In this document: positions 1-64,000 of the stretch, in pieces
Numbering within the stretch: the first letter of the stretch is position 1
Layout: every line of letters begins with the position of its first letter
Assembly (NCBI GenBank): GCA_951406725.2
Contig: OX597823.1
Location: forward strand, 79,484,001 to 79,548,000
Length of the DNA: 64,000 nt
DNA from: Octopus vulgaris
Taxonomy: Eukaryota
Direction: 5' to 3'
Position numbers and translations under genes: made by a program
Notes under the pieces: generated by a model
Databases searched by the model: none
Told to the model about the DNA's origin: nothing
The model's input: the letters and a program-made list of their open reading frames with translations, nothing else

Positions 1-171
1 TTTTCCTGCAGTAAATTATCATTGAGAAATACAGTTTGCCATGAGAAGGCTGATAGGTCGATACAATCCATATTATGTCACGTGACCTGGCCGTAACTGT
101 TAACGCGCAACGACCCGATCGAATTGATTTGCAATGTTGTACTTTAGGCAAGTACTAGAAATATACCTGTT

Positions 172-855
172 CTTTTCTTTTATTCTTTTACTTGTTTCAA
201 TCATTTGACTGCTGCCATGCTGGAGCACCGCCCTTAGCCAAGTAAATCGACTCCAGGACGTATTCTTTGTATGCTTAGTACTAAACAGACCAACATCGGC
301 TATCAAGTGATGGAGGGAACAAACACATACATGTATATATATATATACAATAACAAATTAATAAATAAAACATTTGCATACATACATATATGTACATACC
401 TACATCTATATGTATATATACATGCAGATATGGGTACAGGACACCAAAAAAACGTAGAACGCAGCGAGAAAAGAAAACATTAAAAAAACATGGAAACGGA
501 CTTTTTCAATCAACGAAAAAACAGAGTACAAGACATACAACACAAGGAACATTCCCCTTCTTCAGCTGCCCCTGCTTCGACTACTCCGTGTTTCGAAGGT
601 AAAAGCAAGACACGACTTCGTTGAAACAGTCCTTCCCGCAAAGCATATATATATATATATATATATGCGTGTGTGTGTGTGTGAGTGTGTGCGTGTGTGT
701 GTGCGTGTATACGACGGAGTCTTTCAGTTTCCGTCAACCAAATCCACTCACAAGGCTTTGGTCAACTCGAGGCTACAGTAGAAGACGCTTGCCCAAGGTG
801 CCATGTAATGAGACTGAACATGGAACATGTGGTTGGGAAGCAAGCTTCTTACCAC
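172..855 (-). mobile_element. tRNA-derived SINE family A, with an internal ~280-bp insert
   Basis: Shares tail (+ strand ttgtttcaatcatttgactgctgccatgctggagcaccgcc) and head/CORE-like block (cttgcccaaggtgcca) with seven other copies in the window; ~340-625 is unrelated inserted sequence. Confidence 0.8.
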
Positions 856-2081
856 TGAATATTTTTTTTACTAATAAAATACGTTATGATATTGTTGTTT
901 TCTTTTTCCCTTTTTATGAACACAATAAACCAAATGTTAAATAGTATAAACTATAATGTCGTACCTCTGAAATAATTATTGATTACTCGATGGAGTGCAG
1001 TTCACAGCTAAATCTCTCTCAATCGCCAACCTTTCTCTGTAGAATGGTTAAATTCATGATATAAATTTGTTCTTGATATATTGTACCAGTAAATGAGTTT
1101 AGAGCGTCACAGCTAGAACGCCGTTTTGGAACTATATAGATCCATCTCAGAAATCCATAGCATTAAACATGAAGAGAACATGCAGTTAATCAACAGATCA
1201 GAAAATATCTAAAAAGCGGTGGTTTATGAGAACCGAAAGCGGAAATACTTCGAAATATTCTAACAATATACTCAAATATGTTTTGTTAGTGAAAACATCA
1301 AATTTTCGCATAAATGAGTTTTGAATCAAAACAAAACAAAAATAAAATCAGAGGTACCTGCTTTAAAGCCCTTCTCACGTAACTCGTAATGCTTTCAAAT
1401 ATCAAATGTAAACGTAAACATTCCTTAGAAAATTCAAAATGAAGCCAACATGAAGCACATTAACATAATTAATATATGCAAGCCATTGCCAGTTTTGCCA
1501 GTTTACCATTAGTTGCGTTTGCATCAATCCAAATTCTACACCTTATCACACTTCCAAGTACTATCAGTAAAAGGGGCGTCAACATATTCGACGCATCCAA
1601 GAATAAATAAACAGTACAGATAACAAAAGATGTGACGTAATTGCATAATCCCTAAACACCATTTATACCCTTAAAATTCCAAGTCATTCCCATACACCCC
1701 GCGAACTTTACTATCATGATATGTTAGAGTTTGGGACTTTGGGATGGAAGTTAAGAACATATTTAAAACCTTATTTCCTACGCTGATCCATCACAAGTCA
1801 CTCATTATCAATGCAATATTAATAAGCTAGTTAGAATATAGTCTTTGTATATGATCCTTGAATGTTTTCTATAACCTGCATACCTACAGTACGTAATCCT
1901 CAAGTTTCCAATTAATAATTTTCTTATAGCGGTACATGTCAGCAGTGGATATTATTGAGAAGAGAGAGGTCAGGACTATCATTGTATCAATTTTCGACGT
2001 AGTGCAATTAACCTGAATATGGCGAGAAGATATCTCTATCTACACGCAACAACACGGACAACGAAAACAATTAGTAATGCC

Positions 2082-2312
2082 TATTTCTTTACTACCCACA
2101 AGGGACTAAACACAAAGGGGACAAACAAGGACAGACAAACGGATTAAGTTGATTACATCGACCCCAGTGCGTAACTAGTATTTATTTAATCGACCCCGAA
2201 AGAATGAAAGGCAAAGTCGACCTCGGTGGAATTTGAACTCAGAACGTAACGGCAGACGAAATACTGCTAAGCATTTCGCCCGGCGTGCTAACGTTTCTGC
2301 CAGCTCGCCGCC
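2082..2312 (-). mobile_element. tRNA-derived SINE family B (Meta/MESC-like central domain)
   Basis: Reverse complement of the ggcggcgagctggcagaaacgttagcacgccgggcg...gtaaagaaata unit seen at 12058, 24559, 39513. TSD-like aattagtaat(g/a)cc at 2069-2081 and 2317-2329. Confidence 0.85.
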
Positions 2313-2469
2313 TTAAAATTAGTAATACCATAATGCATAATACTAAGTCGTCTTTCATTCTGACAGATGTTTGTAGTTTATTGTGTCATTCATCAGGAAA
2401 TGATATTCAGCTTTCAGTAGGATCAAATACGATCCCATTCCTAAATATCTCATAATTTCTTGTAACATA

Positions 2470-2687
2470 TGAAGGAGTGTTGAACAGTTCCTGGCTTCAA
2501 GGGTGTCACGAAAGGTCTGGCTGGATGCTCAGCCTTCAGAGTTCTTTTACGGGGCTTAGAAAAAACTGAAGGACCGCTGCAATACATGTGTGAATATGAG
2601 AAGGGAATATGTTAAATAAAATCATAATAAAATGATCCTGCTGTATTTACTTTTACTCAAAGCCAGGAAGTTTAAGGCGCCCCCTCG
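2470..2687 (+). mobile_element. Internally deleted mariner-type DNA transposon (MITE)
   Basis: Imperfect TIRs tgaaggagtgttgaacagttcctggctt / aaagccaggaagtttaaggcgccccctcg flanked by TA on both sides. Interior encodes a degenerate mariner transposase C-terminus (KLKDRCNTCVNMRREYVK*, cf. KL..RW.KC....G.Y.E*). Confidence 0.75.
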
Positions 2688-4591
2688 TAGATGTTCATGG
2701 AAGATAAACATGAGTATTTCGTCAGTAAATCAAGGCAGTTAATATTTGAGTGATTGTTATTCAATGTTTCTGAGATGTAGAAAAGTTATGTACCGACGAT
2801 TCTGCATGCATTTGAACGTCATGTGTGGCTGAAACTGCAGAGGCAATCAATGATCAATGGACAGGCTAACAATAGCCATCAAAAGAGATATCATACAAGC
2901 TGGCCGTTGCGTATAATAATAGAATTAATCAGATTTCCTTTCTCACATTGTTAAGGATTTTTGATGCGAAGCCATGTTGAACGCAAGATTAGAGTTAAGC
3001 TGTAAGGTTAATTGGGGACTGAAAGGAAGTGATTACGATTAAGGTAATACCTATTTTCACGATCATTATCATAGAATACTTGCTTTCACCTACGACTGAA
3101 GCATAATGAAGACACTCGAATTTGTATAGTTTAAAAGAAATGCAATCAGCCGTATTATATATACTCAGTGTACAGCTGTGATGTATGATGCGATGCTCCC
3201 TGCTCTATGAAAACTATTGTAATAAATGCTTCGAATTTTAAAATAGTCGTCAGTAAAGTCAACGTGTTCGGTACAAAAATTCGGATTTAGGGGCATTTAC
3301 GGTGTAAGGCAAATTAAATGGATATTAATGTGGCTGGAAACAATGCTTAATGAAAACCTCTCATCCGCAGCTTAAGAGAGTTTGTCAAGTATCAATAATA
3401 ATAGCTGTTCTGTTGAGAGAAAAGATGATATATTTAAAGAGTCGAAATAAATATATATTTGTCAAGGGCATTTAGAGCATAGGGAGTTTTTATCATCTTT
3501 CATTTGATAATCGATACCAATTTATGGTAAAATGGGTTCAGTGAATTTACCGTGAAGTTCACTTTCTCAAGGAAAGGAGCAACGTTTTATATTTGAATTT
3601 GGTACCATGTCACCGACAGGTTTAAATGAATATCTTCCTTCTACCTCTTCACTTCATCTTGGTTCATTGAACCCTTTCCTATATTTTGACTCACCTCTCC
3701 CCTCATTTTTCCTGTCACTTCACTCTCGTCTAAGCCCGTTTCTTATCGTCATCCATTCCACAATTTTTCTTTGTTTCTCTCTCCTACCACATCCTGTTCA
3801 CGAATGAAGATCCCGTGGTCCTGCGCCCCTTATCTGTTGCAGCCATTTTTGTAACTTTAGGGGGTATAAAACTCTTCTAAGTAACATGCATTATTTTCCA
3901 GTCAATTTCTCCTGAAGAATGTCTCCGTCCGAAACTTTGAATTTTCCACATGCACGGTAATTTCACCATACTCTTTTTACCCATTATACAAAAATATTCG
4001 AGTCTTGTCGACGCAGACAGCACCCGTCTCTTCGGAGTCTGTTCAGACAAATAAATATGTTTTACACTAAAACTCCTTTATTATCATTGGTAATATGACC
4101 ATCGCAATCACGTATCTAAATGTGATAGCTTAATTAATAAATATCGATTACTGCACGAATTCATCACATTTTGCAATGCGTTCCTTACCCAGTTACCATG
4201 TAACTAAGACAAAATCCGATGACACAAAATTTCATCACAAATGCAAAGTTAATGTTCAAACATACGTGTTTCCCGTTTCTTCAGTTTACTCTTAGATATT
4301 ATTCTATATTCTCACGTGTTATTCTTTGGAGAGATAAGTTTTGTATTATCGATCTGTTGGTTTTTCTAGTTCTTTAAACAGACATTTTTCTTCAAATAAA
4401 CATTTTTATTGAATAAATTTGGATTCTAATTTCTTTTTTAATCAAAGCAGAATGAAAACGGATTAGTTGTTGGAGCCAATACCATGGATGCAGACAGGTT
4501 TTGCAGATCAATTTACCAAAAATGTAATTATTTTGGTAATTTTAGCAAGTTGATTTTCTTTCTTTCATTCTATCTTTCTTTTTCTTCTTCT

Positions 4592-4916
4592 GGCTCAGTG
4601 GTTAGAGCGTCGAGCTTACGATCGTGAGGTTGTGAGCTCGAATCCCGGACCGGGCTGCGTGTTGTGTTCTCGAGCAAGGCACTTTATTTCACGTTGCTCC
4701 AGTTCACTCATCTGTAGAAATGAGTTGCGACGTCACTGGTGCCAAGCTGTATCGACCTTTGTCTTTCCCTTGGATAACACTGGTGGCGTGAAGAGGGGAG
4801 GCTGGTATGCATGGGCGACTGCTGGCCTTCCATAAACAACCTTGCCCGGACTTGTGCCTCGGAGGGTAACTTTCTAGGTGCAATCCCATGGTCACTCATG
4901 ACCGAAGGGGGTCTTT
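4592..4916 (+). mobile_element. tRNA-derived SINE family D (CORE-like domain)
   Basis: A box ggctcagtggtta, B box gagctcgaatcc, CORE-like gagcaaggcactttatttcacgttgctccag; 3' half recurs inverted at 5955-6150; ends in (tta)n. Confidence 0.75.
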
Positions 4917-5042
4917 ATTATTATTATTATTATTATTATTGTTATTATTTTTTTTCTTCTTTCAAATTTGCTTCCATTTCTTGCCGAGTGTCTTCCCGAC
5001 TCCTAGGGCAAAGAAACTTATTATTATTATTATTATTATTAT

Positions 5043-5110
<68 letters not shown>
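4917..5110. repeat. (TTA)n/(TAG)n microsatellites containing a ~60-bp insert resembling an R4/Dong-type LINE 3' end
   Basis: Simple repeats seen directly. Insert 4960-5020 reads on minus as ccctaggagtcgggaagacactcggcaagaaatggaagcaaatttgaa followed by an A-rich/(aat)n tail; family assignment is from memory only. Confidence 0.5.
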
Positions 5111-5421
5111 TTGAGTGAGAGAGCAGTCCATACCATCAAAGTGACACTGGGGTAAAATATACGAAGCTCAGTACACCCATTATGACTACCCACCTGATAA
5201 GGGTACACTAGCCACATGCATCACAACCATATAGCACGCCGGACAAAATACTCAGCGTCTACCTTAACATTCTGAATTCAAATTCCACTGAAGTCGACTT
5301 TATCATTCATCATTTCGGGTGTCGATAACTTAAGTAGCAGTTGAGTACTGGGTTCCAAGTTGACTACCTCCCTTACCCAACTTTCAGGCCTTGTACCTAT
5401 AATAGAAGGGATTATTATTAC

Positions 5422-5458
<37 letters not shown>

Positions 5459-5870
5459 GAGTGAGAGAGCAGTGCATGCCATCAAAGTCACACTGGGGTA
5501 ATACATACGAAGCTCAATATACCCATCATGACTACCTGTCTGATAAGGGTACACCAGGCACATGCATCACAACCATCTCTGCGTGACATGGTGATCTCAT
5601 ATCAAGATAAACAGCACAATACCTTGCAGGTGAGGCTCAGTTAGAATTTTCTTCTGGTCGAGTAACCCATCCCGCTCAAAAAGTCCCTGAATAAGGACCG
5701 TGTAAGGATGTTGAACGAGCCACCAATGTTTCCAGAGGTGAATTATTAAAACCCCAAAGAATCCCTCTCAACACATGGCTCTGAAGCTCGTCCACTACTT
5801 CTGCTCGTGATCAGAGATGCACATATCGTCAGCCAGTAAGAGACATGGTCAACTGGTTAAGGTCAAACAC
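5110..5870 (-). mobile_element. Interspersed repeat in two copies (5110-5230 truncated; 5457-5870), each abutting trinucleotide repeats, with a degenerate SINE B between them
   Basis: ttgagtgagagagcagt(c/g)cat(a/g)ccatcaaagt...gcatcacaaccat occurs at 5111 and 5457, each directly after a (tag)n/(tta)n tract; consistent with a minus-strand non-LTR element with an (aat)n-type tail. Confidence 0.6.
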
Positions 5871-5954
5871 TTTCTTCCTACACCTCGATCCTTAGATCTT
5901 ACATTTATATAATAATGCATATACGTATATATGTATACTTTATATATATATTGT

Positions 5955-6150
5955 GACACCCTTCGGTCATTAATGACCATGGAATTGCACCTAGAAAGTT
6001 ACCCTCCGAGGCACAAGTCTGGGCAAGGTTGTTTATGGAAGACCAGTAGTCGCCCACGCATACCGGCTTCCCCTCTCCACGCCACCGATGTTATCCAAGG
6101 GAAAGGCAAAGGCCGATACAGCTTGACACTCGTGACGTCGCAGCTCATTT
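5955..6150 (-). mobile_element. SINE family D, 3' half
   Basis: Reverse-complement match to 4720-4915. Confidence 0.75.
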
Positions 6151-6151
6151 A

Positions 6152-6460
6152 TTAACGTGCAAGTGGCTGAGCACTCCACAGACACATGTACCATTAACGT
6201 AGTTCTCGGGGAGATTCAGCATGATTCAGTGTGACAAGGATGGCCTTTTGAAATACAGCTTCAACAGAAACAGGAAGAGAGAGTGCGAGAAAGTTGTGGT
6301 GAAAGAGTACAGCAAGGTTCACCACCACGTCCTGCCGGAGCCTCGTGAGGCTTTAAGTATTTTCGCTCAATAAACACTCACAATGCCCGGTCTGGGAATC
6401 GAAACCGAGATCCTGCGACCGCGAGGCCGCTGCCCTAACCACTGGACCATTGCGCTTCCA
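6152..6460 (-). mobile_element. tRNA-derived SINE family C (tail type 1, 3' truncated)
   Basis: Matches 16725-17038; head on minus ggaagcgcaatggtccagtggttagggcagcgg...ggtttcgattccc (A and B boxes). Confidence 0.8.
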
Positions 6461-6520
6461 CACATACACACACACACACACACACGGACACACATACACA
6501 TACGCGCGCGTGTGTGTGTG

Positions 6521-7440
6521 TAACTTAAAATAATAAGGGTGAAAAATTGAATATTGATTTGAATAAGTATCAATTTAAAACCAGTGGTCTAGTATATAGA
6601 AAAATCTGAAGATTCAGAAGAATTATATTGCATACATATAAGAAGGATGACCACTAAGTGGACATCCATTATGCTATATGTCGACCCCCTATGGTTTTAC
6701 CACTAAGAAAGGAATGTTCTCAAGAAAATTTAGCAAAAGCCAGAACATAAGCGAGCAAGACAAATGAAAAGATACAAAATATACAGATTAATCACAAACC
6801 CAGTTTCGTTGTTACCACTTACGTAGATGTCCACAACTCGTCAGTGTGATCGTCATAGCAAAATGTAATTTGAAGAACTATACACGAAACATCCACATGA
6901 GATTGAATATTTATATAGTTCTACCAATTACATTTGGGTTTTTTTTTTTCAAAAGTCTTCATTATGGCACACCAAAATACCGGAAATAATTCTGCAGAAA
7001 ATAATTCACTGCAGTGAATTTTGCCGGTTAGAGAACATAGTTATTTAGATTTAAATTTAAAATAATAAGAGTGAAAAATTGAATATTAATTTGATTAATA
7101 TCAATTTAAAACCAGTGGTCTAGCATATAGAAAAATCTGAAGATCCAGAAAAATTATATTAGGGAGAGTCTGAGAGACCCTGCGTATGGGCTACAAAGGA
7201 TGGTCGGAGTTGAAAACAGAGAGGTGGGAGAGGAAAGCAGAGAGAGAGAGGAGTAGACAGGAGGAACGGGGAAATGGTGATGGGGCTGTTAAAGATGAGG
7301 AATACGAACGCTATACAGTGAACCCTGATACTGTGGTGAGTGGACATACAAGGGAAATGAACCTTGTTTGAAAAGGTATTTGTGTTCGAATGGAAGAAAA
7401 ATGTATACTTAGTGGTCATCACTCTTATATATATGTAATA
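6521..7440 (-). mobile_element. Non-coding HHR-bearing PLE-like element, partial tandem (period ~532) with a short inverted end
   Basis: taataag(g/a)gtgaaaaattgaatatt...aattatatt at 6531 and 7063; 7409-7432 is an inverted copy of ~6635-6660; contains the HHR at 6791-6850; sits between microsatellites. Confidence 0.65.
6791..6850 (-). ncRNA. Type I hammerhead ribozyme
   Basis: Minus: atcaca CTGACGA gttgt..acaac GAAA c tgg g TT tgtgat. Stem I 6 bp, stem II 5 bp, minimal stem III, GUU cleavage triplet. Confidence 0.75.
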
Positions 7441-7745
7441 TATATATATATATATATAGCAATTAAGGACAACTACTTAATAAGGAAAACTTAACAAGAA
7501 ATTGTCAGGTAGATAGCGTGAAAACCTCATAAGAGAATAAATTTCGAAAATAATTATTTCTTATTGAACATATTAATTTATATATGGAGGGCATTATACA
7601 TACATGCCAGAGGGCATTATACATACATGCCAGAGGGCATTATACATACATGCCACACGCTAAGAGGGACAATTAGTCATTTCTACCAAAAATATTACTA
7701 ATCCCACCGAATGCAATTTTTCAAAGTAAGACATTTAAAAAATAT

Positions 7746-7793
7746 AGACCTGTATCACAGTGATTTCATACTTACGTATTCATCAGCAGGCCT
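7746..7793 (-). ncRNA. Type I hammerhead ribozyme (inverted copy)
   Basis: Exact reverse complement of 8265-8312. Confidence 0.85.
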
Positions 7794-8264
7794 GAATGTA
7801 TCATAAATAAACGACCCTGCCCCGCTTAAGTCGATCAGCTAACTGATCAACATCAACGAAGCACATGGGTGAGTTTACATATATTACATCCTGTAAATGG
7901 CATACTTTTACGAATTGCATTTCGGGAAAGGAAAATGTATAATGCCCTCTGGCATGTATGTATAATGCCCTCTATATATAAATTAATATGTTCAATAAGA
8001 AATAATTATTTTCGAAATTTATTCTCTTATGAGGTTTTCACGCTATCTACCTGACAATTTCTTGTTAAGTTTTCCTTATTAAGTAGTTGTCCTTAATTGC
8101 TAAATTTTTATTCCGAAAAAACTTTTCCTTTCCCGAAATGCAATTCGTAAAAGTATGCCATTTACAGGATGTAATATATGTAAACTCACCCATGTGCTTC
8201 GTTGATGTTGATCAGTTAGCTGATCGACTTAAGCGGGGCAGGGTCGTTTATTTATGATACATTC

Positions 8265-8312
8265 AGGCCTGCTGATGAATACGTAAGTATGAAATCACTG
8301 TGATACAGGTCT
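8265..8312 (+). ncRNA. Type I hammerhead ribozyme, intact core
   Basis: aggcctg CTGATGA atac-gtaa-gtat GAAA tca-ctg-tga TA caggtct. Stem I 7 bp, stem II 4 bp with GNRA loop, predicted cleavage after A8305. Confidence 0.88.
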
Positions 8313-8676
8313 ATATTTTTTAAATGTCTTACTTTGAAAAATTGCATTCGGTGGGATTAGTAATATTTTTGGTAGAAATGACTAATTGTCCCTCTTAGCG
8401 TGTGGCATGTATGTATAATGCCCTCTGGCATGTATGTATAATGCCCTCTATATATAAATTAATATGTTTAATAAGAAATAATTATTTTCGAAATTTATTC
8501 TCTTATGAGGTTTTCACGCTATCTACCTGACAATTTCTTGTTAAGTTTTCCTTATTAAGTAGTTGTCCTTAATTGCTATATATATATATATATATATATT
8601 AATAGCGTTCTGTCAATCGCTATACAAATCCATCATTTTTTGCTAAAATGTCTTATTGACGAGTTTCGTCTTTTTC

Positions 8677-8762
8677 ACTTTCCCGAAGAGAAGATTGCAT
8701 TGTTTATACCATTTATTCTTTTGAATAGTATCAGTGGAATTTTCGAAACATGTGTCGAAAGT
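8677..8762 (+). ncRNA. Type I hammerhead ribozyme, U4C core mutation, long loop II; in a ~200-bp element between (TA)n tracts
   Basis: actttc CCGAAGA gaagatt...aattttc GAAA catgtg TC gaaagt; near-identical to the intact copy at 22698-22783. Confidence 0.7.
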
Positions 8763-8804
8763 AAAAATATTTGATTTACACCTGCGTTAAACTCCATTTA
8801 TTTA

Positions 8805-8970
<166 letters not shown>

Positions 8971-11174
8971 CATAGTGCAACCAAGTAAATGTTCCTTTGT
9001 TCGTTTGTTGTTGTTCTTTTATGCTAGATCGTATATCTGCTGCACCCTTACTTCAAAAAACTAACCACAGTTCTTCGTGCTGGTCTGTCTAGTTACATTC
9101 ATTTCCGTTGTTATTCTGCTTTTTGTATTTTCTTTGCGTTTTTTCGCGTCTTTCTTTTCTATGTTTCTCAAAAATTAGTAAAACGTATAGATTTTTGTTC
9201 TGATATTTATATTTATTTTTTCTCTTTTATCGAGAATCAGTCAAGATTTGCTTCTGTTATATGTCGTTCCAAAGGCAAGAAGATTCGATTCCTGATCCTA
9301 ACTGATATTATTTATCATCGAATTAAATTACTGCACTTTCATTAAATCCTATCAAATCCAGCGATCTTGAATTTTACGGGTTTTGAAAGAGCAATTAATT
9401 TGAAATACATTGTTACAATAGAACAGAATAAAATGACACATACGTGAAAAACTTTAGCATTTATTTTCTTGCTGCTTGTTCCGACTCTGTTACCATCTAA
9501 TAACAGATATCTACTGCGAGGACCATTACAAAGGGATTTTTGTTGTAGATTTCTAAAATAAAGGTATTTTATTAAACAGTTCCTACAACTTGTATTCGAT
9601 TTTTATCGACGGCCCCTTATGCTATGAGTTCGAATTCCACTGAAATCAACCTTGTTTGTTATCCTCCCGATGTCCACAAACTATATGCCATTATTTTGCT
9701 GGATGTGCTATTTAGTCGAATGTGCTCTCCACGAAAACATATTTGTGTAACCTTACCTAAAACTGTGTTCCTATGTAAGAAATTAATTGAGATTACATAG
9801 AGTTACATGGTTTATATGGGTAAGAAATATACTTTTACCTTTTTACATTTTTGCAGCGGTTTATGCATGTCTGTTGTTTCAAAGTCTCGGCAAAAGTAAT
9901 ATTTACATTGCTCTGATTTATTCAGTGCAATGTAAAGTGAAATGTCAGCAAGACAGTGAGGAAGCGACTTTGATACATTTACCAGGAACACGGGTTCGAG
10001 CCCAATTATGGGCAAGTTTCTCTGATATGAAAATATGGATGTAATGTAACGTATTCAAATTCATTAAAACTTTTCCTACACAGTTGTTCAGTAGATGAAT
10101 AATATAAGTAGACTATGACTTCAGTTTCATTCAGCATTCAAATTTGTTTAAATATTGTCTTAAATATCAACTCAGAAGTGGCAAGTGTATAAGAAAAAAA
10201 TGCAGTTTTAGAAGATGTTCTCTCATAAGTATGAACCGTTGTTAATAACCATGATGACGTACTACTATCTTAAGAAAGAAACACTTGTCAAAAATACAAT
10301 TAAAATGAAAAGGAATTCATAGTACTCTATTAATTTCCAATAGTCTTACAGTTTCCAAAATAATCGAGTAATTTCCACGAGTACTTCTAGCTAATATCAA
10401 TTATAGAAATAAGTGTATATAACTTTCTAGTAGTTTCCATCAGAGCTGGAATAAAACAGGAATTTAGAGTCCATTCTTCGGTGCCGATTACTGCTGTTGT
10501 TAATACTTTGGGAAAAGCCGTGAACATAACAATTTCCATGTTAATCCTTCACTAAACAACAGAATATTTATTAACAAATAGATATACTGAAATATAATCA
10601 TATTTATTTCACCAGGCTGTGCATAATCCATAGGCTCCTTTTCACTACCTTGAGATAGGAACGCAATTGTCCTGTTTTGTGGTAATTACAGTTCATCGTG
10701 ACTGGCTTAATGTTTTCTTCCAGTATAATAAGAGGATTCAATGCATTAAAAATACAGTTCTGCGCACCATAACTCATTTACATAATGGTGCACAATAGAC
10801 AACCAGAAATAATTACCAGGATAGAAATCCATAGACATTTCTATTCACAACATACGCTATATTGATTCTGTAGATATTATTGCCGAACTCTCAATCATGT
10901 AGCAGTGTGTAAATGAATTTTACCAAGAATATTTTTGCTTACATGTGTATAAGTAACCCTTTGCTTCTTTATTTCTATATCTTGGGACGAATCGATAAAC
11001 CCTGAGAAAAGGATAAGATAGCAAAGCTATTCGGTAGAATCATTATCCCTAGTTTCCAAAAATACCATGTACTGACCTAAGTTTTCATTAGTATATGACT
11101 AAAATATATGTGTGTGTGCGCGCGCGAGTGTGTGTGTGTGTGCGCGCGCGAGTGTGTGTGTGTGTGTGTGTGTG

Positions 11175-11550
11175 TATTTTTCAATGTGCACAATTAACAC
11201 GGAAAAATTAATAGTTACCAGGGTATCAAAAATTCCCCTACTTACAGCCTACTTATAAAGGTAGAAATTCTAGGGTTCAGTGAAATGTTTTTGTCAAATG
11301 GAGTTAAATGCAGGTGTTATTCAAATCTTATACTTCCGACATATGTTTCGAAGCAAACATGTGTATTATTCCTGATAGAAAAAAATGATGTAAAACAATG
11401 TAATTATCAAATTATCAAATTTTTGGCATTAAAATTTTTCTTTTGACCTTATCTTGTAATTCATTTATAAATTTAACCTTTAAAGGTATTTTTTGATATG
11501 TTGGCCATTGATAAAATTTTTTTCCCGAAAACAATTTTATCCTACATTAG
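11175..11550 (-). mobile_element. Diverged relative of the 8600/22500 HHR element family
   Basis: Shares aattaacacggaaaaa..atagttaccaggg..ttataaaggtagaaa with 22519-22615; on minus has ttcGAAAcatatgTCggaag like 22763-22782; 5' half of the core not clearly retained. Confidence 0.55.
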
Positions 11551-11552
11551 TT

Positions 11553-11840
<288 letters not shown>

Positions 11841-12057
11841 AGTATAATAGGCTTTTGCCTAATATACCACGCAGTGGAACTGAACCTGGAACAGAGTGGT
11901 AGGGAAGAAAGCGTCTTCGCTACAGCAACACCTACGTCTATATATGTATACGTTTATAAGGTACTCTGCATAAGCACTATCGACTGCCCCATCACCAAAA
12001 ATTTCGCGCCTTGTGCCTAGAGTAGAAAAGAATATACATATATATATATATATATAT

Positions 12058-12288
12058 GGCGGCGAGCTGGCAGAAACGTTAGCACGCCGGGCGAAATGCG
12101 TAGCCGTATTTCGTCTGTCGTTACGTTCCAAGTTCAAATTCCGCCGAGGTCGACTTTGCCTTTCATCCTTTCAGGGTCGATAAATTAAGTACCAGTTACG
12201 CACTGGGGTCGATGTAATCGACTTAATCCGTTTGTCTGTCCTTATTTGTCCCTTCTGTGTTTAGCCCATTGTGGGCAATAAAGAAATA
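12058..12288 (+). mobile_element. SINE family B, full length
   Basis: tRNA-like head with B box gttcaaattcc; gcctttcatcctttcagggtcgataaattaagtaccag resembles the Meta-SINE domain; inserted in (TA)n. Confidence 0.85.
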
Positions 12289-12290
12289 CA

Positions 12291-12340
<50 letters not shown>

Positions 12341-13060
12341 GTTAATAAAAGAAAATGAAAAAAAATATATAATAGAGGCTCGGTTCATTTTATTTGTATG
12401 ACAATGGAAAAGGTATGCAAATTAATGCATTTGATGTTTTAGCAACGTTTCAACGATCAATACCTAATCACATGAACTCCGCGTCCCAATAAGTGTTTGC
12501 TTACATTTGAAAACTTCTAAACACAATCCTCAAATTAGTCATTCCGTTATTCAAAACCGGAAAATATACTTACTTTTCCCTGAAGGTACCCGGCAATATA
12601 TGTTTTATTACATCTATTATCGTTTGAATGATGATGATTCTTACATACTGTCAGATTGAAGTATGTGTAGCATTTTTTTTTCGGATGTTTTTTGGTTGTT
12701 ATGTTGATCCAGTTCCCTTTATTTTCATTCTTATACGTATCACTTTTACTTTGCATTACTTTTCCATTGTGATATAAATAAAATGAGCCTGTTCATTTTC
12801 TTTTATTACCTTTACAATTTATGAAGCTGTTTATACATATATATTGAGGAACTTTCTTTTAAATATATTTGATAAGGCCACTTGGCATCTGGATTGTTAG
12901 TAACAATCCTTACGACGAAATTACATCCTCAATTTGTATGTATATATATATATATATATATATATACATGCACATATATATATGTATGTATGTACGTATG
13001 TATATGTATATATATATGTATATATATATGTGTGTGTGTGTATATGTGTGTGTATGTATG

Positions 13061-13091
<31 letters not shown>

Positions 13092-13094
13092 TGG

Positions 13095-13340
13095 AGACGA
13101 AAATACTTAAAGCTCCACGAGGCACCGGCAGGGGTGCTGGCGAACCCTGCTGTACTCTTTCACCACAGCTTTCTCTCGCTCTTTCTTCCTATTTCTGTTG
13201 TACCTGAATTCCAAAGGGGCCACCCTTGTCACACTCTGTGTCACGCTGAATCAGCCATTTGCACGTTAATTTCATGAGCAGGCTGTTCCATTCATCGTAT
13301 CAACTGGAACCCTCGTCGTCCTAACCAACGGAGTGCCACG
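13095..13340 (+). mobile_element. SINE family C, 5'-truncated (tail type 1)
   Basis: Reverse-complement match to 16651-16945. Confidence 0.7.
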
Positions 13341-13456
13341 ACGGCGACGATATATGTGTGTGTGTGTGTGTGTGCGTTCGCGCGCGTATAGATAATAAAG
13401 GTGACTTATTTGCAATTACCCGGTTGCCTAGAGTTAACCCTAGGCTGCAGGGTGAG

Positions 13457-13504
13457 GGCCACTGACGAGCATTAACCAAATGCGAAATCACTGTTGATCT
13501 GGTT
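13457..13504 (+). ncRNA. Type I hammerhead ribozyme, intact core
   Basis: ggcca CTGACGA gcatt-aacca-aatgc GAAA tca-ctgt-tga TC tggtt; cleavage predicted after C13499. Confidence 0.82.
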
Positions 13505-13799
13505 ATAGCCCGGATGCTGTAGGGAGCTTGCCTCCCTCGTCAGTCATAAGATAAGTGCACTCTCGTGGCTAGAAGTTGTTTTTACTCTTATTTATAGCAA
13601 AGCTAGTGCTAACTAGTACTCTTAGACACTTTAGTGACGTCTATAGTTCTGCCATTTGCTTGTAAATTGCGAATAAGCCACATTTATTATTTATAATTTT
13701 TTTCTTTTACCATTTATGAAATCAACTTGGAATTTCTACGATGACTCTTATAAACAAACTGAGACGGCGAGCTAGCTTCACCCTAGGCAGTCGGGTAAA

Positions 13800-13847
13800 A
13801 GCCACTGACGAGCATTAATTAAATGCGATATCATTTGTGATCTGGCT
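13800..13847 (+). ncRNA. Type I hammerhead ribozyme, GAAA mutated to GATA
   Basis: agcca CTGACGA gcatt-aatta-aatgc GATA tca-tttg-tga TC tggct. Confidence 0.7.
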
Positions 13848-13948
13848 ATTCTCCACGATGCTGTAAGGAGCTTGCATCCCTTGTCAGTCAGTGGATAAGT
13901 GTTTTCTCATGGCTAAGAGTTGTTTTTATTCTTATTTCTAGCAATGTT

Positions 13949-13980
<32 letters not shown>

Positions 13981-13982
<2 letters not shown>

Positions 13983-14345
13983 CTAAATAAGCAACAAGAA
14001 TATCTTCGGTAATTTGGTACGATCGTTTCATGCTACATCATTTTATTAAACATTGTAAGTATTACATCAGTTTCAAAATGTTGAGCAATCTTCAGCAATT
14101 AACATGGAAATAAGTACATGTATTGATGGAAAACGTCAATAAATGGCTGAAGATTGCTCAACATTTTAAAACTGATGTAATACTTACAATGTTTAATAAA
14201 ATGATGTGGCATGAAACGATCGTACCAAATTACCGAAGATATTCTTGTTGCTTACTTTGATTATAATCACCCCATGGATTTATATGGATAATACCGTACA
14301 AAATTCTGGTGCATCAGACTTAAGTACCATATTCATTTGAATCTC
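13981..14345. mobile_element. Head-to-head inverted HHR element (arms 13988-14096 / 14146-14254)
   Basis: ~109-bp near-perfect inverted repeat next to (TA)n; each arm carries an HHR-like motif. Confidence 0.75.
14144..14227 (+). ncRNA. Hammerhead-like motif with long loop II and palindromic stem III (inverted copy at 14015-14098)
   Basis: tgg CTGAAGA ttgc...gcat GAAA cgatcg TA cca. Stem I only 3 bp; U.U mismatch at the base of stem II. Confidence 0.6.
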
Positions 14346-14384
14346 TCTCTATATATATATATTTCCATACGTATATGTATATAT

Positions 14385-14548
14385 AGGAGAATTCACGAAA
14401 AAACAAAAGACGGGGACAGGTGGTGTAGAAAACAAACAGATGTATTAGTATAACGCCCGGGAATTGAAAAGTTTCGAGCCTACGCTCTTCCACAGAAAGG
14501 CACACAGAAAGAAACAAGGAGAGAAAAATGTGTGTAGTGGCTACCGGT
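14385..14548 (-). mobile_element. Short repeat family with a hammerhead-like CUGUNGA core (copy 1 of 3; 3' side of the core deleted)
   Basis: Homologous to 46292-46475 and 47519-47708; minus cttt CTGTGGA a gag-cgtagg-ctc GAAAc. Confidence 0.6.
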
Positions 14549-16087
14549 ACATACATACCTATGCAGAGAAAGAGGCAGAAGAAGTATTTGTGCCAAGCTA
14601 CAATATATCCGTATTATATAGTTTTTTTGAAATATTTATAAACAGTTCTGCCAGTGGCTTTCTAATTAGATTGGATAATCTTAAACACGAAAATGAAAGA
14701 AGATGCCGCAAAATAGCTTATTACAATAAATGGAAGTTACCGATTTACTTTGTAGAGTTATATAACCGTGACTTTTATATACGCAGAAATATGATATTGC
14801 TTTATTTATGCCGTTTATAATAGTGTTGACGTCGTTAAGTCAAGTTGAATGTGTTGAATCGCAATTCAAACACTGTCTCGGCTCACACGAACTGTTATCT
14901 TTCTAGACACATTTTTTAAAGTAAACATCAATATCAAAGAATACCGGTTTACTTTGACTAGGCGAATAACAGAGTTGATTGACTTCATAGAAGTGCAGTA
15001 ACATTAATTATTTTATCTAGCCCGAAGTAAGAAACAGCTGCTGTGTACACCGATGGAATTGCTATTCAAAACGGTAATATAAAATATCGTCCACCACGAA
15101 TGTTTTTGCGAGACTATCACTCTTGAGAACATAACATAATTAATTCAAATTTATGTCTTTTTCTAAAACTGGTTCTGAGTTGTTAGCATTTTGTCCAATT
15201 TCAAGATTTTTTTTTTCATTATCATATTATATTATATTATACTATACCTTTTATTTTTCTAATTGCCTTCATGTATCTCGACCTTATCGTCTCTAATTGG
15301 AACTTAATTTCAAGGAAAATTTGAAGGAGTTTTTTTGTGTGTGTGTGTTTTTAGATTTTTTTTTCTTGCAAAACAAAACTGCCGCATTCATTGCTTTGCT
15401 AGTTAGCAATGAGTGTTTCTGTCACTTGAAAATAATTAACATTGCATTCGTAATTTTGTTATTGGCTAGAATTCTTATGCTTTTGTCATAGTTAAACCGA
15501 CTAGGCAAAGAGTTAGCTGAATGCTAAACCAATTATAAATGTAAACATTCCACTTAGAACAAAATAGTTAACCTTTATTGAACTCAATTATTAGTAGTTT
15601 CGCTCCTGGAGAAAATTATAATTATTTGTGCAAGTTAATCATGTAACCGCAACAATACGAAGCTCCACATAGCTCGCCGTTGCATTTCAACTCATAATGT
15701 TTTCTCGATTGTCTTTGGCAGTTTCAGTGTAGGTCATATATAACATTATGTGCGGAATCATTTTATGTAATTGTTTAACGCAGTTTTCTAACGTACAAAT
15801 TCATTGAATCATTTGATCTCGCTGATGAATATGATTGTATAATTTCTATATTTGTTTCAGTACTAGCTCTTCTTTGATTTTACAATAAAGTAATTTGTGA
15901 TGTCACAGAGACTTATAAGTTCAAATTTATAAAACTTATTTTCATTATTTTTATTTATTAGTTGTTATCGAATCATTCAAGGCAACCGAGTAACAGAGTC
16001 ATAACAGCATTGACTGGAATGCATTGCGTTATATTTTTCCCGAGGTTGACTATCTCTTTGAGTTCTGTCTCGGTGCTAAGCTTGTGC

Positions 16088-16141
<54 letters not shown>

Positions 16142-16650
16142 TCCTCTGTCTCACTCCATTCTATTTCTCTCTATATCTCTCTTTCTCACTCACTCTACCT
16201 CGAGTTCCCCTTCTCTCCCTCTCCCTCTCTCCCTCTCTCTCCCTCTATCCCCCTCTCTCTCTCTCTCTCCATAAATGAAGGAACGAAATTTGCTTAGTGG
16301 ATGCAAACCCATGTCCAAACCAAGAGGTTCAGTTAAAGCTTTATCCAAGACAAGATTGTCTTCTTTTTAGACAGTAGGGGAAAGTTTGAAGTATATATGA
16401 CGTTCAAATTGCAATGATTACAGCAGAAATAATACAACCCCAAAAAGGTGTCACTGAAATCCCTAACTACATAACACACACACAAACACATACGCATGTA
16501 CATATATTTTTTTATACGTGTGTATGTATATAAAGAAGTGGTTTCTGTGAAGCATTGTGTGGTATAACTTTAAAGGGATTTGTTCCATCCTTACACAACA
16601 AATCTCTTTACTATATCTACATATATATACGCACACACTCATATATTTCT

Positions 16651-17038
16651 AGGAGCACTCCGTCGGTTACAACGATGAGGGTCCCAGCCGATACGATCAA
16701 CGGAACAGCTTGCTCGTGAAATTAACGTGCAAGTGGCTGAGCATTCCACTGACACGTGTACCCTGAACGTAGTTCTCAGGGAGATTCAGCGTGACACAGA
16801 GTGTGACAAGGCTGGCACTTTGAAATACAGGTACAACAGAAACAGGAAGAAAGAGTGAGAGAGAGAGTTGTGGTGAAAGAGTACAGCAGGGTTCAGCACC
16901 ACCACCCCCCTGCCGGAGCCTCGTGGAGCTTTAGGTGTTTTCGCTCAATAAACACTCACAATGCCCGGTCTGGGAATCGAAACCGCGATCCTACGACCGC
17001 GAGTCCGCTGCCCTAACCACTGGGCCATTGCGCCTCCA
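16651..17038 (-). mobile_element. SINE family C, full length (tail type 1)
   Basis: tRNA-like head ggaggcgcaatggcccagtggttagggcagcggactcgcgg..ggtttcgattccc; TSD-like cacacactcatata on both sides. Confidence 0.85.
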
Positions 17039-17499
17039 CACACTCATATATAAGCATATCTATACAGATAATGATGGTCCTACAAGTGAGCTAACGAGAT
17101 TTTTTTCGGTGTTGCATGTTTTAGTAGAAACATGCTGCCAAATATATGGTGTCTTAAATGAATGTAATACTAGATAACACTATATCCGAATTGAAGATAT
17201 GATTATTACGAAATGAACAGCTTCATTCATGAGTTTATTTCTGATAGGGCTACCTTAAGAGTAAACATTAACATGAATAACCGCCCTACCAACAACACTC
17301 TGAGGTATTCCTACACACTACCAACTGTGGAATGTGAACTCAGGGCATAAAGACGGACGAAATGTTACTAAGCATTTTTCGCGGCGTGATATCGATACTG
17401 CCAGCTAACCACCTTTGGAAATCTTGCAATATAATTGGTCTTATATAAATTAGTTAACCTTTATTGAACTCAATTATTAGTAGTTTCTTATATAAATTA

Positions 17500-17795
17500 C
17501 TAGCAGTATCGCCCGGCGTTGCTCGGGTTTGTAAGGGAAATAACTATATAAGCATTTTTAGAGAGTTATAGCCAAAAAATAGCAAAAAATGCATTAAAAA
17601 TGGAAAAAAAAATATGGTAATTTTTTTTTTAAATCGTAGACTCATCGTAGACGCGCGCTAATACCCAGAAGGGCTCGATATGAATCACGACTATACGATA
17701 CCCGGTTTTGGTTAAACTGCACTGCAAAATGTGGGAGTAGTTAGGAATCTAAATCGTAGGAGACATACACACAACTTCTCTTTTATATATAAAGA
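17500..17795 (-). mobile_element. Non-autonomous Helitron
   Basis: Minus strand: 5' TCTTTATATATAAAAG, subterminal hairpin cccgagcaacgccggg, 3' CTAG, inserted between A and T; second copy at 57913-58306. Confidence 0.8.
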
Positions 17796-19590
17796 TTTAA
17801 CTCCTTTTATTGTTGCAATATGTTACATATATTTGTGTGTCCACCTCGGCATGTTACTGGAATTTCGTTTATGTTAGACGAAAGCTTCATCAAAGTTATT
17901 AGAACATTACAGTTATTAGAACATATGATAGTATGAGCATAAATTATATCTTCAGATTTCCGAATATATATATATATATATGTTTCTACTTTCTTAGAGG
18001 CGTATGTACGTTATTTTTTTCTTAGATATTTTTCTCATGTATATTCATATTAATGTACGTGTTCGTGCTTATATTCATATGAGGGATGCAAACCTCGTTT
18101 TAAAAATATATAAACTGATAAGGAAATATAAGTGTATCATAAACGAAAAGTGATAGCTATTATTGATCTGTGATCTGAAAGGAAGAACATATTTGACTAC
18201 CGCCAACATGATCACGATAAGTTACTGTAACAGCAATAATATTAAGAACACACCAACACGAACATCTAACACAAAATCATTGAACATTTTCTCACGGCCA
18301 ATCAATACTCTTTACCAATGTTTTGTCGAGGTGTCGCAGTGCTATGGAGATATTGTTAACGTTATATAGGTGATCAGATCGTTCGAATGAATATTTTTTC
18401 TTTTAGTCGCAGTTTGAATCCATAACATTAATCTGTAGTAGGTAATATAATTATATTCGATTTACCTTCGACGTTATTTCTTTCTATACTGAGAATTAAT
18501 ACTTCGGATTTTTTTTTCAATGACTTAATGTGCTAAGACATGTAGATGCAGAAAGTTTAAATACATCATTGTGTTAAAGTGTCACAGATTGGATCTGTAA
18601 CAGAAAGCTTGCTTTTATTCTTTTGATGGCGGTGAAGATTAGGTCATCATTAAGCGTTGAACGTCGGTGTAGCAAATGGTAGGCGTTTGATTTGGTGCTT
18701 TTATATTCTTGTCAATGGCGAAACTAGCGATGAAACCAGGACTAATTTATTATTTCTCAAAAACTAAAACAAACAAGCATGAGTAATTTGGCATGTAGTA
18801 TTGTGTCAGCGGTATAAAAACAACAGGCTTACCACATGCAGGTTAACACAGTTTTACTTCTCGTAGATGTAACCGCCCAAACTAAATTCATAGCACACGC
18901 CACAGATACGTAAGAAAATAAAATCAGATGTTCCAAAATTAGATTCAAAATCGTGCTGTGTTTAATTACAAATTAAGGTTTTCTATTACGCTTTATAGTA
19001 TTCTCTCAGAATATCTTTGGAAATTAGTTTCCTGTACAATAATTATATTGCATTGGGGGTTTATTTAATCAATATCAATTTCTCTATATTTCTTAATTGT
19101 AAGCTAGCATTATCAGATGATCTGAAAATCCATGAAGAATGCGTAGCCGTTAAATAAATTAAGAATAGAGGCCAAGCGTGGGGCGAATAGCATGTGTGGG
19201 TTCTGCGGGTTTGTAGAAGGCAATCACTTTATACGTATGTCTTTGTTGTGGTCGAAGAATATTTATGGAAAGGTGTGGCCAATTTGAATACCGGATACAG
19301 CGATCAAATCTTCTTTGATTGACATTGATATTATAAAAAAATGAAGCCATTCGAATATTTCAAGACCTTCAAAGCAGAATTTGAGAAAAAGCAACCCAGT
19401 TACGATGATGTTTGCTAATCAATCTCTTTCAAACGGTCTAGTAAATATGAAGTAAATATGAGGGTTTCATATCATATTTGGAAATGTTCCAAATACCATT
19501 GTGATTCACTTCTTAATCAAGCGGCAACGTCTCGTTGCAAATCATCTTAGGCAAAACATGCATCAATCGTTCAGTTTCTGCAAAACTCAT

Positions 19591-19809
19591 TTTTACTCTT
19601 TTACTCTTTTACTTGTTTCAGTCATTTGACTGTGGCCATGTTGGAGCACCGCCTTTAGTCGAGCAAATCGACCCCAGGACTTATTCTTTGTAAACCTAGT
19701 TCTTATTCTATCGACCTCTTTTGCCGAACCGTTAAGTTACGGGGACGTAAACACACCAGCATCGGTTGTCAAGCGTCGTTGGGGGACAAACACTGACACA
19801 CAAATACAT

Positions 19810-19846
<37 letters not shown>

Positions 19847-20031
19847 CATATATATATATACATATATACGACAGGCTTCTTTCAGTTTCTGTCTACCAAA
19901 TCCACTCGCAAGGCTTTGGTTGGCCCGTGGCTATAGTAGAAGACACTTGCCCAAGGTGCCACGCAGTGGGTCTGAACCCGGAACTATGTGGCTGGTAAGC
20001 AAGCTACTTACTACACAGCCACTCCTACGCC
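19591..20031 (-). mobile_element. SINE family A, full length
   Basis: Head, CORE-like block, internal (TA)/(CA) tract, tail hairpin and (gtaaaaga)n end all present. Confidence 0.88.
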
Positions 20032-21294
20032 TACTCTAATAAAATATTTCAAAATGTCTTTTAGAGACTGAGTAATGCTTGAGCACGAATATATAGTAGC
20101 CACTTGTGACGAGCTGGTCACTGCACAGCATGATGGACAGGACGAGTATTCTTTTTTTTATACGAGGGGCCGTCTGTGCGCGTGTCTGAGAGCACCTGTG
20201 CGTTTGTATGTGCTCATGGATGTAGATGGCTGTGCGTGTGCGTTCAGGTGTGTGTTGTGGTTAATCGTGCTCACGGATGTACGTGCCTTTGCGCTTCTGT
20301 GTGTGCAACAGCGTGCGATGGAAAACCTGCTGTAGTTATGTGATTACAGAACTATTTCTAAACTTAACAGCCCTCACAAGCGTCTGCCAAAGCAAAAGAA
20401 ATTTGAAAGTGATACCATAAAACTATCGTAGCGACCAACTTATTGTCGCTCTTCATTTTCTGATATATGTCACTGAAAGTCCGTACTGTAGTAGCTACTG
20501 GTGTTGGCGTCGTTGTTGTTGTTATTCTTGTTTTTGATGTTATCATTGAGTCTACGTTTCCTGGGGGTTATTTCATTTCCACTCTCTGCTCTAATATGTA
20601 CATTTGTGTGTTATTGCAGTTAGGGGAGTACGCGACTGAACATATACGAAGAAGAGACGAGTACGCACCGTCCTCCTCATCGACCGTCTAACTAGCATCT
20701 CTAAACATCAACTTAATACTACACACTCTTTTACCCACTCTTCCACCTTGGCAATGATATTGAATGTAATATGCGTGGTTAGGATACGCATTTGCTGAGC
20801 TTATTTTTCGCTGAGAATACCGAAGAATTGATTCTACTGTACTGCGCAATTTAGTCACTTGCCTTGCGTAATAATGACAATCGATTTACTGAAACATGAG
20901 TATGTTGTATAATATCTAAAACAAGTTTCTGTCTTCATTTTTTTCTATAGCGTGGCTTCGTCTAACCGTGTATAGAAGCGGATTGTGAAACTTTCTAATA
21001 AGCACAAATTTTGGTTACGTGTAGCATCTTCCAGCGCAGTATTATCCCATGAGCCTACTTTGTTATTAAATACGCATGTGTGTGTGTGTGTGTATACATA
21101 TTTATCCTACGCAGTAGACACACAACCACTTCAAAGTTACATATCATTTGGAAGAGTGATAGGTGAAAGAAATGACGAACAGCCTTAATCGATATTCTAC
21201 TCTTATTGAGTTCGCATCAGAGGAGATTTCATCTCTTGCCCATTTACAGAGAAACGAGTAGCTCACTTTTTTTATTATTTTATTCTATAACTTC

Positions 21295-21549
21295 TTTAAG
21301 TCATTTGACTGCGGCCATGCTGAAGCACCTTCTTGAAAGATTCTAATCGAATAAATCGACCTCAGGACTTTATTTTTAAAGCCTTGTACTTATTCTTTTG
21401 ATCTTCTTTTGTCGAACCCCTAAGTTACGGGGACGTAAACACACCGACACCGGTTGTCAAGCGGTGTCGGGGGACAAACACAGACACACACACATAGATG
21501 TACATATACATATATATACTATATATGCATAATATATATATATATGTAT

Positions 21550-21593
<44 letters not shown>

Positions 21594-21745
21594 CGACGGG
21601 CTTCTTTTAGTTTTCGACTAACAAATCCACTCACAAACCTGTAGTCGGTCCGCGGAAGTATCATTTGCCCGAGACACTTGCCCAAGGTGCCACGTAGCGG
21701 GACTAAACCCGGGACTATGTGATTGGGAAAGAAGCGTCTTACCGT
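21295..21745 (-). mobile_element. SINE family A, diverged
   Basis: Same module order as 19591-20031. Confidence 0.75.
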
Positions 21746-21830
21746 ACAGTCTAGTATCTGCAGAGAACTGGGGCAACCAATTTGCGTGGTATAAATGTTT
21801 AACACTTGATTTGATAACACACACACACAC

Positions 21831-21862
<32 letters not shown>

Positions 21863-22451
21863 ACATACACACACATACACACACACACATACATACACAT
21901 GCATACACACATGTGTGTGTGTATGTGTAAGAGAGAGAGAGAGAGAGAGAGAGCATGTGTGAATATTCTCTTCGAGTATTAACTGTGCTTGTGAAAGTCT
22001 CCATGAAGATGGCAGCACTGGTTTAGAGGTAAGCCAAGCTTCTTTTTCTCAATTCCTTTTAGCAGATTTTAATTTTAAAACTGTTATTAAAAACATTATA
22101 ATTCCTGCAGCTTTATTTATTTTTTTTTTTTTTTTGAAAATCCATATTAGCATGGGAATTATTCAATCCACTCGAAGTTGCCAGCAACATTTATACCATT
22201 TTTAAACAGAAAATGAAACAGCTTGATAATAACATTGCACAAACAGCATGTAAAAGTCTCCAAAATGATAGGGTGTAATTTCTTCGATTAATTGCAATAC
22301 TTAATAACATATGTGAGACTGTAATATTGCGAATCTTTTGACATCAAGAAGTACAGGCTAAAAGGAAGGGAGAAGAAATTAAATCGTCTGGGTACATTAA
22401 CTACAATATTTTCTTTCCGTCGTATAAACTAAGAAAATTCCTTATTTATTT

Positions 22452-22494
<43 letters not shown>

Positions 22495-22818
22495 TGAGTG
22501 TATTTTTACCTTGTTAACAATTAACACGGAAAAAAAAAATAAATAAATAGTTACCAGGGCAGCAAAAATCTCACAAGTAAAGGTGCTGTATCTCCTTGTT
22601 TATAAAGGTAGAAACTTCGTGTTTACGTTGAATATTTTGAATATACAAATCCATCATTTTTTGCTAAAATGTCTTATTGACGAGTTTCGTTTTTTTCACT
22701 TTCCTGAGGAGAAGATTGCATTGTTTATACCATTTATTCTTTTGAATAGTATAAGTGGAATTTTCGAAACATGTGTCGAAAGTAAAAATATTTGATTACA
22801 CGTTACTCCATTTTTTTA

Positions 22819-22822
<4 letters not shown>
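22495..22822. mobile_element. HHR element between (TA)n tracts; left part in opposite orientation to the HHR-bearing right part
   Basis: 22641-22822 is near-identical to 8621-8808; 22519-22615 matches the minus-oriented 11190-11270 sequence. Confidence 0.7.
22698..22783 (+). ncRNA. Type I hammerhead ribozyme, intact core, long loop II
   Basis: actttc CTGAGGA gaagatt...aattttc GAAA catgtg TC gaaagt. Stem I 6 bp, stem II 7 bp, GUC triplet ending at 22777. Confidence 0.8.
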
Positions 22823-22860
<38 letters not shown>

Positions 22861-22863
<3 letters not shown>

Positions 22864-23153
22864 GTAAAATAATATATGGCAATTATTCAATAGCCAAGAT
22901 AAAACTCTGAGTTTCGGATGCCGAGGTGGAAATCCACAACACCATCTCTTCGGTTATCTGGCCAAAGGCGTTTTTCAGATGGCCAGATAACCGAAGAGAT
23001 GGTGTTGTGGATTTCCACCTCGGCATCCGAAACTCAGAGTTTTATCTTGGCTATTGAATAATTGTCACATATTATTTTACAGATAAATTTCCTCTATTTA
23101 CATAATATTGAGGTCTCTTTCTTTCTTTTTTGTTATCTTACCGTTTTTACCAA
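22861..23153. mobile_element. Head-to-head inverted HHR element (arms 22861-22964 / 22980-23083)
   Basis: ~104-bp near-perfect inverted repeat with a 15-bp spacer; (TA)n on both sides. Confidence 0.8.
22985..23047 (+). ncRNA. Hammerhead-like motif with CCGAAGA core (inverted copy at 22897-22959)
   Basis: agataa CCGAAGA gatg..catc c GAAA ctc-a-gag TT ttatct; inner hairpin gtgga-tt-tccac within loop II. Confidence 0.65.
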
Positions 23154-23238
23154 TATATATATATATATATATTCCAGAATATGCTGAAACTTATCTTCCA
23201 TGATATCAGCTAAGCAAGTATCAATGAGTGTGAGCGAA

Positions 23239-23298
<60 letters not shown>

Positions 23299-23754
23299 GA
23301 ATGCTTGTGTGTGTATGTGTAAAATCGTTTTTGCCTAACAGATATAGCAACAAAATTATTACAGAAGTAGTTAACTAATCTTATTTTCATGCTTAGCAAT
23401 AAATTATTCATGTAGAAAGCCCAGTATACTTATCGACTCCATTCAAAATTAAAACTAAATTTTCTTTTCTCATCTTTATTTAACATTTTCATTACCTCAG
23501 ATAAAAATTCTACCATCGTCGAAGCCGCATATTCTTAGGATTGTTCTAAAATACCTAGGCTTATTTCTCAAGATCTAGTTTAAATCTATATATTTTGATA
23601 AATTTTAATACCTGCTTGATTGAATGTAACATCGGTATGTGATACACCGCGCACAATCTTTTGGTGCTAAAACCGTGTATTGAATTATTAATTTGATCGT
23701 TTTTTACCAATTCTTCCTCTAATAATATGCTTCACACCCTACATAATTCTTTTC

Positions 23755-23962
23755 TACTCAAGTCACAAGCACCGAAATTTTGGGGTCAGAAGGCCAGTCG
23801 ATTAATTCGACCCCAGTACGCAACTGGTATTTAATTTATCGACCCCGAAAGGATGAAAGGCAAATCAACCTCGGCGGAATTTGAACTCAGAACGTAAAGA
23901 CAGACGAAATACCACTAAGCACTAAGCCCGGCATGCTAACGATTCCACCAGCTAGCCGCCTT
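23755..23962 (-). mobile_element. SINE family B variant with a different tail
   Basis: Family B head and central domain; TSD-like cttcacac(c/t)ctacataat on both sides. Confidence 0.75.
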
Positions 23963-24007
23963 CACACTCTACATAATCAATAGTCAAATGTTTGGGTGCT
24001 TTCATTT

Positions 24008-24405
24008 TTCTACTTCACTTGTTTCAGTCAGGGAGCAGCGGCCACGCTGGGGCACTATCTCGAAGGGTTTAGTCGAACAAATCGCCCTTTCTACGTAAAT
24101 TTTAAGTCTAATAGTATTCTGCTGGCCTGTTTTGAGACTGCTACGTGAACAAACCCACACCGGTTGTCAAGCGATAGTGCAGGACAAACACAAACACAAA
24201 GACACACACACACACATACATATACATACATATATATAAATATATATGTATGTATGTATATATATGACGGTCTTCTACCCAGTTTCTCCCTAGACATCGG
24301 TCTATTTTCTGGAGCTATAATAGAAAACATTTGTCCGAGCTATTGCGAAAGACTGAACTTGATACCATTTAGCTGAAAAGTTGATTTATTAACTCCACAG
24401 CCATA
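24008..24405 (-). mobile_element. SINE family A, degenerate
   Basis: cttgtttcagtca..gcggccacgctggggcac tail and cggttgtcaagcg central block. Confidence 0.6.
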
Positions 24406-24558
24406 CCAGAACCTGTCATCATCTTTTCATTGCAAAGAAGAATATTTTCCTTTGAAGATTTGGGGGAGCATCATCATTGACTTGTGTCTACAGTGTGTAA
24501 TAACAATGAAATGCTTATTTCTACATTCAACTTACGGTTATCATTAGTTAGATTTTAA

Positions 24559-25350
24559 GGCGGCGAGCTGGCAGAAACGTTAGCACACCGGGCGTAATGC
24601 GTAGCCGTATTTCGTCTGCCGTTACGTTCTGAGTTCAAATTCCGCCGAGGTCGATTTTGCCTTTCATCCTTTCGGAGTCGATAAATTAAGTACCAGTCAC
24701 GCACTGGGGTCGATATAATCGACTTAATCCGTTTGTCTGTCCTTGTTTGTTCTCTCTGTGTTTAGCCCCTTGTGGGTAGTAAAGAAACAGGTATTTCGTT
24801 TGCCATTACGTTCTGAGGTCGACTTTGCCGTTCATCCGTTCGGGGTCGATAAATTAAGTACCAGTTACGCACTGAAGTTGATGTAATCGACTTAATCCCT
24901 TTGTCTGTCCTTGTTTGTCCCCCCTATGTTTAGCCTCTTGTGGGCAATAAGTAAATAAGAATCGTTATTGTGCCGGAATAAAATGCTCAGTGGCGTTTTG
25001 TACATCTTTACCTTCAGAATTCAAAGTCCACGAAGGTGAACTTTGCTTTCCGGTTCAATGAAATAAGTATCAATTAATCAACTTGAATCTCCCCTAAAAT
25101 CCTTGGCTTTGGTCCAATATTTGAAACCATCATTTGTGAACGTAAAGAACTGGGACGAATATAGCAAAGCATTTTTCAGACGTTCTAATGAATCTGCCAA
25201 TTCTCTAACTAATCCTTTATACTAACGGCACGAGACTTGAAATTTAGAGGGAAGGCAAAGTCGACCTCGGCGGAATTTGACTCAGAGCGTAAAGACAGAC
25301 GAAATGCCGCAAAGAGTTTTGCCTGGCATGTTAACGCTTCTGCAAGTACA
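24559..25350 (+). mobile_element. SINE family B cluster: full copy, tandem 3' duplicate (24790-24960) and degenerate fragments
   Basis: gtatttcgt..tacgttctgag..gtcgataaattaagtaccag repeated in tandem; further decayed pieces on both strands to ~25350. Confidence 0.75.
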
Positions 25351-26645
25351 TCACTTTAATCAGAATAAATAATAAATAGTTAGACTCATTAAACACACGA
25401 TGGAATGAAAAAGCTTTATAATTAATCATATCCTTATAATTAACCATGTCCTATAACATCTTGAAGGTCTAGGGCAACTCCAGATAATTTTGCACACTTT
25501 TCTACAGCTTAACACAAAAGTCATATTGTTTCTCGCTTACTCAAGTTGTAGGATTGATTGAAAAACGCCTACTTAAGACGGCTTATTACGTAAGATCATA
25601 CTATCTCCTAACAGCTATTCCCAAACTCTCAGGTACTAAGCCTTCAGCGTTCCATCAGTTCTACTCAGCTGCCGAAATTGTTCTACAACATCTAAACCAA
25701 CTCAAAGAGCAAAGGAGGTGACTATTATTTTCATCTCTCATTCAATAAAATCCCAAATCCAAGTTGTTCATTCAATTCTGTACAACAACTTCACAAACAA
25801 AAACACCACCGTAAACAGTTGGAAAGCATCGCACACAAACACCAAGTCTGTAAATACCTCTGCAAGACAACTATCATCAATATAAAGGTATCCTGTATTT
25901 TATGACACATCCTGTATTTTATGATATAGCCAATATTTTATGACGCATGTTCTCTTCCCTCCAATATTATCCCCAGATCTTCAATAACCTTTTTCAGAAT
26001 TCTCCTGAGATATCGCTCATCAGACATTATTGCCCTGTAATTAAAATTTCTCCCGACACGTTTTCTGCACGTTTCTCACTTTCCAACAGCATACACTCAA
26101 CACATTTCTATTCAAAGCCTTATCTCTCTTCCACCTGTCTCACCAGCACGTGCATGCAATTGCAAGTGTGAAAATTTTCTGATCACTCCACCTCAACAAG
26201 GTGATCAATTGTGACACAGTTTTTTCCATTAATCCATTAATCATAAACAGTATGCCAAAGAAGTATCTTCTATCATTATTGAATTCTTTTGTCGTTATCT
26301 TTCAATATTCAGATATCAATTTTAATTGTTTTAAATGCATGACACCGTTTTCCAATCACAAGAAAAGCAGCCTCCCTTATACTATCAACTAGATTTAAAT
26401 CGTTCTAAAATTACACTCCCAACATGATGGAAATATTTGATACTTGTAAACAACCGCTACTTCTTTCAGCTTCAGTCCTTTTGTCGTGTCAGTAACCATA
26501 GGTACATTTTCTATGCGTCTTTGTCTTCCCATCATTTTGTCTCCTAGCTCACACACCATAACATTTCGTGGCAAAGATTCTTCCCACAAATTATGAATAA
26601 GACTTGTTTTGTTTGAATGCTCATTTCAATGTATGGTGTGTATGA

Positions 26646-26875
<230 letters not shown>

Positions 26876-28461
26876 ATATATATATATATATATATATATG
26901 TATCTCTCTCTCTTTCTCTTTCTTTGAATCCCTCTCTCTCTTTGTCCGTTTATCTCTCTCTTACTCTCTCTCTCCCTCTCTCTCTCTCTTCTCTTTCTCT
27001 CTCTCCCTCTGACGAAATAGAAAACGATCCTACGTAGTTGTTAAATATGCTAGAAATACTAGCTGAATTACCCCCAAACCACAACTAACTATTCTAAGTC
27101 CAAGGTACGCTGTGTCTGACTGAGCGAAAAGTGAAATGCTCACTGCTGAGCTGGAGTTCCTTCAATCATGAATTCTCTCAATTGGGGCAAACCAGTAGCT
27201 TAAAAAAAGAAACAAGTGTAAAGCAACAGATTTGTGAATCGCGACACTATTACAAGGGATGATTTAAACATAACCGTTCAAGATAACGAAGCTATCATAA
27301 TTTTTGTATAACAGCCAGCGCTTAATAGTGGTTGCACTGTAATATCTGTTTACGGCGTGGTTCATCGAATCAATTGAGACTTAATGGTCACAGCATTTAA
27401 CAAAACTAAATGCTGCAAACAGGTTATGAACTTCTCACGTCTGTGTTCTAATACTACATCGGTTTTGACAGTCCATATTCATGGGTTATTAATCATTTTA
27501 TATATTTGTACATTATTCAGTGAAATCTTAGCATTCCTATGTTAGTTGCTATCTGATCTCACTGATTATGTAATTAAATAATTCCTACTCCGCATATACT
27601 ATTTATTACATTATACGTACATCAAGCTGTGATTCAACAGTTAATTTTGCCATTGTTTTAAGCCGATTAACTGAATCTGAACAAGGATTAACTTGCATAC
27701 AATTAATTCATGTTATATATATATGACATCCATTTTGTCTAGAACGAAAGCGTAAATTTTTAACTGAATTGTTTAACACATTTTTAACATATTTTTAACT
27801 GAATTGTTCCAAGATTAGCTCGCCTATAACCTTCGACAACGGCAATTATATAATTGTATGGAAATTGTAAGATTATTTTAAAATCCTGAAATTCGATAGA
27901 GTATATAATGATAACAGTTCGTATGTCAAAACTTCCTGTTTAAACCTTTTCTATCTCAGAATATAAAGAACGAATAATTCAATGTAGAGGTTTTTTGTGC
28001 ACATACATACAGTTGTATATATGTGTATATATACATAGATTTGTGAACATATGTGCTAACGATTTTGCGTATGTGCTGTGGCACAGAGACTTTGTGAATA
28101 TGTTCACACATGCAGAGGATATGTAGATATGAGAAAGAAAGGACACTAAAAAGGACTGCGTAAGGGATTCCAGGAACATATTCCATTATCTTTCTTTTAA
28201 TAACATATCAACACGGCGTGTTCCTCATAAGGTCGATTGTAAATCATGTTTGAATATTTTGTACTTTATACGATATGTATGCGTGTGTGAATACATGTAT
28301 ATATGCATGCGTGTATATATGTATATATGGGTATTTATATATATGTATGTATACATATATATGTATATATGCATATACGTATGAATATATATATATATAT
28401 ATTCATAAATACGTAATTGCATATTTGCATACATATGTATAAATTAGACATATATACATAC

Positions 28462-28548
<87 letters not shown>

Positions 28549-28970
28549 GCATGAATACTTACATATTCATATAAGATGAATATATACATAAAATTTGAAT
28601 ACATTGGTAGATATTAGGTGCATATATAACAGTGACAACGTCAACAAGTGTTTATATGTGAGTTTGTGTGTATTTGTGTTTGCACATGCAGTTAGAGAAA
28701 GTATTATGCTCAAATATAACATTTGGTAAACGTATATGTAATTAAATGGAAGGTTATACGCGTATACTAAAGTATGTATATACGTATTCTATTGTGTTTC
28801 TGATGAGCGTTTTCATTAGTACTTAAAGTGCATGCGTATGATTGCATCTTCGCTTGGCAACCTTGCAGAGCGGCACTTTGTCATGTGATCAATCCAATCC
28901 AACTTTTGAAGGAAATTAGATAAATAGAAATTTTGACGAAAATTTCATTATGGACTTAGGTAGATAGGGC

Positions 28971-28972
<2 letters not shown>

Positions 28973-29012
<40 letters not shown>

Positions 29013-29106
29013 AAGGGAGATAGAGAGGGAGACAGACATAAGGGAGACAGACAGTAAGGAAGACAGACAGACAGACAAACAAACAAAAACGGACAGACAG
29101 TCAAAC

Positions 29107-29198
<92 letters not shown>
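28973..29198. repeat. (GA)n, (GACA)n and (GATA)n microsatellites
   Basis: Seen directly. Confidence 0.9.
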
Positions 29199-29199
<1 letters not shown>

Positions 29200-30799
29200 T
29201 GCTTTTAGCTAATTTAATCTTCATGATGTTTAACACCTTGAACAGAAGAAAACTGATGATAATTATTTATCTAATGATGACAACATCCTTCATTATTACA
29301 TGCGTTATTTTCTTAATTAAGATAATAATTTAAGCTAGTGACAGATGAGAACAAATCATTGGGTTCTTCTAATCAGAGAAATCTTTCATCTTAATTCAAC
29401 CATTTAGCAGAAACATTTCCTCTTTTACGCCCAACAATATGGCGGACTTGAGTAACCTGATGATTAATTGCTTTCCTGTGCTATGCTGCGACTTTCGAAA
29501 GCGTAAAGTGCAGGAAGCTGTGGCTAAGTGTTACGTCACTGCACATATTTGATCCTTGACGAAGGTCAAAACTGTACAACAATACATAGCTCTGCCTAAG
29601 TCACTATTGATACACACGTATATACACACACAGACACACAGACACACACACATACATACATACATACATACATACATACATACATACATACATACATACA
29701 TACACATACATATATATATATATGAGAGAGAAAGAGTAGTAGGTGGAGGAGGAGATTAGAAGGGTGTTGTCACTTAAATTATTGTGGAAGAATATCCATT
29801 GCTTAAACTTTAAGTATACCATCGCTGATCAATAGAGAAAGCATAACTGAAGTGATGGACATGTTCTTGATTAATTCCATGATACGTTCTGAGATTTTCT
29901 CGATTGAAGAATTTATTCCTTAGAGGGGAAAAAATAATCAATAAAAGTAATCGGGTTAGCTAATGACATTCCAGACTTCTAAAGCTAACGATTATAAGAT
30001 TTTGGATCTTATGTTTTGCTGAGACCATATGTATGAAGTACCTTACTGTTAACTTTAATTAGGTTTCTGTATTAACGATTTCTATGAGTAACACAGGTCT
30101 AGAAATTTGAGGTAGAAAAGTATTATAGTTAATACTATCTGAATCTAGGACTTGGCTATAGTAGTGTCCTTGGTAGAAGAAATGACAATTTTCAGAGTAG
30201 TAATATTTGAACACTTAACGTAAGGAATTGAAAACTAAATTCTAAATAAGAACTGTAGTTATTTGCAAAGAATTTTGTCCGGGAATTTTTTTACAAAAAG
30301 TTCCATATTTTCTTGATAAACATGATTTCTCATTCACATTGTAGCTAGAAATCTAGGGGTCGACTATTTGACTATCGATAACGTGTTGTTGTTGTTCTTA
30401 GTTTTTGTTGTTGCTAATTTCTTATTTCAGTATGACTCACTGAACACACATGGTCATATACATACAGCCCCAAATTAAAAGATACTTTTGTAAGTCGTTA
30501 CTAGAGGTGAGAATAAATTTTCCAATCTGTTTCTCATTTCTTGAAACAACTAGGTGTAATTTGATAGAGATTTAATCGTTATATTTAGTGAATTAAGTGT
30601 CTTGTACAGGTCCCGTTGCTCAGTCGGGAAACACTAATCTAAAACATACCTGACTCGTTACATTTGACCTTCTACTTTGTGTTCTGTTCGTGTTCGGGGC
30701 ATTTATTTTCTATGACCTGCATGAAGTGAGCAAATAAATTCGAATATATATTTCTTTGTCACTGTTTATTTTATCATCACTATATTATACTTACTTACT

Positions 30800-31196
30800 T
30801 ACTTACTTGTTTCAGTCATTTGACTGCGGCCATGCTGGAGCACCACCTTTAATCGAGCAACTCGACCCCGCGACTTATTCTTTTATGAGCCCAGTACTTA
30901 TTATATCGGTCTCTTTTGCTGAACCGCTAGGTAACGGGGACATAAACACACCAGCATCGGTTGTCAAGCAATGCTAGGGGGACAAACACAGGCACACAAA
31001 CACACACACGCATATGTATATATACATATATACGACGGGCTTCTTTTCAGTTTCCGTCTACCAAATCCACTCACAAGGCTTTGGTCGGCCCGAGGCTATA
31101 GTAGAAGACACTTGCCCAAGGTGCCACGCAGTGGGACTCAACCCGGAACCATGTGGCTGGTAAACAAGCTACTTACCACACAGCCACTCCTGCGCC
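30800..31196 (-). mobile_element. SINE family A, full length
   Basis: High similarity to 19591-20031. Confidence 0.88.
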
Positions 31197-31714
31197 ATTA
31201 TATATTCTTTTCATTATTATATTATGGTCTTCTTCATTCCTACATATTATTAATTTATATGTATGTTCCTAGGCATAAGTCACGTTTGACTTTAGTTTTA
31301 AATTTTTTTTAATTTTTAATCAATTAAATTATGACTTGCACGGTAAGGTTCGGCGAATGTTATTTGCAGACCCGCATGTTTGTTCGTTAGCTACATTCGT
31401 ACTGATAAAATATAGGAATAGTTATAGAATTATAAATAAGTTATGGAGAGTCCTGATGATTGGAGTTGCAGTTAAGATATGTTTCTGAAATAGACTGAGG
31501 GTATCGGGAACGTTAAACGCACTTCATGAAACATGTGTAGAAGAGAAATTTGGAACTGATATAGTATTAAAATAAAATTCTATGATATGGTGTGATGTAT
31601 ATTAGGATTTGATGAATTGGATGGGGACTTCTATCTCTAAATGACATATATTTCCTTATCGAGAATAATTCAATTTATTTCAATCCAAGTGACGCCGGAA
31701 TTTTTATTCCCTAA

Positions 31715-31761
<47 letters not shown>

Positions 31762-31763
<2 letters not shown>

Positions 31764-31987
31764 CTTTTCTACCCACAAGGGGCTAAACACAAAGGGGACA
31801 AACACGGACAGACAAACGGATTAAGTCGATTACATCGCCCCCCAGTGCGTAACTGGTACTTAATTTATCGACCCCGAAAGGATGAAAGGCGAAGTCGACC
31901 TCGGCGGAATTTGAACTCAGAACGTAACAGCAGACGAAATACGGCTACGCATTTCGCCCGGCGTGCTAATGTTTCTGCCAGCTCGCG
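31762..31987 (-). mobile_element. SINE family B
   Basis: Reverse complement of 12058-12288. Confidence 0.85.
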
Positions 31988-32017
31988 TTCTTGTCCCATT
32001 TTGTATTATATATATAC

Positions 32018-32100
<83 letters not shown>

Positions 32101-32144
32101 ATACATAAATATATATATATACATATATATATATACATATATAT

Positions 32145-32213
<69 letters not shown>

Positions 32214-32820
32214 GCGGCGTACGTACACTTTAGTCTCTTATGTGTACGTATATATTTATCTAAATCGTGTACGACTCTATTCTTTCTGTCTATCAGCCCT
32301 TTCACATTTATTTCGTTCATTATATTCTTCGTTCTTTCGTTCCCCCTCTCTCACATTTCCTTTCCTCCTCTCTTGCTCACTTCCCCGCCTCTTTTCACTT
32401 CACTGTGGCCTTGTCATTTTTTCTCGCCCCTCCTTAATTCTTCTGTCCCACTGTCTCTACCTCTCTCTCTTCTCTCTCCACGTGACCGGTATTCGGCCTA
32501 GCTTGCCCTTTCTTTCTTAGTTCGTCCGTTGTCTGTACATCTATATTCTTCCCTGTGCCTGTGAAATATTGTATCCCTGCCGTAAGGCTTTATTTCCACA
32601 CACGCCAGCTTAATTTAATTCGTCCTTAGTCGAAAGACACCTGTTGTTATGTCCTGTTATTTGTATTTGTGTAAAATTCTCCGGTTTTTTCCGTCCTTGT
32701 TTTCGTATACATTCGCTGTTTCTTTCAAGGAATCTAATGCTCCTAGCCTAGTTTTTTCCCTTGGGGCTGGCCAGATTGGAGCAACCTCGAGTATAACCAG
32801 CCGAAATTGCAAAGATAATC

Positions 32821-32869
32821 TGGAACTCAACTGAGGAAAGAAAACTCCGAATGACCCGTCCTTGTTCCA
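32821..32869 (+). ncRNA. Degenerate hammerhead-like motif at the end of a pyrimidine-rich element before a microsatellite
   Basis: tggaac-tcaa CTGAGGA aag-aaaa-ctcc GAAT gacccg TC ctt-gttcca; distal stem I tggaac/gttcca pairs, core imperfect. Confidence 0.4.
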
Positions 32870-32949
32870 TTTTGTATTTATATATATATGTGTGTGTGTG
32901 CGTGTGTGTGTTTGTGTGCGCGCGTGTGTGTGTATGTATATTATATATA

Positions 32950-32991
<42 letters not shown>

Positions 32992-33077
32992 GGTATGTAA
33001 GTATGTATGTGTATATATATATGTATATGTATATGTATAGATGTATATACATATATATATGTTGGTTACATATATAT

Positions 33078-33445
33078 AGGTGCAGAAGTGACGGTGTGGT
33101 AAGTAGCTTGTTTACCAACCACATGGTTCCAGGTTCAGTCCCACTGCATGGCATCTTAGGCAAGCGTCTTCTACTATAGCCTCGGGACGACCAAAGCCTT
33201 GTTAGTAGATTTGGTAGACAGAAACTGAAAGAAATGTGTGTTTTTGCGTGTGTTTGCCCCCTCAGCATCGCTTGACAACCGATGCTGGTGTGTTTACATC
33301 CCCGTAACTTAGCGGTTCGGCAAAAGAGACCGATAGAATAAGTACTAGGCCTACAAAGAATAAGCTCTGTGGTCGATTTACTTGACTAAAGACGGTGCTC
33401 TAGCATGACCGTAGTCAAATTACTGAAACAAGTAAAAGAATAAAA

Positions 33446-33447
<2 letters not shown>
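33078..33447 (+). mobile_element. SINE family A
   Basis: Head gtgacggtgtggtaagtagc..ggttcagtccc through tail actgaaacaagtaaaagaataaaag. Confidence 0.85.
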
Positions 33448-33503
<56 letters not shown>

Positions 33504-33540
33504 ATAATAAATATTAGGGAATGAATCCAAAATTACAGGG

Positions 33541-34805
33541 AGCTGCTCAACCACTCAAATGTGGATGAGATCTACCTCAACTTTGCAAAGGCTTTCGACA
33601 AAGTTGATCATGAAATGATATGTCTCAAACTGTGTGATCTCGGCATAGTCGGAAAATTGGGAGAATGGTTGTATGACTTTCTGGAAGTTAGAAGTCAAGC
33701 AGTAGCAGCCAATGTGGCCACCTCCAATGACACGCAAAGAGTGAGCGGTTCTCCGCAAGGCACTGTTTTGTGACAACTACTGTTTATAATGGCCCTCTCA
33801 GATATACCCTCAGCCACACAGAGAGTCCCGATCACAAGTTATGCAGATGATACAAAAGTCTTCACAGGTGATGCAAAACCCTGAAGACGCTATGTACCAG
33901 CAACATGAGTTAGGTGAAACATGCAAATGGGCTAAGAAGACTAACATGCAGTTTAATGCTGAAATCTTCAAGCCCTATGCTATCAGCATGCAAAACTAAA
34001 TGCAATACCAATTAAATACTCTGGACCTGGAGGAATTGCAATCTCGGAGACACAGTCAGTGCGAGACCTAGGTATTTACATGAGTAATGATGAATCCTTC
34101 CATGTGCATGTTGCTAAGTTGGCAATGAAATGTAGGAGGTTGACCCGATGGATTCTTAGAAGTGTTATTACGAGAGATCAGGACACCATGATGGTCCTCT
34201 GGAGGACGTTTGTCCTAAGCCGCTTTGACTATTGCTCCCAGCTATGGTCACCTACCGGTGTAAAATTTAATTGCAGAACTTGAGGCAATCCACGCCTCGA
34301 AGCTTCACGAAGAAGATTGCCTCTATTCAGCATATAAGCTACTGGGAAAGACTCAAGAGATTAAGACTCTATCAACTGGAGTGTAGGCAGGAAAGATATG
34401 CTGTACTATATATCTGGAAGGTGGGATTTGTTCCAAACTTTGGCATTGAGAGTTACACTAACGCTAGAACAGAGCGCTACTGCATAGTGCCAAAGACTCC
34501 AACTTTGCCGTCAAAATATAGGACAAGATACTGCAGTAACCTGGCCTTTAAAGGACCACAGCTCTTCAATATCTTACCGAAGGATCTGAGAGACCTGCAT
34601 GGAGTGGATGTAGGTGTCTTGAAAACGAAACTATATCTCTGTCACGAGTCCCTGCTGAACCAACTTCACGGTAGGGAGTGCAAATGAGGGCAGCGACGTC
34701 AAACTCCCTCATGCGCCAAATGTCAAGTTCCAAAATGAATTAGTGAAGTAAAACTTATGTAGCAATGCGGTGCCCCAGTATGGCCATAGCTCGTGAAGTG
34801 AAACT
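33541..34805 (+). pseudogene. 5'-truncated CR1-group LINE (RT and C-terminal remnant, frameshifted)
   Basis: YLNFAKAFDKVDH, SGSPQGTVL, SYADDTK, DYCSQLWSP, SYWERLKRLRLY motifs with stops and frameshifts; same family as 53604-54797. Confidence 0.85.
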
Positions 34806-34903
34806 GCTTCACTTCAGTTCAATTCATATATATATACTTACATACATATGTGTGTACATGTTTATATATACATACATACACACAGATATATAATGTATAT
34901 ATA

Positions 34904-34972
<69 letters not shown>

Positions 34973-35189
34973 GTATGTATGCATCCATATATACATATAT
35001 ATATGCATATGCGTGTGCATGTTTTATATATGTATTCGTAGCAAAAATATAAGAGCGCATCAAGAATTCTGAAATACCAGTGTCTTCATTATATTCCAAT
35101 TCGTCAGAATTTTTACAACGCATTATTCACAGACCAATAATGATTACAGCAACATAGTCGCCTTAAGGATATTTGTCGCGAGAAAGAGC

Positions 35190-35530
35190 TCGTTGATGAC
35201 GATGAGAAGGAAGAGGAGGAGAGGATGGGGGTGATTATGGCGGTGGTAGTGGTAGTGGTGATATTGGTTGTGGTTATTCTTGTGATATTGTTTGTGGGGA
35301 AGATGAGAAAGGGAAGAACGAGGAGCAAAAGAAAGGGAGCGATCTGGATGAGACCGCTGTAGCTGAGGGATGGATTACGGTGTTGCTGATACCGGTTGTG
35401 GTTCTCATCGTGATGTTGTTTGTGTTGATGATGATGATGATGGTGGTGGTGGTGCTGGTGGTGCTGGTGGTGACGGTAGTTGTGGTGAGGTGGTTCGGTG
35501 GAGATGGGGATGATGATGATGACGAGATGA
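35190..35530. repeat. Low-complexity GGT/GAT/GAG trinucleotide-rich tract
   Basis: Seen directly. Confidence 0.8.
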
Positions 35531-37149
35531 CACAAATAAACAGCAGAATGGCAAAAGTGTTAGTCGTTTTGACATTTTCATTTTATAATCATTCAAAATA
35601 AAACGCATCAAAATAAAATTTATTTAGCCATAACAAACAACTCATTATTTTGTAATCCAACCACTGCTGTTGAAGTTGATGTAAGCTGTGCACGTGCATT
35701 AATCAACAAGCTGTTTTTAACAAACAGAAGACCGAAGAAGGAAATACCAAAAAAAAAAGTGAGAAAATATTCGTAAACGATACATAAATTAAGGAGAAAA
35801 ATTTCTTGAAGATTAAAGAGAATATTTCGAATTCGTCTGCAAGTATGTAAGAAATGGTTCTATTTCCACTTAATTATTGTCTCATGTAGACTTGGGGATT
35901 TAGACAGGAAAGAAGCGAAGGCTGTATAGAATGAGAAACATTGAGGTAAATACTATATAGGTCAATGGATGTTTAGCATTCATTTTATACGAAATACTAT
36001 CCTACATAATTTTTTCTAAATCTTCATATAATTATATCTGTTTAGCCAAGAGAGTTGTTTTGGCGGAAGATTTATGTGTTGCGGTGTTTAGGAAACAAAT
36101 TCTCTCAATAAGTATTTCTGACTTGGATAAGAGCATTTAAAATGTGATCAACTATCATTAAATTCTAGCCCCTATTATGCAGAAGGAAAAACTTATGCAT
36201 TAATTGGGGGAAAAAATTTATATCCATAATTATACATGCAAAAAGAATATTTTTGAGACAATTTCTACTCTATATATATGGTTCAAACTATATATATAGT
36301 TCAATTTCTACTCTATATAGCTCAAAAGATTAGTTAAATAGCGGGTGGCTCATCGGTGTAGGATAAATCTAAGATATTTGTACATAAAACAGTAACAGGC
36401 TCTATTACGCTTAGTCCTTTATGAAAGGTGGCTGAAGACAGGTGTTCATAGAATGAGCGGCATTCTGTCCATCTCTGTAAATGAAGTGCTTTTAATATAT
36501 ACATATAATATACGTACATTCGTTCCAGATGTTTACATCTGTCGTGTATTTTCATGCACAACTATATCGTTATTCTGAATGTCTAATGATTTTGTGAGTT
36601 CTCTCGTGAGCGTATTTCCATAAAACGGTCACCGCAATAACCCATCCAGGTACTTCCTTAACGGATAATACTTGCCTAGTTAACTATATTAACTTTTCGA
36701 AGACCAATTCACTGGTGTGTCGATGCCAAAATCTCATATCGGATCGATAGTAAACCGTTTTAAGAGAAGGCACTACTGCCATGGGCAATTATTGATTACC
36801 CCAGACAGGATGCATTCTAGAAGTTTGTTCAACTGTATATGGCAGAAACGAAAAGTCAGTGACAGTATATTCGAAATATCACGAGACACCATGGAGTCCG
36901 CGCCCATGACATACAAATTCTAGAGCTAATCACAAACACTAACTCAGAGAAAGTTGTGTTGTTTCTCCAAGTTGAAAACTATCTGATCACTGAGAATAAA
37001 CCACTTCTCTCTCGTTTTCACGAATTCAGAAATTTGACCCAAAATTAAAAACGTGTCTCGACTTAATTAGATTAATTTACTTATTGCGGTAAAGTCCTTG
37101 AAATATATTATGACGCCTCTGCAATATAGAAACTAGCACTCTAGCTGGC

Positions 37150-37455
37150 TTACGATGACGAGGGTTCCAGTTAATCCGATCAACGGAACAGCTTGCTTGT
37201 GAGACTAACGTGCAAGTGGCTGAGCACTCCACAGACACGCGTACCCCTTCACATACTTTTCAGGGACATTTAGCGTGACATAGAGTGTGACAAGATTGGC
37301 CCTTTGAAATACATGTAGTACTCAATTTTTACAGTTGAATGGACTGGAGCAACGTAAAATAAAGTGTCTTGCTCAAAGATACAACGCACTGCCGAGAATC
37401 GAACTCGCGACCCTTCGATTGCGAGCCGAATACCCTAACCACTAAGCCACGCTCC
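37150..37455 (-). mobile_element. Chimeric SINE: family D-like head and CORE joined to family C tail type 1
   Basis: 37330-37455 resembles the reverse complement of 4592-4715; 37150-37315 matches 16665-16830. Confidence 0.7.
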
Positions 37456-37494
37456 TTCATATTATGCCTCTGCAATATATTACCACTGAAAAAC

Positions 37495-37680
37495 AGCGAG
37501 ATGGCAGAATCATAAGCACACTGGGAAAAATGTTTAGCGGCATTTTGTGCATCATTTCGTGTGTGACTTTCAACCTTTCGGTTTTGATAGGATAGGTAAC
37601 CGTTGAGTACATGGGACGAATTTAATCGACTTACCCACTCACTCGAAATTGCTGGCCTTGCACCAAAATTTGAACCCAAC
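37495..37680 (+). mobile_element. SINE family B variant, degenerate
   Basis: gcgagatggcagaatcataagcacactggg head; tail like 5380-5410 and 61160-61190. Confidence 0.5.
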
Positions 37681-37964
37681 ATGTCACCACTAAACCTTAA
37701 TTCCAGCATCACCACTTCTCCTCTTTCTTTACACTTGGTACTACCCATTTCCTTTTCCTTCTCCTTCTTGATCCGTTCTACTTCTCAATTCCCCTCTTCT
37801 CATTCGCATTTTCATCCTACCCCAATCCCAGTTATTGAGGTTAACCAGTGTTATGCAACGCGCACAAAAAACACATTTTCTTGCTTCTTCAAAATGATAT
37901 AAGTTGACCAACATCCAAAATTTTAAGCTCATTCAGAGAGATACAATTTTAAATATTCACATAT

Positions 37965-39008
37965 CATGTGATCACGTGACCGACAAGCTATCGGATGTTG
38001 CTACAGATCGCTGGTCACACTGCGCTTCGCATTGTTTTAGCCTTCAAATGACGCCACCCGGCTGGGTAAGCAAGCAGACAAACAGAAGAAAGAGTGAGAG
38101 AAAATTGTGGCGAAAGAGTACAGCCGGGATTGCCACCACCCCCTGCCGGAAGCTCGTGGAGCTTTTAGGTGTTTTCGCTCAATAAACACTCACAACGCCC
38201 GGTCTGGGAATCGAAACCGCGATCCTACGACCGCGAGTCCGCTGCCCTAACCACTGAGCCATTGCGCCTCTACACAAATATAAACATGTTTATTCACACA
38301 CAGATTAAAAGCCCACATATTTTGATAATATGTACAGTTACATAACCCCATGAACATGAATCTCTTGCGTATTGCAGCAAAATCTTATTTAAATTTATGT
38401 TCTTTGAATTTTTTTTACACCGCTAGTAATCTTTATCATTCTAATTTATTTTTTTAAGTATATATTTGTATGAGTATTTTTTTTATTTATGCGCCCTTTT
38501 CAAACCTAGTTAGGCTCATGGGCCTGACTAGGTTTCCCGGTTTCTGTGGCGTATGTGTCCCCCCCACCCAGCTGGACGGGACGCCAGTCCATCGCAGCGT
38601 TACTCAAGAAGCAGGAAGAAAGATCGAGAGAAAGTTGGGGCGAAAGAGTACAACAGCGGTCGCCACCACCCTCTGCCGGAGCCTGGTGGAGCTTTTAGGT
38701 GTTTTCGCTCAATAAACACAGACAACGCCCGGTCTGGGAATCGAAACCGCGATCCTACGACCGCGAGTCCGCTGCCCTAACCACTGAGCCATTGCGCCTC
38801 TACACAAATATAAACATGTTTATTCACATGTGGCGAAAATTGTGGCGAAAGAGTACAGCCGGGATTGCCACCACCCTCTGCCGGAGCCTCGTGGAGCTTT
38901 TAGGTGTTTTCGCTCAATAAACACAGACAACGCCCGGTCTGGGAATCGAAACCGCGATCCACCGACCACGAGTTCGCTGCCCTAACCACTGGGCCATTTT
39001 GCCTCCAA
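37965..39008 (-). mobile_element. Cluster of three SINE family C heads (37965-38272 tail 2; 38490-38802 V-domain-like tail 3; 38830-39008 head only)
   Basis: Three copies of gagcttttaggtgttttcgctcaataaacac..cgcccggtctgggaatcgaaaccgcgatcc with different 3' modules. Confidence 0.85.
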
Positions 39009-39512
39009 TGAGTATATTAGGGTGGACACAAATCATGTGTAGTCTGTAAGCAGCAGGTGATATGTGATACCATTGAGATGGAAGGTAGAGGGTCAATTCA
39101 TCCGCAGGTCTTACAACATGCTTGGTATCAGAGGGATTATCAGGCAGAAAGCCATCAGGTTTTGCTGAGGAAGCTGTGGGGATTGCCACAAGGTAGCTGG
39201 GAATCAGGCAGTGCGCGCTCTGGAAGAGTCAGTGCTATTCCAGGTATGATACTAACTTCACGCAAGCTGAGGGCTTGGTCAACCCTGACTGGAACACCTA
39301 GGTGAAAGTGACTGATACTAATATACTTGAAACAGCTAATGCTCCCCAGTAGATATCGCTGATGATGTGACCAGGCGAAGGATGGGAAAAAACTTTCACA
39401 AAATTTCACTGGAAAATTTATTGTCGGATTTGAACACTCAACCGAACAATTAGCAATTTATACTTTATCATTTAATTTCAAATAGTTTTACTCTATTAAT
39501 ACTCACTTGAAT

Positions 39513-39743
39513 CGGCGGCGAGCTGGCAGACACGTGAGCACGTCGGGCGAAATGCGTAGCCGTATTTCGTCTGCCATTACGTTTTGAGTTCAAATTCCGC
39601 CGAGGTCGACTTTGCCTGTCATCCTTTCGGGGTCGATAAATTAAGTACTAGTTACGCACTGGGTCGATGTAATCGACTTAATCCGTTTGTCTGTCCTTGT
39701 TTGTCCTCTTTGTGTTTAGCCCCTTGTGGGTAGTAAAGAAATA
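39513..39743 (+). mobile_element. SINE family B, full length
   Basis: Matches 12058-12288; TSD-like tact(c/a)acttgaat. Confidence 0.85.
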
Positions 39744-40559
39744 TATTACTAACTTGAATACGAACAATTTTCATACCCACAATTTTTGCCACGTTATCCT
39801 ATAAAGACATAGTCGCTTAACTTTTTTTAAAAGTTTTATAATTTTTAAATGCATTTTGTATTTTATTTATTTTTTAATTATACATAATGTATTTAATTTC
39901 CCTCTGCAGACAATTTTTATAATGTATCTTATGTAACAACGGTACATTAGTACTGATACAAATCATCCGTAATAGTTGCTGTGTAGAAATTTCACTAAAA
40001 TTTCTGACCGGAGAGAAAATGACGATTTAAGTGTGCAATTAACAAATTTACAATTTATCATGCACTCTCAGTTTCGTTTAAATTCCAATTTTCAAGCAAC
40101 ACATAGACCTTCCCTTGAGCGAATAATTGTTCATTACAAGAAACACAAAGTTTGTTTTCCATTTCCTTTTCGCATTTCGTCTATTGTCTGCTTTTATTTC
40201 ACCTGGAGCTTCTTTGTCTTCGGACTACTACCTACATATATATTAGTCACCTATGTTGCACTTCATAACAAGTATGGTGGTTGAAAATAAGAAATTCGAA
40301 TAACAAGCTGCGAAGTGGTAATATATATAAGTCGTAAAATATATAAATTTTAAATTCCCTTTTTCCGTATAGGAATCGAAAAGTAAATTAAGTAGAAGGC
40401 TGCAAAGCGAAGTGTTCAAGTAAAAACTGAGTCAAAAGACTAACTTAGATGTTAAAAGAATTAAAAAACATAGTTGGTCATACAACTTCAAATCATTCCC
40501 ATATACGGGGAGAGAGAGAGAGAAAAAGAGACAGATACTACCAACCGAAAATTCCGCAT

Positions 40560-40980
40560 ACCAGACACACTAACAGGCCTTCATCTCGACGGCGTAATTG
40601 TGCACCAGCCCGACTCACTGAGATCAGGCCCTGTTTGCTAGATTAACTGGTTTTTAGACTTTACTGGATATTCATCTAGCCATTGCTCGTCACTCCTTAA
40701 CAAAATCTGCGGCTTTCCTTCTGCATTGAAGCCTGGATGTAAACCATGACGGTATTTGCTTAATGATGAGTTATGCCTAGCAACAACCATCGTTTCACAT
40801 TGTATCCAACGAATCCTCCACCTGTAACTCCGATTGGAAAATATTTTGCTTTCCAGCTTGCGTCTCCACAGTCCTTGAGGAGGTGTTTATAACGGTCGAT
40901 ATTTCGAGTTCATATTATCTTCATGAGGAACTGTTAACTCGAATAGATTCACAACTTTCATTGTTTCACACCATATGCTT
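40560..40980 (-). pseudogene. 3' remnant of an R2-superfamily (Hero-like) non-LTR element, restriction-like endonuclease
   Basis: Manual minus-strand translation IWCETMKVVNLFELTVPHEDNM / YKHLLKDCGDASWKAKYFPIGVTGGGFVG resembles the RLE motif ELTVPWE.N...Y..L...C...GWK...FP.EVG.RGF; frameshifted; not in the ORF track. Confidence 0.65.
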
Positions 40981-41274
40981 TGTTTTTTGTTTGTTTGATT
41001 TTTTTTTTGCTCTTATTTGTTTCTTTTTACAGTTGCTGAGAGAGGAATAAGCTCAGTATACACAAAATATATATCAGATCTTTAAGTAATCTTTAAGTAT
41101 ATCTCGATCTTTAAGTAATCAAGTGAATTTGGCTTCATCGAAGGCAAGGCCTGCGACACCAAGAGTGAGTATATGATGGGAAATCCAAATCGAGCCAAGG
41201 GAAATAAACACAATTAGGATTGGTACGTATGTTTAAATGGAGCACAATAAAATGTAAAGAATAAGAATTAAGAA

Positions 41275-41675
41275 AAATAGAGAAAGCGAGACAGAGAGAG
41301 AAGGCGAATCATAGAAAGAGACAGAGAGAGAAAGAGAGACAGAGAGAAAAGGGACAGAGAGAGAAAGAGACAGAGAGAGAAAGCGGGACAGAGAGAGAAA
41401 GCGAGACAGAGAGAGAAGGCGAGTCAGAGAAAGAGACAGAAAGAGAGAAAGAGAGACAGAGAGAAAAAGGGACAGAGAGAGAAAGAGACGGAGAGAGAAA
41501 GCGAAATAGAAAGAGAAGGCGAGATAGAGAGAGAAAGCGAGACAAAGAGACAAAGTGAGACAGAGAGAGAAAACGAGATAGAGAGAGAGAGAGACAGAGA
41601 GAAAAAGCGTGACAGACAGAGCAAGAGACAGAAAGAGAAAGAGAGACAAAGAGAGAAAGAGACAGAGAGAGAGAG
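41275..41675. repeat. GA-rich low-complexity/minisatellite tract
   Basis: Repeated gagacagagagagaaa variants. Confidence 0.9.
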
Positions 41676-41704
41676 TGCTTGTGCAATGTTTTTTATCCTT
41701 TATG

Positions 41705-42065
41705 TTTTACTTGTTCCAGTCATTTGACTGCGGCCATGCTGGGGTGCCACCCTCAACAGCTTTAAGGAATCGACCAGAGTACATTCTTCATAGGCCTGGT
41801 ACTTATTTAGTCGGTTTCTTTTGCCGCTAAGTTACGGAGACAAGCATAGGTACAGACACGCACACGTACAAACACACACACACACACACATATGTATATA
41901 TGTATGTATATGCAACAGGCTTCCATCAGTTTCCGTCTACCAAATCCACTTACAATTTTTGGTCGGCCCAAGGTTACAGTAGGAAGCACTTGCCCAAAAC
42001 GTCACGCAGTGGGACTGAACCTGAAATTATGTGGCTGAGAAGCAAACATCTTGCCATGCCTGCGC
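41705..42065 (-). mobile_element. SINE family A, diverged
   Basis: cagtcatttgactgcggccatgctgggg tail and cacttgccca..gcagtgggactgaacc head. Confidence 0.75.
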
Positions 42066-42927
42066 CGCTCTATGCATATTTTTCTTCTTTTTAATTCAAT
42101 AAATTTTGGGGCTCATGTAAATATGATATTTGTATGAAGCCTGACTGTGCTTGTCTATCTTACTACCGCTCTCTCTTTCTCTCTGTCGCCTTTCTTTCTC
42201 TCTCTCGTTTTCTCTCTCTCGCTCTCTCTCTCTCTATATATATATATATACATATCACGCACTCTCTCTCACACATTCTCTCTCCTTCACTTTCAATATT
42301 TATATGATAGTATAAGAGATAGTGAAAATCAGAATGAAAGTTAATGTGTGTGCATGTGTGTGTGCGTGTGTGTGTGTGTTTGTGTGTGTGCGTTTGTGTG
42401 TGTGACTGTGTGTGTGCGTGTGTATGTGTGTGTGTGCGTGCGTGTGTGTATGTGTGTGACTGCGTGTGTGTGTGTGTGTTTCTGTGTACAGTACGTATTA
42501 CGTGACAGAAATAAAAGATGGCAGCAAAATTTCACCGGCAGTAATTATACGTATATACGTGTTTCAATATCTATTACGTTGACACTATGAAACACTCAGT
42601 CGTTTACATGTTAAATTAAGTTAATTTAACCACGTATAGTTCCGCCGATTGAACAACACACTGCTCCTCGTCGTAAATAACTGGCTATCCGCTTCTCTAT
42701 TGTTCCTAGCGACTTCAAGGCCATTCTTCATACAAAGGTAAGATTGCATTTAAATTCCGTCACATACATCAAGCTTTAATTAACCTTACAGTCTATTGCC
42801 TTCAAACTCCAGTTTTCCATTCTATTCCTCAGCTCGTAGCCATTCTAAATGTATTTTTGTTCTTTTACAAATCTATTTAATTCTCATTTTACCTCTATCT
42901 TTTCTTTTTATCTATTGATCCATCTAC

Positions 42928-42997
<70 letters not shown>

Positions 42998-43079
42998 CCC
43001 CCTCCAAAGCCCAACCGTTCTCCTCACCGTGGTGCTGGGGGTGGTAACGGCATATGGTAAGTATGCTGGCTAAACGGCT
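42998..43079 (+). ncRNA. Candidate HDV-like ribozyme at the RTE 5' end
   Basis: P1 ccccc/ggggg, L3-like tcctcacc, GG-taac, P4 cggcatat-ggtaa-gtatgctg, J4/2 gctaa, P2 ccgt/acgg; P3 pairing is ambiguous. Confidence 0.5.
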
Positions 43080-46000
43080 CTGGCATGGGGAAAGACCTGG
43101 CCACCTACCCCAGTATCCTGGCCAATATACTCTATGGTGTAAGAATTCTAATATGATGGTACCAAACAGTGGGATCTCCGGGCTGCGAGATACCACATTG
43201 GCTACTGGGGAAGAGCACAAGGATAATCATAATAGCGGCAGTATTGATGACGCGGATGGGACAAATCCTTCTGGACACCTGCCTGCTGATGTAGCCACCA
43301 GTGAACTGAGATCCCTGCGCTGCACAAAAGTCACAAAAATTGGAATGTGGAACGTAAGGGGGATGAACATTGGGAAGTTGGACACCATCAAGAAGGAAAT
43401 TAATCGGTTAAACATCGATATCCTGGGAGTCAGCGAAGTTCATTGGACTGGCAATGGTTTCTTCAACTCTGGTGATCATACAATGTAATTTTCGGGCAAT
43501 AGTAAGACCAGACAACATGGAGTGGGATTTGTTCTATACAAGAAAATGTCCAAATACGTTGAAAGTTTCCAGACCATGAGTGATCGAGTGATTACCATTC
43601 ACATCAAAGCCAAACCCAACAACATCACATTGCTACAAATCTACGCGCCAACTGCCGACGCTGAAGAAGATGAGATTGAAACATTCTATGCAGAAATTCA
43701 GGGCGCAATCGAGGAAACACCACGAGCAGATGCTGTTGTGTATATTCTGGGAGATTTCAATGCCAAAATTGGAGAAATGGCAGAAGCAGACATCGTTGGC
43801 AAATTTGGATTAGGAGAACGGAATGAAGCAGGAGATCGGCTGGTCCAATTTTGTCAAGAACAACACATGCGGTTAACCAATACTTGGTTTCGGCAACCAA
43901 GAAGAAGATTATACACCTGGATATCGCCAAGTGGACAGTACCGCAATCAAATCGACAACATCCTATGTCAGCAACGGTGGAAGAGTTCAGTCCAAGTTGT
44001 GAAGACGTTCCCTGGGGCAGACTGTGGATCTGACCATGAACTTCTGGTTGCCAAGATCAAGATGCGACTCTGCAGCGTCAAGCGACCACCCGCTTACCAG
44101 AAATTTGATACCAGCAAGATCGGTCCATCATATGCCGCTGAGATCAGAAACCGCTTCGAACTGCTCACCATCGAATAGAATCAAGAAGCAGAAGAAATAT
44201 GGGAGAAGGTGAAGGAAATTGTCGTTGAAACAGCAGAGAAACATGTACTGTACAAGAAACCCATACGATCAGCAAAGTGGATTTCGGAGGAGACTATTGC
44301 AATAGCAGAAGAAAGAAGGAGAGCAAAGATGACCAGAAGCAGGGATGAAGTACGGCGCCTGAATGCAATGTTCCAACAGGCCGCCAGGAAGGACAAAGAG
44401 AAATACTGGAATGAAGAATGTGCAAGGGCAGAGGAGGCATACAGGAAAGGGAACATGAGAGAACTTTACCAACATGTAAAGAAGACCCGTACAGCATTCA
44501 CGGCCAGACAAGCAACCATCCGAGGGAGAAATAGTGAAGAACTGCATGACCAAGAAGGGATCAGGAAAATATGGAAAGAGTACACTGAACAGTTGTATGC
44601 AGGAAACGACCTCGATGAATAGGCAGAAGAGAAGCCACTGGAACTGGAACCAGACATCCTGGACGATGAGGTGGTATGGGCAATGAAACAGCTGACCAAC
44701 CGAAAAGCCCCAGGTACTGATGGTATTCCACCAGAATTACTCAAGCCAATACCAACAAAAACACTAACATCGCTTTGCCAACGAATATGGAGAACCTGTA
44801 AGTGGCCAAGGGAATGGAAGAGGTCAGTTTTCATCACAATACCAAAGAAAAGAGATACCAAGGACTGCGCAAACTACCGTACCATCACCCTGGTCCCCCC
44901 CCCCCCTGTAAGCAAAATTCTCCTTAAACACAACTATTGAGAGAGAATTGCCAGAGGTGCAAGCTGGTTTCAGAAAGGGAAGAGGCACCCGCGATCACAT
45001 CGCCAACCTACGGTGGATTATGGAAAAGGCAAGAGAATACCAAAAGAAGCTGTACATGTGTTTCATCGATTACTCCAAAGCCTTTGACAGCATTGATCAT
45101 GACAAGTTATGGAAATGTCTGGAGGAAATGGGAACACCTTTACACCTTGTCCAGCTTATTAGATCACTCTATCAAAACCAACAGGCTACAGTACGGACAC
45201 AATATGGCGACACTGATTGGTTTGAGATTGGAAAAGGCACTCGGCAAGGTTGCATCCTGTCACCAGTAGCCTTCAACACGTACGCTGAAAAGGTCATGAG
45301 GAATGCCGGCCTGGAGGATAGCAGCATTGGAGTGAGGATTGGAGGAAGAAATATTAATAACCTTCGCTATGCAGATGATACAACCCTGCAGGCGGAGAGT
45401 GGTAAGGATCTGGAGGATCTTGTCCTGCTGGTCAAGAAAGAGAGGGAGAAATTTGGGCTGTATCTCAATGTTAAGAAAACGAAGATCATGTCAACATCAG
45501 CCACAACAAACATCAGCATCAAGATCGATAATGAAGCGATTGAAGTGGTTGATGATTTCATCTTCCTTGGCTCCAAAATAAATCGAGATGGCGACTGCAC
45601 TCCAGAAATAAGACGGTGGATAGTACTAGGCAGAGAGGCAATGGTCACCATTAGCAGGGTCTGGAAGAGTAGATACATCAGACTCGCTACCAAATGCAGA
45701 TTGGTGAATGCAATTGTCTTCCCAATAGCGACATATGGACGCGAGACCTGGACACTAAAGAAAGCTGACCAGAAGAGTATTAATGCATTCGAGCTTTGGT
45801 GTTGGAGAAGACTTTTACGGATTGCATGGACAGCGAGGTTCACCAATGGAGAAGTCCTTAAGCAGATGAGGCCGAAAATGTCGCTAGAAGCTTGAATCAC
45901 CAAGCATAGATTGGCATATTTCGGTCATATTATGCGGAGAAAATCCCGGGAGAAGGACATCATGCTCGGAATGGTCAGTGGCAAGAGAGGAAGAAACCGA

Positions 46001-46141
46001 CCAAGAACCCGCTGGCTTGACGCCATCAAGAGTGATACCGGAATGGACATAACCAGTCTGAAAGAAGCGATCCAGGATAGAACTGACTGGAGGACACTGA
46101 TCCAACGAGTGACCGAGAGTCGACTACGACTGAGCGGTTAG
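43054..46141 (+). pseudogene. RTE ORF (APE endonuclease + reverse transcriptase), 4 premature stops and one net frameshift near 44890-44940
   Basis: GMWNVRGM, LGVSEVHW, GDFNAKIG, SDHELL, KAPGTDGIP, FIDYSKAFD, GTRQGCILSP, LRYADD, YFGHIMR, RPRTRWLD; stops at 43486, 44176, 44620, 45893. Confidence 0.93.
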
Positions 46142-46164
46142 AAGAAGAAGAAGAAGAAGAAGAA

Positions 46165-46959
<795 letters not shown>

Positions 46960-46960
<1 letters not shown>

Positions 46961-47497
46961 ATAGTGTACATTTAGACACAAACTGCCTTTAACAAGCAGT
47001 TTTACACGCTAGAAGAAGCAGTCGAAATGATCAAAACCACATTTAAGAACAATTTCGAAGGGAATGGAAAATAAGAAAAACCTTTACCTTGTTATTTTTT
47101 TACGATCATACCTAGATTTCGAATATTATTTAGCAAATAAAATAATTTGCTAGCCGAAATTTTCATCAGTAACCGCGCCATAACATTAACATATCATTTA
47201 GAGACATATAATACGTGTCTCATCATGATATATTATAATTTTTCAAATTCACTGCGCACGCGCTGTTTCAGTCGACACCAAATGAAAGAAATGCCGAATT
47301 AATCTTCTGAAAATTCTAAAACATATCCGTAACATATATAGGGCAACGAGTTTTTTAGAAACTTCACTACCAGTGGCCTAGCATGTATAAAAAACTCAAT
47401 AAACAACAAATTGTTGTCTACTGCCTCTTTTATACATGCTAGGCCACTGGTAGTGAAGTATCTAAAAAAACTCGATACCCTATATATTTTACGCATG
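46960..47497 (-). mobile_element. HHR element with terminal inverted arm (47351-47391 / 47427-47470); circular permutation of the 59700 copy
   Basis: Shares aaaatagtgtac..gctagaagaagcag..aaaaccac and ccagtggcctagcatgtataaa blocks with 59715-59880 but in swapped order. Confidence 0.7.
47104..47174 (-). ncRNA. Type I hammerhead ribozyme, weak stems
   Basis: Minus: ggtta CTGATGA aaat..tagcaaat-tatttt-atttgcta..attc GAAA tctagg TA tgatc. Confidence 0.55.
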
Positions 47498-47518
47498 TAT
47501 ATATATATATATATATAT

Positions 47519-47708
47519 ACAGTTGAAATTTATAAAAAAAAAGCAAAACACGAAGACAGGTGTATAATCAACAAACAAATGTATTAGTTTAACGATCGGG
47601 AAGGTGAGAAAATATTTTACGTTTCGAGCCTACGCTTTTCAACGGAAAGAAACAAGATGAAATAAACACAGAGAGAATAAAAAATCTCTTGGACCTAGCG
47701 GTGAATCA
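47519..47708 (-). mobile_element. Short repeat family with a hammerhead-like core (copy 3)
   Basis: Minus: ttt CCGTTGA a aag-cgtagg-ctc GAAA cg TA aaa. Confidence 0.6.
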
Positions 47709-47717
47709 CACACACAC

Positions 47718-47760
<43 letters not shown>

Positions 47761-47839
47761 TTTACACTTTGATAGGCTTCGGTCAGTATTGGCCCAGATC
47801 ATGTCCAACTGAATAGCACCACCTCGCAAGGTCATTCAC

Positions 47840-49250
47840 TACAAGCAAACAGATTCTAAACAAAAGTTACTATTCTCCTCATGCCATCCCAAACAGAAGA
47901 AGAATAATATCCCCTTCAATCTAGCAAGAAGAATCTGCACAATTGTCTCAAGCTCTGAAACTTGCAATAAAAGACCCCAGGAACTAAAGCAAGAAGCATG
48001 TACTACTTTTAAGACAATATCCATTAATGCTGATAGACAATAGAATATAACGTGCCAAAGTAAAAACACTCCAGTTACACCCAATAATCTACCTTTTATT
48101 ACAACACACAACCCAAGAAACACGGTGGTTTACAATATTATCCACCAGAACATCCGACTACTAATACAAGACTCAAGAATAAAACAAGCATTCGAAATAC
48201 ACAAACTCATCAAAAGTAAAAGAGAATCAAAATCCCTCAAAAATTCCTCACAAGCGTCAAATTACATTTCCTACACCAATACTCGAAAAATGTCGCCGCC
48301 CCAATTGCGGGACCTGTATCAACCTTATTGTAGACACAACATAAAAATTCAAATCAAGAGAGACTTTTACCGTAAAAACTCACTTTACATGTTCTTCAAA
48401 AATCTAATATACGCTATCAAATGTCAATGATGTAATCAAGATTACGTAGGTCAAACAAAGCTTCCTCTAAGAAATAGACTAACCATTCACCGACAACAAA
48501 TACGAAACTCTAGTACTAGACGGGTCCCACAGAATGGTCACATGAACATGTATGCAAAACATAAATCTCACAAATTCCAGGTCTTCCCACTCTACCTGTG
48601 TTCAGCGAATACTACAGATGAAGCAAGGATAAATAAAGAAAATACTTTCATACAAAAGTACAAATCAAGACTTGACAAACTTTAACAGAATATATTCACA
48701 AATAACTATCCACACATAAAATTCATTCTGCCACTTCTCATGAGGAAGCTACAAACTAACAACCTGAATTTTAACCATTGGACTACAAACTCCTCTCCCA
48801 TCAGACAGATTAGATTTTGACTGTCTTGATTATAACTAAACATGTTCACTCAACCGTATCCGCCTTCTTTTTAGGCGCAAAATATACTGCCACGTGACAC
48901 TAACGCACGGACGGAGCGGGAAACGTACAAAAGTTTCTAAGAGCGCGGAACCTGCAAAAGTTTCTAAGACCAGTGATGTGATTATCCTCTACCAATCAAA
49001 TTCTATTCAAAACATATACTAATTTGCGCCATGAACTCCCTATAAAACAGGGGAAACTTCAAACACTAGTCAGAAGCAAGACAGCTGCGAAATAAGCCAC
49101 TTCTTTCTATTTGAACTTTTTGAAAATCAATGTCAACTGTGAAACCGGTTAAAGCTTTAAATATATTAATAAAAAATATTTTAACTATTCTCAGTGCCTT
49201 TTCAACTTGTATTTTTCCTATGCTTCTACCAATGTGGAATAAAAATAACT
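47840..49250 (+). pseudogene. 5'-truncated Penelope-like element (RT thumb + GIY-YIG remnant + pLTR)
   Basis: SSCHPKQKKNNIPFNLARRICT and NLIYAIKCQ*CNQDYVGQTKLPLRNRLTIHRQQIR parallel the 56400-57070 protein; CCAAT and TATAAAA then a degenerate HHR (cttt TTGAAAA tca..tgt GAAA ccgg TT aaag, 49116-49154). Confidence 0.8.
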
Positions 49251-49255
49251 TTGTT

Positions 49256-49299
<44 letters not shown>

Positions 49300-49320
49300 T
49301 TCTCTCTCTCTCTTTATCTC

Positions 49321-49394
<74 letters not shown>

Positions 49395-49405
49395 CATATA
49401 TATAT

Positions 49406-49604
49406 TATTTTACTTGTTTCAGTCATTTTACTGCGGTCATGCTGGAGCACCGCCTTTAGTCGAACAATTCGACCCCAGGGCTTATTATTTGTAAGCCTAG
49501 TGTTTATTCTATCGGTCTCTTTTACTGCTAAGTTACGGGGACGTAAACACACCAACAGCTGTTGTCAAACGTTTGTGTTGGGGGACAAACACAGACACAC
49601 AAAC

Positions 49605-49636
<32 letters not shown>

Positions 49637-49955
49637 GAGGGGCCTCGTTGAGTTTCCGTCCACCAAATCCACACGCAAGGCTTTGATCGGCCTGAGGCTA
49701 TAGCAGAAGACACTTGCCCAAGGTTCCACAAAGTGGGACTGAACCTGGAACCATGTGGTTGGGAAGCAAGCTTCTTACCACACAGCCATGCGTTCTCATA
49801 TATAAACGACAGGCTTCTTTCATATCTACCAAATCCACTGACAAGACTTTAGTAGGGCTGAGGCCATAGTAGAAGACACTTGCCCAAGGTAGCACGCAGT
49901 GGAACTGAACCCGAAACCATGTTGCTGAGAAGAATGCTTCTTACCACACAGCCAC
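49406..49955 (-). mobile_element. SINE family A with tandemly duplicated head module
   Basis: accaaatccac..gaagacacttgcccaagg..cttcttaccacacagcca occurs twice (49660-49790, 49825-49955). Confidence 0.8.
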
Positions 49956-50249
49956 AATATTTTTTCTCTTATTTGTTACAAACAATGTAAATATGTGTGT
50001 TTATTTCTCTATGTACAAACATGTGTGTATGTTGTTTTTTATATGCTTTCATATGTGTATGAGCACTCGTGTATATGAGTTTTTTATGTTCTCTATTCCG
50101 TAATGATTGCCAAATCTAATCACAGTCACTTAATGTTGTTTTTTTTTTGTTTTCTTTTCAAACGTTCGTTAATTTTTAAGTTTTAGATATTATCAGGTTA
50201 AACATTTCCAGGTTTTTTGCAATATCATCACCATCAATAATAACTGTTT

Positions 50250-50985
50250 TGTATATGCATGTGTATGAAATTGTGTTTGTGTGATTGTATGGGTATACAC
50301 GTATGTGTCTATGTGGAGACTGTTCATGTGTGTGATTCTGTGTAGCTGTGAGTGTGTGTGGATGTTTGTGTGTGTGTATGATTAATTATATATGTTGCTG
50401 TGTGTGTGTGTGTAGTTGCTTGTGTATGTGTGACTGTGTGTATATGTGGCTGTGAGCATGTGTGGTTGATGGTGTGTGGTTATGTGTGTGTATGTGGCCG
50501 TGAACGTGTAAGTATTTATTTGTGTGTCTGTGGTTTGTATGTGTGCGTTGCCGTGTGTGTGTGAATGTGATTGTGTGCGTGTGTATGAGTGTTTCTGTGT
50601 ATGTATGTATGACTGTAAGTGTGTGGTTGCTTGTGTGTGTGTATGTGTGAGTATTTGCGTGTGTGTGTGTGTGTGTGTGTTTGTGTGTGGAGGGACTGAT
50701 TTTTTTTAGAGAGATAAAGAGATACAGAGAAAGCATATATACTTAGATTACTAGATATCGTTTTGTATACGTACAAATATGTTTGTGCATATTTCTGTCT
50801 GTGTGATTTTTCGTGTATAACATTATGTCTACCATTCTGTGTAAGAGTCTGCATCTCCTCATGTTTGTATGTATTTATGTTCATTTATAAGTGTATGTGT
50901 GTGCACGTGTGCGAGTGTGTATGTATGTGTGTATGCATGCTTGTGTTTATGTCTGTGTGTGTGTGTGTGTGTCTATGTGTTTCGG
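50250..50985. repeat. Degenerate (TG)n low-complexity tract
   Basis: Seen directly. Confidence 0.85.
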
Positions 50986-51624
50986 CAGTTGTTGCCTCTT
51001 TATCATGAACTGTCATTTACGGCTGTATATTAATCATAACTTAACGCTCATATCTGCTGCATCTGCTGTCAGAAGCTCTAACATAACAACATAGACGTGT
51101 TAAGAATTTGTTAAGAACGAGTTTGTTGAGTGAAAGCTATTATAATTTCTCTCTCCCCCTCTCTTTCCTTCCTCCTCTCTCTCTCTATTTTTTTAAGAGT
51201 CGCTACTAATATCATGATCCCTTGATTTGTTGTTTCCTTGCAGTAACTAATTGATCGAATTATCGATATCAAAAACATTTTTTTTTCTGCGGCAGCCTTT
51301 CCTAAACCCGTCTTTATATTCAGACATTTTATATCTAGGACTATATTATTCTTTATGCATGACAGTATGCTCTGATTAATAGATAATTGACTGTTATTTC
51401 TTGTAAGTGCAATGACTCCGTATAAATTTCCTTTATATCAAGCGACACTCAAGTTGTTTCAAGCCTATGCTATTGTAAATCCATCGATGTTCATTTTTCT
51501 TTCGATATAAACACTACACAGTATCCTTAAAGAGGGGCCAAGGAGCTTCTTGATACTGAGACCTAGTTTCCATTCAGATCTGCCCAGTGTAATGTCAACA
51601 CAGCAATCAGCAGCGCTAGTATTG

Positions 51625-52170
51625 TAAACATCATCGAACGCACATACTCGGTGCATGTGCTTCGTTTGTATGCCCGTCGGCTGCGATTTGATGAGGTGGA
51701 GTTGACTCTCAAACACATAACAGTCATAGACAGTCGAGACAACATACCCTGAGCCCCATTCTAGAGCGATGGGCATCGATGCTTTGCCATGTTTGTGGCT
51801 TATCAATATCATGTAGCTGAACCGAACCGGAGGCAAATTGAAAAGCCTTCCCATGACTAAATGTACGATGGTGTAAAAACCATTTGCTGGTATGCCCGAA
51901 CGATGCCTACGTAGAAATAAATTCAAATATAAATTAGACATATAAAATTTACATAGTCATGAATAGGCTATTCAATTTCTCTCCAGTTCAGCTCGGCTAC
52001 ATGCTTATAAGCCACATACGTAGTGAAACATAAAGGGGACTCGGAGTAACTTATTTCGCCTGTCTATGGCTTTCAGGTGTTTTAAAGCTCAGCACATTTC
52101 TACTGCATCAAATCGCAGCCTACTGGCAGAGCTCATACATTGAGTATGCGTGTTCGATAATGTTCATATG
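51625..52170. mobile_element. Degenerate ~550-bp fold-back (long imperfect palindrome), MITE-like
   Basis: Nested inverted pairs: ggctgcgatttgatg/catcaaatcgcagcc, catgtagctga/tcggctacatg, atgactaaatgta/tttacatagtcat, centred near 51900. Confidence 0.6.
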
Positions 52171-52676
52171 AAGATATATATATATATATATATGCAAATA
52201 AATAACAAGGATGTCCAGGTGTCAATGCACTACGGCCGTTCCAAGCGGCTCAATTTAATTGATCAATGAAAACATTATATCAGTTTCAATGATAGAAACA
52301 GCACTCCTCAGAGTCAGATGACCATATAGATTCCAACATAAAAGATAAGCTATTTTTAGCATTTATAGCAAGTTTATTTGAGTACTAGAAACCAAAATAA
52401 TTACATTGTTGTTTTTTTGTCATGATTATAGCAGAATGAATTCGGAGAATAATGCATATCTATTTAAGTTTACTATAATTTATGGAGTAGTAGAGGAAAA
52501 TAGAGAGGGTCAAGATATAGGAGTGGTGAGTTATTTATTTCTATTTTTATTTACAAGATTGTATGCAGCATATCGTCTACAAACACATAGAATTCAATCC
52601 ATTGGGAGTTGTCAGCTATATTCCAGTTGATGGTGATAAGTTAATTGTCAGACTACATACATACATATATATATAC

Positions 52677-52751
<75 letters not shown>

Positions 52752-52756
52752 GGTCC

Positions 52757-53057
<301 letters not shown>

Positions 53058-53603
53058 CATATCTGTCTAAACAATCCCGCTACAAAGCCAAATACGAAGC
53101 TATCGATGATGAAATCAGAGACGAAATATCCAAACTAACGACCGGCAATATAGCAGAAAAAATACGAGAACTATGGACCAGAGATATCTCAAAAGAAGAA
53201 AGCAGATCAAGAAAGTTTTGGCAGCTGAAACAATTATTTCTCGACAAAAATGCTACAAATTACGGTAAAACACCAGAACTCTGAGAAATAGCATTAAAAG
53301 TGGACAACCTCACCAACGCAACATACGCCAGAACACGTGGCAACATGAATACCCGTTTCACCACGAATCGAAGACGAACTACGGTAAGAACTCTTACCTT
53401 TTTGTATGCTAACAAACAAAATAGATACTCCTCTGATCAGACCATTAGCAGTAGAAATAACAGGAGATCATTTTCAAGACCTCAACAGAGATTACCCACA
53501 AGAAACTGGATAAAAAAACCGATCAAGATCTGGAAGTAAACCCAGATCATTTCCCCAGGTGGTTAAAAACAATACTAACACGAAATTGAAAAATAATATA
53601 CAT

Positions 53604-54797
53604 AAAGTCGATCATGGAATGATATGTCACAAGCTGCGTGATCTTGGCATAGTTGGAAAATTGGGAGAATGGCTTCATGACTTTTTGAAGGATAGAAGTC
53701 AGGTGGTAGTAGCCAATTAACACTTCCATTAACACGCAAATAGTGAGCGGTGTTCCGCAAGGCACTGTTCTGGGACCACTACTGTTCATAATGGCCCTCT
53801 CAGACATGCCCTCAGCCACGCAGAGAGCCACGATCACAAGTTATGCAGATGATACAAAAGTTTCACAGGCAATATAGAACCCTGAAGACACTAAGCACCT
53901 GCAATGTGAGCTGGACAAAATATACAAGTGGGCTGAAAAGAATAGCATGCAGTTCAATGCTGAAAAGTTTTAAGCTTTATACTATCAGCATGCAAAACTA
54001 AATGCAATACCCAATAAATACACTGGACCTGGAGGGATTGCAATCCCAGAGTGAGACCTGGGTATTTAAATGAGTGATGATGCTAAATTGGCAATGAAAT
54101 GTAGGCGGCTGACCGGATGGATTCTTAAAACCTTTAGAACAAGAGACCAGGAAACCATGATGGTCCTCTGGAGGACACTTGTCCTAAGCCACTTTGACTA
54201 TTGCTCTCAACTATGGTCACCATCCAGTGTCAAGTTAATCGCAGAACTTGAGGCGATCCAGCGAAGCTATACGAAGAAGATAGCCTCTGTGCAGCATATA
54301 AGCTATTGGGGAAGACTCAAGAGATTGAGACTCTATTCCTTAGAGCGTAGGCGAGAAAGATATGCCATAATATATATCTGGAAGATCCTAGAAGGACTTG
54401 TCCCAAACTTTGGCATCGAGAGTTACACAAATGCCAGAACTGGGCGCCACTGCATAGTGCCAAGGACTCCAAATTTGCCATCAAGATGTAGGACAAGATA
54501 CTGTGATAGCCTAGGCTTCCGAGGCCCACAGCTCTTCAATATCCTCCCGAAGAACCTAAGAGACCTGCATGGGGTGGATGCAGATGTCTTTAAAATGAAA
54601 CTAGATCACTTCTTGTCAGGTCTCCCAGATGAACCAACTTCACGGCAGGAGGTGCAGATGAGGGCAGCTGCATCGAACTCTCTCATGCACCAGATGGCAT
54701 TTGCTAAAAGGCATTCGTGAAGTAAAATCATGTAGCAACACCAAATGGCGGTGCCCCAGCATGACCACAGCTTGTGAGCTGAAATTTAAAAAAAAAA
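53604..54797 (+). pseudogene. 5'-truncated CR1-group LINE nested in the Penelope ORF
   Basis: KVDHG, SGVPQGTVLGPLLF, SYADDTK, LYSLERRRERYAIIYIWKILEGLVPN; 3' hairpin then A-rich tail. Confidence 0.9.
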
Positions 54798-54989
54798 TAC
54801 CAAAAACAAGACAGAAAACATAACGAAACCAAGTAAAATACCACAACCAAAACGCAAAATTCATCAAGCAAACATCAACAGGAATATAAATCATAAACAG
54901 AAAAAAATTCATTTTTTTTACGTCAGGACAACAAACGCCGGAGAAAGAAAAAATCCAAGAGGAAACATACCCAAAACAACTGAACGTAT

Positions 54990-57213
54990 AGTTCCTAAAA
55001 TAATTAATTTATCAAAAAGAGATCTTGACAATGATGAAATCCAACTTCTGTCAAAAGGACTGAAATCCACACCTCACCAACAGGCAATCACCAAGAATTA
55101 AAGGAGGATATCCAAAAATTCTGTCGAAAATTACGACTTGTAGAATTCTTTGCTAACAAAAGTAATGAGATTGATGAATCCCTAGTAAGGAATAAATCAA
55201 ATTTCACCCCACCAAAAGGAAGAAATAACTACCTTGACCAATACATTGATATCCTGTCTAAATTTCCCCTTAGACGCAATACCAATGTTAGGCCAAACAT
55301 TAACAAATCAGAGATGTCTGCTTGTAGACGTATACAAAACGATCAAACAATAATAATTAAACAAGCAGATAAAGGTGGTACAATTGTTATTATGGATACC
55401 GAATACTATAAGGATTTGGTTGAGGACCAACTGAAGGACACAACCTTCTATTGTGAAATACCCTCAAATATAGACCACCACATCATGAAAAAGATCAACA
55501 ACCTGATTTCAAAACACTACAACTCGCTTACCGATAATGAAAGAGACTACATCACCAATTTCGAACCAAAACCCAGCAACTTCTACGGCTTACCGAAAAT
55601 ACATAAATCAAAAGATATTCAACATGCAGTAAAAGAACAAGGAAGTGAGTACATAAAATTACTACATCCAAAAGACCTAAATCTTAGACCTATTATAGCT
55701 GGTCCAGCACGCCCTGCCTACCGTCTAAGCAATTTTATTGACATTGTTTTGAAACCACTATGTACTTACATACCCAGTTTCATCAGGGATGACATCGACT
55801 TCCTGTCCCATCTTCCCAAAACAACAGAAACAAATTCAGTTTTACTAAGTTTTGATGTGGTAAGTCTCTACCCCAATATTCCACACGATTTAGGAATAAA
55901 GGTGATTAAATACTGGTTAGAAAAACATAGAGAAGTGATTCCCAGCAGATTCACAGTGCCATTTATATTAGACACAGTCAAACTTATTCTAGAAAACAAC
56001 TCATTCTTCTTCAATGGAAAGAATTACATCCAAATTAGAGGCACGGCGATGGGAACGAGGTTTGCTCCCGTTTACGCCAACTCTGTAATGGGATACTTAG
56101 AACAACAACCCTACCAAGAGGTGGAGATAAACTATGGCACTGGATTTAGAAAGTATATTGAAAAGGCATGGAAGAGATACCTTGACGACTGCTTCATAAA
56201 CTGAACAGAATCTCTAAATACTCTGGAAGAGTTCAATATCCTCCTGAACAACCTACACCCATCTCTCCAATTTACAAAGGAGATGAGTAGTACCAAATTA
56301 CCATTCCTAGATATAATGGTAAATTAAAAAGGACACCACCATCACCACAGATATATACTATAAACACACAGACACACATCAATACCTGAATTTTAAGTCG
56401 TGCCATCCACCACATACAAAACGCAACATCCCATACTGCCTAGCCAGAAGAATTTGTACCATTGTAGAAGATGCAAATATCAGGAACAAACGCCTAACAG
56501 AACTAAGAGAATTTTTGCTCAAACAAAAATATCCATGTCTACTTATAGAAAATGGCATACAGCGGGCTATAAAAATACCCATACAACAACTTAGGACAAC
56601 CCAAGGAAGGGGAAAACAAGAACAAGTCATACCATTCATAGTGACACACAACCCATGTCCCCAGAATATCTTCAACATTGCCAAAGCAAACCTACCAATC
56701 ATTGCTCAAAGTAAGGAATTAAAAGATATAATCACGGATCGAGCTATGGTTCTTAGTAAAAGACAGCCTAAAAACTTGAAAAAATTACTAACAAAGGCAA
56801 AATTTGACCTTAGCAACAAAGACCAAACATTCACTGTATCTAAATGCAATGATAGCCGATGTGGCACACGCCAATTCATACATACCGGCCAATATATAGA
56901 CACAAAAACCGGGAAAATATTCACAAACGCGAATATGAACTGCAAAGGCAGAAATTTAATTTACTGCATCAAATGCCCAAATTGTGAAGAAATATATGTA
57001 GGTCAGACGGGAAATGCACTATCAGAACGCTCACGTGTACACCGACAACAGGTTAGAGACCCAGAGGTCCGTCAGATACCTTTGAGTAACCACCTAGCAA
57101 CATGTGGTCGGAAAATATTTGTAATATTTCCATTCTACAATTACACAGCCCAAGTGAAATCGAGAGGAAAATCAGAGAAAAGAATTTTATTGATAAATTC
57201 GAACCCAAGCTAA
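54990..57213 (+). pseudogene. Penelope RT + GIY-YIG endonuclease, disrupted
   Basis: INLSKRDL..E..LLSKGLK, IKQADKGG, FYGLPKIHK, RPIIA, SFDVVSLYPNIP, GTAMG, RYLDD (56178-56189), NLIYCIKCPNCEEIYVGQTG; several stops and frameshifts. Confidence 0.92.
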
Positions 57214-57544
57214 ATAAGCAATAATAATAATACTTAGAGGTACTACTTCTACTGCTACGACCATGACCACTAACAACAACAACAACAACAACAATACTAA
57301 AGGTGATCAAGATGAAGATAGCAGGAAGATTATCTTATTTAGGGTTAAAAGTTCTATTGCCACCACCATCACCACTAGCAACAATAATTAAGGTGCTGAC
57401 AATGATGATGATGACAATTGAAATATAATAATCACTGACAAAGGCTATTTACAACATTTCTAAAAATAGCCCAACAATTGCTGTCTCGCCAGGGTTAAGA
57501 TACAGGATTCTTTACATGTTCAACAAAGCGTGACGCCTAAACCA

Positions 57545-57645
57545 ACCAATCAGCTTAAGTAATTGAGTGATGCTACACACTGATTGGTCAGAATACAGTT
57601 TGCAAAACCTAGCAATCTGGAGCCCACACAGGTGTATTTAAAGCA
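57545..57645 (+). promoter_or_regulatory. Putative pLTR Pol II promoter (CCAAT, inverted CCAAT, TATA-like)
   Basis: ccaatcag, ctgattgg and tatttaaa upstream of the HHR; similar ccaatc/tataaaa layout at ~48990-49050. Confidence 0.45.
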
Positions 57646-57705
57646 CAGATTTAACCATCTCGCTACAGTCAAAAATTGTGAAGCATGACTGTCACCACTA
57701 CTACA

Positions 57706-57750
57706 TGAACCTGAAGACTGCATAATTTAATGCATGAAAGTACTAGTTCA
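57706..57750 (+). ncRNA. Minimal type I hammerhead ribozyme of the Penelope pLTR
   Basis: tgaac CTGAAGA ctgca-taatttaa-tgcat GAAA gtac TA gttca; palindromic stem III (agtact); cleavage predicted after A57745. Confidence 0.82.
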
Positions 57751-57876
57751 ATCAGAATGAATATTTAACATTCTATTATTTTATTTTATTTTATTATATT
57801 ATATTATTTTATATTATATAATTATAAGATTGTAAATAAAACGTGAAAATCAGACAAGGTTGGAATTCCTTTTATT

Positions 57877-57912
<36 letters not shown>

Positions 57913-58306
57913 CTAGCATTATCGCCCGGCGTTGCTCGGGTTGTAAGGGAAATAACTATATAAGCATTTTTAGAGAGTTATAGCCAAAAAATAGCAAACA
58001 AATGCATTAAAAATTGAAAAAAAATTAAGGTAATTTTTTTAAAATCGTTGACACATCGTAGATATTTTTAGAGAGTTACTTCCCTTATATAAAAGCGAAA
58101 AAAATGCATTAAAATGGAAAAATATGATGGTAAATTTTTTTTTAAATCGTAGACTCATCGTAGACGCACGCTAATACCCAGAAGGGCTCGATATGAATCA
58201 CGACTATAAGATACCCGCTTTTGGTTAAACTGCACCGCAAAATGTGGGAGTAGTTAGGAATCTAAATCGTAGGAGACAGACACACAACTTCACTCTTATA
58301 TAAAGA
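57913..58306 (-). mobile_element. Non-autonomous Helitron (longer variant of 17500-17795)
   Basis: 5' TC, hairpin cccgagcaacgccggg, 3' CTAG; extra ~95-bp internal partial duplication. Confidence 0.8.
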
Positions 58307-59177
58307 TGCTTTTTTTTTTCAGTCATAGAGTTAGATTTATGAAGGTCTTCAGTAGAAAATCCTTCGAATTCTGACTCGCTGCTTGATATAATGAAATTCG
58401 TATCCATTTTTTGTCAGAATTACAAATTTTGAAAACACAATAGGAAATGAGTAAAATAAAAACCAATTTACCTTTTCTGTCCGTCTGTGTGTCTTTGCAA
58501 ATGTGTTGGAATGATAAGTGAGTTGTGATTTGGCGCCTTTTTTACTAAAAACAAACACACACGTGTTTGTATGTAGTAGTATGTGTATGTAGTTGTATGT
58601 AGTTGTATATGTATGTGTATGCGTGTGTGTGAGGAATGACACACACACACTCACGCACGCACACATGTACATCAATGCTTTCCGAGTGATATGTTAAAAT
58701 ATTGAGTTTTCTCGAATTTTGTCTTAATTGGTGGTAAAATTGAAAGAAATTTTTTATGGCATCACCCACTGAAGTACTCTGAAAAATCTTAGGTAAACTC
58801 TAATTGAAGAAATTGTGTATTTATTTGTTTCTGTTTGCTGTGTTTTTTTATTTTTTGAGTAGTGGTTTAAATACTTTCACTTTAGTCTTCCTCAAATCAC
58901 TCTGTCGCTATTTACTTTCATTTTATTCGTCGCACACTGTGTGTGTGCGTTTGCGTGTGGTGTAAACCAGACTAAGAAAAGCATTTGACACACACACCAG
59001 AATGTGAGTTTTCGGTAAATTTTGCTTAATTGGAGTTTAAATTTAAAAAACTGGACCTGGCATGACGCGATGCATTGTACTCTTAAAAATGCTAGGTAAA
59101 TTGTAATTGAAGAAATCCTATATTGTAGATTTGTATAACTCCCAAAGGGAGGCAGATAAAATCTGCCTTTTATAATA

Positions 59178-59180
<3 letters not shown>
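58307..59180 (-). mobile_element. Second Helitron-like 5' module joined upstream of the 57913-58306 element
   Basis: Minus begins A|TCTTATTATAAAAGGCAG at 59180; internal imperfect duplication (~58700-58820 vs ~59000-59120); no own CTAG/hairpin found. Confidence 0.5.
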
Positions 59181-59231
<51 letters not shown>

Positions 59232-59234
<3 letters not shown>

Positions 59235-59521
59235 AGGCGCAATGGCCCAGTGGTTAGGAGGAGGATCGCGGTTTCGATTCCCAGACCGGGCATTGTGCGT
59301 GTTTATTGAGCAAAAACACCTAAAAGCTCCACGAGGCTCCGGCAGGGGGTGGTGATCCCTGCTATACTCTTTCACCACTCTTTCTCCCACTCTTTCTTCT
59401 GTTGGCCTGCTCGCTTAGCCAGCGGGTTGGCGTCATTCGAAGGCTAAAACAATGCGAACGCATTGTGACCAGCGATGTGTAGCAACATCTGATGGTCTGG
59501 TCGGTCACGTGATCACGTGAT
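59232..59521 (+). mobile_element. SINE family C with tail type 2
   Basis: ggaggcgcaatggcccagtggttagg head (small deletion); ends ggtcacgtgatcacgtgat; within (TA)n. Confidence 0.85.
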
Positions 59522-59552
59522 ATATATATGTGTGTGTGTGTGTGTGTGTTTG

Positions 59553-59605
<53 letters not shown>

Positions 59606-59689
59606 ATATATATACATGTGTGTATATATATGTGTGTGTGTGCACATATCGATACATATATATATGTATATAAAAGATACATATATCGG

Positions 59690-60018
59690 GTAGCGAATAT
59701 TCGTTAGAAATATCACCACCAGTGGCCTAGCATGTATAAATAGTCAATAGACAACATATTCTTATTTTAAAATAGTGTACCTTTAAACACAAGAGAAAAC
59801 TACCCTTTAACAGGTAATTTTTACATGCTAGAAGAAGCAGCCAAAACCACGATTTAATAGCAATTTTCGAAGGAAATAACAAGGTAAAAGTTTTTATTTT
59901 TCATTTTTAGAGCCTTATTACTCTTAACACTCTTAACGGTTCAATTTCCAGTAATTTACGTATTTATTCTTCCTAAAATTTCCGTTGCATCTTGCAACTT
60001 CTTCAATAGTAGTTGATC

Positions 60019-60020
<2 letters not shown>
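59690..60020 (-). mobile_element. Relative of the 46960 HHR element with a degenerate core
   Basis: Shared sequence blocks; minus cta TTGAAGA a gttgc-aagat-gcaac g GAAA ttt tag at 59973-60009. Confidence 0.55.
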
Positions 60021-60079
<59 letters not shown>

Positions 60080-60090
60080 CGACTTTCGAT

Positions 60091-60151
<61 letters not shown>

Positions 60152-60302
60152 AAGACGTTTACTAGATTTCGAGAAAATATTAATACGAATATCGTATAAA
60201 AGAAATCAACTGTATCAAAATAACAATCAGATATTTTGCATTTTTTATACATATCATTCAAATGTTTATAGACAACCCGAGACACGTTGTGTTCATAGAT
60301 AT

Positions 60303-60345
<43 letters not shown>

Positions 60346-60984
60346 TGCGTGTGTATGGGTGCTATATGTGCATACATACACACAAAAGTATTGTTTACTA
60401 TTTTTATTGTATATTTAAGTTATATTTTTATTGCGTTGATCATCAACATTTCGCTTATTCTCTGTAGTAGTTAATCTGATATAACTTGGAATATTATTGT
60501 ATTCTATATAATTGATATTATACGCATCATAACTCACGTTGCAGCATTTCTGCTGTAAGGTAGCTATATTTGCTTTGCTGGATTTGTGAGTAAAAGCTCA
60601 CTGGTGTATAATACATTTAAAATCATGACTAAACATTTGAAATAACAAATATCCACCATTTTGTTTTTCACTTAATTACGGCAAACGACCCTACTCGTTT
60701 GATAAAAACCACAGCAGTTATATAATATAACGAATGAGCTGACAGTTCTTTTCCTGTTGTAATTTCTGTATGTGCCTGAAGCATTGACTTCGAATGACTT
60801 CGTATTTCGTCCGTTGTGTAAGGAATTTAGTTTAAAGAATTACATCTCTTTTATGCATCACTGAAGTAAGCAACAGATTAGATATCATCAAGAGAGTTAA
60901 CACGTTAATAGATTTTCAATCATTGAACAAAATGACAAAAACCTGATAAATACTTGCCAATATCCGTAGATGCTTTAAGACTGC

Positions 60985-61195
60985 GTGCTGACTGAATCGT
61001 TAACTTTCTGTGCAAAATGCTTTGTGGCATTTCGACCGTTTCACGTTCTGAGTTCCAATTCCGCTGAGGTCGACTTTGTTTTTTTATCCTTTCGAAATTG
61101 ATAAATAAGTACCAGTTTAGCACTGGGGTCTATGTAATCAACTTGCCTCATCTCCAAACTTGCTGAGATTGTGCCAAAATTTGAAATCAATATTT
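60985..61195 (+). mobile_element. SINE family B variant, degenerate
   Basis: acgttctgagttccaattccgctgaggtcgactttg..gataaataagtaccagtt. Confidence 0.65.
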
Positions 61196-62466
61196 ATAAA
61201 TGCATTATTGCTTTAAAACTATTTTTCGAGATTCTTAATGTACGACGTTGGCTACACTGCGTTCTCTACGATATATTTGATGCTAGACTTGGTCATTGAT
61301 GTAATCTATCACAGTTTTGACATTATCACTTGCCCCAGGCGCTCTTGTTAGAGTTGAATCTGTCGCAATCATTCAAACCAGATCCCTGATCTCGATCTAA
61401 GAATAACTTCCCATCTCCTTTCTTGTTTCGCAAACCTCATCTGGACCAGTGGTTTTCTTGTTTCTAAGCGACTAAATGTACTTTGTCACTTCGTATGCGT
61501 AAGTCTATGCAACGTGGTGGATCTGGAAAAGGAAAAGAGGAAAGAATTAAAGGAAATTTACCAAAGGCTGTATTATAGAGTCGGCTGTATAGTGAAGTTG
61601 GAGGCTTTCTGTGCTGTTGCACTGATCCACTGAATTATATATTTTGTGAAGTAGAAGATTAGTGGATTCAGTAACACAAATTTTATTGATACATTTTGGC
61701 AAGAAAAAAAAATATTCGGCTGCAGTTTAAAAGCGGGGATTACTTGAGAATTATGAGATGCATGAAATCAGCTTTCGCGATTCACCTTTTAGCTGTGTAA
61801 ACTCCACTTAGTTTTGGGAGTGCTTATTTTGCCAGAATTTTTATGTCTTGCTTTTGGTCTGAACAGCTTCATCAAAGCTGAGATTGAACCACATGAGGTT
61901 TGAGGCTATTGTGTTTTTGCTGTGAGCTGAACGAGGTGGAACATTCCAAAATGAATACTTCGTTCACTTGCCGAGCTGGGTTTTTTGGTGATCAGAAGAG
62001 AAACGTATATTTCTGCTCTATATAAAACTGGTAAAACTCAAACTAGTCGTCAGACTTGAATAACCATAGGATGTGAAACACAGGGTTGCGTTGTGATATA
62101 TGTGTATGTTTGTTGGGTAGTTACGATGAAGTAGAGATGGATACATTTTAGCGTAGATTAGCTTTGTAAGGTAGACGGAGACCGATCTTGTTTGGAATGT
62201 TTCAGTGTCGATCTGCGATGTCTGGAGATTATGAGATAAGTTAACAAAGAGGATTACAAACGATTTGGCATCAGCATGGGATGAGTGAGAATCACAAATG
62301 TTGTGAATGTTGCTATGACCGAGAACGATGACTTCGGGAAATGTGAAGTAAGATATATATTCCAGCGCAAAGAAAAAGATATGCTTGAAGAGATGACCGT
62401 GGTTCGAGGAATTAGAAGCCAGTTAGATATTGTTGATGTATTTAAAGGAAAGAGAGCGGGAGAAAG

Positions 62467-62516
<50 letters not shown>

Positions 62517-62687
62517 TTAAAGCAAATGAAGGTCATTATTGTTAATATCCAGATAAGAGAGACGAGTTATGAAGTAACGAAAAAAAATCTAGCCCGGACA
62601 GTCGAGATATGTTTGAGGATGGGCTTGATGGATTTGGGTTTCGGAGGAGAATAGGCATTTTATCAATGTATAGTAGAGTATATAGTA

Positions 62688-62965
62688 AAGGCGTATGGCC
62701 TGGCGATTAAGGGTGTTGCGTTCACACACGTAAGATCGCGGTTTCGATTATCGGACCGGACAGCGCGTTGTGTTCTTGAGCAAAGCACTTTTCTTTCACG
62801 CTGCCCCTGTTCACTCAGCAGTAAAATGAGCTCCTGGGCAATCTGAGAAGTTAAACCTGCGATAGACTGGTGATCCATCTAGGGCAGAGAAGGTTGTAAT
62901 CTCACTAATACACCATCGAAACTGGATTAAGCTCCACCCTTATGAGTCCAAGAGCACAAGATGCA
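62688..62965 (+). mobile_element. Degenerate SINE: tRNA head + CORE-like + V-domain-like module
   Basis: ggcgtatggcctggcgatta..ggtttcgatt head; ttgagcaaagcactt CORE-like block; cctgcgatagactgg like the minus strand of 38570-38600. Confidence 0.55.
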
Positions 62966-64000
62966 TTTAAGTCTATAGTAGAACATGTAGCGTACTTGAT
63001 GCATAAGTTGGTACAAGCCTGGTAGAGAATGAATATTTTTACATAGTTTAAATTTTTAGCGTTCGAAATATTTAAAACAGTTAAGCGCCAGGCATCGTAA
63101 CTTATTTGTTCAGAAATAATCAAAAGTCTATCTTTATGTCAGAAATTCATATATAATCTGTAGCTTCCACTTATTACTGTTTCCTCGTCTTTTATTTTCT
63201 CTATGAAGTAGAATGTAATTTGAGGAGAATTTGGTTGCTATTTCTAGTATTTCAAGCAATCTTGTAGAGGCTCCTGAATTCGCTCATAAGAGCCCCTCAT
63301 TGTAATCGCTTTATGATTTGGGTTAAAAGGATTGTTTTCACTTCTAAAGAACCATAACAACATTGTATGTCAATTTTTATTCGAAACTTATATCATTTTA
63401 GTTATCTGCCTTTTATTATTAATTCTCTCTAGAAAGGCTTCAACGCAGCAACTTATCAGTTTCCTCTCAAGTTAGGTTTGCGATCATCTGTCAATGTCGA
63501 AAACCAATGCTTGTTATTAAAACGTCATCAGGATATTAAGCAAAACCAGTTACGGCGCACAACTAATTTATAGTATAAATCTTTATGGAAAAATATTACA
63601 GCTCAGTAACTGCGATATGTATTCCAATAAATTATGTATACATAGAGGATACTTACTAACATTCCTTCTTCGCTGCTTTTGATTTTCTTACAGTTCATGC
63701 ACAAACACTCTGATCATTAAAAGAACAGAACGTGTAGTCATTAATGATATGCTGAAAAATTAAACACGTTTGCAGAATATATGTTGATCTTTAACAGTGA
63801 AAATCAGCCATATTGCATATAAAACTGCATGCTTAAACCAATCTGCAATATTGCATATTGCAGATCAGAGTGGTTTCTAATATCTACTTTCCATTAGAAC
63901 ACAAAAGAAGGTAGTATGCAACTAATAACAATATTAATATAAATATTTTCAAGCGTTAATGTTTGTCTTTTATGGGCAATTAAAAAATTACTTTTATTTT

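Follow-up and report, generated by a model that had tools for sequence, protein, structure and literature searches.

How can a 476-nt repeat that encodes no protein come to lie in a TA microsatellite as more than one tandem copy joined to an inverted copy of itself? This question is raised by a locus at positions 7457-8578 of the window, the 64,000-nucleotide stretch of Octopus vulgaris DNA that we analyzed. The original prediction had described it as 1.35 tandem copies of a 476-nt monomer plus a head-to-head inverted copy, an architecture that alignment bears out. With the plus-strand sequence 8103-8578 taken as the monomer (476 nt, numbered M1 to M476), the plus arm consists of a partial copy of M309-476 (7935-8102; 99.4% identity to M, a single substitution) that abuts the full monomer without a gap, giving 644 nt or 1.35 units. 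The inverted arm (7457-7935, 479 nt) corresponds to minus-strand M21-476 according to blastn and alignment and deviates from the full copy by one additional repeat unit and two substitutions. The predicted near-perfect inverted copy of about 480 bp, with an internal repeat present three versus two times, is thus correct with respect to the copy and the counts, but the repeat unit is 23 bp long and not 22 bp (three copies at 7587-7655 in the inverted arm, two at 8403-8449 in the plus arm), and M1-20 is missing. The arms join 5' end to 5' end with an overlap of 1 nt, and both 3' ends point outward into (TA)n tracts, one about 18 nt and the other about 20 nt long. The two 2-kb bins containing the locus have a GC content of 0.30-0.38. 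The claimed absence of a coding sequence also stands, since the longest ATG frame on either strand of a doubled monomer comprises 42 amino acids and the longest stop-free stretch 56. The insertion is one recent copy of a protein-free repeat with a predicted self-cutting hammerhead motif. Its features are as follows:

7426..7456, no strand: left (TA)n target run (sequence)
7457..7935, minus: inverted arm, M21-476, with its site-B 3' end facing the left (TA)n run (blastn, alignment)
7586..7655, minus: three 23-nt repeats; in addition, the first base of site A (7586) is changed from T to C, a change found in 1 of 135 units (unit comparison)
7746..7793, minus: inverted-arm copy of the type I hammerhead motif, with cleavage predicted at 7753/7752 (identical to plus copy; motif scan)
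7935..8102, plus: 5'-truncated partial unit M309-476, starting at the inversion junction with a 1-nt overlap (alignment)
8103..8578, plus: full 476-nt monomer, ORF-less, 3' end at site B (alignment)
8265..8312, plus: type I hammerhead motif of the plus arm (sequence, folds, conservation)
8403..8449, plus: two 23-nt repeats, predicted hairpin immediately 5' of site A (sequence, fold)
8449..8465, plus: site A (TATATATAAAT..), second of the family's fixed 3' ends, unused at this locus (family ends)
8572..8578, plus: site B (..TTGCTA; 0-9 nt of the next unit are added in other copies), the first fixed 3' end (family ends)
8579..8599, no strand: right (TA)n target run (sequence)

Hammerhead motif and predicted RNA folds

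Both arms had been predicted to carry a hammerhead core, with cleavage of the plus-arm copy at 8305/8306. The core CUGAUGA..GAAA..UA is indeed present at 8272-8305, and the motif of the inverted arm is identical. It comprises a stem I of 7 bp (8265-8271/8306-8312), the first core segment (8272-8278), a 4-bp stem II (AUAC/GUAU; 8279-8290), the GAAA segment (8291-8294) and a palindromic stem III (8294-8304). Pair 10.1-11.1 is A-U instead of the usual G-C, and G-U in 17 of 77 loci of the repeat family described below. Rfam did not call a hammerhead family at the window locus, neither at the gathering score nor at E<=10. Folded on its own, a single motif has its core mispaired in the minimum-energy structure; a predicted two-molecule fold (-32.7) restores both catalytic cores through the palindromic stem III, a mode of dimeric folding described for metazoan type I hammerheads (PMC4209133). 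The core is near-invariant across 76-78 family loci, a figure to be read with the fact that 60 of the 80 loci examined were selected through the core-bearing region. Each tandem repeat unit of the family carries the type I motif, with core and three stems present in the sequence. The partial upstream unit of the window locus lacks it, and the retrozyme hallmark of successive hammerhead-bearing units is accordingly absent here and found at other loci, for instance L003, L052 and L101. Hammerhead cleavage of the monomer RNA is thus a prediction from the motif and its modeled folds.

A circularized monomer is predicted to fold at -132 kcal/mol, compared with -89 +/- 6 for 60 shuffled sequences and -96 for the antisense strand. 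In this structure, which was predicted from one family member, shared transitions at paired sites keep the pairing in 12 of 14 cases (p 0.018); no fully compensatory pair change was found. Linear permutations of the monomer fold at -130 to -140, none of them much better than the others, so that folding does not single out the cut-to-cut monomer. A possible pseudoknot (CCTC/GAGG with TAGCGTG/CACGCTA) was noticed by eye.

The repeat family and its two 3' ends

The 27-nt hammerhead core has 119 exact matches in the 2.8-Gb genome and a 20-mer near the 3' end of the monomer has 586, while reversed control sequences have none. The units are 476-481 nt long, ORF-less and arranged head to tail, with up to 32 in a row and hundreds overall. 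We examined 80 loci, mostly with flanks of 1-1.5 kb: 21 derived from 30 loci of one genome search after overlaps had been merged, 40 chiefly from among the 119 core matches (the first 100) together with the remaining matches of the first genome search, and 19 from the first 100 of the 586 20-mer matches, which fall on contigs C1-C2 only. The family is young, ORF-less, equipped with a type I hammerhead motif and inserted in (TA)n.

By script, 59 of the 80 loci were called two-armed. Across the 80 loci, 3' ends cluster at two sites separated by about 120 nt: site A (M354-363) follows the repeat hairpin, and site B spans M473 through M9 of the following unit; we defined the A class broadly (M320-385) so that it includes units with a single repeat. 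Nearly all A and B ends run into a (TA)n-type flank, and no target duplication is discernible at these (TA)n insertions. One end remained unclassified in 10 of the 59 two-armed loci. The 49 loci with both ends classed comprise 48 A/B combinations, one B/B and no A/A (binomial p 1.8e-13 against independent use of the sites), and the subset selected through the hammerhead region gave 37 A/B pairs in 38 loci. The suggestion that both strands of a cut (TA)n site prime synthesis is consistent with this pairing, and we hold two-site, two-strand priming with good confidence. The expectation of varied start points on one circle, on the other hand, failed: the starts of reverse transcription, represented by the 3' ends, lie at two fixed sites, and only the 5' stops vary.

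The window locus is the sole B/B case among these 49 loci and hence atypical of its family. Its left arm alone among 135 units has C for T at the first base of site A, and it is one of eight units in 135 with three 23-nt repeats. Given that 3 of the 135 units belong to the window locus, the odds of B/B use coinciding there with the site-A change are near 2%, a coincidence that is suggestive only. Most likely, the locus is a rare variant in which the left arm began at site B, or in which a B-primed piece was joined out of register to an A-primed arm.

Throughout the unit, 5' ends occur at scattered positions; of 129 such ends, 4 are found no more than 10 nt from the predicted cut site, where 5.7 would be expected. 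Most inversion junctions overlap by 1-6 nt. About a quarter of the loci have one arm, in many cases flanked by (TA)n on either side (including L003, L023, L042, L046, L054, L055, L061, L103 and L115). Two of these, L054 and L061, start at M347, the TA-like start of site A, which suggests joining by TA microhomology.

An older relative of the family, with a 497-nt unit and about 70% similarity, displays, as judged by eye, the same layout and two ends in 30 loci (L142-L171); its hammerhead has a longer stem II, there is one repeat hairpin, and another motif count gave 568 matches. Other partial tandems occur within the window itself. One at 6522-7160 (period about 532 nt, 93% over 108 nt) has a minus-strand hammerhead-like motif at 6844 and likely represents a second retrozyme family. 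Another at 13434-13944 (period about 343 nt, 80% over 168 nt) ends in (TA)n; its hammerhead motif lies at 13462, and a second, decayed motif near 13807.

Probable template, candidate mobilizing enzyme and proposed mechanism

What template gave rise to these arms? Divergence amounts to 0.57% within an arm, 0.57% between the arms of one locus and 2.8% between loci. At 21 sites, 41 haplotypes were distinguished, and the units of one insertion share a haplotype. Locus-private alleles were found on both arms in 18 cases versus one arm in 50; among rare alleles, 33 occur in every unit that covers the site at a locus, and 93 in only part of these units. These 93 partial alleles, together with gain or loss of the 23-nt repeat in 13 of 135 units, mean that the arrays are not perfectly clonal. 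Since a mutation in one unit cannot otherwise reach all daughter units, we infer a single-unit stage followed by repeated copying. The shared haplotypes and the 105 of 129 arms that cross the predicted cut site favor one monomer copied repeatedly, probably a circle. Neither 5' stops nor scars cluster at the predicted cut site, where no recurrent addition or loss of bases was found across the family copies; a ligated circle therefore fits best, and we lean with moderate confidence toward a single monomer or circle as the template. The window locus by itself cannot separate a circle from a chain of units, while the family favors a monomer bottleneck that is best explained, though unproven, by a circle. 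From the original proposal of reverse transcription around a circular or tandem RNA, the copying of an ORF-less monomer beyond unit length (74 of 129 arms) therefore stands, and the choice between the two templates lies beyond this one locus.

The same two-site priming could use an uncut linear multimer transcribed from homogeneous arrays, in which case the hammerhead would be incidental and the circle unneeded. Long near-identical arrays able to template any observed arm do exist: the array L101-L102 (C1:64.64-64.66 Mb) is one two-armed insertion whose A arm measures 511 nt, while its B arm extends over 15 kb and holds 32 units that diverge by 0.09%. Certain variants reappear at intervals along this array, and since such repeated variants suggest later local expansion, we do not accept it as proof of rolling-circle copying. 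Unprocessed RNA is also the dominant in vitro substrate of a Penelope-like protein (PMC11167929), and arms copied from a multimer would equally be let across the cut site. However, the 41 locus-wide haplotypes and the 33 fixed rare alleles would then require a single-unit bottleneck with subsequent re-multimerization, and unit-specific variant patterns never recur in order across loci; variants at M148/150 in L069 and L070, a candidate for a heterogeneous multimer template, proved to be an alignment artefact. The near-invariance of the hammerhead core, qualified by the way in which the loci were selected, also speaks against an incidental motif. Collectively, we regard the uncut multimer as unlikely.

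Still less probable is a cut linear monomer on which the reverse transcriptase jumps from the 5' end to the 3' end of the same or a sister molecule and thereby produces tandems without ligation. Jumping would yield the same monomer bottleneck and clonal arrays, and the repeat slippage noted above shows that the copying step can slip, but at the cut site 5' stops are not enriched (4 versus 5.7 expected) and bases are not recurrently gained or lost.

Contigs from four putative RNA runs cover parts of the unit, but as assembled contigs they are blind to strand, ends and circles and do not enter into the argument here. Three of them span both the cut site and the junction between units and show 5-12 differences to the window locus. 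Another repeat in the right flank of the insertion (8610-8750) shows high contig depth in all four runs. One contig, from a differently labeled organism, has 8 A>G changes within 50 nt (window 8045-8095), where 79 loci read A; at two of these positions G is also present in 1-2 loci. ADAR editing of a fold-back RNA is a possible cause of these changes. As a source of the genomic variation, ADAR editing was rejected, given that the rare alleles comprise 14 A>G versus 25 T>C changes.

The enzyme that would copy the preferred template, a single and probably circular monomer, likely comes from an intact Penelope-like element of the same genome. A young Hydra-type family (L219-L238) has a 3,624-nt unit with an intact 899-aa RT/GIY-YIG-like ORF, and in 16 of its 17 loci the identity to the reference unit is 98-100%. 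Its 3' ends lie in (TA)n at two sites about 160 nt apart, which are paired in all ten classifiable two-armed loci (of the others, one has an unclassified end, one is incompletely covered and five are single-armed), and it forms tandems of near-identical units, up to 3.5 units long. In an older Hydra-type subfamily, the ends are paired in nine of ten cases. Inspection by eye for the diagnostic features of the Hydra clade (PMC8557442) revealed in the 899- and 896-aa ORFs of the Hydra-type elements RW and DKT motifs and CxxC/CxH, with RW followed by L and not K; no CCHH was seen and a CxCX5C linker was not identified. The elements also have a hammerhead and a (TA)n target. The 896-aa ORF has no Pfam match to RT or GIY-YIG, and the placement of these elements in the Hydra clade is a putative one made by motifs.

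The common two-end footprint makes the Hydra-type element the best mobilizer candidate, and on balance we think that a Hydra-clade enzyme mobilizes the retrozyme. A 781-aa Penelope family with Pfam RVT_1 and GIY-YIG matches, which we take to be Neptune-like by its motifs, was considered as well and is disfavored because it has a single 3' end in 17 of 17 loci, although a two-armed locus was seen there just once. No homology of the monomer to coding elements was detected, whether among 90 GIY-YIG loci or in the unit of the young Hydra-type family, these being the best-scoring candidates of each genome search; further mobilizer families may be unseen for that reason. Blastn and nhmmer comparisons of the monomer with the young Hydra-type unit gave nothing useful, and a gappy alignment to the Hydra-type 3' region that beat 500 shuffles was rejected, as it misaligned the hammerheads. 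Within the window, a broken coding Penelope-like element (about 54850-57880) combines RT and GIY-YIG-like frames (55038-56204, 56323-57213) with a (TA)n end and a hammerhead-like motif located near 57710; it is without similarity to the monomer. Broken LINE-type endonuclease/RT frames were recognized by eye in translations at 43048-45895, 34271-34687 and 54070-54720, and a weak tRNA-like match (37391-37450, minus strand; 30.6 bits) is possibly the head of a SINE.

Could the copies instead be 5'-truncated pLTR ends of an unseen coding Penelope-like element and not an independent RNA? The layout matches that of Penelope insertions (PMC8557442), and the 80 loci with their short flanks were taken from several hundred matches. 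Yet full units follow one another head to tail without an intervening ORF, and no RT/GIY-YIG endonuclease ORF lies in, or is continuous with, a unit in the 80 loci. Penelope protein matches occur in six of them, all in the flanks and none continuous with the 5' side of a unit. The original prediction had named copies attached to a coding element at a fixed pLTR boundary as evidence that would overturn it; no copy in such a position was found in the 80 loci. A similarity match beside a GIY-YIG fragment at L078/L141 was rejected as a pLTR, since it is a separate insertion of a related repeat family. We therefore consider pLTR ends very improbable. The family is very probably a retrozyme mobilized by Penelope-like elements. 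Equally improbable is an origin of the palindrome as an assembly artefact or by later DNA fold-back repair: later conversion between arms could have produced the sole B/B locus, but 59 of 80 loci are two-armed with differing junctions and asymmetric ends, and the window arms differ by two substitutions and a repeat unit, unlike a mirror artefact.

Taken together, we regard it as likely that a non-coding hammerhead repeat is copied into TA microsatellites by a Penelope-like, probably Hydra-clade, enzyme that primes both DNA ends on a single-unit, probably circular RNA. A tandem copy would be transcribed; its hammerheads, probably acting as dimers via the palindromic stem III, would free a cut-to-cut monomer that is then ligated. 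A dimeric RT-endonuclease would cut both strands of a (TA)n run, one cDNA would begin at A and the other at B, and each would travel round the template for a variable length before both cDNAs meet in the middle and their ends are joined, in most cases through overlaps of 1-6 nt. More tentatively, and with less than even confidence, a Hydra-type dimer may hold the circular ribozyme RNA asymmetrically, presenting A to one cut strand and B to the other and rolling from both. If true, this arrangement would jointly account for three features of Penelope insertions, namely pseudo-LTR tandems, an inverted arm and a tail on one side, and the B/B locus of the window would be a natural exception marking sequence needed for A/B assignment.

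Comparison with known systems

The class of element and its two-armed layout are already known. A partial tandem with an inverted 5'-truncated copy is the textbook Penelope-like insertion, with a tail that is "often only at one end" (PMC8557442), and the layout with a one-ended tail is also given by Schostak et al., 2008 (PMC2377424). Circular templates have been proposed (PMC4209133, PMC7229834), as has, across these sources and a recent study (10.64898/2026.07.22.740005), their combination with a Penelope mobilizer for retrozymes. The Anolis Poseidon protein PAc cuts and extends both strands and starts at two internal RNA sites (PMC11167929). With layout, two start sites, circle templates and Penelope mobilizer all published, the octopus element belongs to a known class.

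Animal non-LTR retrozymes (Cervera and de la Pena, 2020, PMC7229834; Li, Clavereau and Pollet, 2026) are alike in their AT-rich, ORF-less tandem units with one type I hammerhead each, and are likewise dispersed as monomers to multimers for which a circular template and a Penelope-like mobilizer are proposed. The unit is 476-481 nt here, versus 170-400 nt (PMC7229834) and 51-972 bp (10.64898/2026.07.22.740005) in the published sets. Inverted arms or paired ends are not described in the accessible text of these papers, and the word "inverted" has no occurrence in the main text of PMC7229834. In Xenopus, 24 of 57 retrozyme families matched repeats, nearly all of them Penelope-like (10.64898/2026.07.22.740005), whereas no local pLTR homology was found here. 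RNA expression, cleavage and circles are reported for published retrozymes, while the octopus family is known from genomic sequence and predicted folds.

Endonuclease-bearing Penelope-like elements (Craig et al., 2021, PMC8557442; PMC2377424) have the same upstream 5'-truncated tandem, inverted copy, one-ended tail and (TA)n targets. The retrozyme family differs from them in having no RT/endonuclease ORF, and in its tail (A to B) of about 120 nt compared with the published 30-40 bp. The tail is one-ended in 48 of 49 of its loci as against the "often" of the published description (PMC8557442), with the window locus as the exception. PAc (Frangieh et al., 2024, PMC11167929) likewise combines two internal start sites that define a tail, extension of both strands, AT-rich targets and a dimer that is a structure prediction. 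Its start sites are adjacent and show no strand difference in vitro, whereas the arms of the retrozyme almost always use different sites. Hammerhead mutants left in vitro insertion by PAc unaffected, with unprocessed RNA as the main template, so that insertion was independent of hammerhead cleavage (PMC11167929). For the Hydra clade, (TA)n targeting and canonical hammerheads are reported (PMC8557442; Hydra-1_Obim, File S1). The local 899-aa Hydra-type family shares the paired two-end rule and the tandems of identical units with the retrozyme, without detectable common sequence. In L1 twin priming, both DNA ends prime on the RNA and the inversion is joined at short overlaps, as in the retrozyme arms; L1, however, uses its poly(A) end and a variable internal site and forms no more-than-unit tandems, unlike the retrozyme family.

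The near-strict A/B pairing, the tail of about 120 nt and the Hydra link were not found in the literature searched. This search proceeded largely without subscription papers and returned nothing on the family, the paired-end rule or a Hydra-retrozyme link, which does not establish their absence from print. The origin of the tandem and inverted copies of Penelope and the identity of the enzyme that mobilizes retrozymes are stated to be open questions (PMC8557442, 10.64898/2026.07.22.740005). The octopus family offers a short, young 476-nt template with two mapped start sites and near-strict pairing, an intact candidate enzyme, and data that point to a single-unit bottleneck. With compact template, mapped sites and candidate enzyme in one genome, the circle and two-site models become directly testable in vitro, and the family thus provides a compact test system for the tandem, inverted and one-tailed insertions made by Penelope-type enzymes.

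What the first reader, a model, noticed from the sequence alone, without database searches (positions are those of the whole stretch)
46960..47497. Two relatives of one HHR element are circular permutations of each other
At 59715-59880 block X (ccagtggcctagcatgtataaa..caata(g/a)acaaca) directly precedes block Y (aaaatagtgtac..gctagaagaagcag..aaaaccac). At 46960-47410 the order is Y, HHR, X, followed by an inverted X. Permuted order is expected from a circular or tandem RNA template.
Basis: partly seen in the sequence, partly recalled or inferred. Interest (0 to 1): 0.7.

Follow-up and report, generated by a model that had tools for sequence, protein, structure and literature searches.

The report
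Penelope-type ribozyme repeat, two inverted copies
Both spots are worn copies of one common, non-coding jumping repeat that carries a self-cutting RNA motif; its unit closes on itself head to tail, but the shuffled order here is mostly an inversion made during insertion, as known for Penelope-like elements, and is not proof of a circular RNA.

Summary
The block orders are as described and far beyond chance. Contigs of four public sequencing runs show a multicopy family in which both adjacencies recur. X joins Y in 10 of 12 listed joint rows, each with a different linker. The middle part joins X in 5 of 15 listed joints and one continuous contig. So the unit (about 462 bp, no ORF, one type I hammerhead) is tandem or terminally redundant, and 'two adjacent insertions' is unlikely. 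But the loci are not simple permutations. Locus 2 holds only about 230 bp and no family hammerhead. Each locus has an inversion that starts where the non-inverted part stops. Undoing both gives the same order and the same end in (TA)n (score 222 versus 122). A (TA)n target, a head-to-head inverted arm with a palindromic joint and an optional tail are published Penelope-like element features; three other hammerhead elements in the window are also partial tandems. A circular RNA template is possible (locus 1's long arm is 98% of one unit), but no RNA was tested. Verdict: new member of a known kind.

The parts
46479..46957 (.). TA-rich microsatellite tract; left target of locus 1 (its last letters, catattc-(at)n at 46941-46957, resemble the family linker)
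46958..47062 (-). Block Y; on the hammerhead strand it lies downstream of the ribozyme; two hairpins, and a segment that pairs with X
47063..47097 (-). Block W, AT-rich imperfect hairpin just 3' of the hammerhead; present inverted at locus 2
47102..47176 (-). Type I hammerhead ribozyme motif, degenerate copy (core intact, loop III CUAG, cut site after 47109, basal stem II broken)
   Evidence: family variants
47177..47324 (-). Middle block M, non-coding, upstream of the hammerhead; absent from locus 2
47325..47410 (-). Block X, upstream copy (5' end of the long arm; terminal redundancy)
47404..47416 (.). Palindromic joint between the two head-to-head arms (CAACAA-A-TTGTTG)
47411..47496 (+). Inverted block X: short arm with the family's usual 3' end, running into (TA)n
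47497..47520 (.). (TA)n, right target of locus 1
59679..59768 (-). Locus 2: block X plus linker; 3' end of the copy, next to a TA-rich tract
59769..59873 (-). Locus 2: block Y; Y-linker-X folds as one domain (z -3.64, 0 of 200 shuffles)
59874..59905 (+). Locus 2: block W inverted, beginning where Y stops in the template; 5' end of the copy

Best explanation
A non-autonomous, protein-free derivative of a Penelope-like element (PLE) pseudo-LTR, retrozyme-like, with a unit of about 462 bp. On the hammerhead strand it reads X-M-HHR-W-Y-linker-X. It is transcribed as a linear, terminally redundant or multimeric RNA that is not cut at the hammerhead before copying. A PLE reverse transcriptase/GIY-YIG protein acting in trans cuts both strands of an AT-rich target and primes twice. 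One cDNA starts at the usual site at the end of X. The other starts further up the same template, at the point where the first stops, and the two cDNA ends are joined head to head. At locus 1 the second priming was at the X/Y linker, so the tail X ended up inverted on the right and Y-W-HHR-M-X on the left: the apparent permutation. At locus 2 it was at the Y/W border and copied only about 32 nt. Shown: block order, family-wide joints, contiguous breakpoints, hammerhead anatomy, (TA)n flanks. Inferred: the RNA, the enzyme, two-site priming and the order of events.
For: Un-inverting both loci makes them colinear over 242 columns, 178 identical, score 222 against 122 raw. At both loci the inverted arm begins within about 10 nt (locus 1) or 0-2 nt (locus 2) of where the other arm stops. 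X-to-Y joints: 10 of 12 listed rows, in 3 of 4 runs, all linkers different; M-to-X: 5 of 15 listed joints and contig X2/16 (47208-47379, 29 other letters); 4 of 15 listed joints are strand switches at other places, so inversions recur in the family. Y-linker-X folds as one domain (un-inverted locus 1 z -2.82, 1 of 200 shuffles). Family variants repair or covary in the hammerhead stems. Other hammerhead elements in the window are direct partial tandems: 6522-7160, 7935-8587 with an inverted arm, 13434-13944. Decayed PLE ORFs lie nearby, one ending in a hammerhead and (TA)n. Published PLE features: partial tandems, inverted 5' copy, optional tail, (TA)n bias (PMC8557442); palindromes at the inverted junction (PMC3846280); both strands cut and extended, two internal start sites bounding the tail, uncut RNA as substrate (PMC11167929).
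Against: No contig spans a whole unit and no array was seen. Depth at the M-X junction (47278-47341) is 588-910 in X2 against 11,705-34,626 in M and about 60,000-66,000 in X, so most copies either lack this junction or are under 80% alike there. 3 of the 5 M-to-X joints have a shorter side under 30 letters, which the tool flags as unreliable. No autonomous PLE with this pLTR was found in the window. The tail (about 95 nt) is three times the published 30-40 nt. No target-site duplication is visible. The right arm of locus 1 runs about 9 nt past the end seen at locus 2 and matches the left arm there, which fits fold-back self-priming as well as a second priming. The long arm stops at 98% of one unit, which a linear multimer does not predict by itself.
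Confidence: 0.58

Rival explanations
1. Circular RNA template (retrozyme model). Multimeric transcripts self-cleave at the hammerhead, monomers are ligated into 462-nt circles, and a PLE RT copies the circle from either of two start sites. Locus 1's long arm is one full round that stopped on meeting its own start.
For: Closed unit map. The long arm is 453 of about 462 bp, with the cut site inside it, so its template was uncut or re-ligated. A second family in the window also has an arm at 95% of a unit; 2 of 4 long arms fall within 5% below one unit (post hoc chance 0.007-0.017). Hammerhead stems are conserved and appear to covary in the family. Animal retrozymes give circles and are proposed to be copied by PLE RTs (PMC7229834).
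Against: A fixed RNA 5' end near the linker predicts the same near-unit arms. The other two arms are 1.20 and 1.35 units and would need strand displacement. Most copies appear to end at one site, the end of X, not at random phases. Folding as a circle is no better than linear (z -1.73 versus -2.25). In vitro a PLE used uncut RNA (PMC11167929), and 8 of 9 Xenopus retrozyme dimers did not cleave (preprint 2026.07.22.740005). No RNA evidence was obtained.
Confidence: 0.22
2. Single priming at the linker followed by fold-back: one cDNA copied Y-W-HHR-M-X up to the RNA's 5' end, folded back at the palindrome, recopied X and joined (TA)n. The two loci then really differ in their start site (with or without the tail X) and are permuted in that limited sense.
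For: Perfect 13-nt palindrome at the joint. The two X arms share subfamily letters that locus 2 lacks (74 of 87 versus 67 and 65 of 91). The right arm matches the left arm about 9 nt beyond locus 2's end. Self-priming was proposed for PLE palindromic junctions (PMC3846280).
Against: It does not explain locus 2, where the inverted W is new upstream sequence and not a copy of the adjacent arm. The right arm ends at about the family's usual 3' end, which fold-back would reach only by chance or by TA microhomology.
Confidence: 0.12
3. Locus 1 is a composite: a 5'-truncated ordinary pLTR fragment (Y-W-HHR-M) next to an independent short X/inverted-X insertion, or a copy that lost its left X into the microsatellite later. 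The family has one linear order and may be the pLTR of an unseen autonomous PLE.
For: Deep dip in contig depth at 47278-47341. The same tract collected several independent insertions (46293-46478, 47521-47705, 47761-48690).
Against: Diverged contigs run through the M-X junction (X2 record 16; other letters at 47299, 47315, 47333 and 47344 carried by 5, 6, 8 and 15 contigs of X2). Y at locus 1 starts where the inverted X stops in the template.
Confidence: 0.08

Closest known systems
Pseudo-LTRs and non-autonomous derivatives of endonuclease-containing Penelope-like elements (PMC8557442, PMC3846280, PMC2377424, PMC11167929, PMC4209133)
   Same: Type I hammerhead with tiny, palindrome-capped stem III; partial tandem; inverted 5' arm with a palindromic junction; tail on one arm only; (TA)n/AT-rich target; 3' end downstream of the hammerhead.
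   Different: No ORF. The tail-like X plus linker is about 95 nt, not 30-40. The inverted arms continue the template from an internal breakpoint (twin-priming pattern) instead of starting at the usual 3' end. No autonomous partner identified.
Non-LTR retrozymes of animals (Cervera and de la Pena 2020, PMC7229834; Li, Clavereau and Pollet 2026 preprint 10.64898/2026.07.22.740005)
   Same: Short AT-rich non-coding unit with one type I hammerhead, closing head to tail, multicopy, co-occurring with PLEs.
   Different: Unit about 462 bp, above the 170-400 nt of the 2020 paper but inside the 51-972 bp of the preprint. Only monomer-sized or shorter dispersed copies were seen; no array with two hammerheads, no circular RNA and no cleavage shown.
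LINE-1 twin-priming 5' inversions (described in PMC2837659)
   Same: Two inverted fragments of one template, the second starting internally next to where the first stops, with a small internal deletion and short microhomology.
   Different: No poly(A) tail, no target-site duplication, a microsatellite target, and a presumed PLE enzyme. It is a likeness of mechanism, not membership.

Membership tests
PLE pLTR-derived non-autonomous element | Type I hammerhead with short stem III and palindromic loop | tested here: met
   Core, stem I and loop CUAG at 47176-47102; degenerate in this copy; family variants restore pairs
PLE pLTR-derived non-autonomous element | Direct partial tandem or terminal repeat | tested here: met
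   X at both ends after un-inversion; both adjacencies in other copies
PLE pLTR-derived non-autonomous element | Inverted arm at the 5' end, head to head, palindrome at the junction | tested here: met
   47325-47496, joint 47404-47416
PLE pLTR-derived non-autonomous element | Insertion in (TA)n or AT-rich DNA | tested here: met
   Both ends of locus 1 and the 3' end of locus 2; the 5' end of locus 2 abuts unrelated unique DNA
PLE pLTR-derived non-autonomous element | Optional 30-40 bp tail | tested here: inconclusive
   X plus linker behaves like an optional tail but is about 95 nt
PLE pLTR-derived non-autonomous element | Sequence homology to the pLTR of an autonomous PLE | tested here: inconclusive
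   No match to the two PLE remnants in the window; no genome held
Autonomous PLE | RT plus GIY-YIG ORF inside the element | tested here: not met
   No stop-free frame of 100 aa or more within 46960-47497; the unit closes at about 462 bp
Non-LTR retrozyme | At least two consecutive units, each with a hammerhead | tested here: inconclusive
   Neither locus has two; contigs are too short, none spans a unit
Non-LTR retrozyme | Short, low-GC, non-coding unit with a type I hammerhead | tested here: met
   Median unit 461.5 bp from 10 joints; GC 0.289 for 46001-48000 including microsatellites; no ORF
Non-LTR retrozyme | Expression as self-cleaved linear and circular monomer RNA | not testable with these tools
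   No RNA holder listed; only contigs were laid
Twin-priming inversion (L1 type) | Inverted part begins next to where the direct part stops, small deletion or overlap | tested here: met
   2 of 2 loci; a third, weaker case at 7401-7442 with 240 nt of unrelated DNA between
Twin-priming inversion (L1 type) | Target-site duplication and poly(A) tail | tested here: not met
   Neither seen by eye at the flanks; a duplication could not be recognised inside (TA)n

The most novel reading that the evidence does not exclude
This family is copied from a covalently closed, hammerhead-ligated 462-nt RNA circle by a PLE enzyme that primes both target strands at two sites about 95 nt apart. Locus 1 is then a fossil of exactly one round on the circle. 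The distribution of arm lengths across the genome would give direct genomic evidence for the circRNA-templated integration that the retrozyme model proposes, and for twin priming by a PLE enzyme, which I did not find described in my searches.
Probability: 0.2. Interest if true: 0.55.

Novelty: new member of a known kind. Interest (0 to 1): 0.27.

Why it matters
As it stands: one more hammerhead-bearing, PLE-mobilised repeat family, and a warning that a 5' inversion on a terminally redundant template mimics circular permutation. The modest added value is mechanistic. How PLEs make their tandem and inverted arms is still open (PMC8557442, PMC11167929), and both copies show inversions with contiguous breakpoints. 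A family with many copies and a short closed unit would be a convenient natural data set: arm lengths and breakpoints could separate circle, linear multimer and fold-back models.

Tried and rejected
No whole genome is held, so insertion endpoints could not be mapped genome-wide. Rfam at gathering threshold gave only a tRNA-like hit at 37391-37450. An exact 22-nt X pattern found 0 matches in metagenome contigs. No RNA holder was listed; this is no evidence on expression. 4 of the 10 listed runs were laid; all are contigs, many table rows were not shown, and depth is not a copy number. Earlier scan notes by place, by sequence and by seven words returned nothing. Homology of 59906-60020 to M or the hammerhead was rejected; it holds a hammerhead-like remnant (UUGAAGA, hairpin, GAAA near 60006-59983) that fails the descriptor. 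Overall homology to the 6522-7160 element was rejected (score 60, shuffle maximum 77); only a 31-42 nt motif in X is shared (0 of 2000 shuffles, a test chosen after seeing the match). Folding energy of the hammerhead alone is not significant (z -0.71 and -0.87). The two-sequence alignment fold of Y was uninformative because the alignment shifted a hairpin. A post-insertion flip of the W hairpin was considered: less likely because the inverted piece includes bases outside the hairpin arms. The host was not identified; my impression of a cephalopod-like genome is recalled and untested. No supplementary files were read; those of PMC8557442 and PMC7229834 may list this family.

Full report
Observation. 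Locus 1 reads Y (46958-47062), W (47063-47097), a minus-strand hammerhead (47176-47102), a middle block M, X (47325-47410) and an inverted X (47411-47496), between TA-rich tracts. Locus 2 reads X, linker, Y (59679-59873). X and Y match at 81% and 74%, and 0 of 1000 shuffles reach either score. Two things were missed. Locus 2 has no M and no family hammerhead: 59906-60020 scores like shuffles. And locus 2 carries W inverted at 59874-59905.

The ribozyme. On the minus strand: CUGAUGA (47169-47163), GAAA (47120-47117), a palindromic loop III CUAG, the triplet GUA and a 7-pair stem I. This fits the type I hammerheads described for PLEs and tandem repeats, whose short, palindrome-capped helix III works as a dimer (PMC4209133, part 1 of 4 read). 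The copy is decayed: my strict descriptor found 6 other hammerheads in the window and 0 in each of 30 shuffles, but not this one. Contigs of other copies carry letters that turn its wobble pairs into Watson-Crick pairs: at 47105 in 94-100% of depth, 47116 in 66-90% and 47171 in 34-50%. The stem II mismatch at 47125 is repaired in 43-85%. Positions 47159 and 47124, which pair, change at similar rates (62-78% and 51-74%), as expected for U-A to C-G, though the changes are not phased. These six positions were picked by me from the 40 rows shown; 115 rows were not shown.

Family evidence. No genome is held. Ten runs were listed and 4 were laid; 122, 1611, 1116 and 619 contigs fitted at 80% or better. 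In table 5c, 10 of 12 rows shown (11 not shown) go from the end of X (47390-47393) back to the start of Y (46958-46961), with ten different linkers of 15-29 nt; one differs by a single letter from locus 2's linker and may be that locus. This gives a unit of 449-463 bp, median 461.5. In table 5, 5 of 15 rows shown (19 not shown) join M to X, 3 of them with a short side under 30 letters, and 4 of 15 are strand switches. One contig (X2, record 16) runs through 47208-47379 with 29 other letters, so it is a different copy. Against this, depth falls 13- to 100-fold at 47278-47341, and no contig spans a unit. The unit map therefore closes on itself, but arrays were not seen. Y-linker-X folds as one domain on the hammerhead strand (z -3.64, 0 of 200 shuffles; opposite strand z -2.42), which supports Y-then-X as the natural order.

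What produced the apparent permutation. Read the right arm of locus 1 inward from (TA)n and continue with the left arm from 46958; flip W at locus 2. The two loci then align over 242 columns from a common end, score 222 against 122 raw. At locus 1 about 10 nt of linker are missing at the breakpoint, and Y starts on ATATA shared with the target. At locus 2 the breakpoint is contiguous to within 2 nt. This is the pattern of twin priming known from LINE-1 (PMC2837659, passages), without poly(A) or a visible target duplication. So locus 1 is best read as X-M-HHR-W-Y-X with a 5' inversion and locus 2 as a short 3' fragment with its own inversion.

Context. The window holds other hammerhead elements with the same architecture: 6522-7160 (108-bp direct terminal repeats, period 532), 7459-8577 (partial tandem of period 476 plus an inverted arm, both ends in (TA)n) and 13434-13944 (period 343). 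Decayed ORFs at 55038-57213 give weak RT and GIY-YIG hits, both below Pfam's cut-offs, and end in a hammerhead at 57711 and (TA)n. A related remnant lies at 48044-48430. Neither shares DNA with X or Y.

Comparison with what is known. Partial tandems, an adjacent inverted 5' copy, an optional 30-40 bp tail and (TA)n preference are described for PLEs, as are non-autonomous elements that form pLTRs (PMC8557442, passages). Palindromic inverted junctions and permuted inverted halves are described in rotifer Penelope (PMC3846280, passages), and copies with the tail at both ends in Drosophila (PMC2377424, passages). A purified PLE protein cuts and extends both strands, starts at two internal RNA sites that bound the tail, and uses uncut RNA (PMC11167929, parts 1-2 of 4). 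Non-LTR retrozymes are hammerhead tandem units expressed as circles and proposed to be copied by PLE RTs (PMC7229834, parts 2-4 of 6 and passages), and to derive from pLTRs (preprint 10.64898/2026.07.22.740005, parts 1-3 of 5). A search for Penelope with twin priming returned 2 papers, seen as listings only and not on this subject by title; some searches were read as listings apart from the papers named. This is weak support for 'not described', since most subscription papers are missing.

Circle or line. The long arm of locus 1 is 453 of about 462 bp and contains the cut site, so its template was not a cleaved linear monomer. One other arm in the window is 0.95 unit; two are 1.20 and 1.35. 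One round on a circle explains the first two, but so does a fixed RNA 5' end, and the chance figure (0.007-0.017) is post hoc on four arms, two of them from one insertion. No RNA data were available. I put a linear redundant or multimeric template with two-site priming at 0.58, a circle at 0.22, fold-back at 0.12 and a composite locus at 0.08.

Verdict. Real feature, observation confirmed, interpretation partly supported. It works like a PLE-mobilised retrozyme-type unit; membership in non-LTR retrozymes is unproven (no array, no RNA). New member of a known kind, interest 0.27.

Noticed in passing
window 6522-7160 (minus) and 7401-7442: Hammerhead element (core at 6844) with 108-bp direct terminal repeats that share a short motif with block X; a 42-bp inverted piece starts right after the repeat, with 240 nt of unrelated DNA between.
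   Followed up: partly
window 7459-8577: Young (95-98% between arms) textbook PLE-type insertion without ORF: inverted arm, partial tandem of period 476, intact hammerheads at 7786 (-) and 8272 (+), both ends in (TA)n.
   Followed up: partly
window 13434-13944 and 13977-14265: Direct repeat of period 343 with a hammerhead at 13462, followed by a head-to-head palindromic insertion.
   Followed up: partly
window 46293-46478, 47521-47705, 14372-14550: Three copies of a roughly 185-bp minus-strand element with a degenerate minimal hammerhead and similar ends, two of them flanking locus 1 in the same microsatellite region.
   Followed up: no
window 52817-52924: Near-perfect fold-back whose apex is a hammerhead core (CUGAUGA at 52863); z -14.7.
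   Followed up: no
window 54790-57878 and 47761-49260: Decayed PLE copies (RT then GIY-YIG); the first has a Cys motif before the endonuclease as described for Neptune/Nematis, and a 3' hammerhead at 57711. Clade not tested.
   Followed up: partly
window 43300-46140: Broken LINE with AP endonuclease and RT matches, RTE-like by my recall, ending in a (GAA)n run.
   Followed up: no
window 8621-8865 / 22642-22877 and 22856-23088: Two 93%-identical short repeats, one with a hammerhead-like descriptor hit at 22704, and an adjacent palindromic insertion next to (TA)n.
   Followed up: no
loose ends at 47129 and 47168-47169: Low-agreement consensus ends suggest a sister subfamily with loop III CAUG in place of CUAG (still palindromic) and a different stem I.
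   Followed up: no
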